From an uncultured Candidatus Rokubacteria bacterium (lineage in GTDB: Bacteria > Methylomirabilota > Methylomirabilia > Rokubacteriales > CSP1-6), in assembly GCA_963758635.1 (NCBI GenBank), contig CAVWWD010000005.1, positions 96,001 through 160,000 of the forward strand: a DNA stretch of 64,000 bases, read 5' to 3'. Below the pieces are notes generated by a model, which saw nothing but the letters and a program-made list of their open reading frames with translations, was not told the origin of the DNA and did no database searches. The first letter of the stretch is position 1, and each line of letters opens with the position of its first letter. The position numbers and the translations under genes are program-made. Shown one piece after another: positions 1 to 64,000 of the stretch.

Positions 1-1113
1 GCGGTGGACGCGCCGGGCGCGCCCCACGACCTCTACGCGCTGGCCGAGCCTCCGCTCGCCGCCGACCTCGGCAAGAAGGTCGATCTCCTGCGTCAGGTGG
101 ACGCCGCCGCGCGCGCCGCCGACCCGCGGGTGCGCCAGGTCATCGCGACGATCGCGAGCGAGGAGCTCGTCATCCTGATCGTGACGCCGTCCGGCTTCGC
201 CGTGGGCGACGTGCGCCCGCTGACGCGGCTCAACGTCACCGTGATCGCCGAGGACGCGGGCAAGCGCGAGTCGGGCAGCTTCGGGGGCGGGGGCCGCGTC
301 GGCTTCGACTTCTTCCTGGAAGACGCGCGCTGGCGGCGCTTCGCCACCGAGGCGGCGCGCCAGGCCATCATCAAGCTCGGAGCGGTGGACGCGCCGGCCG
401 GCACGCTGACCGTGGTGCTCGGCCCGGGCTGGCCGGGCATCCTGCTCCACGAGGCGGTGGGCCACGGCCTCGAGGGCGACTTCAACCGCAAGGGGACCTC
501 GGCGTTCTCGGGGCGCGTCGGCCAGAGAGTCGCGTCCGAGCTGGTCACGGTGGTGGACGACGGCACCATCGCCAACCGGCGCGGGTCGCTCAACGTGGAC
601 GACGAGGGCGTGCCCACGGGCCGGAACGTGCTCATCGAGAACGGCGTCCTGCGCGGGTACATGCAGGACCGGCTGAACGCGCGCCTGATGGGCACGGCGC
701 CCACGGGCAACGGCCGCCGCGAGTCGTTCGCGCACCCCCCGATGCCGCGCATGACCAACACGTTCATGCTCGCCGGCCCGGACGACCCCGCGGACATCAT
801 CCGCTCGGTGCCACGCGGCCTCTACGCCGTCAACTTCGGCGGCGGCCAGGTCGACATCACGAGCGGGCGGTTCGTGTTCTCGGCGAGCGAGGCGTACCTC
901 ATCGAGGACGGGCGCGTCACCGCGCCGGTCAAGGGGGCCACGCTGATCGGCAACGGGCCCGAGGCCCTCACGCGGGTGACGCGCGTGGGCAGCGATCTCC
1001 GCCTCGACGAGGGCATCGGCACGTGCGGCAAGGACGGGCAGTCCGTCCCCGTGGGCGTGGGCCTGCCCACGATCCGGATCGACGGCATGACGGTCGGCGG
1101 CACCCAGGTATGA
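1..1113 (+). CDS. tldD: Metalloprotease TldD (5' end probably outside the window)
   Basis: HEAVGH zinc motif, PRMTNT and the C-terminal CGKDGQ motif typical of TldD; followed by pmbA. Confidence 0.95.
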
Positions 1114-1133
1114 CGGGGGCGCCGGCCGACCGT

Positions 1134-1219
1134 GTTGTGAAGGAACGCGGGTTTTGACACCGGCGAGCGGGCCAACACCTCGATTCTGCGTACACGGGGA
1201 GTGCCGTATCGCCATTCAT
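1134..1219. repeat. ~85-bp intergenic hairpin repeat, family A, copy 1
   Basis: Near-identical to 4954-5038 (GTTGTG.AGGAA.GCGG...CGGCGAGCGGGCCAACACC.CGA.TCTGCGTACACG.GGAGTGCCGT..CGCCATTCAT). Confidence 0.9.
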
Positions 1220-1239
1220 CGAGGTCCAGCTTCGCGCGC

Positions 1240-2574
1240 ATGATCGACCTGCTCCAGGAGGTGCTGGGTCGGGCCACCACGCGCGGCGCCACCGCCGCCG
1301 ACGCCTACGTGGTGGAGAGCCAGTCCTTCTCGGCGCAGGTGCGGCTGGGCGAGGTCGAGACGGTCAAGCACGCGCGCGAGCAGCACCTCGCGCTCCGCGT
1401 GTTCGTGGGAGGCGCGGTCGCCGCCACGTCCACGTCCGACTTCTCCCGGGACTCCCTCGGCCGGCTCGTGGAGGAGGCGGTGTCCCTCGCGCGTCTCACG
1501 AGCCCCGACGAGCTGGCCGGCCTTCCCGACGCCGGCGACCTGGCGGGGCGGCTCCCCGAGCTGGACCTCCACGACCCCGACGGCCACGGCCTCGCCCCCG
1601 AGGAGAAGATCGAGCTGGCGCGGCGCTGCGAGCGCGCGGCCCTGGACTCGGACCCGCGCATCAAGAACTCCGAGGGCGGGGACTTCTCCGACGGCAGCGC
1701 GCGCTACGCCTACGCGACCAGCCACGGGTTCGCCGGCACGTACGCCACGTCCTCGTTCAGCCTCGCCGCATCGCCCGTCGCCGTTGCCGACACCGAGATG
1801 CAGCGCGACGGCTGGTATCACGTCAGCAGGAAGCGCGCGCGGCTGGACACGCCGGAGTCGATCGGGCAGACGGCGGCGCGGCGCGCGCTCCGCCGGCTGG
1901 GCGCGCGGCGGGTCAAGACCGCCGAGGTGCCGGTCGTGTTCGACCCCGACATGGCCGCGGGCCTGCTGCGTCACATCGCGGGCGCCGCGTCGGGGCCCGC
2001 GCTCTACCGTGGGGCCTCGTTCCTGATGAAGCGGCTCGGCCAGAGGATCGCCGCGCCCTCCGTCACCATCGTCGACGACGGCACCGTGCCGGGCGCGCTC
2101 GGCTCGCGGCCCTTCGACGGCGAGGGGCTGCCCATCCGCCGCACCACGCTCGTGGACCGCGGCGTGCTCGCCTCGTATCTCCTCGACACCTACAGCGGGC
2201 GGAAGCTCGGCCTGCCATCCACGCACCACGCCGCGCGCGACGGCAGCGGCGTGTCGGTGTCCACCACCAACCTCTTCCTCGCCGCCGGGGACACCGACCC
2301 CCGCGACCTCATCGCGAGCGTGAAGAGCGGGCTCTACGTCACCGAGCTGATCGGGTTCGGCGTCAACGGGGTCACGGGCGACTACTCGCGGGGGGCCGTC
2401 GGGCTGTGGATCGACAACGGCGAGCTGGCCTACCCGGTGGAGGAGATCACGGTGGCGGGAAACCTTCTCGAGATGTTCCAGGCGATCGAAGGCGTCGGCA
2501 ACGACCTCGTGCTCCGCGACCGCACGTCGGCGCCCACCCTGCTCGTGGGCAAGATGGTGGTCGCCGGCTCATGA
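1240..2574 (+). CDS. pmbA: PmbA/TldE, non-catalytic partner of TldD
   Basis: FDGEG motif and G(V)NGVTGDYSRG; no HExxH; directly after tldD; ATG at 1240 chosen. Confidence 0.92.
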   Translation: MIDLLQEVLGRATTRGATAADAYVVESQSFSAQVRLGEVETVKHAREQHLALRVFVGGAVAATSTSDFSRDSLGRLVEEAVSLARLTSPDELAGLPDAGDLAGRLPELDLHDPDGHGLAPEEKIELARRCERAALDSDPRIKNSEGGDFSDGSARYAYATSHGFAGTYATSSFSLAASPVAVADTEMQRDGWYHVSRKRARLDTPESIGQTAARRALRRLGARRVKTAEVPVVFDPDMAAGLLRHIAGAASGPALYRGASFLMKRLGQRIAAPSVTIVDDGTVPGALGSRPFDGEGLPIRRTTLVDRGVLASYLLDTYSGRKLGLPSTHHAARDGSGVSVSTTNLFLAAGDTDPRDLIASVKSGLYVTELIGFGVNGVTGDYSRGAVGLWIDNGELAYPVEEITVAGNLLEMFQAIEGVGNDLVLRDRTSAPTLLVGKMVVAGS

Positions 2575-3356
2575 TCATCGACACGCACTGTCACCTGCAC
2601 GACGACGCCTTCGCCGACGTCGCGGGGACGCTGGCGCGCGCCCGCGAGCACGAGGTGTGGGGCGTGATCGCGGTGGGCTGCGACGAGCCCACCAACCGCC
2701 GCACGCTCGAGGCCGCGCTCGGCAACAGCAAGGCGGTGTGGCCGGCGCTGGGCTTCCACCCCGAGCGCACCGCGCTCGGCGACGCCGACCTCGAGCAGGT
2801 CGAGGCCCAGGTGCTGGCGAACCACGCGCGCATGGTCGCCCTCGGCGAGGTGGGCCTGCCGTGGTACAGCCTGGAGGGCGCCGCCGACCCCGTGCCGCTG
2901 ATGACGCGCGGGCGGGGGCGCCTGGGCCGCCTGCTTCGCCTCGCCAACCGCTTCGACCTGCCGGTGATCCTGCACGCGCCGCACGCGGCCGCCGCCCACG
3001 CGCTGGAGGCGCTCAGGGACGCGCACGTCGAGCGCGCGGTGTTCCACTGGCACAAGGCGCCCGCCGACGTGACCCGCGACATCGTGGCCGCCGGCTACCT
3101 CGTGTCGGTGACGCCCGAGGTGGTCTACCGGGACCGCGACCGCGAGCTGGTGGAGATGGTCCCGCTCGACTCGCTCCTCGTGGAGAGCGACGCGCCGTGG
3201 CCGTACAAGGGGGAGTTCGAGGCCGCCGGCTCCGGCCCGTGGCTCGTCTCGCGCGTGGCGGAAGAGGTGGCGAAGATCAAGCGGCTCCCCGTCGAGGAGA
3301 CCATGTACCGCCTCTCCGTCAACGCCTGCCGCCTGTTCGACCTCGTCTGGTCATAG
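2571..3356 (+). CDS. TatD-family hydrolase/nuclease
   Basis: DTHCH, GFHP, GEVGL and ESD motifs; ATGA overlap with the pmbA stop. Confidence 0.88.
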   Translation: MIIDTHCHLHDDAFADVAGTLARAREHEVWGVIAVGCDEPTNRRTLEAALGNSKAVWPALGFHPERTALGDADLEQVEAQVLANHARMVALGEVGLPWYSLEGAADPVPLMTRGRGRLGRLLRLANRFDLPVILHAPHAAAAHALEALRDAHVERAVFHWHKAPADVTRDIVAAGYLVSVTPEVVYRDRDRELVEMVPLDSLLVESDAPWPYKGEFEAAGSGPWLVSRVAEEVAKIKRLPVEETMYRLSVNACRLFDLVWS

Positions 3357-3359
3357 ATC

Positions 3360-3384
3360 GGAGGGGGCCTCGACGGCCCCCTCC
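3360..3384. terminator. GC hairpin (REP- or terminator-like) between convergent genes
   Basis: GGAGGGGGCC-TCGAC-GGCCCCCTCC perfect 10-bp stem, no U-tract. Confidence 0.45.
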
Positions 3385-3412
3385 CCGCGCGAGGTGACCC
3401 GGCGGCGCTGAC

Positions 3413-4930
3413 TCAGGCGCGGGCGGCGGCGGGCTGGGCGAGGAAGGCGGCGGCGGAGTCGCCGGCGGTCTTGCCGAAGACCGCGCCCGACATCAGGCCG
3501 GTGCCGCCCGGGTAGTTGTGGTAGAAGAGCCCGCCGACCATCTCCCCCGCCGCGAAGAGGCCGGGGATCGGACGATCCTCGGTGTCCAGCACCCGCGCCC
3601 CGGTGTCGACGCGCAGCCCGCCGAACGTGAACGTGATCCCGCAGGTGACGCCGAAGCCCACGTAGGGCGGCGAGTCGAGCGGCACCGCCCAGTTCGACTT
3701 CGGCGGCGTGATGCCCACCGTGCACTTGCCGTCGAGGATGGCCGGGTTGAACGGCACGTCCTTGATCGACGCGTTGAACTCGCGCACCGTGCGGGCGAGC
3801 CCTTCGGGATCGATGTCGAGCTGGCGCGCGAGGTCCTCGATGGTGCTCGCCTCGCCCTTGGTGACCTGGCGGATGCGGTACTCCTCGCGCAGCAGCTCGA
3901 CGGTCTTCTGGTCGAAGATCTGGAACGCCGCCCGCTGGGGCTGGCGGATGATCTCGCGGCCGTACTTCGCGTACGTGTAGTTGCGGAAGTCCGCGCCCTC
4001 GTCCACGAAGCGCTGGCCGTGGATGTTGACGATGAGCCCGAGCGGGTACGAGTGCTTCTGGAACATGTCGCCCACCGTGCGGTCGCCGAAGGGCGGCGAC
4101 GCCAGGTCCCACGCCACCGCGTGGCACGAGGACCAGTGCCCGAAGGGCTGCGCGCCGACCTCGAGGGCCATGCGGATGCCGTCGCCGGTGTTGTGCCGCG
4201 TCCCGCGCACGCGCGCGAGGTCCCAGTCGCGCCCGAGGTAGCGGGTCCGCCACTCCGGGTTGGCCTCGAAGCCGCCGGCGGCGAGGACGACCGATCGGCA
4301 GGGTATCTCATGGAAGCCCGTCGCGTCCCGGGTCACCACCGCGCGGATGGCGCCCGCGTCGTCGAGCTTGAGCGCGCGCACGCCCTCGCCGTACCGCACG
4401 GTGATGCCGACGGCGGCGGCGCGGTCGTACCCCCACTGCACGAGCCCGGGGCCGCCCCCGACCGCCTCCATCGCCATGCCCCCGAAGAAGTGGTGCCGGT
4501 CGCCGACCTTGTAGGCCTGGCGGCCGAACATGAGGATCCATCGGAGGCCTTGCTCGCGCATCCACACCACGGTGGGCCGGGACCGGCGCACGAGGTGCGT
4601 CGCGAGGTCGGCGTCGGCCAGTCCCTCGGTCACGCGCATGAGGTCGTCCAGGTACTGGCTCTCCGGGTAGGGGGGCAGCTCGATGGACTTGGCCTCCCAC
4701 TCCGTCACGTCCGGGATGACGTCGCGGCGGACGTCCTCGAGGCCCTGGTGGGCGAAGCGGAACCCGCCCGCGGTGAAGAACGAGTTGCCGCCGCGCTCCG
4801 GCTCCGGCGCCTTCTCGAGGACGAGCACCGAGCGCCCGGCCTCACGCGCCGCGATGGCCGCGCACAGCGCGGCGTTGCCGCCACCCACCACCACGAGATC
4901 GTAGCTTCCGTGTCCGTCCTGTCGGCTCAT
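3413..4930 (-). CDS. tcuA: FAD-dependent tricarballylate dehydrogenase (TcuA/CobZ family)
   Basis: VVVGGGNAALCAA FAD motif, GGNSFFTAG, GITFTFGGL, NYPGGTGLMSGAVFG. Confidence 0.85.
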   Translation of the reverse strand: MSRQDGHGSYDLVVVGGGNAALCAAIAAREAGRSVLVLEKAPEPERGGNSFFTAGGFRFAHQGLEDVRRDVIPDVTEWEAKSIELPPYPESQYLDDLMRVTEGLADADLATHLVRRSRPTVVWMREQGLRWILMFGRQAYKVGDRHHFFGGMAMEAVGGGPGLVQWGYDRAAAVGITVRYGEGVRALKLDDAGAIRAVVTRDATGFHEIPCRSVVLAAGGFEANPEWRTRYLGRDWDLARVRGTRHNTGDGIRMALEVGAQPFGHWSSCHAVAWDLASPPFGDRTVGDMFQKHSYPLGLIVNIHGQRFVDEGADFRNYTYAKYGREIIRQPQRAAFQIFDQKTVELLREEYRIRQVTKGEASTIEDLARQLDIDPEGLARTVREFNASIKDVPFNPAILDGKCTVGITPPKSNWAVPLDSPPYVGFGVTCGITFTFGGLRVDTGARVLDTEDRPIPGLFAAGEMVGGLFYHNYPGGTGLMSGAVFGKTAGDSAAAFLAQPAAARA

Positions 4931-4953
4931 GAGGGTCAAGCGCTCCTGTCCAG

Positions 4954-5038
4954 GTTGTGGAGGAATGCGGATGTTGACGTCGGCGAGCGGGCCAACACCG
5001 CGACTCTGCGTACACGCGGAGTGCCGTTCGCCATTCAT
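4954..5038. repeat. ~85-bp intergenic hairpin repeat, family A, copy 2
   Basis: Homologous to 1134-1219; its end overlaps the uppP stop codon. Confidence 0.9.
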
Positions 5039-5835
5039 TCATGTCCCCTGTCGGCGAACATGAGGATGACGAGGCCAAGGGCCACGCGATACCAGCCGAA
5101 GCCCACGAAGGTATGGGTCCTGACGAAGCGAAGCAGCCAGCGGACGACGAGGAGGGCGGCGAGGGCGGCGACGACGGTGCCGACCGCCACCATGGCCCAG
5201 TCCGTGGGCTCGGCGCCCGGGTGCCGCAGGCTCCGCGCCGCCTCGAACGCGCCGGCGGCGAGCAGCGTCGGCAGGCCCACGAGGAACGAGAACTCGGTGG
5301 CCGCGGGCCGGCTCAACCCCAGGCCCAGCGCCACGAGGATGGTGGCGGCGGAGCGGGAGGTGCCCGGGAACATGCCCGCCACGAGCTGGGCGATGCCGAC
5401 GGCCACGGCGATCGCCCACGTCACCTCGGCGGCCATCGGCCGGCCGCGCAGCCAGCGCTCGGCGGCGAGGATCACGACGCCGCCGAGAAGCGTGGCCCAG
5501 GCCACGGGGCCGCCGGTCTTCGGCAGGCTCCACCCGAGGCGGCGCACCACGAGCAGCCCCACGCCGGTGATGACGACGGCGATGAGGAGCTTGCCGAGGA
5601 ACGAGCGGGCGTCCCGCTCACGGAAGCGGGCGAAGAGGCCGCCGAGCCGGCCCGCGAACACCGCGATCAGCGCCGCGCACGTGCCCGACTGGATCACGAT
5701 GTTGAAGACGTCGGTCTGGCGCGGGAGCCCGCCCACCGTCTCGGCGAGGAGCAGGTGACCCGTGGACGAGACCGGCAGGAACTCCGTGAGGCCCTCGATG
5801 AGCCCGAGGGCGACGGCGGCCAGCCAGTCGGGCAC
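5035..5835 (-). CDS. uppP: Undecaprenyl-diphosphate phosphatase
   Basis: EGLTEFLPVSSTGH and PGTSRSAAT motifs. Confidence 0.95.
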   Translation of the reverse strand: MPDWLAAVALGLIEGLTEFLPVSSTGHLLLAETVGGLPRQTDVFNIVIQSGTCAALIAVFAGRLGGLFARFRERDARSFLGKLLIAVVITGVGLLVVRRLGWSLPKTGGPVAWATLLGGVVILAAERWLRGRPMAAEVTWAIAVAVGIAQLVAGMFPGTSRSAATILVALGLGLSRPAATEFSFLVGLPTLLAAGAFEAARSLRHPGAEPTDWAMVAVGTVVAALAALLVVRWLLRFVRTHTFVGFGWYRVALGLVILMFADRGHE

Positions 5836-5838
5836 CCG

Positions 5839-6666
5839 CTACCCCACGATCTCTTCGCCCCCGTCCACCCCGATCACGTTGCCCGTCATCCAGTAGGTGT
5901 CGGGGTGCGACAGCACCACGATGGCCCGGGCGACGTCCTCGGTGGTGGTCAGGCGCCGGTGGGGATTCCGCTCGGCGGCACGGCGGGAGAACGTCTCGTA
6001 GTTCGGGATGGCCTTCGCGGCCGGCGTCGCGGTGACGCCGGCCCGGATCGAGTTCGCGGTGATCCCGAGCGGGGCCAGCTCGGCGGCGAGCTGGCGGATG
6101 TTCGACTCCAGCGCGGCCTTGGCCGCGGACACCGGCCCGTAATGGGGCAGCACCCGCGCCGACCCCGACAACGTCATGGCGAAGATGCGCCCGCCCTCGC
6201 CCATGAGGCCGCGCCCCACCAGCTCCTGCGCCCAGTAGATGAGGCTGTGGGCCATCACGTCGAGGGTCATGTCCATCTGGGCCTTGGTGACGGCTTCCTT
6301 CATCGGATCGCTCACGAAGAGCTTGAGGGTGCCGAAGGCCAGCGAGTGGAGCATCACGCGCGCCTGGCCGAGCTGTCCGCGCTCGCGCAGCACGCGCTCC
6401 ATCTCCGTGGCGACCTCGGCGCGCCGCTCCTCGTCGGCGGCGTTGATGTTGAAGAAGTGCGCCTCGCGGCCGAGCGCGCGGATCTCGCCGGTGATGCGAT
6501 CGACGTTGCCGCGCGTGGCGCGGCGGTCGAGGTGGACGCCGAAGATGTCGAGGCCGGCGCGGGCGAGGGCGAGCGCGGTGGCCTCGCCGAAGCCGGAGGA
6601 GGCTCCGAGGATCAGGGCCCAGCCGTCGAGCCGGATGGCCGGCGCGGGGCCGGTCACGAGCGCCAC
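5839..6666 (-). CDS. SDR oxidoreductase, FabL-like enoyl-ACP reductase
   Basis: GASSGFG Rossmann motif, YGPVSAAK, C-terminal VDGG. Confidence 0.75.
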   Translation of the reverse strand: MALVTGPAPAIRLDGWALILGASSGFGEATALALARAGLDIFGVHLDRRATRGNVDRITGEIRALGREAHFFNINAADEERRAEVATEMERVLRERGQLGQARVMLHSLAFGTLKLFVSDPMKEAVTKAQMDMTLDVMAHSLIYWAQELVGRGLMGEGGRIFAMTLSGSARVLPHYGPVSAAKAALESNIRQLAAELAPLGITANSIRAGVTATPAAKAIPNYETFSRRAAERNPHRRLTTTEDVARAIVVLSHPDTYWMTGNVIGVDGGEEIVG

Positions 6667-6764
6667 TTCCCGCGGCGAAGCGTCATCGCGAGGGGAATCT
6701 TATCATCAAGCCGCGAGCGGCGGCTTCACCGGCTCGCGGGCGCGGTGCTACCATATGGGCGCTC

Positions 6765-7496
6765 ATGGCCAGGACGGCGAGCATCGTCCTCATCGGCAAC
6801 GAGATCCTGTCCGGCAAGGTGGTGGACGCGAACGCCTCCTACCTCTGCCGGGAACTGCGAGCCCTCGGCGTCGAGGTTCGCAAGATCACCGTGATTCCCG
6901 ACGAGGTCGACCTGATCGCCGCCGAGGTCGCGGCGGCGAGCCGGGCGTCGGACGTGGTCTTCACCTCGGGCGGCGTGGGCCCGACCCACGACGACGTGAC
7001 CATGGACGGCGTGGCACAGGCCATCGGCGTGCCGGTCGTCCGGGACGAGCGCCTGGTCGCCCTGATCACGCGCTACGCGAAGGGCGCGGTCACCGAGGCG
7101 CGCCTGCGCATGGCCCTGATCCCCGAGGGGGCGGAGCTGGTGGAGGCCGAGCAGCTCATGTTCCCGGTGGTGCTGGCGCGCAACATCTACATCCTGCCCG
7201 GCGTGCCCGAGATCTTCCGGCAGAAGTTCGACGCCGTACGCGAGCGCTTCCGGGAGACGCCGTTCTTCCTGACCAGCGTGTTCGTGGACATGGGCGAGGG
7301 CACGCTCGCCGACTACCTGAACGAGCTGCTCCGCCACCATCCGCGGCTCCAGCTGGGCTCGTACCCCGAGTTCTCGAACCCCGAGTACAAGGTGAAGGTC
7401 ACGCTCGAGTCGAAGGATCGCGAGCTGATGGAGCGGGCCGTCACCCATTTCCTCAGCCGGCTCCCCGCCGCTTCCGTCGTCCGCGTGGAACGCTGA
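6765..7496 (+). CDS. CinA-like molybdopterin-binding-domain protein
   Basis: IGNEILSGKVVDAN, SGGVGPTHDDVT and LPGVP motifs. Confidence 0.85.
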   Translation: MARTASIVLIGNEILSGKVVDANASYLCRELRALGVEVRKITVIPDEVDLIAAEVAAASRASDVVFTSGGVGPTHDDVTMDGVAQAIGVPVVRDERLVALITRYAKGAVTEARLRMALIPEGAELVEAEQLMFPVVLARNIYILPGVPEIFRQKFDAVRERFRETPFFLTSVFVDMGEGTLADYLNELLRHHPRLQLGSYPEFSNPEYKVKVTLESKDRELMERAVTHFLSRLPAASVVRVER

Positions 7497-7524
7497 CGCC
7501 GCGTCCCGACGGCCTCCCGCCGGC

Positions 7525-9258
7525 ATGACGGCCCGGGTCCTGCTCGCGGTGGCGGTGGTGGCCGCCGCGCTCTTCTTCGTCGGCCTCGACCAGCCGCCGT
7601 TCATCGATCCCCCCGAGGGCTTCCACGCCGCGGTGGCCCGCGAGATGCTCGCCGGCGGCGACTGGATCACGCCCCGCATCAACGGTGTCCGCTACTTCGA
7701 CAAGCCCCCGCTCCTCTACTGGCTGATGGCGACGGGCTTCGCCACGCTCGGGCTCTCGCCCGCGGTGGCGCGGCTCGCGTCGGTGCTCCCCGCGGTGGGC
7801 GTCGCCGTGGTCACCGCGTGGATCGGCCTCCGCCTGGGCGGGGCGCGCCTCGGGCTCCTCGCCGGGCTCATCGTCGCCGCGAACCTCGAGCTCTTCCTGT
7901 ACGCGCGCCTCGTCAAGCCGGACCTCCTCATGGTCCTGGCCATCGTCTGCGCGTTCGCGGCGTTCCTGGAAGCGTACGGCGTGGGCCGCCGGGGCGCGGT
8001 CCCGCTGTTCTACGCGAGCCTGGGCGCGGCCGCGCTCGCGAAGGACATCCTCGGGGCGATCGGGCCGCTCCTCGTCGTCGCGGTGTTCCTCGCCGTGACC
8101 GGGGAGCGCGCGCAGCTCGCCCAATGGCGCCCGTGGCACGGCCTCGCCGTCCTCGCCGCCGTGGTCCTGCCCTGGTACGGCGCCATGGAGATCGCCAACC
8201 CGGGGTTCCTCTGGTACACGGTCGTCGACAACCACGCGCTCAACATCGCGCAGCACCGCGTGTTCCCCGACGAGGACGTCCCCCTGGGCGCGCTGGAGTT
8301 CCTCGGCGTCACCGCGGTGGGGTTCTTGCCGTGGACGGCGGCGCTGCCGTGGGCGGTGTGGCGCGCGCTCCGGGGACCATGGGACTCGGTGGAGCGGCGG
8401 GCGTGGCTGCTCCTGGGGATGTGGACGACCCTCGTGCTCGGGGTCTTCACCCTCTCGCCGTTCAAGCTTCCGCACTACGGGCTGCCCGCGTTCCCCGCGA
8501 TGGCGCTCCTCGTGGCCAAGCTCTGGAACGACGTGCTGGACGGCGATCCGCCCGCCGTGCGCGCGATGCTCGTGCCCGCGCTCATCACGCTGATCGCCGT
8601 CGCCATCGCCGCGTACCTCGGGTCCGAGGGGCGGCTCGCGCTTCCGGGCGACGCGCTGTCCACCGTCAACGTCGCCACGCGGAACCTGGCCGCGCGCGGC
8701 CAGGACGCGCCGTTCGCCACCGCGGCGGCGATCCGCCCGATCCTCGGCACGCTCGCCCTGATCTTCGGCGCGGGCGCGGTGGCGGTGGCGGCGGCGCTGG
8801 CGCTCGAGCGGCTGCAGATCGGGCTCGGCGTGCTCCTCGCCGTGATGCTGGCGGGGCTGCCCGTCACGGTGCAGGGCGTGGCCGCGTTCGCGGAGAGCCG
8901 GTCGCTCCGGCCCCTCGCCGAGGCGGTGGCCCTGCGCGCCGGGCCCCGTGACGTGCTCGTGCACGAGGGGCCGCTCGAGAACAGCGCGTCGTGGCTCCTC
9001 GGCCTCCCGCGCGGGCGCGAGCCGGTGCGGATCGTGAACGGGCGCCAGTCGAACCTCGCGGTGGGCGCCACGTACCCGGAGGCGCGCGCGATCTTCTGGG
9101 ACGGCCGGCGCCTCGCCGAGAGCTGGCGCGGCGCCGAGCGCCTGTTCCTCATCTCCACGCTGCCGCCCGAGCGGAGCGCGACCCGCGATCTGCCTCCGGA
9201 CAGCGTCCACCTTCTCGCCGTCCGCGGCGGCCGCTGGCTCTACTCCAATCGGCAGTGA
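7525..9258 (+). CDS. ArnT/PMT-like (GT-C) membrane glycosyltransferase
   Basis: PPEG..AREM...DWITP..NG..YFDKPPLLYW; multi-TM; KLPHY motif. Confidence 0.85.
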   Translation: MTARVLLAVAVVAAALFFVGLDQPPFIDPPEGFHAAVAREMLAGGDWITPRINGVRYFDKPPLLYWLMATGFATLGLSPAVARLASVLPAVGVAVVTAWIGLRLGGARLGLLAGLIVAANLELFLYARLVKPDLLMVLAIVCAFAAFLEAYGVGRRGAVPLFYASLGAAALAKDILGAIGPLLVVAVFLAVTGERAQLAQWRPWHGLAVLAAVVLPWYGAMEIANPGFLWYTVVDNHALNIAQHRVFPDEDVPLGALEFLGVTAVGFLPWTAALPWAVWRALRGPWDSVERRAWLLLGMWTTLVLGVFTLSPFKLPHYGLPAFPAMALLVAKLWNDVLDGDPPAVRAMLVPALITLIAVAIAAYLGSEGRLALPGDALSTVNVATRNLAARGQDAPFATAAAIRPILGTLALIFGAGAVAVAAALALERLQIGLGVLLAVMLAGLPVTVQGVAAFAESRSLRPLAEAVALRAGPRDVLVHEGPLENSASWLLGLPRGREPVRIVNGRQSNLAVGATYPEARAIFWDGRRLAESWRGAERLFLISTLPPERSATRDLPPDSVHLLAVRGGRWLYSNRQ

Positions 9259-9389
9259 CGGGGCCGATGGCCGCGGCGGACGGTGGCTCCGCGCCGACCG
9301 GCAGGGACGGCGCGGGCGGCGTTCGGCCCGGTGCTATCCTTGCCGGGTCACGCCGCCCATCGGTGGCCGCGGCGGCGGGAGGGAGCGGC

Positions 9390-10118
9390 GTGGGAGGACG
9401 GCCGTACGAGATCAAGGACGATCCCTGGTCGAGCCACGGGATCATGCTCGCGCGGCTGGGCCCGGGCGGGGGCCGGCGCGTCCTCGACGTCGGCGCGGCC
9501 GACGGCTTCCTCTCCGAGCGGCTCGCCGCCTCCGGCTGGCGCGTCACCGCGCTCGAGCGCGACGCGCGGCAGGCCGCCGCCGCGGGCGGGCGCGCGCACA
9601 CGCTCGTCGTGGCGGACCTGGAGCAGGGCGTGCCGGCGCTGCCCGGACCGTTCGAGGCCATCGTGTGCGGGGACGTGCTCGAGCACCTGTCCGATCCCCT
9701 CGGCGTCCTTCGCGGCCTCACCGGGCACCTCGCCGCGGACGGCGTCGTCCTCGTCTCGGTGCCGAACGTCGCGCACCTCTGGATCCGGCTGTCGCTGCTC
9801 GCCGGACGCTTCGAGTACACGGACCGCGGCATCCTCGACCGCACGCACCTCCGTCACTTCACGCGGCGGACGTTCGTCGAGATGCTCCGCGACGCCGGCC
9901 TCGCGGTGAGTGAGCTCACCGCGACCCCGGTGCCCCTCGCCCTGGTGGTGCCGGAGCGCCTGCACGGGCGCTGGCTCGCCGCCGTCCAGCGGCTCGCCGC
10001 GGCGACGGCCCGCGGCTGGAAGGGCGGCCTCGCCTACCAGTTCGTGGCCGTCTGCCGGCCCGACGGCGCGCGCGCGCCGGCGGCGCCCGGCGCCGCCGCG
10101 CCCGCGCGACCGGCATGA
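9390..10118 (+). CDS. Class I SAM-dependent methyltransferase
   Basis: VLDVGAADG, DVLEHL and GILDRTHLRHFT motifs; start approximate. Confidence 0.8.
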   Translation: MGGRPYEIKDDPWSSHGIMLARLGPGGGRRVLDVGAADGFLSERLAASGWRVTALERDARQAAAAGGRAHTLVVADLEQGVPALPGPFEAIVCGDVLEHLSDPLGVLRGLTGHLAADGVVLVSVPNVAHLWIRLSLLAGRFEYTDRGILDRTHLRHFTRRTFVEMLRDAGLAVSELTATPVPLALVVPERLHGRWLAAVQRLAAATARGWKGGLAYQFVAVCRPDGARAPAAPGAAAPARPA

Positions 10119-10906
10119 GCCAGCCCAAGGTCGTCGTGGTGATGCCCGCCTACAACGCCGGGCGCACCCTCCGGCTGACCTACGAGGAGCTGCCGAAGGA
10201 CTCGGTCAACCTCGTCATCCTGGTCGACGACGGCTCGACCGACGCCACGCTCGAGATCGCGCGGGGCCTCGGCCTCGAGGTCTTCGTCCACGACCGGAAC
10301 TACGGCTACGGCGCCAACCAGAAGACGTGCTACACGGAGGCGCTGCGCGCGGGCGCCGACATCGTGGTGATGGTGCACCCCGACTACCAGTACGATCCGA
10401 CGCTCGTGCCCGAGATCATCAAGCCCATCGTGACCGGGGTCGCCGACGTGGTGCTGGGCTCGCGGCTGGCCGGCGGGGGCTCGGCCGTCCAGCAGGGGAT
10501 GCCGTGGTGGAAGTACGTGGCCAACCGCTTCCTCACGGGGATCGAGAACCGCGCGTTTTCGCTCTCGCTCTCCGAGTTCCACACCGGGTACCGGGCGTTC
10601 TCGCGAGAGGTGCTGGACACCGTCAACTTCCGGATGAACTCCGACGGCTTCGTTTTCGACCAGGAGATCATCGCGCAGGTGGTGGCGGCGAACTTCCGCA
10701 TCGGCGAGATCGCCGTCCCCGTGCGCTACTTCGCCGAGGCGTCCTCGGCGAGCTTCCTCGACTCGTGCGTGTACGGGACCAAGATCCTCTGGGTGGTGAC
10801 GCGCTACCTCCTCCACCGCTCGGGGCTCAAGCGCTCGCGCCGCCTGCAGGCGATCAGCCGCCGCTACGCGCGGATGCCCGACACCCTGCCGCCGCCGGAG
10901 GGCTAG
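10115..10906 (+). CDS. Glycosyltransferase family 2 (polyprenol-phosphate sugar synthase-like)
   Basis: VVMPAYN, VDDGSTD, HPDYQY motifs. Confidence 0.9.
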   Translation: MSQPKVVVVMPAYNAGRTLRLTYEELPKDSVNLVILVDDGSTDATLEIARGLGLEVFVHDRNYGYGANQKTCYTEALRAGADIVVMVHPDYQYDPTLVPEIIKPIVTGVADVVLGSRLAGGGSAVQQGMPWWKYVANRFLTGIENRAFSLSLSEFHTGYRAFSREVLDTVNFRMNSDGFVFDQEIIAQVVAANFRIGEIAVPVRYFAEASSASFLDSCVYGTKILWVVTRYLLHRSGLKRSRRLQAISRRYARMPDTLPPPEG

Positions 10907-10983
10907 TGTCCCTCGCAGAATGCGGTAACCGTCACGGGCCTCTATAATCCCACCGCTCGGCATTGGTCCGATGCTCGAGGCTC
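10907..10983 (+). repeat. ~77-bp dispersed repeat, family B, copy 1
   Basis: Matches the copies at 16100, 22908, 35801 and 54545; flanked by TAG on both sides. Confidence 0.92.
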
Positions 10984-11032
10984 TAGTGTCCGGCTCCCGG
11001 CCCGATCGCGGGCCGCCTCCGAGGGGCCGGCG

Positions 11033-12583
11033 ATGATCACGTCCCTCCTCGACCTCCTGATCGCTCTCGTCGCCGCCGCGCTCCTCGCCTCGCTCGCCAC
11101 GGGCTGGGCGCGACCCGAGGACATCTTCCTGGCCCTGCTCGCGGCGCTCGCGCTCCGGCTGTGGGCGCGGCCGGCGCCCGTGCCGGACCTCCGTCCGCGG
11201 CGGGTGGTGGCGGTGGGCGTGATCGCCTACGCGTGCGTCTTCACCTTCGTCACCGTCAGCCGGCACGTGACGTTCGACACGCACGCGCTCGACCTCGGCT
11301 ACTACGTGCAGCTCGTGTGGAGCCTCGCCACGGGACGCGGGCCGCGGGTGAGCCTGCCGGAGATGCACGCCTGGGGGGACCACCTCTCGCCGATCCTCTA
11401 TCTCCTCGTCCCGATCTTCTGGGTGACCCCGGGGCCGGTGGCCCTGCTCGTCGCGCAGTCGGTGGCGCTCGCGCTCGGCGGCGTGGCCACGTTCGCGCTC
11501 GCGCGGCGGCGGCTCGGCGACGAGCGCCCGGCCGCCGCGTTCGCCGTGCTCTACCTCCTGAACCCGTCGCTCCACGGGATCAACGTGCGCGACTTCCACG
11601 CCGCCGCGCTCGCCATCCCGCTGCTGCTCGCCGCGCTCGCCTTCGCGGAGGCGCGGCGCTTCTGGCTCCTCGGCGGCGCGCTCCTGCTCACGCTGGCGTG
11701 CCGGGAGGACGCGGCGCTACCCGTGGGCGGCGTCGGCGCCTGGCTGGCTGTCCGTCACGGGTACTGGCTGGGCGGCGCCGCGCTCTCGCTGGGCGCCCTC
11801 GCCACGCTCGCCGTGCTCCTGCAGTGGGTCATCCCGTCGTATCGCCACGAGCCCTACAGCCACCTGTGGCGGTACACGGCCCACGGTCAGTCGCTCGGAG
11901 AGATCGTGGGGACGCTGCTCCTGCAGCCCGTCCGCACGGTCCAGTACCTGATGAGCGGCCGGCGCCTCGTGTACCTCGCCGCCCTCGGCGCCCCGCTCGC
12001 GTTCCTCCCGCTGCGGGCGCCGATCGACCTGGTGGGCGCGGCGCCCGCGCTCCTGCAGAACCTCCTGAGCAGCGACCCCATCCTCTTCCACCACCGCACG
12101 CAGTACCAGGCCTTCGTGCTGCCGTTCCTCGTCCTCGCCGCCATCGCCGGCTACGACCGCCTGGCCACGCGCCGGCCGGGGCGCTGGCCGGTGCGCGTCC
12201 TCGTCGTGGCCATGCTCGTCAGCCTGGCGCTGGCGTCACGGACGGTGAACCAGTTCGCGGTGACCCGCTGGCTCCCGTCGGCCGACGACCGCGCCGCCCA
12301 TGCCGTGCTCGCCCGCGTGCCGCCCGAGGCCTCGGTGTCCGCGCACGAGCGCTACGTGCCCCACATGTCCCTGCGCCCGCTCGTGTTCGTGTTCCCGGTG
12401 GGCCTCGACAAGGCGGATTACGTGATGCTGCACGCGGCGAGCTATCCGTGGCGAAACCTGCCGGGCGTCACGCTCTCGTGGGAGGGCGACCGCGCGTCGA
12501 TCGCCGTCACGGAGACCGGATCGACCCACGAGTACGTCGTGGTCGCCGAGGGAAGCTCGCAGCTCCTGCTGCGGCGCCGGTGA
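11033..12583 (+). CDS. DUF2079-like GT-C membrane protein
   Basis: DLGYYVQ, GDHLSP, DFH, RED motifs; multi-TM. Confidence 0.75.
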   Translation: MITSLLDLLIALVAAALLASLATGWARPEDIFLALLAALALRLWARPAPVPDLRPRRVVAVGVIAYACVFTFVTVSRHVTFDTHALDLGYYVQLVWSLATGRGPRVSLPEMHAWGDHLSPILYLLVPIFWVTPGPVALLVAQSVALALGGVATFALARRRLGDERPAAAFAVLYLLNPSLHGINVRDFHAAALAIPLLLAALAFAEARRFWLLGGALLLTLACREDAALPVGGVGAWLAVRHGYWLGGAALSLGALATLAVLLQWVIPSYRHEPYSHLWRYTAHGQSLGEIVGTLLLQPVRTVQYLMSGRRLVYLAALGAPLAFLPLRAPIDLVGAAPALLQNLLSSDPILFHHRTQYQAFVLPFLVLAAIAGYDRLATRRPGRWPVRVLVVAMLVSLALASRTVNQFAVTRWLPSADDRAAHAVLARVPPEASVSAHERYVPHMSLRPLVFVFPVGLDKADYVMLHAASYPWRNLPGVTLSWEGDRASIAVTETGSTHEYVVVAEGSSQLLLRRR

Positions 12584-12627
12584 CGGGGACGCCGCGCTCG
12601 AGCGCCGCGGGGCAGGGGCTCTGCGCG

Positions 12628-12816
12628 GCCGCAACAGCGCGCCGCGAGTGGGCGGCGGGGAGGCACCTGGGGTCGAGGCGGCCCTTCCCCTCCATCGGTC
12701 ATCGGACCCCGCCCGCCCGGATGGAGCCCAGCCGCAACGGGGCAGCGCACGCGTGCGGCGTGGTCCCGCGACCCCAGGTGCCTCCCCGCCGCCCGCCCTC
12801 GCGCTCTTGTTGCGGC
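12628..12816. mobile_element. 189-bp MITE-like element with TIRs and an 8-10 bp target duplication
   Basis: Terminal GCCGCAACA/TGTTGCGGC; internal perfect 26-bp IR (12650-12675 / 12769-12794); TCTGCGCG direct repeats at 12620-12627 and 12817-12824. Confidence 0.75.
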
Positions 12817-12859
12817 TCTGCGCGGGGCTACCGCGTAGGGGGCAGCGCGCGGGCGGCGG

Positions 12860-13276
12860 TCAGGCGGGCTCGGGGTTGGCGCCGCCCAGGATGTGGGACG
12901 CGTGGTGGTGGACGATCAGCCACACGCCGCCGCGGCGCTCGAACACGTTGGTGGCCAGGAGCGTCGTGACCGCGATGTTGCCCCCGGCCTGGGACAGGAT
13001 GTTCTCGGTGCACGTGACCCACGCGATGTCGCCGTCCACGCGCGCGTCGACGTCGCCGATGGAAAACCGCATCTCGCGGCTGTCCTTGAAGATCGCCTCC
13101 CACGAGCGCCGGACGCTCTCCCAGCCCGAGAGCATCGCCCAGCCCGGATGAATGCAGCGGACGTGGTCGCCGTGCCCCCACAGCCGGTCCATCTCCTCGA
13201 GGTCCCGCGCCTCGAGCGTGCGGTAGAACCGCGCGTTCGCCTCCTCGACGTTGGGGGTGTCGTCGCCCGGGCTCAC
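12860..13276 (-). CDS. NTF2/SnoaL-like protein
   Basis: ANARFY, CIHPGW, ATNVF and HHHAS signature. Confidence 0.85.
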   Translation of the reverse strand: MSPGDDTPNVEEANARFYRTLEARDLEEMDRLWGHGDHVRCIHPGWAMLSGWESVRRSWEAIFKDSREMRFSIGDVDARVDGDIAWVTCTENILSQAGGNIAVTTLLATNVFERRGGVWLIVHHHASHILGGANPEPA

Positions 13277-13614
13277 GGCCGCGAGACCACCACGGCGTCC
13301 CCGTCGAGCGAGACGGCGAGCCGCTCCAGGCGGGCGCCGGGGCAGGGGCCCTCCACGCACACGCCGGTGTCGGGGGCGAAGATCGCGCCGTGGGTGGCGC
13401 AGATCAGGTACCGGCCATCCTCCGTCCAGAACTCGTTGGGCCAGAGGTCGAGCGGCGTGCCCGCGTGGGGGCAGCGGTTCACGTAAGCATGGTAGCGGCC
13501 CTCGTGATTGACGACGAGCGCGCGCATCGCCCCCAGACGGAAGCTCGCCGTCTGGCCGGGCCCGAGCGACTCGGCGGGACAGCGCCAGGCGTGCACGTCG
13601 GACGCGGGATCCAC
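13273..13614 (-). CDS. Rieske 2Fe-2S ferredoxin
   Basis: CPH ... CATH ligand boxes, GPC. Confidence 0.88.
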   Translation of the reverse strand: MDPASDVHAWRCPAESLGPGQTASFRLGAMRALVVNHEGRYHAYVNRCPHAGTPLDLWPNEFWTEDGRYLICATHGAIFAPDTGVCVEGPCPGARLERLAVSLDGDAVVVSRP

Positions 13615-13704
13615 GCCCAGGTTCTATCAGATCGATCCGGGAGTGTAAATGCGACGCGGCCCACGTCCGGGGGCGCGGGAGGGCGCGTGCTAGGATGGCC
13701 GAGT

Positions 13705-14640
13705 ATGCTCGCCGTCGACGCGCGAGGTCTAGAGAAGACGTTCCGGAGCGGGTGGGTCCAGCGGCGCGTCAATCCCGCGCTCCGCGGCGTCGACCTCCAG
13801 GTGCCGCGCGGAGCGATCTACGGGCTCCTGGGCCCGAACGGGGCGGGGAAGACCACGCTCCTGTCCATCCTCGCCACGCTCCTCCTGCCCGACCGCGGCT
13901 CCGCGCGCATCCTGGGCCACGACGTCGTCGCCGAGAGCCTCGCCGTGCGCCGTCGTGTGAACATGGCCAGCGGCAACGCGTCGTTCGTGTGGAGCCTGCG
14001 GCCCCCCGAGGTCCTCCGGTTCTACGGCCGCCTCTACGGGCTGTCCGGCCGGACGCTCGCCGCGCGGGTGGACGACCTGCTCGAGCGGTTCGAGCTGACC
14101 GCCCACCTGCGCACCGAGTACAACGAGCTGTCGACCGGCCTCAAGCAGCGGCTGGCCCTCGCCAAGGCCCTGCTCAACGAGCCGGACGTGCTCTTCCTGG
14201 ACGAGCCCACGCTCGGCCTCGACCCCGACGTGTCGATCCGCATCCGCGCCCAGGTCGCCGAGCTCCGCCGGACGCGCGGCACGACGGTGATCCTGACCAC
14301 GCACTACATGCGCGAGGCCGATGAGCTCTGCGACGAGATCGCCTTCATCAAGGGCGGCCGGATCCTCGCCCAGGGCACGCCGGACGCCCTCAAGCGGCAG
14401 ATCCGGCTGGGCGACGTGATCGCGCTGCGCCTGGATCCCGTCGAGCCCGCCGGCCTCGCCGGGATGCCCGGCGTCCTCGAGCTGCGGCGGCGCGGCGACC
14501 GCGTCGAGTGCACGGTGGACGCCGCGGACAAGCGGGTGCCCGAGATCCTCAGGTGGCTCGCCGACCAGGGGGTCGTGGTGCGCGAGTGCCAGGTGCGCGA
14601 GCCCGACCTGGAGGAGGTCTTCGTTGAGCTCGCCCGCTGA
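13705..14640 (+). CDS. ABC-2 exporter ATP-binding subunit
   Basis: GPNGAGKT Walker A, LSTG signature, LFLDEPT. Confidence 0.92.
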   Translation: MLAVDARGLEKTFRSGWVQRRVNPALRGVDLQVPRGAIYGLLGPNGAGKTTLLSILATLLLPDRGSARILGHDVVAESLAVRRRVNMASGNASFVWSLRPPEVLRFYGRLYGLSGRTLAARVDDLLERFELTAHLRTEYNELSTGLKQRLALAKALLNEPDVLFLDEPTLGLDPDVSIRIRAQVAELRRTRGTTVILTTHYMREADELCDEIAFIKGGRILAQGTPDALKRQIRLGDVIALRLDPVEPAGLAGMPGVLELRRRGDRVECTVDAADKRVPEILRWLADQGVVVRECQVREPDLEEVFVELAR

Positions 14641-15458
14641 GGCGGCGGCCCCCGCGCTCGCCGAGACGCTCCGGCAGGAGTGGGTGCGGACGTCCGCCTT
14701 CGCCTACCGGAACGTCATCATGGCCCGCCGCAACGTGTTCTTCCTGTTCGAGCTGACGTTCTGGCCCGGCGTGGCCATGCTCTCGCACGGGCTGCTCACG
14801 CGCTTCCTCGACCTCACGCCGCAGATGACGGCGTTCATCCTGGTCGGCACGGTGGCGCTCTCCGCCGTGCAGGTGTGCCAGCTCGACGTGGCCTACGCGG
14901 TCCTCTTCGACATCTGGTCCAAGTCGATGAAGCACCAGTTCCTGACCCCAGTCGGCATCCGCCACCTCGCCGTCGGCGCATGGCTGGTCGGGGTCGCGCG
15001 GGGGATCGCCGTGTTCGCCCTCATGGCGGCGATCGGGACGTGGGCCTTCGGCTTCGACTTCCTCGGCTCGGGGGTCGCGAGCCTCGCCGTGTTCCTGCTC
15101 GGCTGCTTCCTCACCGCGCTCGCCGTGGGCCTCTTCGTGTGCACGCTCGTGCTGCTCTTCGGCACGCGCGCCGAGACGTTCGGCGTGGGCCGCCGTGAAC
15201 TTCCTCGTGATGTTGGCCGGCGTGTACTACCCGGTGTCGGTCCTGCCGGAATGGGTGCAGGCGCTCTCGGCGCTGATCCCGCTCACGTATCTCCTCGACG
15301 CCATGCGGGCCGGGTACGGATTCCCGTCGAGCTTCGCGTATCCCGAGATGAAGGGGCTGGCCCTGGCGTGCGTCTACGTCGCCCTCGGCCACTGGGCGCT
15401 CGCCGCGGCCATCACGCACGCGCGGCGCAGTGGGCTCCTGCTCAAGCTCTCGGAGTGA
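14624..15458 (+). CDS. ABC-2 permease (frameshift near 15185, probable sequencing error)
   Basis: Multi-TM N-terminal part in one frame; GVYYPVSVLP C-terminal part in another. Confidence 0.8.
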
Positions 15459-15485
15459 GGGGCGGGCGAGCCCCGCTCGCCGGCC

Positions 15486-16043
15486 TCAGCGGCCGAGGAA
15501 CTTCCGCACACTCTCCGCGATGCCAGCGGCGTCGAGGCCGTGCTTCGCATAGAGGCCCTTCGCGTCCCCCGACTCGCCGAAGCTCTTCACGGCCACGCGC
15601 TTGAGGGGCGTCGGCATCTCCTCGCCGAGGAGCTCGGCCACCGCGCCGCCGAGCCCGCCCGCCGGCGCGTGATCCTCGACGGTGACGACGTGCCCGGTCT
15701 TGCCCGCGGAGCGGAGGATCGTCTCCTCGTCGAGCGGCTTGATCGTGGACACGTTGATCACGTCGGCGTGGATGCCCTCGGCGGCGAGCGTCCGCGCCGC
15801 CTCGAGCGAGTTCCAGAGCGGCCCCCCCGAGGCGAGGATGCTCACGTCGTTGCCCGACCGGAGCGGATGGGCCCGGCCGAACTGGAAGCGGTAGCCCTCG
15901 TCGTGCACGGGCTCGAGGTTCTGGCGGGTGAGGCGGAGGTAGATCGGGCCGGGATGACCGGAGCCGGCGTGGGTGATCATCCGGATGATCTGCACGCGGC
16001 ACTCGCGGGCGATCTCGTGGAGCTTCGGCAGGTCGGGCTTCAC
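15486..16043 (-). pseudogene. Transketolase deletion chimera (N-terminal ~32 aa fused to the C-terminal part)
   Basis: ...AGSGHPG (N-domain) joined in frame to PIYLRLTR...IKPLD...VTVEDH...GGLG (C-domain); ThDP-binding region absent. Confidence 0.75.
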
Positions 16044-16099
16044 GCGAGTCCTCCATGGCGTGCGCGAGGGGATCGTGGACGGTCGGGTTTCACGCTATC

Positions 16100-16176
16100 G
16101 AGCCCCGCGCATCAGACCAATGCCGAGCGGTGGGATTGTAGGGGCCCGTGGCGGTTACCGTATTCTGCGAGGGTCA
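16100..16176 (-). repeat. Family B repeat, copy 2
   Basis: Reverse-complement copy abutting the TAA stop at 16177-16179. Confidence 0.92.
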
Positions 16177-17731
16177 TTAGTCCTCCGTGGCGTGCGCGAT
16201 GGCGTCGACGTGGACACCGCGCACCGCGATCTCGGGCGCGTACACGACCTCGTCGGCGGCCCACACGAGCGTCCCCCGCGGGCGCTTGCCGACGCCCACG
16301 ATGTCGCGGAGCACCCGCGTCACGTCGTCGTTGATGCGGATCACGTTGGCGGCGAGCGGCTCGGCGAGGCGGCCGTCGCGGATGATAAAGGAGTCGCCCA
16401 CGACGGTGCAAGTGAACGCGCCCGCGCGGAGCCCGTTGATCGGGTACGTGTACCAGATGCGGCCCACGTAGAGCCCGTCCCGCACGCGCGCGAGGAGCTC
16501 GTCGCGCCCGAGGGGCGCCGCCGCCTCCACGAGCACGTTCGAGGCGGCCGCGCCGGGCTGGGTGTCGAAGGCGCGGCCCCCCATCCCGGTGTAGCGGAAA
16601 CCGTTCCGCGCGACCAGGGCGGACGCGGCGCCGGCAGGATCCACGCCCAGCTTCTCGCGCGCCGCGGGGTCGTGGAGCAGGCGCTGCGCGTCGTACCACG
16701 TGGTGAGGAGCCCCACGAGGCGGCCGTCGCGGATCAGCTCGGTCCGGCCCGTGGGCAGCCCCTCGCAGGTGATGCCCTTCGAGCCCATGAGGCCGGGCAG
16801 GGCCCCATGGTCGGTGAGCGAGAGCTCGCGCGCCGCGACGGACTGGCCGAGCCGGCCGGCGAACGGCGTGGCCGCGGCGTAGAACGAGCTCGCGTGACAC
16901 GCCGGCAAGACCAGGTTCGACAGGAGATCGGTCACGGGCTGCGGGCCGAAGACCACCGTGTAGTCGCCGGACGGCACGCGCGCGCCGCCGACGGCGGCCA
17001 CCGCGGCCTGCGCGGCGTCCACGCCCGCCTCGTCGGTGAACTCGTGCAGACGCGTCCCCGTGGACCAGCCCGAGCCCTTGGCATCGCGCGTCTCCACCAT
17101 GGCGGTGATGCCGCTCGTCATGAGCGTGGACTCGTCGGTCTGGACGCCGGGCAGGTGGGTCGAGGCGATCGCCATGCGCTCCTGCAGGATCGTCACGTCG
17201 CCGCCGCCGATGAGGCCGAGCCGCGCCAGGTCGGCCTCGGTGGGGACGAGCGCGGCCAGCTTGGACGACGCGAGGAAGGCGCCCAGCGCGCCGCGGAGCA
17301 CCTTCCAGCCCGCCTCCACGAGGTCCTCGTCGCCGACCGCCATCAGCGCGGGGGTCGTGGTAGTCGAAGAGCGCCCGCCGCTCGGCGCCGGGGCGGGGGA
17401 GCGACACGAACTCCGGGTCCCGCACGGCGGCGCGCCGCGCCTTGGCGAACGCCCGCTCCGCGCCGGCGCGCGAGAGGTCGCTCGGCTCGGCGCCGAAGCC
17501 CAGGAGCACGCCGTCAGGGGAGTCCAGCGCGACCTGGATGCCGAGCCCGAGCGTCTCGGTGGACTTCGGCTCCTCGACGCCGTTGCAGGGGATGTGCGAG
17601 CTGTAGTTGAGGCGGCTCAGGAGGACGCCGTTGGCGGAGGCGAACACCTCGGCCTCCCGCACGCCCGGCTGCGCGGAGACGAGCTCGTGCGCGGCGGCCA
17701 CCGCGCGCGCGAGGGTGGCGGCGTCGATCAC
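16177..17731 (-). CDS. Divergent PmbA/TldE-like protein (frameshift near 17350)
   Basis: TCEG...LIRDGRL, NGFR, DGLYV C-terminal PmbA features; no HExxH; downstream of a TldD paralog. Confidence 0.75.
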
Positions 17732-17780
17732 GCGCGCCCGCTCCGCGGCGCGCCGGCGGCGACGCCCCGCCGTGAGCGCA

Positions 17781-18194
17781 TCAGCCCTTCTTCCCGGGGG
17801 CGGACTCGGTGGGGTACTGCTTGGCGCGCCAGCCGGGGATGCCCTCGTCGAGGATCACCATGTTGCGGAAGCCCGCCTGGTACAGCACCTTGTTGGCCCC
17901 CCGGGCCAGCGTGTGCGGGCACGCTCAGTAGAGGGTCACCGTCTCCTGCCGGGGCACCTCGGCGAGACGGCGGGGCAATTCGCGGAGCGGGATGTTCCGG
18001 GCCCCGCGGATGTGGAGGTCGTCGAACTGCTCGCGCTCCCGCACGTCGATGAACACGACGCGCTTGCCCGCGTCGAGCATGGCCTTGGCCTCGTCGACCG
18101 AGACGTAGCGCTCCGGCACCTCGGGATCTCCCGCCGGCGCCACGGTGGCGGCCAGAAGCACGCCCACGAAGCAGAGCGCCGCCGGGATCTTCAT
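17781..18194 (-). CDS. Secreted rhodanese-domain protein, probable selenoprotein (UGA at codon 90, LY-U-ACPH)
   Basis: Signal peptide; IDVR and HIRGA motifs; in-frame TGA (17925-17927) at the catalytic Cys position; frame continues with GF.N...LDEGIPGW. Confidence 0.8.
17885..17916 (-). promoter_or_regulatory. Putative bacterial SECIS hairpin
   Basis: After UGA: GCAC...UGGCCC-GGG-GGGCCA...GUGC, with a G-rich apical loop about 23 nt downstream. Confidence 0.55.
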
Positions 18195-19761
18195 CGGGCC
18201 CGCTCCCCGGTGAGCACGGCGCGCGTGCGCATCGTGGGACCGCCGTTGCCGAGCCGCCGCGTCTGCATGGGCTGGCCCTTTCCGCAGTTGGGGATCGGGT
18301 AGAGGCGGAAGTCACGGCCGACCGCGTCCACGTTCATCAGATAGGCGCGCGTGTCCGCCATGATGCCGCCGTCCCGGTACAGCCGCCCGAGCCGGCCGCG
18401 CTCGATCTCGTAGACGCGGCGCGCGGAGATCCGGAAGTTCTCGCGGCTCTCGGCGATCGACGGGATCTTGTGGCCCACGAGGTAGTAGCCGTGGTCCACG
18501 CCGGCGATGATGTCGGCGGGGTCGGCGTCTCCCGCCGCGAACACCGTGCTCGACATGCGCACGAGGGGGACGAGCCACGCCTCCGTGGCCTTCCAGTGCC
18601 CGTTCGGCGCGCCCCCGAAGACGGCCGCGGTCTGCCGGCTGTTCATGAAGCCGGTGAACACCCCGGCGTCGATGTGGACGACACGCGCGGCGGGGGTCCC
18701 CTCGTGGTCGTAGGCGTAGTGCCCGTAGCCGGGCAGCGACGGATCGGAGAACGCGCTGACGAGCGGCGAGGCGATGCGACGGCCGAGCTCGTGGCGCGTG
18801 AGGTCGCGGAGGAGCCACGACCGGCCCGCGTACGCCGTCTCCATCTTGAGCCCGCGGTCGAGCTCGACGGGATGCCCCACGATCTCGTGGGAGACGAGCG
18901 TGTTGTAGTGCGGGTCGGTGACGACCGTGACCTCGCCGGCGGCCGCGGGCAGCGCGGGCGCGCGCGCCAGCTCCGCGGCCTCCGCCCCCAGGGCCAGCGC
19001 GAACTCGGCGAAGGGCGGGGCGGGCATGAGGGGGTCGGCGATGCCCGCGGTCAGGATCTCCCAGCCGCGCTGGTGGCCGACGACGTCGTAGAGCTCCTGG
19101 CTGCCCTCGTCGCCGCCCGCCACCACGTAGCCGAAGCCCTGGGTCAGGGCGAAGGACTGGTCGATCAGGGCGCCCTCGGACGAGGCGAACAGCTCGCGCG
19201 CGAGCTGCGTCGTGGTGGAGATCGCGTTGTAGCGGACCCCGGGGTCGACGCCGGCGACGCGCCGAGAAACGTCGGTGGTGAAGCGGACCATCTCGTCGAG
19301 CGCCATGGCCCGGGGATCGACCTCGAACGTGGCCGCGACCACGTCGCGACAGACGCGGACGGGGGCCAGGCGCGTGTCGGCCAGGCACTCGCCGAGGCTC
19401 CCGAACTTGCCCCGGGCGTCGGCCTTGCCCTCCGCGTTGGCGAGCGCGCGACGATGCGCCGTCCGGAGGCCCTCGGCGAGGATCTCGCCGAGGCGGGGCA
19501 GGTCGGCCACGCCGAGCACGCGGCCGTAGTAGCCGGGCGCCACCGCGCGCGCGCCCGCGAGCACGCGGAGGCCCATGGCGAACGCGTAGTCGTCGCCCGC
19601 GCCCTTGGCCTCGCCGTTCTCGGCGGAGGCGTGCTTCGACTCCGCCACCTCGAGACGGAGGTCGGCGTAGGCCAGGTGGGGCAGGGCGCGCGCCCGCACG
19701 GTCACGGTCTCCTCGGCGAGGGCGGCGATGTCGCCGATCAGCTCGGTGCGGATGCGGTCGG

Positions 19762-19765
<4 letters not shown>
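18191..19765 (-). CDS. Second TldD-like metalloprotease
   Basis: HEIVGHPVELDR zinc motif, YDHEG, RMSST, CGKGQ; GTG start overlaps the moeA stop. Confidence 0.88.
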
Positions 19766-20967
<1,202 letters not shown>

Positions 20968-21024
20968 GGGCGTCATTATACCGGGCCGTCGAAGGCCGGA
21001 ACCCGCGTGCTACGATCGCGCGCG

Positions 21025-21564
21025 ATGCGCGCGCCGTGCCCGGAATGCGGCTGCTTCTACCTGGATCTCGCCGCGTGCCCCCGCTGCCCGGCCACCGCCG
21101 GGGCAGCGGCCGTCCCCGTGCCCGCCGGGTTCTGGCGGCGCGGCGTCGCGCTCCTCGTGGACTACGGCCTCGTCCTGGTCGCGCGCGCCGCCCTGGTGGC
21201 CTCGGCGCGGGCGATGCTCGGGAGCGGCGCGGAGTCCTCCCGCGTGTTCGGCGTCGCGACGTGGGCCTTCCCGGCGCTCTTCGGCTTCGTGTACGCCGTG
21301 CTGTCGCACTGGATCTGGGGCCAGACGCTCGGCAAGATGGCGCTGTCGGTCCGCGTGGTGATGCGGGACGGCAGCCCGCTGCCGCTTCCCGTCGCCGTCG
21401 GGCGCCAGTGCGGCTTCGTCCTGTCCATCGTCGTCCTCGGGCTCGGTCTGGCGCTGGCCGCGCTCCGCGCCGACCGTCGCGCGCTCCACGACCTCCTGGC
21501 CGGCACGCGCGTCGAGCGGGCCAGCGCTGACCCCACGGATCCCCGGCGCGCCCGCGTGCTATAG
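21025..21564 (+). CDS. RDD-family membrane protein with an N-terminal zinc ribbon
   Basis: CPEC...CPRC; AGFWRR...D; GQTLGK; LHDLLAGT. Confidence 0.85.
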   Translation: MRAPCPECGCFYLDLAACPRCPATAGAAAVPVPAGFWRRGVALLVDYGLVLVARAALVASARAMLGSGAESSRVFGVATWAFPALFGFVYAVLSHWIWGQTLGKMALSVRVVMRDGSPLPLPVAVGRQCGFVLSIVVLGLGLALAALRADRRALHDLLAGTRVERASADPTDPRRARVL

Positions 21565-21571
21565 TCCGCGC

Positions 21572-22213
21572 GTGCCGTTGCCGCTGTCGCTCCGCAACAC
21601 CCTCGCCGAGCTGATCCTCGACGCGCTCCACGACTCCGAAGCCCGGGCCGCTCTCGCCGCGCTCTGCGCGGTCTGCGACGACCCGCGCGCGCTCGCGGCG
21701 GCGCCCCCGCCGGCGCGCTTCCCCGTGGACCTCTTCGAGGCCCGCGACGACGGGCTCGCCGCGAAGGACGCCGCGCACGGCGGCGAGATGTGCGCGCGCG
21801 CGCGACGCGGCTGGGCGGTCGTGCGCGAGCGCCCGCTCGACCCGCCGCATGCGCCGCTGCCCGTCGCCCTGTCCGCGGCGGCGGCGCTCTTCGACGGTGG
21901 TCTCTATTTCGAGACGCACGAGCAGCTCGAGCCGCACTGGATGCGCGCCCACGGCGAGGCGCGCGACGCGATCCAGGGACTGATCCAGGTCGCCGTGGGG
22001 TTCCAGCACCTCGCCAACGGCAACCCCGCGGGCGCGCGTGCCCTCCTGGGCGAGGGCGCGGCCAAGCTGGCGGGACGCCGCCTCGCCGGCCGTGACCTCG
22101 ACGCCTTCGCGCGCGAGACGCGCGGGTGCCACGACGAGGTGATGGCGCTGGGAGACCAGGCGAGCGCGCGCTTCTCCTGGACCCAGGTGCCGCGCTTTCC
22201 CGCCGTCGCGTGA
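21572..22213 (+). CDS. DUF309 domain protein
   Basis: LF..G.YFETHE.LE..W and QGLIQVAVGFQH motifs. Confidence 0.8.
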   Translation: MPLPLSLRNTLAELILDALHDSEARAALAALCAVCDDPRALAAAPPPARFPVDLFEARDDGLAAKDAAHGGEMCARARRGWAVVRERPLDPPHAPLPVALSAAAALFDGGLYFETHEQLEPHWMRAHGEARDAIQGLIQVAVGFQHLANGNPAGARALLGEGAAKLAGRRLAGRDLDAFARETRGCHDEVMALGDQASARFSWTQVPRFPAVA

Positions 22214-22417
22214 TCCCTGCGCGATCTCCGGGCATGGGCCCGACGACGTACGCCGTGTGACCCCTCGCGTGAGGGAGATCCCGCCCCGTGCGCGTCCTTG
22301 CCTCAGCCAATTCCCAGGCTCGAGATCCGGGTGGACGGGGGTCAGGGCGTCCCCACTCATCTCAAGGAGGTGATCCTAAGGGTGTGAAATGGAGTCATTT
22401 CCACCGTAAGGATTTCC

Positions 22418-22446
22418 TTGACAGCCCCATTTGACGAACGTAGGGT
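22418..22446 (+). promoter_or_regulatory. Sigma-70-type promoter for the RRM gene
   Basis: TTGACA-17 nt-TAGGGT in a locally AT-richer segment. Confidence 0.55.
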
Positions 22447-22577
22447 ATGGGCCATGTTTTCAGGGCATGTACCATAGTGCCCCTATTGACTTGGTGTCCG
22501 GGGCATTATGCCCCATGCGCCGCCGGTGAGCCTGGGCGGGTGACGCTCGCGGTTCTGGGTGCGGCAGGAGGTTCGTG

Positions 22578-22907
22578 ATGCCCGCTAAGCTTTTCGTCGG
22601 CAACCTATCGTTCCAGGCCACCGAAGAGGACCTTCGAGAGCTCTTCCAGCAGTCCGGCACGGTCGAGTCCGTCCGGATCGTCACCGATCAGTTCACCGGG
22701 CGCCCGCGCGGCTTCGGCTTCGTCGAGATGGCGACGAAGGAGGAAGCGGCGAAGGCCGTCGAGATGCTGAACGGACGGCTCTTCCGCGACCGCAACCTGG
22801 TCGTCGACGAGGCGCGGCCGCAGCCCGCGCGGACGGGTGGAGCGCCCCGATCGGATCGTGGTGGCTCGCGCCCCGGCGGATCGAGCGCCGGAGGCTGGCG
22901 CCGCTAA
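22578..22907 (+). CDS. RRM RNA-binding protein (Rbp family) with a Gly/Arg-rich tail
   Basis: LFVGNL (RNP2), RGFGFVEM (RNP1); AGGAGG RBS. Confidence 0.93.
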   Translation: MPAKLFVGNLSFQATEEDLRELFQQSGTVESVRIVTDQFTGRPRGFGFVEMATKEEAAKAVEMLNGRLFRDRNLVVDEARPQPARTGGAPRSDRGGSRPGGSSAGGWRR

Positions 22908-22983
22908 TGACCTCGCAGAATACGGGAACCGTCACGGGTCTCTACAGTCCCACCGCTCGGCATTAGTCCGATGCGCGGGGCTC
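22908..22983 (+). repeat. Family B repeat, copy 3
   Basis: Lies between the RRM TAA stop and its terminator; flanks CTAATGA...TCATTAG are an inverted repeat. Confidence 0.92.
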
Positions 22984-23005
22984 ATTAGACCGAAGCGGGC
23001 AAGAG

Positions 23006-23035
23006 ACCCCGGGGGCGACCCTCCCGGGGTTTTTT
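23006..23035 (+). terminator. Rho-independent terminator
   Basis: ACCCCGGGGG-CGACC-CTCCCGGGGT followed by TTTTT. Confidence 0.8.
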
Positions 23036-23042
23036 CTCGCGC

Positions 23043-23071
23043 TTGTATACTCATCATGTGAGGAGTATATT
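23043..23071 (+). promoter_or_regulatory. Sigma-70 promoter with an overlapping palindromic operator
   Basis: TTGTAT-17 nt-TATATT; TATACTC-N10-GAGTATA palindrome; ATG 7 nt after the -10. Confidence 0.65.
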
Positions 23072-23078
23072 GCGATCC

Positions 23079-24060
23079 ATGAATCGCCCCGGCGTTCCCG
23101 CTCCAGGCTTCGCCAAACGCATCGGCCCCGTCGTCGACGAGCGCCGGAACGCCGAGTTCCAGGCGCTCGAGAGCACGGACCTCATGAACCGCCTCAACGG
23201 CGCATCGATGCCGTTCGACTGGACGGTGAACCCGTATCGCGGCTGCGAGGTCGGCTGCCGGTACTGCTATGCCCGGCCCACCCACGAGTACCTGGGCCAC
23301 GTCGACCCCAGCGAGTTCGAGGAGCGCATCTACGTCAAGAGCGTGGACGAGGCCCGCCTGCTCCATACCCTCCGGCGCGCGCGTGACGCGGACCAGGAAG
23401 TCGCCATCGGCACCGCCACCGATCCCTACCAGCCGGCCGAGGGACGCTTCCGGGTGACCGAGACGGTGCTGCGGGCCATCGCCCGCGTGCCCGGCCTCAA
23501 GGTCGGGATCACCACCAAGAGCACCTCGGTCACGCGAGACCTGCCGCTTCTCGCCGAGATCGCCGCCGCCGCCCGGCTCATCGTGAACGTCTCCTTGATC
23601 TCGCATGGACGCGGACCTTCTCCGGCAGCTCGAGCCTCGCGCCCCGCGCCCCGATCTCCGCCTCCGCGCGCTGTCCATGCTCCACCAGGCCGGCATCCCG
23701 GCGCGGCTCTTCGTGATGCCGGTGTTGCCGTACCTGACCGACGGGGAGCCCGGCCTGCGAAGGCTGCTCGAGGCGGCGGCGCGCGCCGGCGCCGGCGAGG
23801 TCATCTGGAACGTGCTCTTCCTCCGCGGCGCCACCCGCCCGTTCTTCCTCGACTTCCTGAGGCGGGAGATGCCGTGGCTGGTTCAGCGCTACGTGGCGCT
23901 CTACGCGGGCGGCGCGTATGCGGCGGCGGAGTACCGGCAGGAGGTGGACCGGCTCATGGAGCGGCTCGGACGCGAGGCCGGACTGAGCGGCCTGACCCGG
24001 GAGGAACGCGTGAAGCGAGAAGGGGGAGGCCGGTCGCGGCAGCTCGCGCTGTTCTGGTAG
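23079..24060 (+). CDS. Radical SAM protein, SplB/Rv2578c-like DNA-repair family (frameshift near 23603)
   Basis: NPYRGCEVGCRYCYAR, GTATDPYQPAE, ITTK, LEPRAP. Confidence 0.85.
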
Positions 24061-24092
24061 CGCGCGCGGTCAACTCGGCAGGTCGCGCCTCT

Positions 24093-26370
24093 TCATGCCT
24101 GTAGGTCGAGCGTCAGCTGGACGGGCCCGTTCTGGGCGTCGTCCTCGGTGGGAGCCCGGAGCCCGTCGCGCTCGATGAACGGGCGGAACTTCTCGTAGAG
24201 GTCCCGGAGCTTTGCGATGTAGTGCGCGGTGTTCTCGTCGGGCGCCGACGGGTCCCACGCCGTCGCCAGCTTGGCCGCCTCGCTCACCTTCACCGGTCTG
24301 CCGCCCGCCACGTAGTAGGACACCTGGTCGCCGGCCTGGTACGAGCGTTCGGCGGCCAGCGCCAGCTCGTAGGGCGCCGCCGGGTTCCGCTTTCCCTCCT
24401 CCACCTTCTCGCGATAGGCCTCGGGCGACTCCTGCAGCGTCTCCGTCTTCATGAACTGCCGCACCGGGACCCGATGCGCCAGGAAGCTCTCCTCCCAGCG
24501 GCGCGCGAGGGCCGGGATCTCCTCCCGCCGGCCTGTCGAGCAGGAGCCGGAACACCTCCTCCATCCACTGCCGCTGGAACAGCTCGATGCCGCGGGAGCG
24601 GAAGCCGGAGCCCTTGATCAGGAGCTTCCCGTGGTCGTCGAGGAGCGCGTAGTTCTTCATCTTGTAGCTGAACATCGCCCCGTAGCGTCCGCTCAGCTCG
24701 AGCTCGATCCCGCTGGGCAGGGCGCCGGCGAGCGACGCGAGGAGCGAGTCCTCGTCGGGCCCCTCGGGGGGCGGGACGAAGTAGAGGCCGTCGGTGTCGA
24801 CCTCGATGACCGTGCCGCCGAGCTCGCGGAGCCGGTCCACGAGAGACATGACGACGCGGCGCCCTTCGAGCGTGACGCGGTTGGCCGCCTCGAAGTCGTT
24901 CCAGTGGCCGAGCGAGAACCCGAGGTAGCCGTAGAACGAGTTGATGAGGATCTTGAAGGTCTGCTGCAGGGCGCCGAGCAGGAGCCGATCGCCCGGGTCG
25001 GCGGCGGTCCGGGCGAGCCGCTTGGCCGAGACCCGGAACTCGCGAAGGTCGCCCAGCAGCGAGCTCCAGATGCCCAGGCGATCGGCGGACGGCGCGATGC
25101 CCTGCGACAGCATGATCGACGGGTAGAGGGACGTCACGTCGGCGTGGAGCACGTCCCGGGCGACGCCCTGGCAGAACACCGCGGTGTAGCCGCCCGCCAC
25201 TCCGCTCGGGGGCCCGGGCCGCGGCACGGACTGGCCCCGGTAGAGGTACTCGCGCATCAGCAGGGCGTCGACCTTGGTCGCGTTGCCCCGCAGCACGACC
25301 GACTCGTAGTCGAAGGGCAGGGCCTGCGCCTGCACGAAGTACGGCGCGGAGAGGAGGCGCGAGACCTCGAGCGTCTCGAGCACGTCGTCGCGCGCATAGG
25401 CCATCAGGCGCTCGGGGTCCTCGGCGAACACCCGCGGGATGTCCTCGGGGGGCAGGTAGGTCCGGTCGGGCGCGGCCACGCCGAAGTGCCGCGCCACGTC
25501 CTTCAGCCCATAGGACGGCAGGTCGCGCGCGCCCACGTCGTAGAGCTGGGAGAGGAGCCACGTGTCGACGATGTGGCGACCCGCGACGCCGTACCGCCGG
25601 TAGCCGATCGTGCGCTCCGCCACCTGCATGCGCGAGGGATGGCCGGTCAGGAGCGAGCCGTCGCGGCCCCAGGCGAGCGGCACGCCGTGTCGACGCGCCC
25701 GCGCCTCGAGGTACTCCAGGTCGAACCGGAAGATGTTGTGGCCCTCGAGCACGTCGGGGTCACGCTCGCGGAGCAGCCGCCCGCACTCGGCGAGGAGCTG
25801 CGCCTCCGAGGCCCGCGCTCCCGACAGCACGGTGCTCCACCCGGACGAGTCGGCCAGGGCGATGGCCACGATGCGATCCGCCCCTCGGCCCGCGTTCGGG
25901 AACTCGAAGCCCGGCGCCGTCGTCACCTCGATGTCGAGCGCGAGGCGCCGGAGGTCCTCGAAGCCCATGCCGCGGAACGACGTGCGGCCGGTGCGGAGCA
26001 GGAACTGCTGCACGGGGTCGTTGAAGAACCGGTACGGCGCCTCCGGCGCGCCGGACGGATGGCCCGTGAGCTGGCGACAGTGCTCGCGAGCACGGAGGGC
26101 GGCGCCCCACGACGCGAACGTCGCGAGCCAGCCGAACGCGCCGTCGCCCTCGAGCCGCTCGACCGGGGCGGGCTCCGCGTGATCACGGAGGAGGCCGGGG
26201 TCGCCGAGGAGCATGAACGGCGAGAAGGGGAGCGCCTCGGTGACGACGCCCGCGTCGCGCCGCGCGTAGCAGGTCATGACGCGGTCGCGGGGGACGAAGG
26301 CGAGCAGCCGGGGAGCGGGATCGCGCCCGAACAGGATCGGGTTCGCGTAGAAGCGCTGAGCGAGGTTCAA
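24093..26370 (-). CDS. Family B DNA polymerase with 3'-5' exonuclease (frameshift near 24530)
   Basis: Exo motifs DIE, GHNIFRFD, YARDD; Pol motifs DVTSLYPS, KILINSFYG, VDTDG. Confidence 0.9.
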
Positions 26371-26864
26371 TTGCGCTGACGGATGAGGAGCTCGACGCGG
26401 ACCAGCTCGCGGCGGGCCGGCTCGTAGCGCGGCTCGACGCCGAGCGCCCCGCGGAGCTCGCGGACGGCCTCCATCAGGCGGTCCTGCTTCACGTAGATGC
26501 GCGCGAGGTTGAAGAACGGGTACTGGCGGGGCTCGTACCGCCGCGCGCGCTTGGCGCGCTCCAGCCACGGGATCGCCTCGTCGACGCGCCCGAGCTCGAT
26601 GAGGTAGGCGCCGATGTCGTTGTACGGGTTGCCGAAGTCCGGATCCACGGCGATCGCGGTGTGGCACTCCGCGATGGCGTCCTCGTGCCGGCCCTGGAAG
26701 CTGTAGGTCCAGCCGAGGAACGTGTGGGCCTCGGCGGTGGGGTGGCTCGCGATCGACCGGCGATAGTGCTCGATGGCTTCCTCGAGCCGGCCCGCCATCT
26801 GCGCCTCGTACCCGCGCTGGAAGTGCGTCTGCGCGGCCTCGACGGCGTCCTGGTCCTCGCTCAT
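26367..26864 (-). CDS. Tetratricopeptide repeat protein
   Basis: AEAHTFLGW, NPYNDIGAYL, FNLARIY TPR patterns. Confidence 0.85.
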   Translation of the reverse strand: MSEDQDAVEAAQTHFQRGYEAQMAGRLEEAIEHYRRSIASHPTAEAHTFLGWTYSFQGRHEDAIAECHTAIAVDPDFGNPYNDIGAYLIELGRVDEAIPWLERAKRARRYEPRQYPFFNLARIYVKQDRLMEAVRELRGALGVEPRYEPARRELVRVELLIRQRN

Positions 26865-27006
26865 CCCGTCACCGCATCCGTCTCGGCGTGGCCATCTTCC
26901 GCTCGGATTCTACTCCAGTCGCCGGCGGCCGGAGACGGCGTCGGCGCGCCGCGCGGCGCTCGCGCGTTGCGTGGCGCGGTGGCGCCGTGCTAGCGTGAGC
27001 GCTCCC

Positions 27007-27738
27007 ATGGGTGCGTGCGCGTCCAAGCAGGAGCTGCGCGAGCGCGTGTGGCGCGCGCTGGAGATCGCCGGGGCCGCCCGCTTCCCGGGCGCCAAGGGGC
27101 GCATCCCCAACTACTCCGGAGCCGAGCGCGCCGCCCTCGAGCTGCCGGGCATTCCCGCGTGGAAGCGCGCGCGCGTGGTCAAGATCAACCCTGACGCCGC
27201 GCAGCTGCCGGTCCGCCGCCTCGCCCTCCGGGAGGGCAAGCTCGTGTACATGCCCGTGCCCCGGCTCGCCGCGGCGGAGTGCTTCATCGAGCTCGATCCC
27301 GCGCGGCTCGGCGCGAACCTGTCGCGCGCCGCCACCATCAAGGGGGCGGCGGCGCACGGCCGCGCGCTCACGCCCGAGGCGATGCGCCCGATCGACCTGG
27401 TGGTGTGCGGCTCGGTGGCCGTCAACGGGCTGGGGGCCCGCGTCGGCAAGGGCGGCGGCTACTCGGACCTCGAGTACGGCCTCCTGCGGGAGCGCGGGCT
27501 CCTCGGCGAGCGCACGCCCGTGGTGACCACCGTGCACCCGATCCAGGTCGTGCCCCACGCCATCGAGACCCTGCCGCACGACATCGTGCTCGACTGGGTC
27601 GTCACCGCCGCCGGCCCCATGCGCTGCGCCTCCGGGCTGCCGCGGCCGCGCGGGATCTACTGGGACGACCTCGACGACGAGAAGATCGAGAGCGTTCCCA
27701 TCCTCGCCACCCTCGCGGCGGCGCGACGCGCTCGCTGA
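27007..27738 (+). CDS. 5-formyltetrahydrofolate cyclo-ligase family (MTHFSD-like)
   Basis: GRIPNY.GA, NPD..Q, GSVAV...GARVGKGGGYSDLE. Confidence 0.85.
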   Translation: MGACASKQELRERVWRALEIAGAARFPGAKGRIPNYSGAERAALELPGIPAWKRARVVKINPDAAQLPVRRLALREGKLVYMPVPRLAAAECFIELDPARLGANLSRAATIKGAAAHGRALTPEAMRPIDLVVCGSVAVNGLGARVGKGGGYSDLEYGLLRERGLLGERTPVVTTVHPIQVVPHAIETLPHDIVLDWVVTAAGPMRCASGLPRPRGIYWDDLDDEKIESVPILATLAAARRAR

Positions 27739-27765
27739 CCCGACCCTCACAGGAAAGGACCCGGC

Positions 27766-28557
27766 ATGGACCTCGGACTCAAAGGAAAGGTCGCCTTCGT
27801 GGCCGCGGCCAGCAAGGGCATGGGCCGCGCGTGCGCGCTGGGCCTGGCCGCCGAAGGCGCGCGCGTCGCCATGTGCGCGCGGACGGCGTCCGCCCTCGAC
27901 GAGGCCGCCGCCGACGTGCGGAAGCAGACCGGCGCCGAGGTCGTGGCCATCCCCGCCGACCTGTCCCGCGCCGCGGACGTCGCGCGGGCCGTCGCGCGGA
28001 CGCGCGAGACCCTCGGCGACGTGGACATCCTCGTCGGCAACGTCGGCGGGCCGCCGCCCGGCAACTTCGACCAGATGACGGACGAGCAGTGGACGCAGGC
28101 CTTCGAGCAGGTGCACATGTCCACCGTCCGGCTCATCCGGGACGTCCTGCCCCGCATGCGCGCGCGGAAGTGGGGGCGCATCCTCGCCATCCAGTCCAGC
28201 TCGGTGAAGCAGCCGGTGGACGGCCTCGTGCTGTCCAACGGGATCCGGCCCGCCGTCGCCGGCCTCTTCAAGACGATCGCCGGCGACGTGGCCGCCGACA
28301 ACGTCACCGTGAACATGGTCCTGCCCGGGCGGATCATGACCGACCGGTTCCTCCACCATCAGGCGGAGCGGGCGAAGGCGGCGGGACGCACGCTGGAGGA
28401 GCAGATGAAGGTCGGGGCCCTGGACATCCCGGCCGGCCGCGTCGGCCGGCCCGAGGAGTTCGCCGCCGTCGTCGTCTTCCTGGCCTCCGAGCGCGCGTCG
28501 TACGTGACGGGGACGGTGGTCCAGGTGGACGGGGGCCTGATCAAGAGCGTCGTGTAG
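27766..28557 (+). CDS. SDR oxidoreductase
   Basis: MDLGLKGKVAFVAAASKGMG, NVGGPPPG, VDGG. Confidence 0.88.
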   Translation: MDLGLKGKVAFVAAASKGMGRACALGLAAEGARVAMCARTASALDEAAADVRKQTGAEVVAIPADLSRAADVARAVARTRETLGDVDILVGNVGGPPPGNFDQMTDEQWTQAFEQVHMSTVRLIRDVLPRMRARKWGRILAIQSSSVKQPVDGLVLSNGIRPAVAGLFKTIAGDVAADNVTVNMVLPGRIMTDRFLHHQAERAKAAGRTLEEQMKVGALDIPAGRVGRPEEFAAVVVFLASERASYVTGTVVQVDGGLIKSVV

Positions 28558-28659
28558 GGCCGTGCTCGCCCGCCCCTCGATGACGACCCCCGCAGGGACA
28601 ATGGCCCTCGCGACCCGTCCGCGATAGCGGACGCGCCGGCACGGCCGCGGCGACCGCCG

Positions 28660-29466
28660 ATGCTCATCGCGTGGTGGGGAGCCCTCCGCGGGTTCTACAA
28701 CCACAACGGCTTCTTCCTCGCCGCCGGGCTCGCCTTCTACTTCCTGATCTGCCTCATCCCCACGCTGTTCCTGTTCGTGTCCCTGGCCGGCTTCGCGCTC
28801 TCCAGCGAGGCGGCGAGCCAGGCCGTGCTCGACCGTCTCGGGCAGATCGTGCCCGTCTACCGGCACGAGATGAAGGAGATCCTCGCCCGCATCATCGCCA
28901 CGCGGAGCCTGTCCGGGCTGGTCGGCACGCTCATCCTGGTGGTGTTCTCGAGCCAGATGTTCGGCGCCCAGCGGTTCGTCCTCAACCAGGTGTTCAGCGT
29001 GCGCCGGGGCCGCGGGATCTTCAAGGGCATGGCGAGCGACACCCTGATGATCTTCGTGATGGGGGCGCTGTTCTTCTTCAGCATCGCCGTCACCGACCTC
29101 GTGGCCTGGCTCCGGGTCTTCGTCTTCTCCCCGGGGATCCCGCGCTTCTGGCTGCGCAGCCTCACCATCGCCATCGCGCTCGGCTTCAACACCGTGCTCT
29201 TCTTCGTCGCCTACCGCTACTTCCCCTCGCGCTCCGTCGACGCGTGGCCCACCCTGTGGGGCGCGCTGCTCGCCAGCGTGCTCTGGGAAACCGCGAAGCA
29301 GGTCTTCCGCTGGTACATCCTGACCTTCGGCGTGTACGACCAGCTGTACGGTACGCTGGGGGCCCTCGTGGCCCTCAGCATGTTCGTGTACTACTCCGCC
29401 ATGGTGTTCATCCTCGGCGCCGAGTACACCGCCGCGCTCGAGGCTCGATGGCGCGGCCGCTCGTAG
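28660..29466 (+). CDS. YihY/BrkB-family membrane protein
   Basis: AAGLAFY, YDQLYGTLGA and LGAE motifs; start uncertain. Confidence 0.85.
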   Translation: MLIAWWGALRGFYNHNGFFLAAGLAFYFLICLIPTLFLFVSLAGFALSSEAASQAVLDRLGQIVPVYRHEMKEILARIIATRSLSGLVGTLILVVFSSQMFGAQRFVLNQVFSVRRGRGIFKGMASDTLMIFVMGALFFFSIAVTDLVAWLRVFVFSPGIPRFWLRSLTIAIALGFNTVLFFVAYRYFPSRSVDAWPTLWGALLASVLWETAKQVFRWYILTFGVYDQLYGTLGALVALSMFVYYSAMVFILGAEYTAALEARWRGRS

Positions 29467-29577
29467 CTGTGCTAGGGTGAGCCATCCAAGATCGGCCCAG
29501 GCGAGCGCCGTCCTGCGCGGGCCGCGCGGCGGCGGCGGACCAGGGCGCTGGGCCACTTCACAGGGCGGAGGACACTC

Positions 29578-30489
29578 ATGCTGCTGGCGGACAAGGTCGC
29601 GGTGGTGACGGGAGCGGCGCGGGGGATCGGGCGGGAGATCGCCCTCCTGATGGCGCGGCACGGCGCGAAGGTCATCGTCAACGACTTCGGCGGCGCGGCG
29701 GACGGCACCGGCGCCACGGCCACTCCCGCCGACGAGGTGGTGAACGCGATCAAGGGGCAGGGCGGCCAGGCCGCCGCGTGCTACGACTCGGTGGCGAGCA
29801 TGAAGGGCGGCGCCAATATCGTCCAGGCCGCCCTCGATCACTTCGGCGGCGTGGACATCGTCGTCAACAACGCGGGCATCCTCCGCGACCGCATGATCTT
29901 CAACATGACCGAGGAGGAGTGGGACGGCGTCATCAACACCCACCTCAAGGGGACCTTCGCGGTGACGCGGGCGGCGTCGCCGCACATGCGCGAGCGGAAG
30001 TGGGGGCGCATCGTCAACATGACCTCCACCTCGGGGCTCGTCGGCAACGTCGGCCAGGCGAACTACGCCGCGGCCAAGCTCGGCATCGTCGGCTTCACCA
30101 AGGTCGTCGCCCTGGACATGGCCCGCTACAACGTCACCGCGAACTGCATCTCGCCGTTCGCGTGGACGCGCATGATCGGCACCATCCCGACCGAGACCGA
30201 GGCGCAGAAGGCCCGCGTCGAGAAGATCAAGAAGATGGGCCCGGAGCACATCGCCCCCGTCGCGGTGTTCCTCGCTTCCGAGGCGGCCAAGGAGATCTCC
30301 GGCCAGGTCTTCGGCGTGCGCGGCAAGGAGATCATGCTCTTCAATCACATGCGGCCGGCGCGGAGCCTCCACCACGACGCCGGCTGGACCCCCGAGCGCC
30401 TCGCCGAGATGTTCCCCGGCACCCTCCGCCATCATCTGGCTCCACTGGAGACCTCGGGGCAGTTCTTCAACTACGATCCGCTCGTGTGA
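29578..30489 (+). CDS. SDR oxidoreductase (3-hydroxyacyl-CoA dehydrogenase/MFE-2-like)
   Basis: TGAARGIG, VNNAGILRD, GQANYAAAK. Confidence 0.88.
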   Translation: MLLADKVAVVTGAARGIGREIALLMARHGAKVIVNDFGGAADGTGATATPADEVVNAIKGQGGQAAACYDSVASMKGGANIVQAALDHFGGVDIVVNNAGILRDRMIFNMTEEEWDGVINTHLKGTFAVTRAASPHMRERKWGRIVNMTSTSGLVGNVGQANYAAAKLGIVGFTKVVALDMARYNVTANCISPFAWTRMIGTIPTETEAQKARVEKIKKMGPEHIAPVAVFLASEAAKEISGQVFGVRGKEIMLFNHMRPARSLHHDAGWTPERLAEMFPGTLRHHLAPLETSGQFFNYDPLV

Positions 30490-32504
30490 ACTCGGAGGGG
30501 GAGCGGCCGCCCCGCGCAACGGCGGGGTCAGACCCTCGCGCAACGTAGGCGACGACGGCGAGCAGCAGGACGGAAGCGGCGCTCACGGCGAGGCCTGCCC
30601 ATTCGGGGAGACTCGGGGCGTAACGGAGCTCCACGTCGCCGGCGGCGGGGGGGCGCTCCACCTCGAGGAGGCCGGTGACCCCGCGGCGAGTGGAGAGGTC
30701 GCCGGCTGCGACACGCGCCCGCCAGAGCGGCGAGTAGCCGATGCCGGTGACGATCCACGGTCCGGTCCCCATCGCCTCGACCCGCACGCGGTCCGGCTCC
30801 AACCACAGGGGCAGGGGCGCGGCCGCCTTCGAGGAGAACACCAGGAAGGGTCCGACGCGACGGGCCTCGCCGAAGCGCCCGCCGGGGCCGAGGAATCCCA
30901 GGCGGTCCGCGTCCTCGTCCAGCGCCACCACGACGGACACGCGGAACGCGTCGGCCAGTCGCTCGAACTGCTCGGTTCGCAGGACGCCGAGCGCCGTGCC
31001 GAACAGGGTCACGCCGTCCCGCTGCTCGACGAGCATGGTGATGGGCGCCACCGGCGAGCCCCGGTAGACGAAGCCGGCCACGGGCGACGGGTGGGTGAAC
31101 GTGCCGTTGACGATCTCGCGTCCCGCGCGGAGCGGGGTGAGCGCGGTGATGTGTGAATGCGCACGCCACCACTCCCGCCGGTACTCGAGCGGCACCGAGG
31201 AGCGCACGAAGAGGACCCGGCCGGGCGGCGCCCGTCGCAGCGCCTCCCAGAGCGCATCGAGGCGCGTGCCCGCGACCACCTCCGCGTAGGTCGGCCACTG
31301 GCCGCGGACCGGCCAGAGCGACAGCGTGGGCTCGTTGCGCCCGGCGGGAAGCAGCGCGACCACGCAGGCGATCGCGCCGAGCGCGAGCCCCCACGGCGGC
31401 AGCGCGGGAACGAGCCGCGCGAGGGCGGCGAGGCCCACCGACGCGCCGAGCACCAGGGCCAGGACCACGCCGTCGGCCACGCGGTCGGCGGGAAGCCAGC
31501 GCGCGCCGAGCTCGCCGAGGAGGGCGTCAGACGGCCACCAGCCCGACGGCCGCGGGCGCCAGGGCGAGCAGCCAGCCGATGCCGCGATCGGCGTCGGCGC
31601 GGCGCGCGTGCCCGACCCAGGCCGCGGCGGTGGCGGCGGCGAGCACGGCGAGCAGCGGATAGTCGGCGAGACGGCGCGCGAGCCCGGACAGCGACGCGTC
31701 GCCCCAGGCGAGCGGCAGCGTCATGTCGAAGCGGCTGACCAGGGGCGTGAGCCAGAACGCGGTCAGCCCCGCGCCGAGGCCCAGGACGAGACCGGCGTGG
31801 ACCGCGCGGCTCTCGGGAGGGCCGGGCGCGACGGCGAGGGCGAGGAGCACCATGGCCGCGGCGAGCGGCGCGTGCGCGGGGTGGGCGAGCACGATGGCCG
31901 CGAGGACGACGGCGGGCACGAGGGGCGACCGCGACCGCCCCTCGATCCACCGGACGAGCGCCAGCGCGAGGAACGGCAGCAGACCCCAGCCGAGCCGCGC
32001 GGCCACCAGGCCCCAGCGGAGCCCTTCCTCGACGCCGCTGCGCGTCTCCGCCGAGATCGTCATGGCCACGAGGGCACCGGGAAGGGCGAGCCACCCGCTG
32101 CCGAGCGCCCGCGCGAGGAGCACGTAGGTGCTCAGGCCGGGCAGGAGGAACACGCACCAGAGGAGCGCCTGGTACGCCGCCTCGGGAGAGAGAGCGCGCG
32201 CGGACCCGAGATGGAGCAGCGCGCCCAGGTAGGCGAACCCGGGCGGATAGAACTGGAGCTCCGGATACCCGGCCCACCAGCCCGGGTTCCAGCGCCACGG
32301 CGCCGGGCCGAGCGTGACGGCGTGCCACACGCGGTAGAGCTGGCCGGGATGATCGTCGAAGACGAGGAGCCCGCGCCCGAGCGCCGTCCACGCGAACGCG
32401 AGCCCGTACGCCAGGAGCAGCGCCGGCGGAAGGATCCGCCCGAGGAGGTCGAGGGCTGACCGTGGGCCGGGCGCCGCTCGCGGCCCGCGCGCGCCGTCCG
32501 TCAC
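30467..32504 (-). CDS. GT-C-like multi-TM membrane protein (frameshift near 31530; ends uncertain)
   Basis: DDHPGQ, WNPGWWAGYPELQFYPP motif of PTPS-related/YfhO-like proteins; two abutting ORFs. Confidence 0.6.
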
Positions 32505-32657
32505 GCTCCGGACCTGTCTCGCGTCCCTTCGCGCGCGTTCACGGTGCGCCGATCATACGCGATGCGTTGACATTTCCCGTGCGCGCGTGTCTAGTAGGCG
32601 AAATCGAACGGGCCCGGCGCGATGTCGTGTTCGCGCGCCGGACAGGAGGAGAGGCGG

Positions 32658-32936
32658 ATGGAGGTTCTCGTCAGGATCCCGACTCCGCTCCGCACGGTCA
32701 CCAAGGGCGCGGCGGAGGTGCACTCGGCCGGTGACAACGTCGCCGGCGTGATCGACGATCTCGAGCGCCAGTATCCGGGCATGCGCGACCGGCTCCTCGA
32801 GGCCAACGGCAGCGTCCGCCGGTTCATCAACCTGTACGTCAACGAGGAAGACATCCGCTTCCTCGACGGGGTCAAGACGTCGCTGAAGGCGGGAGACCAG
32901 GTGTCCATCGTGCCCGCGATCGCCGGGGGCGCGTAA
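32658..32936 (+). CDS. MoaD/ThiS/CysO-like ubiquitin-like sulfur carrier
   Basis: IPTPLR, FINLYVNEEDIRFL, ending PAIAGG-A. Confidence 0.9.
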   Translation: MEVLVRIPTPLRTVTKGAAEVHSAGDNVAGVIDDLERQYPGMRDRLLEANGSVRRFINLYVNEEDIRFLDGVKTSLKAGDQVSIVPAIAGGA

Positions 32937-33037
32937 GCGGGCGGGCGGCCCGCATCATTCGCGAATGAAGACGGATCCTGAAGGGCGCGTGAGTCCGCTG
33001 AGCCCGGTCCTGCACAGGCCGCGGTAGGGCGTCGGGC

Positions 33038-34207
33038 ATGCGCGGCATCTCCCAGCGAGTGCAGGGGTTCACCGAGTCGGTGATCCGCGAGATGACGCGC
33101 GTCAACAACCAGTACGGCGGCATCAACCTCGCCCAGGGCATGCCGAACTTCCCGCCGCCGCCGGAGCTGGTGCAGGCGGCGCACCGCGCGCTCGACGGCG
33201 ACTTCCATCAGTACGCGATCACCTGGGGCACGCCGAGCCTGCGTCAGGCCATCGCGGAGAAGTACCGCCGCTTCTACGGCATGGAGGTGGAGCCCGACCG
33301 CCACCTCACCGTGTGCTGCGGGTCCACGGAGACCATGCTCGCCACGCTCCTCGCCGTGCTCAATCCCGGCGACCAGGTCATCGTCTTCGAGCCCTTCTAC
33401 GAGAACTACGCGCCAGGATGCATCATCGCCGGCGCCGAGCCGATCTGGGTGCCCCTCGAGCCGCCCGACTTCTCGTTCGATCCCGACCGCCTGGCCCGGG
33501 CGGTGACGCCGCGCACGCGCGCCATCATCTTCAACAGCCCCAACAACCCCTCGGGCAAGGTCTTCTCCCGGGCGGACCTCCAGGTCATCGCCGACCTCTG
33601 CCTCGAGCACGACCTGGTCGCCATCACCGACGAGATCTACGAGCACATCGTGTACGACGGCCTCGGCCACACCCCGATCGCGACGCTGCCCGGCATGGCC
33701 GAGCGCACGGTCACGATCTCGGGGATCTCGAAGTCGTACTCGGTGACGGGGTGGCGGATCGGGTACGCCGTCGCGAATCCCGAGCTGTCGGTGGGGATCC
33801 GGCGGGCCCACGACTTCATCACGGTGGGAGCGCCGCACCCGCTCCAGGAGGCGGCCGTCACCGCGCTCCGGTTCCCCGACGCGTACTACACGTACCTGCG
33901 CGAGAGCTACCAGGCGCGCCGCGATCTGCTCTTCGGCCAGGTGGAGTCCGCGGGCTTCGTGGCGTGGAAGCCGAGGGGCGCGTACTACATCCTGACCAAC
34001 GTCGCCCACTTCATGAAGCAGCACGGCTGCGCCGACGACACCGAGTTCGCGATGTTCCTGATCAAGGAGATCGGCGTCGCGACCGTGCCCGGCTCCTCCT
34101 TCTACGCGCATCCCGAGCTCGGCCGGACGAAGATCCGGTTCTGCTTCCCGAAGACCGACGACATGCTGATCGAGGCGGGCCAGCGCCTGCAGAAGCTCGC
34201 CCGTTGA
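33038..34207 (+). CDS. PLP-dependent class I/II aminotransferase
   Basis: INLAQG, NSPNNPSG, TDEIYE, SKSYSVTGWRIG. Confidence 0.92.
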   Translation: MRGISQRVQGFTESVIREMTRVNNQYGGINLAQGMPNFPPPPELVQAAHRALDGDFHQYAITWGTPSLRQAIAEKYRRFYGMEVEPDRHLTVCCGSTETMLATLLAVLNPGDQVIVFEPFYENYAPGCIIAGAEPIWVPLEPPDFSFDPDRLARAVTPRTRAIIFNSPNNPSGKVFSRADLQVIADLCLEHDLVAITDEIYEHIVYDGLGHTPIATLPGMAERTVTISGISKSYSVTGWRIGYAVANPELSVGIRRAHDFITVGAPHPLQEAAVTALRFPDAYYTYLRESYQARRDLLFGQVESAGFVAWKPRGAYYILTNVAHFMKQHGCADDTEFAMFLIKEIGVATVPGSSFYAHPELGRTKIRFCFPKTDDMLIEAGQRLQKLAR

Positions 34208-34358
34208 CTGGCTGGTGCCGGCCGGCGGGCCAGCGCCTGCAGAAGCTCGCCCGTTGACTGGCTGGTGCCGGCCGGCGGGCCAGCGCCTGCAGAAGCTCGC
34301 CCGTTGACTGGCTGGTGCCGGCCGGCCGGCCAGCGCCTGCAGAAGCTCGCGCGTTGAC
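34174..34358 (+). repeat. 50-bp tandem repeat, about 3.7 copies, spanning a stop/start junction
   Basis: Unit GGCGGGCCAGCGCCTGCAGAAGCTCGCCCGTTGACTGGCTGGTGCCGGCC. Confidence 0.95.
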
Positions 34359-35640
34359 CCGGCTGCGGGCCGCCGCCCGCGACATCCTCGACGCCGCCCT
34401 CGCCGCTGCCGACACCCGTCCCCTCGTGGAGCGTGCGCTCGCAGGCCTCGCGCTTCCACGCGGTCGCCTCGTCGTCGTCGGGGCCGGGAAGGCCTCCGGC
34501 GCGATGGCCGACACGGTGGAGCGCGCCCTCGGCGACCGCATCGACGCCGGTCTCGTCGTGGTCAAGGACGGGTACGCCGTTCCTACGCGGCGGATCCGCA
34601 TGATGGAGGCGGGCCACCCCGTCCCCGACGAGCGCGGCGTCCTCGGAGCGCGAGAGATCCTGTCCTTGGCCGGAGCATCGGGGCCCGACGACCTCGTCCT
34701 CGTGCTGGTGTCCGGCGGCGCGTCCGCCCTCCTTCCCGCGCCGGCTCCGCCGATCACGCTCGGCGAGAAGCAGGCGCTGACGCGGACCCTGCTCGGAGCG
34801 GGCGCCACCATCGGACAGCTGAACGCGGTCCGCAAGCACTGCTCGCTGATCAAGGGCGGGCAGCTCGCTCGCGCCGCCGCACCCGCGCGCGTCCACTCGC
34901 TGCTCCTCTCTGACGTGATCGGCGATCCCGTGGACGTGATCGGCTCCGGGCCCACGGCGCCCGACGAGTCGACCTACGCCGTCGCCATGGGAATCCTCGC
35001 CCGCTTCGACGTGCGCGACCGCGTCGCCGCGTCGGTCGTCGATCGTCTCCGGGCCGGGTTGCGCGGCGATGCGCCGGAGACGCCGAAGCCGGACGATCCC
35101 GCCTTCGACCGCGTCGACAACGTCGTCATCGGCAACAACCAGCTCGTGACCGACGCCGCGGTGGCCAGGGCCCGCGCGCTCGGCTTCACCCCGCACCTGC
35201 TCACACGGTCCCTGGAGGGCGAGGCCCGCGAGGTGGCGCGCCAGCTCGCCGGGCTCGGACGTGACGTCCGGGCCGGGCGCGGTCCGGTGCCGAGGCCGGC
35301 GTGCATCGTGGCCGGCGGAGAGACCACCGTGACCGTAACGGGGAGGGGAGCCGGTGGCCGATGCCAGGAGCTCGGGCTGGCCGCCGCCCTCGAGCTCGAC
35401 GGCGCTCCCGGCGTGGTCGTCCTGGCCGCGGGGACCGACGGCACCGATGGCCCGACGCCGGCCGCGGGCGCCATCGTCGACGGCGGGAGCGCGGGGCGCG
35501 CGCGAGCGGCCGGCGACGATCCCGAGCGGCGCATGGCGGACAACGACTCGCACGCCGCGCTGTCCCGCACCGGCGACCTCGTGACCACGGGTCCGACGCG
35601 CACCAACCTGCTCGACCTGTACCTGGTCCTGGTGGAGTAA
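34354..35640 (+). CDS. Glycerate 2-kinase (MOFRL/TtuD family)
   Basis: GAGKA, GHPVPD, SGGASAL, GGETTV, GTDGTDG; TTG start. Confidence 0.9.
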   Translation: MTRLRAAARDILDAALAAADTRPLVERALAGLALPRGRLVVVGAGKASGAMADTVERALGDRIDAGLVVVKDGYAVPTRRIRMMEAGHPVPDERGVLGAREILSLAGASGPDDLVLVLVSGGASALLPAPAPPITLGEKQALTRTLLGAGATIGQLNAVRKHCSLIKGGQLARAAAPARVHSLLLSDVIGDPVDVIGSGPTAPDESTYAVAMGILARFDVRDRVAASVVDRLRAGLRGDAPETPKPDDPAFDRVDNVVIGNNQLVTDAAVARARALGFTPHLLTRSLEGEAREVARQLAGLGRDVRAGRGPVPRPACIVAGGETTVTVTGRGAGGRCQELGLAAALELDGAPGVVVLAAGTDGTDGPTPAAGAIVDGGSAGRARAAGDDPERRMADNDSHAALSRTGDLVTTGPTRTNLLDLYLVLVE

Positions 35641-35733
35641 GCGCACACGCCCACCCCGGCGGGCTGCTCGCCCAGTGGGCAAGGTGCGCTTAGTCCGCGT
35701 TCGTCCTGAGGCGCGGATCGCGAACCCACCGGG

Positions 35734-35767
35734 TTATCCACACCTCTCCCACAGGTTCGGTGGATAA
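35734..35767. promoter_or_regulatory. Cluster of DnaA boxes
   Basis: TTATCCACA (perfect), TCTCCCACA (degenerate), inverted GGTGGATAA (1 mismatch). Confidence 0.55.
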
Positions 35768-35800
35768 CGTCGGCGCGCGCCAGCCCCTACTGCTACGGGC

Positions 35801-35876
35801 GAGCCCGCGCATCAGACCAATGCCGAGCGGTGGGACTGTAGAGGCCCGTGGCGGTTACCGTATTCTGCGAGGGTCA
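35801..35876 (-). repeat. Family B repeat, copy 4
   Basis: Reverse-complement copy upstream of rlmN. Confidence 0.92.
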
Positions 35877-35931
35877 CCGGCGACCCGGCGCCCCCGGGAG
35901 GGTGAAGGCGCTGTGCTATCCTGGCGCGCGT

Positions 35932-36978
35932 ATGTCGCGTGCAAACCTGCTCGATCTCCTTCCGTCCGAGACGGAAGACCTCGCCGCGTCCCTGGGCGCC
36001 GCCCGGTATCGCGGGCGCCAGCTCGCGGGGTGGATCTTCGGCAAGGGCGTCTTCGATCTCGACGCGATGTCGGATCTCCCGCGCGACTTCCGCGAACGGG
36101 TCGCCGAGGGACATGCGATCTCCGTTCCCGAGATCGAGCGCGTCACGCCGTCGCAGGACGGCAGCGAGAAGCTGGTCGTCCGCATGGCCGACGGCGCCCG
36201 CGTGCAGTCGGTGCTCATGCCCGACGATGACCGGCTCACGCTCTGCGTCTCCACCCAGGTGGGCTGCGGCTTCCGGTGCGCGTTCTGCTGCACCGGCACC
36301 ATGGGGGTGGAGCGGGACCTGACCGCGGGGGAGATCGCCGGCCAGTTCCTGGCCGCGCGCCGGACGCTCGCCGCCGGATCGCGCATCACCCACGTCGTCT
36401 ACATGGGGATGGGCGAGCCCCTCGCCAACTACGCGGCCACCGTACGCTCGCTCCGTCTCTTCATCGACCCCCTCGCGATCGGGCTCTCGCCGCGGCGGAT
36501 CACCGTCTCCACCGTGGGCCTGGTGCCGGCGATCGAGCGGCTGGGGCAGGAGGGGCTCCGCGTCAGGCTGGCCATTTCGCTGCACGCCACCACCGACGAG
36601 ACGCGGGACCGCCTGATGCCAGTAAACAAGGGATTCGACCTCGAGGCGCTGCTCGCCGCCTGCCGCCAATTCCCGCTGCCCATGCGCCAGCGCATCACGT
36701 TCGAGTACGTCCTGCTCGACGGCGTGAACGACTCGCCGGACGACGCGCGCCGGCTCGTGAAGCTCTTGCGGGGCATGCGGGCGAAGGTCAACCTCATCCC
36801 GTTCAACCAGTGGGACGGGTCGGCGTTCGAGCGCCCGCCGCTCCAGCGCATCCTCGCCTTCCAGGCGCGCCTGCTCGAGCACGGCATCACCGCCACCGTC
36901 AGGTGGAGCAAGGGAGAGGACATCGGCGCGGCCTGCGGCCAGCTCGCCGAGGGAGTGCCGGCGGACACCGCACGATGA
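35932..36978 (+). CDS. rlmN: 23S rRNA/tRNA m2A methyltransferase
   Basis: CVSTQVGCGFRCAFC, MGMGEP, ITFEYVLL, AACGQL. Confidence 0.95.
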   Translation: MSRANLLDLLPSETEDLAASLGAARYRGRQLAGWIFGKGVFDLDAMSDLPRDFRERVAEGHAISVPEIERVTPSQDGSEKLVVRMADGARVQSVLMPDDDRLTLCVSTQVGCGFRCAFCCTGTMGVERDLTAGEIAGQFLAARRTLAAGSRITHVVYMGMGEPLANYAATVRSLRLFIDPLAIGLSPRRITVSTVGLVPAIERLGQEGLRVRLAISLHATTDETRDRLMPVNKGFDLEALLAACRQFPLPMRQRITFEYVLLDGVNDSPDDARRLVKLLRGMRAKVNLIPFNQWDGSAFERPPLQRILAFQARLLEHGITATVRWSKGEDIGAACGQLAEGVPADTAR

Positions 36979-38339
36979 CGGCGCCGAACGACCGCGCGCG
37001 CCCCACGGTCGCCGTCTCGACGCTGGGGTGCCGGCTGAACCAGGTGGAGTCCCAGGAGATCCTGGCCCTCCTGGAGACGCGGGGATTCCGCGCCGCGCCC
37101 GCCGGCGAGCCGGCGGACGTGCGCGTGGTCAACACGTGCACGGTGACGAGCCGCGCCGACTTCTCCGACCGGCAGACCATCCGCCGCATCCGTCGCGAGG
37201 ATCCAGGCGCCGTGCTCGTCGTGACGGGGTGCTACGCGCAGACCGATCCCGACGCGGTGGCGCGCATCCCCGGCGTGGACCTGGTGCTCGGCAACCAGGA
37301 GAAGTACCGGCTGGCCGACCTCGTCGCGCCCCTGCTGGCTCGGGGGCGGGCCGCCGGCGCCGCTCCGCTGGTGGAGGTCGCGCCCATCGGCCTTGCGCGC
37401 CGCGTGCCGGTGGCCCCGCTCGCGAAGGTGACGGGCCGCTCGCGCGCCTTCGTCAAGGTCCAGGACGGCTGCCAGCATCGCTGCGCGTTCTGCATCGTGC
37501 CCGCGGCGCGCGGCGCGAGCCGGAGCCAGAAGCCGGAGGTCGTGCTCGAGCAGGTCGCCGCGCTCGTGGCCTCCGGGTATCCCGAGGTGACGCTCACCGG
37601 CGTGGACCTCGGTCACTACGGCTGGGACCTCACGCCCCGGTCGAGCCTCGCCGCCCTCGTGGGCCGGCTCGTCGAGACGCCGGGGCTCGGCTGGCTCCGC
37701 CTCTCCTCGATCCTGCCCGCGTACATGAGCCCGGCGCTCATCGAGGTCGTCGCCGGCTCTCCGGTGGTGGCGCCGCACCTCCACGTGCCGCTCCAGAGCG
37801 GCAGCGACCGCGTGCTCCGCCTGATGCGCCGGCCGTACAACGTGCGCATGTACCGGCGGCTCGTCGAGCGCCTCGCCGCCGACATCCCCGACCTGGGGCT
37901 CGGCGCCGACGTGATCGTGGGCCATCCCGGCGAGACGCCCGAGGACTTCCAGGCCACGCTCGACCTCGTGCGCGAGCTCCCGCTGTCCTACCTCCACGTG
38001 TTCTCCTACTCCGATCGCCGCGGCACCGAGGCCACGCGGCTCCCCGCCCGGGTGCCGCCGGGCACGGTGGCCGAGCGCAGCCGCGTCATGCGCGCGGCGG
38101 GGCGGGACAAGAGCCTCGCCTTCCGCCGGCGGCTCGTCGGCCGCGAGCACACCGCGCTCGTGCTGGAGGCGCGCGCCCGCGTCACCGGGCTCGCGGTGGC
38201 GCTGACCGGACACTACGTCGAGGTCCAGGTCGAGGCGCCCGACGGCCTCGCCCGGCGCTTCGTCGACGTGACGGTGACCGAGGCAGGCCCGGAGCGCACG
38301 CTGGGTCGCCTGGCCGCCCGGCAGGCCGTGCCGGCGTGA
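36975..38339 (+). CDS. mtaB: tRNA t6A37 methylthiotransferase
   Basis: TLGCRLNQVES, NTCTVT, KVQDGCQHRCAFC, YLHVFSYS. Confidence 0.9.
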   Translation: MTAPNDRARPTVAVSTLGCRLNQVESQEILALLETRGFRAAPAGEPADVRVVNTCTVTSRADFSDRQTIRRIRREDPGAVLVVTGCYAQTDPDAVARIPGVDLVLGNQEKYRLADLVAPLLARGRAAGAAPLVEVAPIGLARRVPVAPLAKVTGRSRAFVKVQDGCQHRCAFCIVPAARGASRSQKPEVVLEQVAALVASGYPEVTLTGVDLGHYGWDLTPRSSLAALVGRLVETPGLGWLRLSSILPAYMSPALIEVVAGSPVVAPHLHVPLQSGSDRVLRLMRRPYNVRMYRRLVERLAADIPDLGLGADVIVGHPGETPEDFQATLDLVRELPLSYLHVFSYSDRRGTEATRLPARVPPGTVAERSRVMRAAGRDKSLAFRRRLVGREHTALVLEARARVTGLAVALTGHYVEVQVEAPDGLARRFVDVTVTEAGPERTLGRLAARQAVPA

Positions 38340-39241
38340 CGGCCCGCCGGCGGACGGCGTCGGCCGGCGAGGTGACCGTCGGGGTCATCGGCGGCAGCGG
38401 CCTCTACGAGATGGAGGGGCTCACCGGCGTGCGCTGGGTAAAGCTCCGAACCCCGTTCGGCGATCCCTCGGACGCGTACTGCGTGGGGCGCCTCGGGGAT
38501 CGCCGCGTGGTCTTCCTGCCCCGTCACGGGCGCGGACATCGTCTGCTGCCGTCCGAGCTGAACTACCGGGCGAACATCTGGGGGCTCAAGAAGCTCGGCG
38601 CGCAGGCGGTGATCTCGGTCAGCGCGGTCGGGAGCATGCGCGAGGAGATCCGCCCGCTCGACATCGTGGTGCCCGACCAGTTCTACGACCACACGAGGCG
38701 CCGCGTATCGTCGTTCTTCGGCGACGGCATCGTGGCCCACGTGGGGATGGCCCATCCGGTGTGCGGCGACCTCGCCGCGCGGCTCGAGTCGGCGGGGCAG
38801 GAGGTCGGGGCCACCGTGCACCGGGGCGGCACCTACATCTGCATCGAGGGCCCGCAGTTCTCCACGAAGGGCGAATCCGAGATCTACCGGCGGTGGGGCG
38901 TCTCGGTGATCGGCATGACCAACATGCCGGAAGCCAAGCTCGCCCGCGAGGCCGAGCTCTGCTACGCGACCCTCGCGCTGGCCACCGACTTCGACGTCTG
39001 GCATCCCGAGCACGACGCGGTCACGGTGGAGGCGGTGGTGGCGAACCTCATGAAGAACGTGACGACGGCGCGCGAGGTCCTGCGCCGGGTCATCCCGCGC
39101 GTGGCCACGCCGTGCGCCCACGGCTGCGGCGACGCGCTGGCGAACGCCATCATCACCGCGCCGGACGCGTTGTCCACCCGCGCGCGCCGCCGCCTGGCCC
39201 TCCTCATCGATCGCCACGTGCCCCCCCGCCGCCCCCGCTGA
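38336..39241 (+). CDS. mtnP: 5'-methylthioadenosine phosphorylase
   Basis: GVIGGSG, RHGRGH, EGPQFST, GMTNMPEAKLARE, TDFD. Confidence 0.93.
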   Translation: MTARRRTASAGEVTVGVIGGSGLYEMEGLTGVRWVKLRTPFGDPSDAYCVGRLGDRRVVFLPRHGRGHRLLPSELNYRANIWGLKKLGAQAVISVSAVGSMREEIRPLDIVVPDQFYDHTRRRVSSFFGDGIVAHVGMAHPVCGDLAARLESAGQEVGATVHRGGTYICIEGPQFSTKGESEIYRRWGVSVIGMTNMPEAKLAREAELCYATLALATDFDVWHPEHDAVTVEAVVANLMKNVTTAREVLRRVIPRVATPCAHGCGDALANAIITAPDALSTRARRRLALLIDRHVPPRRPR

Positions 39242-39247
39242 TCCCAC

Positions 39248-40252
39248 ATGTCCGAGCCCATCAACGTCCTCGGCATCGGCAATGCGCTGGTCGACGTGCT
39301 GAGCCACGCCACCGACGAGTTCCTGGCCGGCGAGCGCCTCGCCAAGGGCACGATGCACCTGGTGGACGAGGCCCGCGCGCGCCAGCTCTACGCGGCCATG
39401 GGGCCGGGCGTGGAGGTCTCGGGCGGCTCGGCCGCGAACACGATCGTGGGCGTGGCGTCGTTCGGGGGCCGCGCGCAGTACGTCGGCAAGGTCCGCGACG
39501 ACCAGCTCGGCGAGGTGTTCGGTCACGACCTGCGCTCGACGGGCGTCGCGTACACCACGCCGGCAGCGACCGCGGGACCGCCCACCGGGCGCTGCCTGAT
39601 CCTCATCACCCCGGACGCCCAGCGCACCATGAGCACCTTCCTCGGCGCCTCGGTGGAGCTCGGCCCCGACGACATCGACCTGGCGCTGATCGCCCGGGCC
39701 GGCATCCTCTACCTCGAGGGGTATCTCTTCGATCCGCCGCGCGCGCAGGAGGCGTTCCGCGTGGCTGCGCGCGCCGCGCACGCCGCGGGGCGCCAGGTGG
39801 CGCTCACCCTGTCCGACCCGTTCTGCGTGGACCGTCACCGCGAGGCCTTCCTCGACCTGCTCGAGCACCACGTCGACATCCTGTTCGCCAACGAGGCGGA
39901 GATCTGCTCGCTGTTCCGGACCCCGGACTTCGACACGGCGCTCCAGGCCGTGCGCGGCCGGTGCGACCTCGTGGCGCTCACGCGCGGCCCCCGGGGGTCG
40001 GTGCTGGTCGCGGGCGACCGCGTCCACGTGATCGACGCCCACCCCGTGGCCGCCGTCGTCGACAGCACGGGGGCCGGCGACCTGTACGCGGCCGGGGTGC
40101 TCTTCGGCCTGAGCCGCGGGCTCGACCTGGCCACGTGCGGGCGCCTCGGCTCGCTGGCCGCCGCGGAGGTCATCTCGCACGTGGGCGCGCGCCCCGCCGC
40201 GCCGCTGTCCGACGCGGCCCGGACGGTGCTCTCTGGACGCGCAAGCCCTTGA
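39248..40252 (+). CDS. PfkB-family adenosine kinase
   Basis: GNALVD, GGSAANT, LEGYL, DSTGAGDLYAAG. Confidence 0.85.
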   Translation: MSEPINVLGIGNALVDVLSHATDEFLAGERLAKGTMHLVDEARARQLYAAMGPGVEVSGGSAANTIVGVASFGGRAQYVGKVRDDQLGEVFGHDLRSTGVAYTTPAATAGPPTGRCLILITPDAQRTMSTFLGASVELGPDDIDLALIARAGILYLEGYLFDPPRAQEAFRVAARAAHAAGRQVALTLSDPFCVDRHREAFLDLLEHHVDILFANEAEICSLFRTPDFDTALQAVRGRCDLVALTRGPRGSVLVAGDRVHVIDAHPVAAVVDSTGAGDLYAAGVLFGLSRGLDLATCGRLGSLAAAEVISHVGARPAAPLSDAARTVLSGRASP

Positions 40253-40354
40253 CATTGCTCCCAGGGCCGGCGTAGGTTCAGAGGCGTTTTCGCCAGCCCT
40301 GGAACTCTCGAACCGTCGAGGACGCGCACACCTCATCCCCAGGAGGGAGCGGCG

Positions 40355-40828
<474 letters not shown>

Positions 40829-40847
40829 CGGCGCGGGAGGGCCCATC

Positions 40848-43234
40848 ATGGCGACGGCCAGGCTGTTCGGAGCGAGCATCAAGCGGCGCGAGGATCCTCG
40901 CTTCATCACCGGAAAGGGCAACTACACCGACGACGTGAAGCTGGCGGGCATGACGTACGCCGCCTTCGTGCGGAGCCCGCACGCGCACGCCCGCGTCACG
41001 TCGATCGACGTGCGGGCCGCCAAGAGCCACCCCGGCGTGGTGGCGGTGTTCACCGGCAAGGACATGACCGGCGTCAACTCGCTGCCCTGCGGCTGGGACC
41101 TCCGCAAGGAGAAGAACATCCCGGGGGTCGTGCAGGACCTGGCCATGGTGCCGCACATGCCGCTCACGTCGGACGTCGCCCGTCACGTGGGCGACCCGGT
41201 GGCGGTGGTCATCGCGCACAGCCAGGACGCGGCCAACGACGCGGCGGAGAAGGTGGCGGTGGCGTGGGGAGAGCTGCCCGCCGTGACCGCCACCGAGGGG
41301 GCCACGCAGGCGAGCGCGACGCAGATCCACGCCGGCGCCCCGGGCAACGTCGCGTTCCGCTGGGAGCTCGGGGGCGGGGACGTCGACGCCGCCTTCAAGA
41401 GCGCCCACGTGGTGGTGAAGAAGAAGATCGTCAACCAGCGGCTGGTGGCCAACGCGATGGAGCCCCGCGCGTGCGTGGCCCGCTACGAGGATGCCACCGG
41501 CGAGCTGACCCTCTGGGTGACCTCGCAGAACCCGCACGTCCACCGGCTGCTGATGTGCGCCTTCGTCCTCGGCATCCCCGAGAACAAGGTGCGCGTGATC
41601 GCGCCGGACGTGGGCGGCGGCTTCGGGTCGAAGATCTTCCTCTACAACGAGGAGGTCGTGTGCTCGTGGGCGTCCCGGCAGCTCAAGCGGCCGGTGCGCT
41701 GGACGGCGACCCGCCGCGAGGCCTACATGACCGACGCCCACGGCCGGGACCACGTCACCGAGGCGGCGATGGCGATGTCGCAGGACGGGAAGATCCTCGG
41801 CCTGCACGTCAAGACCACCGCCAACCTCGGCGCGTACCTCTCGACCTTCGCGCCCGCGGTGCCCACGTTCCTCTACGGCACCCTGCTGAACGGCGTCTAC
41901 ACGATCGGCGCGATCAAGTGCGAGGTCACCGGGGTCTTCACCAACACCACCGCGGTCGACGCCTACCGCGGCGCGGGCCGGCCCGAGGCGTGCTACGTGC
42001 TCGAGCGGATGGTGGACGCGGCGGCCGCGGCGCTCAAGATGGACCCCGTCGAGGTGCGGCGGAAGAACTTCATCCCGAAGTTCTCCGGCGTCTACCAGAC
42101 GCTGGTCGCCGTGGCCTACGACAGCGGCGACTACGGCAAGGCCCTCGATCGCCTCCTCCAGATGTTCGACTACAAGAAGTTCCGCGCCGAGCAGGCGGAG
42201 GCGCGCAAGCAGGGCCGGCTCATCGGGGTGGGCTTCTCGACCTACATCGAGGCGTGCTCGATCGCGCCGTCGAAGGTGGTGGGCGCGCTCGGCGCGGGCG
42301 CCGGCCTCTACGAGTCCGGCAAGATCCGGGTGCACCCCACGGGGTCGGTGAGCGTGTACACGGGCTCGCACTCCCACGGCCAGGGCCACGAGACGACGTT
42401 CGCCCAGCTCGTGGCCGACGAGCTCCAGGTGCCGATCGAGCAGGTGGAGGTGATCCACGGCGACACCGGCGCCATCCCGTTCGGCATGGGGACCTACGGC
42501 AGCCGCTCCGCCTCCGTCGGGGGCACCGCGCTGCTGATGTCGGTCAACAAGATCAAGGAGAAGGGCAAGCGGATCGCCGCGCACCTCCTGGAGGCCGCCC
42601 CGAGCGACATCGAGTACACCAACGGGCAGTTCTCGGTCCGGGGCGCGCCGGGCAAGGCCGTGCCGTTCGGCGCGGTGGCCCTGACCGCCTACGTGCCCCA
42701 CAACTATCCCGAGGGGCTCGAGCCCGGCCTCGAGGAGACGAGCTTCTACGATCCGTCCAACTTCTGCTTCCCGTTCGGGGCGCACGCGTGCGTCGTCGAG
42801 GTGGATCCCGACACCGGCGAGGTCAAGATCCTCCGCTACGTGGCGGTGGACGACGTGGGCAACGTCATCAACCCGATGATCGTCGACGGCATGGTGCACG
42901 GCGGCATCGCGCAGGGCGTGGGCCAGGCCCTGTGGGAGGGCGCGGTGTACGACAGCGGGTCCGGCCAGCTCGTCACCGGCACGATGATGGACTATGCCCT
43001 GCCCAAGGCCGACATGCTGCCGCTCTACGAGACGGACCGCACCGAGACGCCCACGCCCGTCAACCCGCTCGGCATCAAGGGGGCGGGGAGACGGGGACCA
43101 TCGCGGCGACGCCGGCGGTCGTGAACGCCGTGGTGGACGCGCTCTCGGGGCTCGGGGTCGACCACATCGAGGCAATGCCGCTCACCCCGGAGCGCGTGTG
43201 GAAGACCGCACACGCCGCCCGAGCGAAGAACTAG
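40848..43234 (+). CDS. coxL: Xanthine-oxidase-family large subunit, form II CoxL-like (frameshift near 43085)
   Basis: [15 protein letters not shown] (form II motif), GQGHET, GSRS, GIKGAGE. Confidence 0.88.
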
Positions 43235-43244
43235 GGGGTCACGC

Positions 43245-44102
43245 ATGTACCCAGCGTCCTTCGAGTACCACCTGCCCGGAACCATCAAGGATGCGCTGGA
43301 CCTGCTCGGCAAGCACAAGGACGACGCCAAGCTCCTGGCCGGCGGCCACAGCCTGCTGCCCGCGATGAAGCTGCGCCTCGCGCGGCCCGCCCACCTGGTG
43401 GACCTCCGCAAGGTGCCCGGCCTCACCGGCATCAAGGAGGAGGGCGGCTCCATCGTGATCGGCGCGATGACCACGCACTACGCCATCGAGACCTCCGCGG
43501 TGGTGAAGTCGAAGTGCGCCGTGCTCGCGCACGCCGCGGGCATGATCGGCGACCCGATGGTCCGGAACCTCGGGACGATCGGCGGCAGCCTCGCCCACGC
43601 CGACCCCGCCGCCGACTACCCGGCGGCGATCATCGCGCTCGGCGCGGAGATGGTCGCGGAGGGGCCGAAGGGCAAGCGGACGATCAAGGCCGACGACTTC
43701 TTCAAGGCCCTCCTGACCACCGCGCTCTCGCCCGACGAGATCCTGACCGAGGTGCGCGTGCCCGTCTGCGGCCCGAACGTGGGCGCGGCGTACCTGAAGT
43801 TCCCGCACCCCGCCTCGCGGTTCGCGGTGGTCGGGGTCGCCGCCGTCCTCACCATGGACGGGGCGAAGGTGGGCAAGGTGGGCGTCGGCATCACCGGCGC
43901 GGGCACCAAGGCCGTCCGCGCCAAGGGCGTGGAGGCCGGCCTGGCCGGCAAGAGCCTCGACGCGGCCACCATCCAGGCCGCGGCCGACACGGCGCCGGAC
44001 GGAGTGGACGTGCAGGCCGACCTGCAGGGCTCGGTGGACTACAAGAAGCACCTCCTCAAGGTCTTCGCGCGTCGCGCGATCGAGGCCGCCACCAAGAAGT
44101 GA
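43245..44102 (+). CDS. coxM: FAD-binding medium subunit (CoxM-like)
   Basis: LAGGHSL, VRNLGTIGGSLAHADPAAD. Confidence 0.9.
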   Translation: MYPASFEYHLPGTIKDALDLLGKHKDDAKLLAGGHSLLPAMKLRLARPAHLVDLRKVPGLTGIKEEGGSIVIGAMTTHYAIETSAVVKSKCAVLAHAAGMIGDPMVRNLGTIGGSLAHADPAADYPAAIIALGAEMVAEGPKGKRTIKADDFFKALLTTALSPDEILTEVRVPVCGPNVGAAYLKFPHPASRFAVVGVAAVLTMDGAKVGKVGVGITGAGTKAVRAKGVEAGLAGKSLDAATIQAAADTAPDGVDVQADLQGSVDYKKHLLKVFARRAIEAATKK

Positions 44103-44121
44103 TTCGTCCTGCTCTGGCCAC

Positions 44122-44154
44122 GGCCCCGCGGATCGGCTTCCGCGGGGCCTTTTT
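44122..44154 (+). terminator. Rho-independent terminator after coxSLM
   Basis: GGCCCCGCGGA-TCGGCT-TCCGCGGGGCC-TTTTT. Confidence 0.85.
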
Positions 44155-44297
44155 CCCGCGGATCCACCGCAGGAGGCCGCCATGATCGCCGGGGCGCTAG
44201 CGGCGACCGACTCGGATCGTTCATGCTCCTGCGCACGGAGACCACGACGACCACGCCGTCCGCGTGAGGCGGCAGGAAGGCGGCCCCGGGCGTCGTG

Positions 44298-44885
44298 ATG
44301 GCCGGGATCGTGCTCGCCGCCGGGCTGTCCCGGCGGATGGGCCAGGCGAAGCTCCTCCTCGACTGGCACGGCGCGCCGGTGATCCGGCGCGCCGTCGAGC
44401 GCGTGCTCGCCGCCGGCCTCGACGACGTCGTCGTGGTCACGGGCCCGGAGGCGGCCGCGATCGGCGAGGCGCTCGCCGGGCTTCCGCTGCGGCTCGCCGT
44501 GAATCCCGCGCCCGAGGCGGGACAGGCGGGCTCGGTGGTGGCGGGGATCCGCGCGCTCCGCGCGGGCGCCGCGGCCGCAGTGATCGCGCTCGGCGATCAG
44601 CCCACGCTGCCCGAGGCGGTCATCCCTCGGCTGGTCGCGCTGGCCCGGGAGACGGGCCAGGCCATCGTCGCGCCATCCTACCGCGGCGCGCGCGGCAACC
44701 CCGTCCTGTTCGCCGCGTCGGTCTTCCCGGAGCTGCTGGCGCTGACCGGCGACGAGGGCGCGCGCGGCGTGATCGTCCGCGACCCCGCCCGCGTCGCCCT
44801 CGCTCACTTCGATCTCCCGATGCCGCCGGACCTCGACACCCGCGAGGACTACGAGAGGCTCCGGCCGAGTCCAGGACCCGTGTAA
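44298..44885 (+). CDS. mocA: Molybdenum cofactor cytidylyltransferase
   Basis: LAAGLSRRMG..K, LGDQP, GNPVLF, GDEGAR, DLDT. Confidence 0.85.
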   Translation: MAGIVLAAGLSRRMGQAKLLLDWHGAPVIRRAVERVLAAGLDDVVVVTGPEAAAIGEALAGLPLRLAVNPAPEAGQAGSVVAGIRALRAGAAAAVIALGDQPTLPEAVIPRLVALARETGQAIVAPSYRGARGNPVLFAASVFPELLALTGDEGARGVIVRDPARVALAHFDLPMPPDLDTREDYERLRPSPGPV

Positions 44886-44897
44886 ACTAGGGACACC

Positions 44898-45786
44898 ATG
44901 AGAGAAGAGATCAAGAAAATCCAAGAGTTGATGGAGAATTCGCGACTACGTCACCGACCGAGCCATCGCCACGTCGGTGCACCTGGCGATGACCCTCAGG
45001 AAGCCGCTCCTCATCGAGGGGCACGCCGGGGTCGGGAAGACCGAGGTCGCGAAGGTGATGTCGCGCGTCCTCGGCACGCGCCTCATCCGGCTGCAGTGCT
45101 ACGAGGGGCTCGACGCGAACCAGACGCTCTACGAGTGGAACTACCCGAAGCAGATCCTCCACATCAAGCTGGAGGAGAGCACGACGCACTCGCTCGAGCA
45201 CAAGGAGGCGGCGATCTTCTCCGAGCCGTTCCTCGTGCGCCGGCCACTGCTCCAGGCGCTCACGCCGAACGGTCCCGCCCCCGTGCTCCTGATCGACGAG
45301 GTGGACCGGGGCGACGAGGAGCTCGAGGCGTTCCTCCTCGAGGTGCTCTCCGAGTACCAGGTGACGATTCCCGAACTCGGCACGATCAAGGCCACCGAGC
45401 CCCCCTACGTCATCCTCACCTCGAACCGGATCCGCGAGCTGTCCGACGCGCTCCGCCGCCGGTGCCTCTACCTCTGGATCGACTTCCCCGGCTTCGACAA
45501 GGAAGTGCGCATCGTGACGCGCAAGGTTCCGGGGATCAACGAGCGCCTGGCGAAGGAAGTGACGCGCTTCATGGAGACGCTGCGCACGGTGCGGCTCGCC
45601 AAGGTCCCGGGCGTGGCCGAGACGCTCGACTGGGCCCAGGCGCTGGTGTCGCTGCACGCCGACCACCTGGACGAGGCGCTGGTCGCCGAGACCCTCGGCT
45701 GCATCCTCAAGGACCCCGACGACATCAAGCGCGTGCGCCGGCAGCTCGAGACCGAGGGGATGAAGCGCTTCCTCACCACGGAGTAG
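44898..45786 (+). CDS. coxD: MoxR-like AAA+ ATPase, CoxD-like (frameshift near 44938)
   Basis: EGHAGVGKT, RLQCYEGLD, LLIDEVD, LTSN. Confidence 0.85.
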
Positions 45787-45792
45787 CCCCAG

Positions 45793-46965
45793 ATGGCCGT
45801 GGCGGGCGTCGCTGTTCCGCGCGACCTCCGCACCGCCATGCTCGCGTTCGGCCAGCGGCTCAGGGCCAGCGGGCTCGGCGTCACGGTGTCGGAGCTGATG
45901 GACGCGCTGCGCAGCCTCGACCTCGTCGACCTGATGGACCGCGACAACGTCTACCTGGCCCTCCGCGCGGTGCTGGTTTCGCGGCAGGAGGAGGTGCCCG
46001 CCTTCGACCGCTGCTTCGAGTCCTTCTGGCGGTTCCACGCCGAGTCGGGGCAGGGGGTCGACGGCCTCATGAGCCCGGCCCCGGACGCGACGCGGCCGGA
46101 GCACGCGGGGGGCGGATCGGCGGACGCCGCAGCCGAGAACCAGGCGGCGCTCGCGCTCGAGGCGTGGGAGGAGGAGGTCGAGGACGACGGCGACCCGCTG
46201 GAGGTCCCCGGGGTGAGCGCCAACGAGGTCTTGATGGACCAGGACTTCTCCACGTTCCCGGCCGAGCAGCTCGACGAGGTGGCGCGCCTCACCGCGCTCA
46301 TCGCCAAGCGGCTGGCCCGCCGGATGAGCCGACGGCGGCGGCCCGTGCGCCGGGGCGGCATCGTCGATCTCCGCCGGAGCATCCGCGCCAACATGATGAA
46401 GGGCGAGATCATCGAGCTGCGCCGACGGGAGCGCCGGCGCAAGAAGGTGCGCGTGGTCCTCCTGTGCGACGTGTCGGGCTCCATGGATCTCTACAGCCGC
46501 TTCCTCCTGCAGTTCCTCTACGCGCTGCAGAACGTCTTCGGCCGCGTGGAGACCTTCACGTTCGCCACCCGGCTGACGCGCGTCACCGACCGTCTGAAGG
46601 GCGCGTCGTACAAGCTCGCGCTCAGGCGCCTCGGGGACGTCCGCGACTTCTCGGGAGGGACCCGGATCGGGGAGTCCCTCCGCGAGTTCAACCAGACCTG
46701 GGGCCACCTCGTGAACCGGCAGACGATCGTCGTGCTCCTGTCCGACGGCTGGGACACCGGCGAGCCCGAGGAGCTGGCCAGCGAGATGCTGGCGCTCAAG
46801 CGGCGCGCCGGGCGCCTGATCTGGCTGAACCCGCTGCTCGGCAACCCGGCCTACGAGCCGCTCACGCGCGGCATGGCCGCCGCGCTCCCGCTCGTGGACC
46901 ACTTCGCGGCCGCTCACAACCTGCAGAGCCTGCGCGACCTCGCGCGGCATCTCACGCTGAGGTAG
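45793..46965 (+). CDS. coxE: vWA domain protein, CoxE-like
   Basis: DVSGSM MIDAS, SGGTRIG, SDGWD, WLNPL. Confidence 0.88.
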   Translation: MAVAGVAVPRDLRTAMLAFGQRLRASGLGVTVSELMDALRSLDLVDLMDRDNVYLALRAVLVSRQEEVPAFDRCFESFWRFHAESGQGVDGLMSPAPDATRPEHAGGGSADAAAENQAALALEAWEEEVEDDGDPLEVPGVSANEVLMDQDFSTFPAEQLDEVARLTALIAKRLARRMSRRRRPVRRGGIVDLRRSIRANMMKGEIIELRRRERRRKKVRVVLLCDVSGSMDLYSRFLLQFLYALQNVFGRVETFTFATRLTRVTDRLKGASYKLALRRLGDVRDFSGGTRIGESLREFNQTWGHLVNRQTIVVLLSDGWDTGEPEELASEMLALKRRAGRLIWLNPLLGNPAYEPLTRGMAAALPLVDHFAAAHNLQSLRDLARHLTLR

Positions 46966-46970
46966 CCACC

Positions 46971-48065
46971 ATGTCAGAGCTCTTCGACCAGCTCGCCGAC
47001 CTGAAGCGGACGGAGGGCAAGGTCGCCCTCGCGACGCTTGTGAATACCCGAGGCACAACCCCTCGAAAAGAAGGGGCGAAGATGCTGGTCGGCGAAGGGG
47101 GACGCGTCCTCGGATCCGTCACCATCGGTGGCTGCGTCGACGCTCAGGTGATCGAGGAGTCCTCCGACGTCCTGGGCCAGAACGCGCCGCGCCTGCTCGA
47201 GCTGAACCTGGGCGACGAGGACGCCTGGGAGATCGGTCTCACCTGCGGCGGGACCATCGAGGTCTTCGTCGAGCCCGTGACCCTCGACCGGCCGGGCGAC
47301 CCCACGCTGGCCTTCTACGAGCGCGCGCGGGCCCACGCCGAGGCCGGGGGCCGGGCCGTCATCATCACCCGCCTGGACCAGCCCCACGAGGGGGCGAAGC
47401 TCATCGTGACGGACGCCGGGACCCGCGAGGGGACGCTCGGCGACGCGTTCCTGGACGACCGCTTCGCCGGCGAGGCGCGCGCCAGCCTGCTCACCGGCTC
47501 CTCGCGCACGATGCTCCTGGAGGGGGTCCGGGCCTTCGTGGAGGTGGTCGCGCCGCCCTCCATCCTGCTCGTGGTCGGGGCCAGCCACGTGGCGATGCCG
47601 CTGACCTCGCTCGCCCGGACGCTCGGGTTCCGGACCGTGGTGATCGACGGCCGGCCTCGCTTCGCCACGCCCGAGCGCTTCCCCGACGTGGACGAGCTCA
47701 AGATCGGCATCCCCTCCGACCTCGTCCGCGAGGTGCCGCTGATCCCGACCACCGCCCTCGTGCTGGTCGCCCACGACTACAAGTACGACATGCCCGTCCT
47801 GCGTCACGCCTTCACCACGCCGGTGGGCTACATCGGGCTCCTCGGCAGCACGCGACGGGGCGCGGCCATCTTCAACCTGCTGCGCGAGGACGGCGTGGGC
47901 GAGACGGACCTGGCGCGGGTGCGCACGCCCATCGGGCTCGACCTCGGCGCCCAGTCCGCGCCGGAGATCGCGCTGGCCATCCTGGCCGAGATCGTCGCCT
48001 CGCAGCACGGCGCCACCGGGCTGCCGCTCGGCGAGAAGGTGAAGCGGGGCGTCGGCCCGAGATGA
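46971..48065 (+). CDS. xdhC: XdhC/CoxF Moco-insertion chaperone
   Basis: GAKMLV, GGCVD, GLTCGGTIEVFVE, PIGLDLGA..APEIA. Confidence 0.9.
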   Translation: MSELFDQLADLKRTEGKVALATLVNTRGTTPRKEGAKMLVGEGGRVLGSVTIGGCVDAQVIEESSDVLGQNAPRLLELNLGDEDAWEIGLTCGGTIEVFVEPVTLDRPGDPTLAFYERARAHAEAGGRAVIITRLDQPHEGAKLIVTDAGTREGTLGDAFLDDRFAGEARASLLTGSSRTMLLEGVRAFVEVVAPPSILLVVGASHVAMPLTSLARTLGFRTVVIDGRPRFATPERFPDVDELKIGIPSDLVREVPLIPTTALVLVAHDYKYDMPVLRHAFTTPVGYIGLLGSTRRGAAIFNLLREDGVGETDLARVRTPIGLDLGAQSAPEIALAILAEIVASQHGATGLPLGEKVKRGVGPR

Positions 48066-49105
48066 AGGCTCGCGCGCTCAGCCGCGCCGACGCCACGCCG
48101 GCGACCCTCGAGGGCCGGATCGCCTGCAACGACGTGCGCGACGGCGACGGGAAGCTCGCCGTGCGCAAGGGGCAGACGCTGGACGCCGGGGCCGCGCGGC
48201 GGCTGCTCGACCTCGCGTGGTCGGAGCTTCACCTGCTCGAGCTCGAGCCCGGCGACCTGCACGAGGAGCCCGCGGGCGCGCGCCTGTCCCAGGCCGCGGC
48301 GGGCGACGGCGTCGAGGTGAAGGGCTACAGCGGCGGCCAGTGGACGCTCGTCGCCGCCGCCCGCGGCCTGCTGCGCGTCCATGCCCGGGCCCTCCACGAG
48401 GTCAACGCGCAGTCCGGCATTTCGGTCTTCACGCTCTGGGACCTCCAGCCCGTCGAGCCCGGCGAGGTGGTGGCGCGGGCCAAGGTCACGCCGCTGGCGA
48501 TCCCGGAGACCACGGTCAAGCGCGCCGAGGCCGCCGCGTGGTCGGCCTCCGGCCTCGTGACGGTGAAGCGCTTCCGGCCCTCGGTGGTGGGCGCGGTGAC
48601 GCGGGAGAGCCTCGACGCCCGCCAGCGCGCCCGCTTCGAGTCCGCGCTCCGGGAGAAGCTCGACTGGCTGGGCTCGCGCCTGCTCGGCGTCCGCTATTCC
48701 GGCGGGGGCGCGGCGGCGGTGGCCGCCGACATCGAGGCGCTCGTGGCGGAGGGCGCGGAGGTCCTGATCGCCGCGGGGGCGAGCTCGCTCGACCCGCTCG
48801 ACCCCGTGTTCCTCGGCATCGAGCGCGCGGGCGGACGCATGGAGCGCCACGGCGTGCCCGCCCATCCCGGCAGCCTGCTGTTCCTGGCGCGGATCGGCGA
48901 CCGGCCCGTGGTCGGCATGCCCACGTGCGGCATGTTCTCGCAGGCCACCACCTTCGACCTCGTGCTGCCGCGCCTGCTCGCCGGCCTGCCCGCGGGCAAC
49001 GCGGAGCTGGCCGGGCTCGGCCACGGCGGCCTGATCTCGCAGGACAGCGCGTACCGCTTCCCGCCGTATCGCGCGTCCACCGCGCGCGGGGAGATCGGCG
49101 AGTGA
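48062..49105 (+). CDS. MoeA-like molybdopterin-binding protein
   Basis: LDPLD...GVPAHPGSLLFLA...GMPTC...FDLVLPRL pattern. Confidence 0.65.
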   Translation: MKARALSRADATPATLEGRIACNDVRDGDGKLAVRKGQTLDAGAARRLLDLAWSELHLLELEPGDLHEEPAGARLSQAAAGDGVEVKGYSGGQWTLVAAARGLLRVHARALHEVNAQSGISVFTLWDLQPVEPGEVVARAKVTPLAIPETTVKRAEAAAWSASGLVTVKRFRPSVVGAVTRESLDARQRARFESALREKLDWLGSRLLGVRYSGGGAAAVAADIEALVAEGAEVLIAAGASSLDPLDPVFLGIERAGGRMERHGVPAHPGSLLFLARIGDRPVVGMPTCGMFSQATTFDLVLPRLLAGLPAGNAELAGLGHGGLISQDSAYRFPPYRASTARGEIGE

Positions 49106-49482
49106 GCGCGGCGCTCTACAGCTCGGTGATCCGCGAGCGCTTCCGCCGCCCGCGGTTCCGGGGCCGCGTGGAGTCGCCGGACGCCGTCTTCGAGGACGTG
49201 AACCCGCTGTGCGGCGATCGGATCCGCATCGAGTGCCGTCTCGACGGCGACGTGATCGCCGAGGCGCGGCACCACGGCGACAGCTGCGCCGTCAGCACCG
49301 CCGCCGCCGACGTGCTGCTGGAGCTGGCGGTGGGCCGGCCCGTGGCCGAGGCCGCGGCCATCCCGATCGGCGACGTCCTCGAGCGGCTCGAGGCCGACAT
49401 CCGGCCCTCGCGGATGAAGTGCGTGGCGCTGCCCCTTGGCGTGCTCCAGGGGGCGCTGGCGCGGAAGGGAGCGACATCGTGA
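49102..49482 (+). CDS. SufU/IscU-like scaffold
   Basis: NPLCGD, GDSCAVS, RMKCVALP. Confidence 0.85.
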   Translation: MSAALYSSVIRERFRRPRFRGRVESPDAVFEDVNPLCGDRIRIECRLDGDVIAEARHHGDSCAVSTAAADVLLELAVGRPVAEAAAIPIGDVLERLEADIRPSRMKCVALPLGVLQGALARKGATS

Positions 49483-50696
49483 CGCTCGGAGAGCGGTGCC
49501 GGCCGGACTTTCCCATCCTCGACCGGGTCGTGAACGGTCATCCGCTCACGTTCCTCGACTCCGCCGCCTCGAGCCAGAAGCCGCGGCAGGTGCTGGAGGC
49601 CCTCCAGCGGTATTACGAGCGGAGCCACGCCAACGTCCACCGCTCCATCCACACCCTGGGGGAGGAGGCGACCGAGGCCTACGAGTCGGCGCGCGACGCG
49701 GTACGCGCCTTCATCGGCGCCCGGTCGCGCGAGGAGATCGTCTTCACCCGTGGGACCACCGAGGGCATCAACCTGGTGGCCCAGGCGCTCGGCCGCACCC
49801 TCCGCCCGGGCGACGAGATCGTCGTGACCGAGCTGGAGCACCACTCGAACCTGATCCCGTGGCAGATGGCGTGCCGCGATCGCGGCGCCGTGCTCCGGGC
49901 CGTGCCCGTCAAGGACGGCGTGGCCCTCGACATGGAGGCGTACGCGCGCCTGCTCGGCTCCCGGACGCGCGTGGTGGCCATGGCGCACGTGTCGAACGTG
50001 CTCGGCACGATCAACCCCGTGGTGGAGGCGACGCGCCAGGCCCACGCCGCGGGCGCGCTCGTGCTCCTCGACGGCGCCCAGGCCGTCCCGCACATGCCGC
50101 TCGACATGGAAGGGATCGGGGCGGACTTCTACGTCTTCTCGGGCCACAAGATGCTCGGGCCCACCGGCATCGGCGTGCTCTACGGGCGCCGCGAGGTCCT
50201 GGCGGGCCTGGAGCCGGCCTGGGGCGGGGGAGAGATGATCAAGGAGGTCTGGATCGACCACGCCCAGTGGAACGACCTCCCGTGGCGCTTCGAGCCCGGC
50301 ACGCCGCCCATCGCCGCGGCGGTGGGCCTGCACGCCGCCGTCGAGTACCTCGAGAAGCTCGGCATGGAGCGCGTGGCCGCCTACGAGCGCGAGCTCACGC
50401 AGCGCTGCATCGACCGGCTCTCGGGCATCCCGGGCGTCACGGTCTACGGTCCGCGTCACGCCGAGGGCAAGGGCGCGGTGGTGGCGTTCGACGTGGCGGG
50501 CATCCATCCCCACGACGGGGCCGCCCTCCTCGACCAGCAAGGCATCGCGGTGCGCGCCGGGCATCACTGCGCGCAGCCGCTCATGAAGCGGCTCGGCATC
50601 ACCGGGACGCTCCGCGCGAGCTTCTCCGTGTACAACACGCCGGCCGACGTGGACCGCCTCGCCGAGGCCCTGCGCACCATCCACGAGCGGCTGTAG
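49479..50696 (+). CDS. sufS: SufS-type (group II) cysteine desulfurase
   Basis: LDSAASSQKP, EHHSN, SGHKM, RAGHHCAQP. Confidence 0.92.
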   Translation: MTLGERCRPDFPILDRVVNGHPLTFLDSAASSQKPRQVLEALQRYYERSHANVHRSIHTLGEEATEAYESARDAVRAFIGARSREEIVFTRGTTEGINLVAQALGRTLRPGDEIVVTELEHHSNLIPWQMACRDRGAVLRAVPVKDGVALDMEAYARLLGSRTRVVAMAHVSNVLGTINPVVEATRQAHAAGALVLLDGAQAVPHMPLDMEGIGADFYVFSGHKMLGPTGIGVLYGRREVLAGLEPAWGGGEMIKEVWIDHAQWNDLPWRFEPGTPPIAAAVGLHAAVEYLEKLGMERVAAYERELTQRCIDRLSGIPGVTVYGPRHAEGKGAVVAFDVAGIHPHDGAALLDQQGIAVRAGHHCAQPLMKRLGITGTLRASFSVYNTPADVDRLAEALRTIHERL

Positions 50697-50701
50697 CCGT
50701 C

Positions 50702-51640
50702 GTGACGCACCCCACGCCCCCGGACGCCTTCCGCTCGCCCCGCTACGCCCAGCCCGCCAGCTTCATGCGGCTGCCGGTGATCCGCGATCCGGCCGCGCTC
50801 GACGTGGCGCTGCTCGGCGTGCCGTACGACGGCGGCACCTCCTACCGGCCGGGCGCCCGGTACGGGCCGCGCGCGGTGCGCGAGCAATCGTCGCTGATCC
50901 GGCCCTGGAACCCCGTGCTGCGGGTGGCCCCATTCGAGCGCCTGCGCGTCGCCGACGCCGGCGACGTCGACGTGGTGCCGATCTCCATCGAGCGGACCTT
51001 CGAAGCGATCGAGGCCGAGGTCGAGCCGCTGGTCGCGGGAGGGGTGATCCCCCTCGCCGTCGGCGGCGATCACTCGATCACGCTGCCGATCCTCCGGCGG
51101 CTCGCCGCGCGCCACGGGCCGCTCGGGCTCGTCCACTTCGACGCGCACCCCGACACCTGGGACGAGTACTTCGGCTCCAAGCACTTCCACGGCACCACGT
51201 TCCGGCGGGCGGTGGAGGAGGGCGTCGTCGACGGCCGGCGCGTGATCCAGATCGGCATCCGCGGACCGCTCTACGCCGAGGACGACTTCGATTTCCACCG
51301 CGAGCACGGCCTCGAGGCGATCCGCGTCGAAGCGGTGAAGGAGCGCGGGACGGCGTGGGTGGCCGAGCGGCTCCAGCGCCTGGCCGGCGGCCCCGTCTAC
51401 TGCTCCTTCGACATCGACGCGGTCGATCCCGCCTACGCCCCGGCCACCGGCACGCCGGAGGTCGGCGGCCTCACCTCGTGGGAAGCCCTCGTCCTCGTCC
51501 GCGCCCTGCGGGGGATCCGCCTCGTGGGCGCCGATCTCGTGGAGGTCTCGCCGCTCTACGACGGGCCGGGGCAGATCACGAGCCTCCTCGCCGCCAACCT
51601 GGTGTTCGAGCTGCTCTCGCTGATGGCGCTCGCCGCCTGA
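50702..51640 (+). CDS. speB: Agmatinase/ureohydrolase family
   Basis: GGDHS, DAHPD, SFDIDAVDPAYAPATGTP. Confidence 0.85.
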   Translation: MTHPTPPDAFRSPRYAQPASFMRLPVIRDPAALDVALLGVPYDGGTSYRPGARYGPRAVREQSSLIRPWNPVLRVAPFERLRVADAGDVDVVPISIERTFEAIEAEVEPLVAGGVIPLAVGGDHSITLPILRRLAARHGPLGLVHFDAHPDTWDEYFGSKHFHGTTFRRAVEEGVVDGRRVIQIGIRGPLYAEDDFDFHREHGLEAIRVEAVKERGTAWVAERLQRLAGGPVYCSFDIDAVDPAYAPATGTPEVGGLTSWEALVLVRALRGIRLVGADLVEVSPLYDGPGQITSLLAANLVFELLSLMALAA

Positions 51641-51698
51641 CCGGCCCGGCGGCGCCCTCTTCGCCGGGTGTTATCATGGCCCAGGTAGGAACCGTCCA

Positions 51699-52999
51699 GT
51701 GAAGCGGACGCCGCGCGTCGCCGTGCTTACCCTCGCCCTGATGGCGGGGGTGGTCCTGTCGGCGCTCGCCGCCGCGCCCGCCCCCGTGTCGCTGATCGAG
51801 ATCGAGGGGGCCATCACCCCCGTCACCGTCCGGCTCGTGAGCATGGCGGTGGAGCGCGCCCAGGCCGAGCGCGCGCAGGCCCTGGTCCTCCAGCTCGACA
51901 CCCCGGGCGGCCTCGAGCGCTCGATGCGCTCCATCGTCCAGACCATCCTCAACGCCGAGGTCCCCGTCATCGTGTACGTGGGACCCACGGGGGCGCGCGC
52001 CGCCTCCGCCGGGGTCTTCCTCACCATCGCCGGTCACGTCGCCGCCATGGCCCCCGCCACCAACATCGGGGCCGCGCATCCCGTGGCCGTCGGCGGCCAG
52101 ATGGACAAGGAGATGGCCAAGAAGGTCGAGAACGACGCCGCGGCCTTCGCACGCTCGATCGCGAGCGAGCGGAACCGCAACGTGGAGTGGGCCGAGAAGG
52201 CGGTCCGCTCCTCCGTGTCGGCCACCGAGCGCGAGGCGGTGAAGCTCAAGATCGTCGACCTCGTGGCCGACAACGTGCCCGACCTCCTCGCCAAGGTCGA
52301 CGGGCGCACGGTGAAGACGACGAAGGGCGTGGTGACGCTCCGCACCAGGGACGCGCCGGTCAAGCGCATCGAGGTGCGCTTCCGCGACCGGTTCCTCGCC
52401 CTGATCACCGACCCGAACGTCGCCTACGTGCTGATGATGGTCGGCATGCTGGGCCTCTTCTTCGAGCTCTCCAACCCCGGGGTGATCCTGCCCGGCATCA
52501 TCGGGGGCATCAGCATCATCCTCGCGTTCTTCGCCTTCCAGAGCCTGCCCATCAACTGGGCCGGGCTCCTCCTCATCCTCTTCGGCGTCGCGCTGCTCAT
52601 CGCCGAGATCAAGGTGGTGAGCCACGGGGTGCTGACCATCGGCGCCGTCGTCGCGATGGTCCTGGGCTCGCTCATGCTCTACGACGCGCCCGAGACCGGC
52701 CTCCGGATCTCCTGGTACGTGATCATCCCCACCGTCGGCAGCACCGCCGCCCTCATGGCCTCGCGGTGTCGTTCGGGATGCGCGCCCTCTACGGCCGCCC
52801 GATCACGGGCGCCGTCGGCATGGTCGGGGAGGCCGCGGTCGTGCGGGAGCCGCTCGACCCCGAGGGCCAGGTGCAGGTGCACGGCGAGCTGTGGCGGGCC
52901 GTCTCGGAGGACGGGCCGGCGGCGGCGGGGGAGACGGTGCGCATCACCGGGGTCGACGGGCTCACCCTGAAGGTGGTTCACGCCGGCGAGCGGCGCTAG
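51699..52999 (+). CDS. nfeD: NfeD/StoP membrane serine protease (frameshift near 52757)
   Basis: LDTPGG, ARAASAG, IGAAHPV; C-terminal GELWRA OB domain in a shifted frame. Confidence 0.88.
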
Positions 53000-53029
53000 C
53001 CCGCGGCCGCGGCAGATCGGGGGACAGGC

Positions 53030-53833
53030 ATGGGCTTCGAGATGCTGTTCGGCATCGTGCCGGTGGTGATCATCGCCCTCTTCGTCATCGGGACGTCGGT
53101 GCGGATCCTCCGCGAGTACGAGCGGGGGGTGATCTTCCGCTTCGGCCGCCGGGCCCGCGCCGTGGTGAACCCGGGCGGCGACGGGTCGGGGCCGGGCCTC
53201 CTCCTCCTCGTGCCGTTCATCGACAAGATGGTGAAGGTGAGCCTGCGCACGATCACGATGGACGTGCCGCCGCAGGACGTCATCACCCGCGACAACGTGT
53301 CGGTGAAGGTGAACGCGGTGATCTTCTTCCGGGTCCTCGACGCGGCCAAGGCGGTGATCAGCGTCGAGGACTACCTCTACGCCACGTCCCAGATCGCCCA
53401 GACCACGCTGCGCAGCGTGCTCGGTCAGCAGGAGCTCGACGACCTGCTCTCGTCGCGCGACAAGATCAACGCCGAGCTCACGCGGATCATCGACGAGCAC
53501 ACCACGCCGTGGGGGATCAAGGTCGCCACCGTCGAGGTGAAGAACGTCGACCTGCCCCAGGACATGCAGCGCGCAATGTCCAAGCAGGCGGAGGCCGAGC
53601 GCGAGCGCCGGGCCAAGGTCATCAACGCCGACGGCGAGTTCCAGGCCGCGGCCAAGCTGTCCGAGGCGGCCGACGTGCTCTCCCGCTACCCGATCGCGAT
53701 CCAGCTTCGCTACCTGCAGACCATGCGCGAGATCGCCTCGGAGCGGAACACCACCACGTTCTTCCCCGTCCCCGTCGATCTCCTGGGCTCGCTCAGGAGC
53801 GCGTTCGGCGCGCCCGATCCCCCACGGAGCTGA
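53030..53833 (+). CDS. SPFH/stomatin-like (slipin) protein
   Basis: [31 protein letters not shown]. Confidence 0.93.
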
Positions 53834-53888
53834 CGCGCAAACCGCGCTTGTGAGCGTCGGCGGGGCCGAGTACAATACGGCTCGCTTC

Positions 53889-53964
53889 GGGGGGTTAGCT
53901 CAGTTGGGAGAGCGCGGCGTTCGCAACGCCGAGGTCGAGGGTTCGAATCCCTTACCCTCCACCA
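53889..53964 (+). tRNA. tRNA-Ala(CGC)
   Basis: Cloverleaf; G3:U70 pair; anticodon loop TTCGCAA; GGTTCGAATCC T-arm; encoded CCA. Confidence 0.95.
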
Positions 53965-54002
53965 TGTGAGCGGCGCGGCGGCCCGCGAGGTCGCCGCTTC
54001 AT

Positions 54003-54092
54003 CGTGAAGGCCGGGACAGGAGTCCCGGCCTTCGTCATGTCCGGATGTGGCACCGCGCCGTGAAGGCCGGGACGCGGGTCCCGGCCTTCGTC
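54003..54092. repeat. Two identical-stem hairpins downstream of the tRNA
   Basis: CGTGAAGGCCGGGAC-N4-GTCCCGGCCTTCGTC at 54003-54036 and 54059-54092. Confidence 0.85.
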
Positions 54093-54190
54093 GTCTTCGA
54101 GGGCGACCCGGTGGCGCAGCGGCGCGCGTTGTCCTATCATGTGGCCCGTTTCTCAACCGCCCCGCTCGCGGGGCTCGACGGAGGCTTCGA

Positions 54191-54547
54191 ATGAGCGTCG
54201 CCACGAGCAACGAGGCGCGACCGCGGGTCGTCCGATGGCTGGAGGAAGGACAGGGACAGCTGAGCGCCGTCCTCGCGATCCTCCACGACTACGATCGCGT
54301 GCAGGCCGCGGCCCAGATGGCGGAGCAGGAGTGCGAGCGGCTACGCGCCTTCGTCTACGAGAACGAGCGGCTGCGGAACCAGATCGAGGGGATGGAGAGC
54401 GAGTGCGGGAAGCTCCGCGAGGAGATCCAGAACCTGCGCGGGCTCGGCGAGCGGCACCTCCGAGAGCGCGAGGACATCGCGGCCTCGCAGTCGCAGCTCA
54501 TGAACGACGTGCTCCTCCGGCTCCGCGGAGAGCAGCACCGCTCATGA
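54191..54547 (+). CDS. Hypothetical coiled-coil protein
   Basis: E/R/Q/L-rich heptad pattern. Confidence 0.65.
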   Translation: MSVATSNEARPRVVRWLEEGQGQLSAVLAILHDYDRVQAAAQMAEQECERLRAFVYENERLRNQIEGMESECGKLREEIQNLRGLGERHLREREDIAASQSQLMNDVLLRLRGEQHRS

Positions 54548-54620
54548 CCCTCGCAGAATGCGGAACCGCCACGGGCCTCTACAGTCCCACCGGGCGGCAC
54601 TAGTCTGATGCGCGGGGCTC
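54545..54620 (+). repeat. Family B repeat, copy 5
   Basis: Its first 3 nt (TGA) are the stop codon of the upstream gene. Confidence 0.92.
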
Positions 54621-54641
54621 GTTAGCCCGAGCGGATCCGGC

Positions 54642-55130
54642 ATGGGCGAGGAGGCGTTCTCGCCGGAGCAGCATCGCCTCGCCGCCGAGGAGCGCTACTT
54701 CGACGACCTCCGCGTCGGGGAGCGCTTCTTCATCCCGTCGCGCACGATGACCGAAGCGCACTTCTCCGCCTTCCAGGCGGCCTCGGGCGACAACCATCCG
54801 ATCCACTACGACCGGCCGTACTGCCAGGCCCGCGGCCACCGCGACCTCCTCGCCCACGGCCTGCTCGTCGCCGCCCAGGCCGCCGCGGGGGCGGGGATCT
54901 TCCCGCACGTGATCGGCGACGCGCTGGTCGCGTTCCTCGGACAGTCCTCGACCTTCCTCAAGCCCGTCTACGTGGGGGACACGATCTACCCGATGCTGAC
55001 GATCACCGAGCTCCGGCCCGGGCGCACCACCGGGGTCGTCGTGATGCGCGCCACCATCCACAATCAGGTGAAGGATCTGGTCATGGACGGCGAGCACCGG
55101 TACCTCCTCCGTCGCCGCCCCGGATCGTGA
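54642..55130 (+). CDS. MaoC-family dehydratase
   Basis: SGDNHPIHYD, AHG, FLKPVYVGDT. Confidence 0.88.
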   Translation: MGEEAFSPEQHRLAAEERYFDDLRVGERFFIPSRTMTEAHFSAFQAASGDNHPIHYDRPYCQARGHRDLLAHGLLVAAQAAAGAGIFPHVIGDALVAFLGQSSTFLKPVYVGDTIYPMLTITELRPGRTTGVVVMRATIHNQVKDLVMDGEHRYLLRRRPGS

Positions 55131-55155
55131 GCGCGTGAGACGGAGGCTGGCCGGG

Positions 55156-55542
55156 TCAGGGAGCGTCGACGGAGTTCTGCGTGAACGAGACGACGTTGAT
55201 GCGATAGTCGGCGCCGCGACGGGGCACCGGCACCGCGAAGTACGCCTTGCCCCCCGGCGTGACGTTGCCGTAGACCCAGCCGAGCGACTCGCCCGTGACG
55301 GCGCCCGACCCATCGAGCACCTCGACCTTCAGCCGCACGCCGCTCACGAGATAGCGCGGCGACTCGTTGTGCACGTAGCCCTCGACCGCCCAGCCGCCGC
55401 GCGGGATCGCCTCCTTGCTGTACTCGATTCGGAATATCTGCTCGGACGATCCCTGGGCCCCGGCCGGCCCCGCGTGGAGCAGGGCCGCGAGGACGGCGAC
55501 AGCGAGGCCGGCCGGGAGGAGCGGACGGAGAAGGGTGATCAT
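55156..55542 (-). CDS. Secreted FxLYD-like domain protein
   Basis: Signal peptide; VEGYVHN...VRLKVEVLDGSG...PGGKAYF. Confidence 0.65.
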   Translation of the reverse strand: MITLLRPLLPAGLAVAVLAALLHAGPAGAQGSSEQIFRIEYSKEAIPRGGWAVEGYVHNESPRYLVSGVRLKVEVLDGSGAVTGESLGWVYGNVTPGGKAYFAVPVPRRGADYRINVVSFTQNSVDAP

Positions 55543-55770
55543 GGAGCGCTCCCTGGCCCGCGGGCAGACGAGCGTGCTTCGTTCACGGCACGAGCCGGCC
55601 GTGCCGGCTCCGGCGAGCAGGATACCGTAGACACACCGCCGCCGGCGAAAACCTCTGCGTCCGGGACGGGCACGTCGGGAAGGGACACGGGCGGCAGCGC
55701 GGCGCCGGGAGGGGCGGGGGATCGGTCGCGGCGCGCGGTCACACCGCCGCGGCGCCGGACGCGAGGGCGG

Positions 55771-55890
55771 TCAGGCGCCCTTCTTCGCGGCGGCCCGCGC
55801 CGGGCAGCGCTTGTGCATCCACACCGAGCCGAGCTTCACGTGGTTGCCGTTCTTCCGGATGCGTCCCTTGCACTTCGGGCACGTCCCCAT
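55771..55890 (-). CDS. 39-aa basic zinc-finger micro-protein (CxxC-x18-HxxC)
   Basis: MGTCPKCKGRIRKNGNHVKLGSVWMHKRCPARAAAKKGA*; GAAGGAG RBS; GC3-rich codons; below the ORF-track cutoff. Confidence 0.75.
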   Translation of the reverse strand: MGTCPKCKGRIRKNGNHVKLGSVWMHKRCPARAAAKKGA

Positions 55891-55964
55891 CACGATCTCC
55901 TTCGCGCGGATGTCGCGACCGTCGAAGGCCGCGGCGATCGAGTATACACGAGAGCGAGGGAGCG

Positions 55965-56297
55965 GTGAGCGCGGACTGCGTGTTCTGCCGGATCGTGGAG
56001 CGCCGATCGCCGGCCGAGGTCGTGTACGAGGACGACGAGGTCATGGCCTTCCGGGATCTCTACCCGAAGGCGCCCGTGCACCTGCTGATCATCCCGAAGC
56101 GGCACATCGAATCGATCGCCGCGCTGGAGACGACCGACACCGCCGTCGTCGGCCACTGCGTCCAGGTGGCGAAGCTGCTCGGAGAGCAGACCGGCTACGC
56201 CGAGCGCGGGTATCGCATCGCGTGCCACTCGGGCCCCGAGGGCGGGCAGGTCGTGTACCACTTGCACTTCCACTTCATGGCCGGACGCCGGAGCTGA
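55965..56297 (+). CDS. HIT-family nucleotide hydrolase (Hint-like)
   Basis: DCVFC, PKAPVHLLIIPK, GQVVYHLHFH. Confidence 0.9.
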   Translation: MSADCVFCRIVERRSPAEVVYEDDEVMAFRDLYPKAPVHLLIIPKRHIESIAALETTDTAVVGHCVQVAKLLGEQTGYAERGYRIACHSGPEGGQVVYHLHFHFMAGRRS

Positions 56298-56348
56298 CTC
56301 GCCACCGCCGGCGTCCAGGCCAACCGCCGCGCGGGATCCCGCCCGGCG

Positions 56349-57963
56349 TCAGGTGCCGCTGGCCGCGGCGCCCTGGTCTCCGCCGCGTGTCACGGGCTTG
56401 AACTCGAGCGGCAGTCCGGCGTTCGCCCAGCCCCCGAGCCCGCCCTTCAGCACCCGCACGTCCGCGTAGCCGAGCCGCCGGAGCCGCTGGACGGCTCCGG
56501 CGCTGGCGCGCTCGTCCCTCGCGGTGCAGTACGCGATCACGGGCCGGCCGGGCTCGATCGACGGTGGCGCGGTCCCGCGGTCGAGGTCTTCGCTCGACAC
56601 GTGTACGGCCCCGGGGATCCGAAACGGGCTCGTGTCGTAGACGAGCTTGGACCGCACGTCCAGGATGGCCGGCGCGGCCCCGCGCTCGTAGAGGCGCACC
56701 ACCTCGGACGCCTCGATGCGATGCCGGTTCTGCCGCCAGCGACGCCCCGCGACGAGCGCGACGCCGCCCAGTCCGGCGAGGACGACGGCGCCGGTGGCGG
56801 CGCTCCAGGGAAATGGCCGAGGCGGCGGATTCTTGATCTTCTCCTCCGCCTCGGCGAGGGCCCGGTTGACGTTCGGGCAGGTCGGGCATGAGCCGGTTGG
56901 ACTCGCGAAACCCCACCGCGGCGCCCTTGTAGTCGCCGGCGAACAGCCTGGCGAGGCCGGAGAACCACGCGTCGTTGAACGGGCTCTTGCCGTTCGGCGT
57001 GACCGGGGTGGCCTGGAGGAAGTCCCGGACGGCATCCGACGGAATCACGAAGTTGAAGCCCTGGACGATACTGCCCTCCGGTCCGGGCCCCAGCGAGACG
57101 AACGTGAGGACGCCGATCACCTCGCCCTTCTCGTTGATCACCGGCCCGCCCGAGTTGCCCCACGCCGCGGGCGCGTCGGTCTGGATGACGGGCTGGTTCT
57201 GGACGTCCTGCTTGAACCCGGACACGGCGCCGTTCGTCACCGAGGCCTCGACCTTGGCGGAGGCGTTGAGGAGCTCGTGGGTCAGCACCACGCCCGGAAA
57301 GCCGAGGATCCGGATCGGATCGCCGATCTTCAGCGTCCGCGACAGCCCGAGGGCGAACACGGGCAGGTCGGACGCCTCCACCTGGAGCAGCGCGAGGTCG
57401 CGGCCGGACATCGCGCCAGGCCCGGCCTCGACGGCGACGGGCGGGCTGTACTTCGCGACCTTCGCGGGAAGCCGGATGCCGTTGGACATGAGCAGCGAGA
57501 CCGACGGGCTCAGCTCCACCTTCGCCCGCGGCATCACGCGATCGAGCAGCTCGCGCTTGATCTGCTCCTCGGCGTCGGGACGCGCGCCCGGAGCGAGCCC
57601 GCGCCGTGCCAGCGCGTCGGGAAGGCACGCAGTCATCACCGCCCGCTGCGCCTGCTGATTCACCAGCCACTGGGGCGGCATATGGGCGGGCTGCACGACG
57701 TGGGCGTTGGTCACCACCCAGCCGCTGGTGTCGACGAACCAGCCCGTGCCCGTCTCGCGGAAGGGCGGGGGAGTCACGGTGACCTGGCCCGCGCCGCAGT
57801 CGAGCGTGATCTCGGCGCCCACCTCGGAGATCACGAGGACCGTGGCGGGCTTGGCGCGGAGGATCGTCTCCTGGACCGACAGCATGTCCGCCCCGCGCGC
57901 CTCGGCATCGCCGAGGATCGCCAGGCCCGCGACGAGAGCGGCGCGCCACCACGCCCGGGGCAT
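56349..57963 (-). CDS. Trypsin-like (HtrA-type) serine protease fused to a TM helix and a C-terminal rhodanese domain (frameshift near 56875)
   Basis: Signal peptide; TNAHVV, DLALL, IQTDA...GNSGGP; TM; ILDVR, IPGA, AYCT, LKGGLGGW. Confidence 0.82.
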
Positions 57964-58084
57964 GGCGCGGATTCTACTCCGAGGTCGCGAAGGAACGCTC
58001 GGCTTCAGCGGGCGAGGCTCGCACCGCGATTCCGTGGGCACGCGGCGCGCCGTCTCGCCCAGTGATTCAGCGATCTCGTTCCGG

Positions 58085-58124
58085 AAAAAGAACCGGGCTC
58101 CAGGGGCGAGCCCTGGAGCCCGGT
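58085..58124 (-). terminator. Rho-independent terminator of the repeat-protein gene
   Basis: 14-bp perfect stem (58092-58105 / 58111-58124) followed by TCTTTTT on the minus strand. Confidence 0.85.
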
Positions 58125-58148
58125 GGTGATGCAGGACTGACGCTCGAC

Positions 58149-59385
58149 TTACTTCAGGATCTCGATCGCGGCCTTGGCCTTCTGGCTGGCCAGGCTCGTG
58201 TTGCCGGCCTTGCAAGCCGCCTCGGCCTCCTTCACCAGCGACGCCGCCTTGGAGATGTCACCACGCGGAGCCTCCTGAGCGGACCGGGGCGCTTCCTGCT
58301 GGCTGCGCGGAGCCTGCTGCACCGAGCGGGGCGCCTCCTGCGTGCTACGGGGCGCTTCCTGCTGGCTCACCCGCGGAGCCTCCTGAGCGGACCGGGGCGC
58401 TTCCTGCTGACTGCGCGGAGCCTGCTGCACCGAGCGGGGCGCCTCCTGCGTGCTACGGGGCGCTTCCTGCGCGCTGCGCGGGGCTTCCTGCTGGCTCACC
58501 CGCGGAGCCTCCTGGGCGGACCGGGGCGCTTCCTGCTGACTGCGCGGAGCCTGCTGCACCGAGCGGGGCGCCTCCTGCGTGCTACGGGGCGCTTCCTGCG
58601 CGCTGCGCGGGGCTTCCTGCTGGCTCACCCGCGGGGCCTCCTGGGCGGACCGGGGCGCTTCCTGCTGACTGCGCGGAGCCTGCTGCACCGAGCGGGGCGC
58701 CTCCTGCGTGCTACGGGGCGCTTCCTGCGCGCTGCGCGGGGCTTCCTGCTGGCTCACCCGCGGGGCCTCCTGAGCGGACCGGGGCGCTTCCTGCTGACTG
58801 CGCGGAGCCTGCTGCACCGAGCGAGGCGCCTCCTGCGTGCTGCGGGGCGCTTCCTGCGCGCTGCGCGGGGCTTCCTGCTGGCTCACCCGCGGGGCCTCCT
58901 GGGCGGACCGGGGCGCTTCCTGCTGACTGCGCGGAGCCTGCTGCACCGAGCGGGGCGCCTCCTGCGTGCTACGGGGCGCTTCCTGCGCGCTGCGCGGGGC
59001 TTCCTGCTGCGCTCACCCGCGGAGCCTCCTGGGCGGAGCGGGGCGCTTCCTGCTGACTGCGCGGAGCCTGCTGCACCGAGCGAGGCGCCTCCTGCGACGA
59101 CCGCGGAGCCTCCTGGGCGGAGCGGGGCGCTTCCTGCTGACTGCGCGGAGCCTGCTGCACCGAGCGAGGCGCCTCCTGCGAGGACCGCGGAGCCTCCTGG
59201 ATGCGAGCACCGGCGAGCGAGCGCGGCGCCTGCACATCCTGGACGCGAGACACCTGTTGCTTCTGCTGCAGCATCGACTTCGCCGTGCTCACCTCGGCCG
59301 GGCAGCTGTTGTCAGCCGAACCCGTGGTGGCCGAGAGGGACACGGCCATCAGACCACTGAGAACCACCGCCAGCGACTTCTTCAT
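58149..59385 (-). CDS. Secreted QEAPR-repeat protein (~411 aa after correcting a 1-bp insertion near 59010)
   Basis: Signal peptide MKKSLAVVLSGLMAVSLSATTGSA; SCPAE; 44 repeat units; helical C-terminus with AACKAG; AAAGGAAGG RBS. Confidence 0.85.
58263..59202 (-). repeat. Coding minisatellite: 21/24-bp units arranged in a 129-bp higher-order repeat
   Basis: SVQQAPR-SQQEAPR-SAQEAPR-VSQQEAPR-SAQEAPR-STQEAPR block repeated 5 times plus partial blocks. Confidence 0.95.
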
Positions 59386-59513
59386 GCGTCCCTTCCTTTC
59401 GCAGCTGGTTGAGGAACCATCTCAGCCGACTCGCACTTCCGGCCGCCCCCCACGGACCGCCGGTCGCGGCTGAGAACCGCACTCGTGTTCTTCATGACGA
59501 CCACGGCCCCTAG

Positions 59514-59529
59514 AGCAGGAGCCATGCCA
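59514..59529 (-). promoter_or_regulatory. Sigma-54 (-24/-12) promoter
   Basis: TGGCATGGCTCCTGCT with GG and GC at the canonical spacing, about 130 bp upstream of the repeat gene. Confidence 0.7.
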
Positions 59530-59559
59530 CACGGGGGAAGTGGGAGAAGAAAGTTGCTC

Positions 59560-59572
59560 AATCACATGGTTA
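59560..59572. promoter_or_regulatory. IHF-like site
   Basis: AATCACATGGTTA, one mismatch to WATCARNNNNTTR, just upstream of the -24 element. Confidence 0.5.
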
Positions 59573-59992
59573 CGGGCCCATCAGCTTGTTTCCCTGCGGT
59601 GGGCGGCGCGGCTTTTTGCCCCGTGCCCCGCCCGAGCCCCGCCCGGCAGAATGCCCGTCGTGCCCAAGGATGGTCGGGACGGGCAAGCGCGGGTCGGGCA
59701 AGCTGCTTTGACCGCCGGACAGGCTCGTGTCCTGCTCGCGGGAAGTGCGTGTGGACCCGTCGGTCGCTCCCGTTCGGCGCATCCGCGATGTGACCGTCAT
59801 GCAAGGTTTGTACAGTCACGAGAGAGCGGCGTGCAGAGGAGGAGCCCTGGACAGATCTACCCGTTCGAGCCTCGCTAGGCGGGGGATGCTCGGTAAATGG
59901 GCCGCGTAGCAGCGAGTTTTGGGGTATACTGCCTCCGTTCGCCAACTTCCAGGAGGGCTCCGTATGACGCCGACCGTCGTGAGGAGGTACGC

Positions 59993-60870
59993 GTGAAGAA
60001 GGCGCCGAGGACCAAGGGTCAGGCCGCCCGGCTGACGCGACCCCACAAGGCGGCGGCCGCCGCCCCACCGCCCGCCCGCCCCGTCAAGCTCCGGCTGGAT
60101 CTCCTGCTCGTCGAGCGCGCCTTGGCCCCGAGTCGCGAGAAGGCGGCACGCCTCATCCTGGCCGGCTCCGTCATGGTCGACGGGCAGCGCGTGGACAAGG
60201 CGGGGACGCCGATCGACACGCGTGCCCGCGTCGAGGTGGTCTCGCGAGAGAAGTACGTGAGCCGAGGCGGCGACAAGCTCGACCACGCCATCGCCACGTT
60301 CGGCATCGCGCCCGCCGGCCGCATCTGCCTCGACGTGGGCGCCTCCACCGGAGGGTTCACCCACTGCCTGCTCGAGGCGGGCGCCAAGCGCGTGTACGCC
60401 GTGGACGTCGGCCAGGGCCAGCTCGATCCCTCGCTGCGCGCCGATGGTCGCGTGGTGGTGATGGAGCGCACGAACGCGCGCCAGCTCAGCGTGGAGAGCT
60501 TCCCCGAGCTCCCGCAGGTGGCCACCGTGGACGTGTCGTTCATCTCGCTGGAGAAGGTGCTCCCCGCCGTGCAGAGCGTTCTGTCGTTCGACGGCGAGGC
60601 GGTGATCCTCGTGAAGCCGCAGTTCGAGGTGGGCAAGGGCCAGGTCGGCAAGGGGGGGTCGTGCGCGATCCCAGCCAGCACCGCGCCGTGCTCGAGCGGC
60701 TCGCGCGCTACTCGATCCTGCACGCCTGGCACGTGCGCGGCGTGACGGCATCGCCGCTCAAGGGCCCCAAGGGCAACCGCGAGTTCTTCATGCACCTGGC
60801 CCTCACCGGGAAGACCCCGGCGCAGCTCGGGGCGCTCCTCGACCGGGTCGCCGCGGAGGAGCCTGCGTGA
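59993..60870 (+). CDS. tlyA: TlyA rRNA methyltransferase (frameshift near 60655)
   Basis: RLDLLLV, YVSRGGDKL, DVGASTGGFT, DVSFISL, VKPQFE, GPKGNREF. Confidence 0.92.
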
Positions 60871-61725
60871 AGCGTATCGGCGTCCTCGCCAAGACCGACC
60901 GCGAGGAGGCCCGGCAGGTCGTTCCCCAGCTCCTCGAGTGGTGCGCGGCCCGCGGCGTCACCGCCGTCCTCGAGAAGGAGACCGCGGGGCTGTGCCCGGA
61001 TCGCGCCATCTCCGTCGTCCTCAAGCCCGAGCTGCCCGGGGCACGTCGATCTGCTGCTGGTGCTGGGCGGCGACGGCACGCTGCTCTCCATGGCCCGCCT
61101 CGTCGGCGACCTCGGGGTGCCGATCCTCGGCGTCAACCTCGGCGGGCTGGGGTTCCTCACCGCCCTCACCGTGGAAGAGCTGTTCCCGGCCCTCGAGGCC
61201 TGCCTGCGTGGGGAGATGGTGATCGATGAGCGGATGATGCTGGCGGCCGCCGTCGTGCGTCAGGGCGAGCGGCTGACCGAGTACGTCGCGCTGAACGACG
61301 TGGTCATCACCAAGTCCGCGATGAGCCGCATCATCAATCTGGAGGTGGCGGTGGACGGCAAGCTGGCCACCGCGTACCGGGCCGACGGGCTCATCGTCTC
61401 CACGCCCACCGGCTCCACGGCCTACTGCCTGTCCGCGGGCGGGCCCATCGTGTTCCCCACCATGGACGCGGTCGTCCTCACGCCGATCTGCTCGCACACG
61501 CTCACCAACCGTCCGATCGTGCTGCCGGGCGGCGTCGCCATCGAGGTGACGCTCCTGTCCGACCAGGACGTGGCCCTCACCCTCGACGGGCAGGTGAGCC
61601 TCGCGCTCAAGCGCTCGGACATCGTCGAGATCCGTCCCGCCGCGGCCCGCATCCGGCTCCTCCGGCCGCCCCAGAAGCACTTCTTCTCGGTGCTCCGCAC
61701 CAAGCTGAAGTGGGGCGAGCGGTAG
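60867..61725 (+). CDS. nadK: NAD kinase (frameshift near 61040)
   Basis: LGGDGT, GVNLGGLGFL, LNDVV, TPTGSTAY.LSAGGP. Confidence 0.92.
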
Positions 61726-61794
61726 ATCCCTCCGTCTCCATCTCGATACGCTTGAGGCCGACCTCCCGGGCGACGTAGCATCGCGGGCGCGGCC

Positions 61795-63513
61795 ATGCTC
61801 ACCGAGCTCCGCATCCGGAACCTCGCCGTCATCGAGAGACGTCACCGTGCCCTTCGGCCCCGGCCTGAACGTCCTCACCGGGGAGACGGGAGCGGGGAAG
61901 TCGATCGTGATCGACGCCCTGCTCCTGATCGGGGGCGCGCGGGCGCAGCCCGAGCTGATCCGCTCGCAGGCCGCCGCCGCCTCGGTCGAGGCGGTCTTCG
62001 AGATCCCGCCGGCGAGCCCGGCCACCGAGGTGCTGGAAAGGGCGGGGCACGGAGCGCCCGATGGCGTCCTCGTGATCCGGCGGGAGATCGCGCGATCCGG
62101 GCGCCACCGCGTCTTCGTCAACGATTCGGCGGCGACGGTGGCGCTGATCGATCGGCTCGGCGAGTGCCTCCTCGAGCTGCACGGCCAGCACGAGCACCAG
62201 CGCCTCATGGAGCCGGCGCGGCAGCTCGCCGTGCTCGATCGCTTCGCCGGCTGCGCGCCGGACGTCTCGGCCCTCGGCGGTCTCGTGCGCGCATGGACGG
62301 AGGCGCGGGCCGAGCTGACTCGCGTCGAGAGCGAGGCGCGGGAGGACGCGCGCCAGGAAGACCTCTACCGCTTCCAGCTCTCCGAGATCGACGCCGCGCG
62401 TCTCGAGGATGGCGAGGAGGACGCGCTCCGCGCCGAGCGCCGCCGCCTCCAGCACGCCGAGCGCATCGGCTCCATCCTGCGCGAGGCCTCCGCGCTGCTC
62501 TACGACGACCGCGACGCCGCCGCGGCCCGCCTGGCGCGCGCGGCCGGCCTGCTCGGCGAGCTCGAGCGCGATGGATCCCGACGCCGCGGGCGCCGCGGAG
62601 AGCGTGGAGGCCGCCGCGACCCACGTCGAGGAGGCCGTCGGTCGGGTGCGCGCGCTCCGCGACCGGGCCACCCTCGATCCCGAGCGCCTGGAGGAGATCG
62701 ACGCGCGTCTCGACACCATCCTCAAGCTGAAGCGGAAGTACGGGGAGAGCGAGGCCGCCATCGCTCGCTACCGCCAGGAGGTGGCCGAGCGGCTCGGGCG
62801 TCTCACCCGCCACGACGAGGTCGTCGCCGAGATGGCGGGCGCGCATCGACGACCTCGCGGGCCGGGCCCTCCGCGCGGCGGACGCGCTCACCGCGGTCCG
62901 CACGGAGGCCGCGGCGCGGCTCGAGCGGCTGATCCAGAAGGAGCTGCGCGGGCTCGGCATGGAGCACGCGCGCTTCGCCGTCGCCTTCCGGCGGGAGGCC
63001 GCCGGGCCCGGCGAGCTCGCGCCGAGGGCGGGCGGCGCCCGCGTGGGTGCGCGGGGGGCCGAGACCGTGGAGTTCCTCTTCTCCGCCAACCCCGGCGAGG
63101 AGCCGCGCTCCCTGGCCCGCGTGGTCTCGGGGGGCGAGCTGTCGCGGACGATGCTCGCGGTCAAGACCGTCCTCGCCGCGGCCGACGACGTGCCGGTCCT
63201 CATCTTCGACGAGGTCGACGCGGGCATCGGCGGGCGCGTGGCCGACGTGATCGGCGACAAGCTGCGGGAGACCTCGGTCGGCCGGCAGGTGCTCTGCGTC
63301 ACCCATCTCGCCCAGATCGCCGCGCGCGCCGGCCAGCACATCGTGGTGGACAAGCGCGTGAGCCGGGGCGTCACGCGCACCTCGGTCCGCCGCGTCGCGG
63401 CCGCCGAGCGCGTGGAGGAGCTGGCGCGGATGCTGGGCGGCGAGCGCATCACCGACGCCACGCGCCGCCACGCGCGCGAGCTCTACCGCGGCAGCCAGGG
63501 GGGACGCGGATGA
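61795..63513 (+). CDS. recN: DNA repair protein RecN (frameshifts near 61838, 62570 and 62840)
   Basis: LTGETGAGKS, HGQHEHQ, SGGELSR, FDEVDAGIGG, VTHLAQIA. Confidence 0.92.
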
Positions 63514-63570
63514 CGGCGGCGCGGCCCGCATCTGTCCCTGGCCGCGAGGCCTGGTGCTAAGATAGCCTTC

Positions 63571-64000
63571 GTGATCAACGCCCTGATCCGCGCGGTCTTC
63601 GGCACCAAGCACGAGCGGGACGCCAAGCGCATGCGTCCGGCCGTCGCGGCCATCAACGAGCTGGCGTCCGCGCTCGAGGCCGTGGACGACGGGGCCCTCC
63701 GGGCGAGGACGGGGGAGTTCCGCAAGCGGCTCGCCGACGGCGCGGAGCTCGACGATCTCCTCGTCGAGGCGTTCGCCGCCTGCCGCGAGGCGGCGCGTCG
63801 CACCGTCCGGATGCGGCACTTCGACGTGCAGCTCATGGGCGGGATGATCCTGCACCAGGGCACGATCGCGGAGATGGCCACGGGCGAGGGCAAGACGCTC
63901 GTGGCCACGCTCCCGGCGTACCTGAACGCGCTGCCCGGCCTCGGCACCCACATCGTGACCGTCAACGACTACCTGGCCCGGCGCGACGCGCAGTGGATGG
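63571..64000 (+). CDS. secA: Preprotein translocase SecA (5' part, runs off the window)
   Basis: [46 protein letters not shown]. Confidence 0.95.

Follow-up and report, generated by a model that had tools for sequence, protein, structure and literature searches.

Is the product of the repeat-loop gene analyzed here cut into many copies of a short peptide, or does it remain whole? The gene lies in a stretch of 64,000 nucleotides (hereafter the window) from an uncultured Rokubacteria bacterium, and the features of the locus are collected in Table 1. A sequence-only reading had offered two hypotheses, namely a polyprotein cut after each Arg, and an uncut Ser/Thr-rich hydrophilin or matrix protein. 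Of the readings compared here, we prefer a multi-copy peptide precursor to an uncut multivalent chain and to a plain hydrophilin. The prediction that the exported product is such a precursor, cut after Arg or Lys, is tentative and almost evenly poised.

Table 1. Features of the repeat-loop locus (window positions)
Feature	Position	Strand	Remarks
HtrA-like serine protease gene	56349..57963	-	frameshifted in assembly; associated neighbour, putative role
Intrinsic terminator	58092..58124	-	14-bp stem and U-tail
Repeat-loop gene	58149..59385	-	411 aa, read across a 1-base assembly error at 59010
C-terminal helical hairpin with Cys391	58149..58262	-	predicted packing on helix 1
Array of 44 S-x-Q-[EQ]-A-P-R units	58263..59202	-	six-unit 129-bp higher-order repeat; predicted disordered
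First, family-type unit VQDVQAPR (Ser-Arg before) and conserved SLAGAR spacer	59203..59244	-	
Cap helix 1 with Cys28	59233..59304	-	helix 30-51 predicted in near-identical relative P0004
Predicted Sec signal peptide, residues 1-24	59314..59385	-	by sequence pattern
Sigma-54 -24/-12 promoter	59515..59529	-	sequence pattern
IHF-like site	59560..59572	+	one mismatch
GGC-N5-GCC palindrome pair (59610-59620, 59645-59655)	59610..59655		predicted enhancer-binding-protein sites

The array makes up 313 of the 411 residues, and Cys28 and Cys391 are the sole cysteines, as the sequence-only reading had claimed. Its unit counts were reproduced exactly (13 SAQEAPR, 8 SVQQAPR, 8 SQQEAPR, 6 VSQQEAPR, 6 STQEAPR, 2 SSQEAPR, and 1 IQEAPR), the total of 44 being an assembly reading whose exact number short-read contigs do not confirm. 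It had overlooked a 45th, family-type unit, VQDVQAPR, and the SLAGAR spacer, which precede the array. TRF reported the 129-bp higher-order repeat at 6.3 copies (score 1433). In the assembly an extra base at 59010 splits the gene into ORFs of 138 and 265 aa. This is an assembly error, as had been suspected: a contig crosses the position without the extra base in three of four runs, the fourth has no bridging contig, and the extra base was seen in none of the four (contigs over 58930-59130), bearing in mind that contigs crossing 59010 may derive from sister copies of the array. Since these contigs lack the base and further 1-base excesses occur in the assembly (at 58071 and 59585, along with a frame break in nadK), the gene is intact. 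Elsewhere in the window, nfeD, tlyA, nadK, and recN (51699-63999) look frameshifted, which fits long-read assembly errors, and a 50-bp unit repeated 3.7 times at 34174-34358, unique in the genome, copies the end of an aminotransferase-like gene, its stop codon included, and may be an assembly stutter. Contigs from RNA runs span the gene in two runs of one study (contig-level data), but they extend over its flanks and were therefore rejected as a sign of expression. No family peptides were found in soil metaproteomics supplements (two files of PMC9361346 and one short file of PMC13370013), and Rfam gave no match.

The gene is a member of an unnamed, lineage-wide Rokubacteria family. A profile matched 122 of the 126 genomes of the window's family and none of 73 elsewhere in the phylum; in a smaller genome set the figures were 22/24 and 0/16. 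These tallies take in the unpublished genomes G009, G023, and G100, and no conclusion hangs on these alone. When the non-repeat N- and C-terminal parts were used as queries, they retrieved 55 and 33 proteins of the same build, respectively. Pfam, NCBIfam, and PHROGs yielded no family above cut-off, and ESM Atlas returned solely unnamed Methylomirabilota/Rokubacteria clusters or low-complexity labels, which bears out the earlier statement that no named family was recognisable. No description of the family was found among the literature listings searched. Against 1.84 billion representatives a profile yielded 392 matches, with both cysteine helices present in 62 of 144 newly listed ones and no enzyme fusions among the best 150 of the 392. 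Three long matches proved on inspection to be two unrelated repeat proteins and one frameshifted family member. Most genome loci (67/80) were titled Rokubacteria or Methylomirabilota; most of the remaining 13 share neighbour genes and are probably mislabelled. The gene thus marks the main sampled family of Rokubacteria, which are abundant, uncultured soil bacteria, almost without exception. Divergent members also occur (P0229, P0224, P0216, and P0228), with 10-residue aromatic units (e.g., TNFPDVAAPR) or QMPR/QLPR/QTPR ends, and in these Pro-Arg alone is invariant.

The repeat grammar was derived from 55 distinct complete members, leaving out fragments, frameshifted genes, and genes containing N. 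Array length varies, a point which the sequence-only reading had raised: relatives carry 2-44 in-frame units (median 16) of 6-10 residues that vary at the N-side. The consensus unit is [GSTA]-Q-D-[VI]-Q-[AS]-P-R, of which the window lineage has a variant in which Asp is gone from P6 and Glu has appeared at P4, with neutrality kept. Net charge is zero in 829 of 930 units, and only 2 of 8,286 unit residues are aromatic or His. When the unit filter is lifted, Arg comes directly after Pro in 946/987 cases. P-R/K precedes G, S, T, or A in 905/930 units, and Pro in none. PMC2790309 gives P-R/G as a thrombin-type site (VVPR/GVNL; slashes mark boundaries). Dibasic pairs are lacking in the mature window protein, and KR or RR occurs in 2/55 loops.

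The same register extends to positions outside the repeat. Of the 48 distinct junctions before the first unit, which are not products of repeat duplication, 42 end in small-[K/R] (26 K, 16 R); several junctions are near-duplicates from kin. The pattern holds in 36 of the 40 junctions that are not spacer-derived and, among 50%-cluster representatives, at 72% of 86 junctions, while the adjoining positions are only 0-2% basic. A SLAGAR-type spacer, found in 53/55 members, also ends in R or K. Thus n units come with n+1 basic boundaries, and every unit, the first included, is bracketed by small-[K/R] and then a small residue. The window series runs S-R/VQDVQAPR/SLAGAR/IQEAPR. Arg is fixed (99%) at unit ends, and K and R interchange where the residue would stay on the cap.

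Within single genes, the units showed a median pN of 0.04 and pS of 0.47 at the four codons not fixed by the filter, and of the 36 genes in which pS exceeded 0 (38 examined), 35 had a pN/pS under 0.5; the window gene is the least uniform (pN 0.28, pS 0.58). Judging from these substitution patterns, the exact unit sequence, beyond its composition, is under purifying selection.

Paralogs of one genome tend to share a dialect. On contig C3 of the window genome there is a paralog whose caps are 36% and 52% identical to those of the main gene and which has the same rare QEAPR/VQQAPR units, including QSQQEAPR and QSVQQAPR. This paralog (G000:C3:562977-563738; locus L161, about 7980-8740) has its own sigma-54 site and several assembly frameshifts, and sits within a cluster of USP, CBS, cytochrome c, and NrfHA-like genes. 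Across 18 multi-copy genomes, picked from profile-matched genomes and loci, the unit similarity of main gene and paralog was 0.768 against 0.584 when permuted (0/20,000 permutations). With one genome per genus the values were 0.80 and 0.57, and the tracking persisted without the window genome; for seven paralogs from one neighbouring clade of the cap tree (36 columns, four rows without a cap left out) p was 0.0016. C-caps are 39-64% identical in 16 of 18 main-paralog pairs, and only 4 of 21 pairs have any identical 21-mer in common; recent gene conversion behind the sharing is unlikely, since shared DNA 21-mers are so rare. Within one genus no tracking was observed (p=0.16), so that dialects follow genus and not species, and in four genomes the own main gene ranks only 6-11 of 18 for the paralogs. 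Kin are not independent in any count of the analysis. The shared units point to one unit-reading partner per lineage, or to old gene conversion followed by selection, and the unit sequence serves as a genus marker readable from genomes.

The protein is predicted to be exported. By pattern, 53 of 55 relatives have a basic start, a hydrophobic core, and a small-x-small site, and none of the 55 has a Tat motif or lipobox. AlphaFold2, run on a 17-sequence alignment of short members, placed helices at 30-51, 103-121, and 125-139 (pLDDT about 85-89; pTM 0.42), with a loop pLDDT under 50. Residues 24-140 align structurally onto compact three-helix bundles (e.g., Z 6.7, rmsd 2.0, 59/62 residues). All structural matches are generic (best Z 8.4, rmsd 3.0, 66 aligned); VIA returned generic bundles alone, and Foldseek nothing at E<=0.001. 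In this model both protein ends are predicted to pack into one three-helix bundle, and a disulfide is predicted because exactly two cysteines occur in 53/55 complete members. The earlier picture of a cysteine-clamped helical hairpin thus keeps its clamp and its packed ends and loses its two-helix form, and conservation and modelling support an exported protein with an expandable loop that is predicted to be disordered.

The claim of a stand-alone, monocistronic sigma-54 unit is supported as well: the -24/-12 site, the IHF-like site, and the terminator were located, and the pattern is conserved. A sigma-54 pattern lies upstream of 41/54 members versus 3.7% of control windows, an IHF-like site accompanies 19 of 41 relatives (1% in controls), and an rpoN domain was found in the genome. 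The enhancer pair upstream of the promoter had been overlooked; GGC-N5-GCC palindromes, often paired, occur in 38/43 promoters compared with 23% of controls. Because only 3 of 429 loose sigma-54 sites of the genome carry the strict enhancer pattern, the motif distribution suggests that the activator is near-dedicated. The same enhancer 11-mer is present at G000:C3:542656-542770, 99 bases upstream of a sigma-54-like promoter and before a short unknown ORF, possibly a second target of the same activator.

Which enzyme might cut the loop was asked of the neighbourhood and of the genome, which is 87% complete. The main gene copy lies between HIT and tlyA-nadK-recN. Among 100 loci, duplicates included, a tandem M16 peptidase pair is found upstream in 68 and an HtrA-like protease directly downstream in 39. 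Read from its sequence, this neighbour has a C-terminal membrane segment and a rhodanese-like domain; it is HtrA-like by both sequence and model, is family-specific, and lacks PDZ; a large insertion and the C-domain are helical, and the S1 pocket is unusual. Family genomes have 1-3 copies, and a search of 16 other genomes of the order at E<=1e-25 returned none; one of its paralogs comes after a second M16 pair (L107, L108). The HtrA-like neighbours have Pro/Ala/Val/Asn at what we take, from alignment, to be chymotrypsin positions 189/190/216/226. The trypsin-type Asp189 is absent in 27/27 aligned neighbours (Pro 22, Ser 3, Glu 1, Ala 1) and in all seven S1 proteases found in the genome. Invariant Asn226, Glu204, and Asp227 might confer an unusual specificity on the neighbour, and HtrA cleaves after aliphatic residues according to PMC6509562.

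Neither clostripain nor any exported Arg-specific protease was found in the 87% complete genome; the gingipain search ran without a positive control. The sole Arg/Lys-type enzyme seen was an oligopeptidase B-like protein below the model cut-off, and enzymes of this type are cytoplasmic. Two subtilisins were set aside as processors, there being nothing that links them to the gene. The M16 pair was likewise rejected as a dedicated processor, as it adjoins tlyA in gene-less sister-family genomes and is missing from the window locus. Its first member has a lipoprotein-like signal (e.g., L039:2080-4872, minus strand), and the pair is conserved beside HIT and tlyA across the order. Known bacterial peptide signals have a receptor, transporter, or modifying enzyme beside the gene; none recurred among the scanned neighbours.

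Taken together, the n+1 basic boundaries, exact-sequence selection, free copy number, and shared dialects are most simply read as a multi-copy precursor. In the mechanism that we propose, the predicted disulfide-closed three-helix cap would hold the disordered loop, and a protease would cut it after each Arg or Lys. Each chain would thereby yield a genus-specific peptide of 7-10 residues with a Pro-Arg end, in dozens of copies, to be bound as a ligand by one common partner, either a receptor or an enzyme. Such a partner would account for paralogs within a genome retaining a common unit. The sigma-54 promoter and its own enhancer pair would switch on bulk production, and a stress or low-oxygen trigger is suggested because paralogs sit in stress-gene clusters: many lie among USP, CBS, HSP20, RtcB-archease, and PFK genes, others among unrelated genes. 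In favour of the precursor we also count the Ala-Pro-Arg core of the bacterial thiovarsolins. Against it stand the lack of an Arg-specific exported protease or linked receptor among those found, a neighbour without the trypsin aspartate, net-neutral units almost free of aromatic residues and His that would suit a polymer, dialects at genus rather than species level with several paralogs not best-matched, and the monocistronic sigma-54 arrangement, which is typical of bulk structural proteins such as pilin. The register, the unit selection, and the paralog sharing thus speak indirectly for the polyprotein hypothesis, and a fitting exported protease was not found in the 87% complete genome.

A bolder version of the precursor reading would see a hormone-like system new to bacteria, in which Sec-exported polyproteins, clamped in the manner of proinsulin by a disulfide-linked helical cap, would be cut at single basic residues by a lineage-specific protease, freeing dozens of genus-specific Pro-Arg peptides, and several paralogs, each under a different stress promoter, would send one and the same signal to one receptor. 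We consider this full scheme speculative and unlikely. If the loop is cut, a Gram-negative bacterium would possess a secreted multi-copy precursor of the eukaryotic pheromone or neuropeptide type, whose genus-level dialects could be recognised in genomes and traced by mass. Left uncut, the product would be a zwitterionic polymer of natural origin, closed into a ring and strictly conserved in its motif. In either case the predicted peptides can be tested directly in soil. Their calculated [M+H]+ values are 758.379 (SAQEAPR), 785.426 (SVQQAPR), 815.401 (SQQEAPR), 914.469 (VSQQEAPR), 788.390 (STQEAPR), and 574.331 (SLAGAR), and 870.443 for GQDVQAPR, the unit that is commonest in the family.

The strongest competitor, which we judge unlikely, is a protein left intact in the periplasm or matrix, as a disordered, multivalent chain closed into a ring. 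Each [KR]-x-Q-D-V-Q-A-P-R stretch would then be a binding motif for one shared partner or for other copies of the chain, in the manner of a linker or scaffold. Exact-sequence selection and paralog sharing are explained equally well by such a chain, and the neutral, aromatic-free units, the cap and cysteine pair conserved in 53/55, the own promoter and terminator, and the failure to find a fitting protease all suit it. However, neighbouring motifs would adjoin, with one basic residue common to both, cut sites are a simpler reading of the free K/R swap at the first junction and of the basic spacer end, and no partner gene is linked.

Improbable, in our estimate, is that the protein acts through its composition instead of its sequence, as a hydrophilin-like or matrix component that shields the envelope from drying or other stress and may be O-glycosylated. 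The mature window protein has a GRAVY of -1.36, the loop is modelled as disordered, and the stress-gene company of the paralogs (USP, CBS, HSP20, RtcB) would fit such a role. Hydrophilins have Gly over 6% and a hydrophilicity index over 1; the window protein surpasses the second value and, with 0.8% Gly, falls far below the first, and only 17 of 55 relatives surpass both. Amino acids are kept while synonymous sites diverge, and paralog units track the genome, which composition alone would not require. Ser and Thr are absent from 454/930 units, 19 of 55 loops have less than 5% of them, and O-glycosylation-type Ser/Thr-rich repeats are therefore not a family trait. The second hypothesis of the sequence-only reading is weakened accordingly in its Ser/Thr-rich wording, and survives in an uncut, sequence-specific form.

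More doubtful still is a CpxP/ZraP-like periplasmic regulator or protease bait, whose cap would bind a sensor or the neighbouring HtrA-like protease and whose loop, as substrate or decoy, would signal by being cut. The protease and the gene have the same distribution in 41 genomes, the same two family members lacking both; the protease is present in 47/48 further family genomes, apart from being directly downstream at the loci counted above. HIT and the M16 pair are immediate neighbours in three sister-family genomes, with neither gene nor protease between them, so both were added there in the window's family. Yet many family-core genes would show the same distribution, the protease is located elsewhere in many genomes, a terminator separates the two genes, the Val/Ile preferred by HtrA is missing from most window units, and no recurring sensor kinase lies nearby.

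That the array is an assembly expansion or neutral minisatellite has almost nothing left to recommend it and is largely refuted at the family level, for despite the 1-base assembly errors, the identity of 129-bp block copies 0 and 2, and the few units of short-read relatives (P0004), in-frame arrays recur in 55 relatives, their units are under strong purifying selection, and synonymous changes distinguish four of five full 129-bp copies.

How does the family compare with known systems? The T4 gp5 C-terminal triple beta-helix (PF22178) gives sub-threshold matches in some relatives through its eight-residue period (E 3e-5, 24.5 bits versus a cut-off of 30.9), whereas the family has a Pro per unit, units of 6-10 residues, and a loop predicted to be disordered. 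ZraP, CpxP, and Spy, together with E. coli Asr, are small stress proteins, helical or disordered, that are exported; zraP is transcribed under sigma-54, and Asr is a repeat protein that is cleaved. ZraP/CpxP/Spy models of Pfam and NCBIfam found no match in eight family proteins at E up to 0.5, and the Rokubacteria proteins differ in their expandable array and in having no linked two-component system. With the hydrophilin/LEA-type stress proteins (PMC10816898) the family has high hydrophilicity, predicted disorder, and paralogs in stress clusters in common, and it differs in its selected exact sequence, its Gly-poor composition here, its predicted folded disulfide cap, and its predicted export.

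Closer in sequence is the thiovarsolin precursor VarA, a bacterial protein with a repeated Ala-Pro-Arg core, which the window protein has in common with it; VarA (PMC6511847) has a leader and five units, in contrast to the predicted Sec signal and up to 44 units of the window family. The NCBIfam model NF033878 reached at best 13 bits against a cut-off of 35 (E 0.092) in one relative among eight proteins. YcaO (PF02624) was not found in the 87% complete genome, a control matching in 5/14, and YcaO-TfuA tailoring genes were absent from the scanned neighbours.

In yeast, MF-alpha1 and MF-alpha2 are paralogs with one common mature peptide. The criteria for fungal KEX2-processed repeat proteins (KEPs) comprise a signal peptide with no membrane segment, three or more similar motifs that together cover more than 15% of the protein, and KR/RR/KK separators. 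KEPs and alpha-pheromone precursors have a signal peptide, such as is predicted for the window protein by pattern, and, like it, a compact array of near-identical units that takes up most of the protein and varies in copy number (PMC6339444). The 44 units of the window protein go well beyond the motif number and coverage; its separators are single basic residues and never dibasic. Further differences are the bacterial host and the conserved two-cysteine helical cap that encloses the array. By analogy, the family likely follows the design of a fungal pheromone precursor. What is new here is the boundary register, the within-gene selection on units, the lineage unit shared by paralogs, and the conserved enhancer pair.
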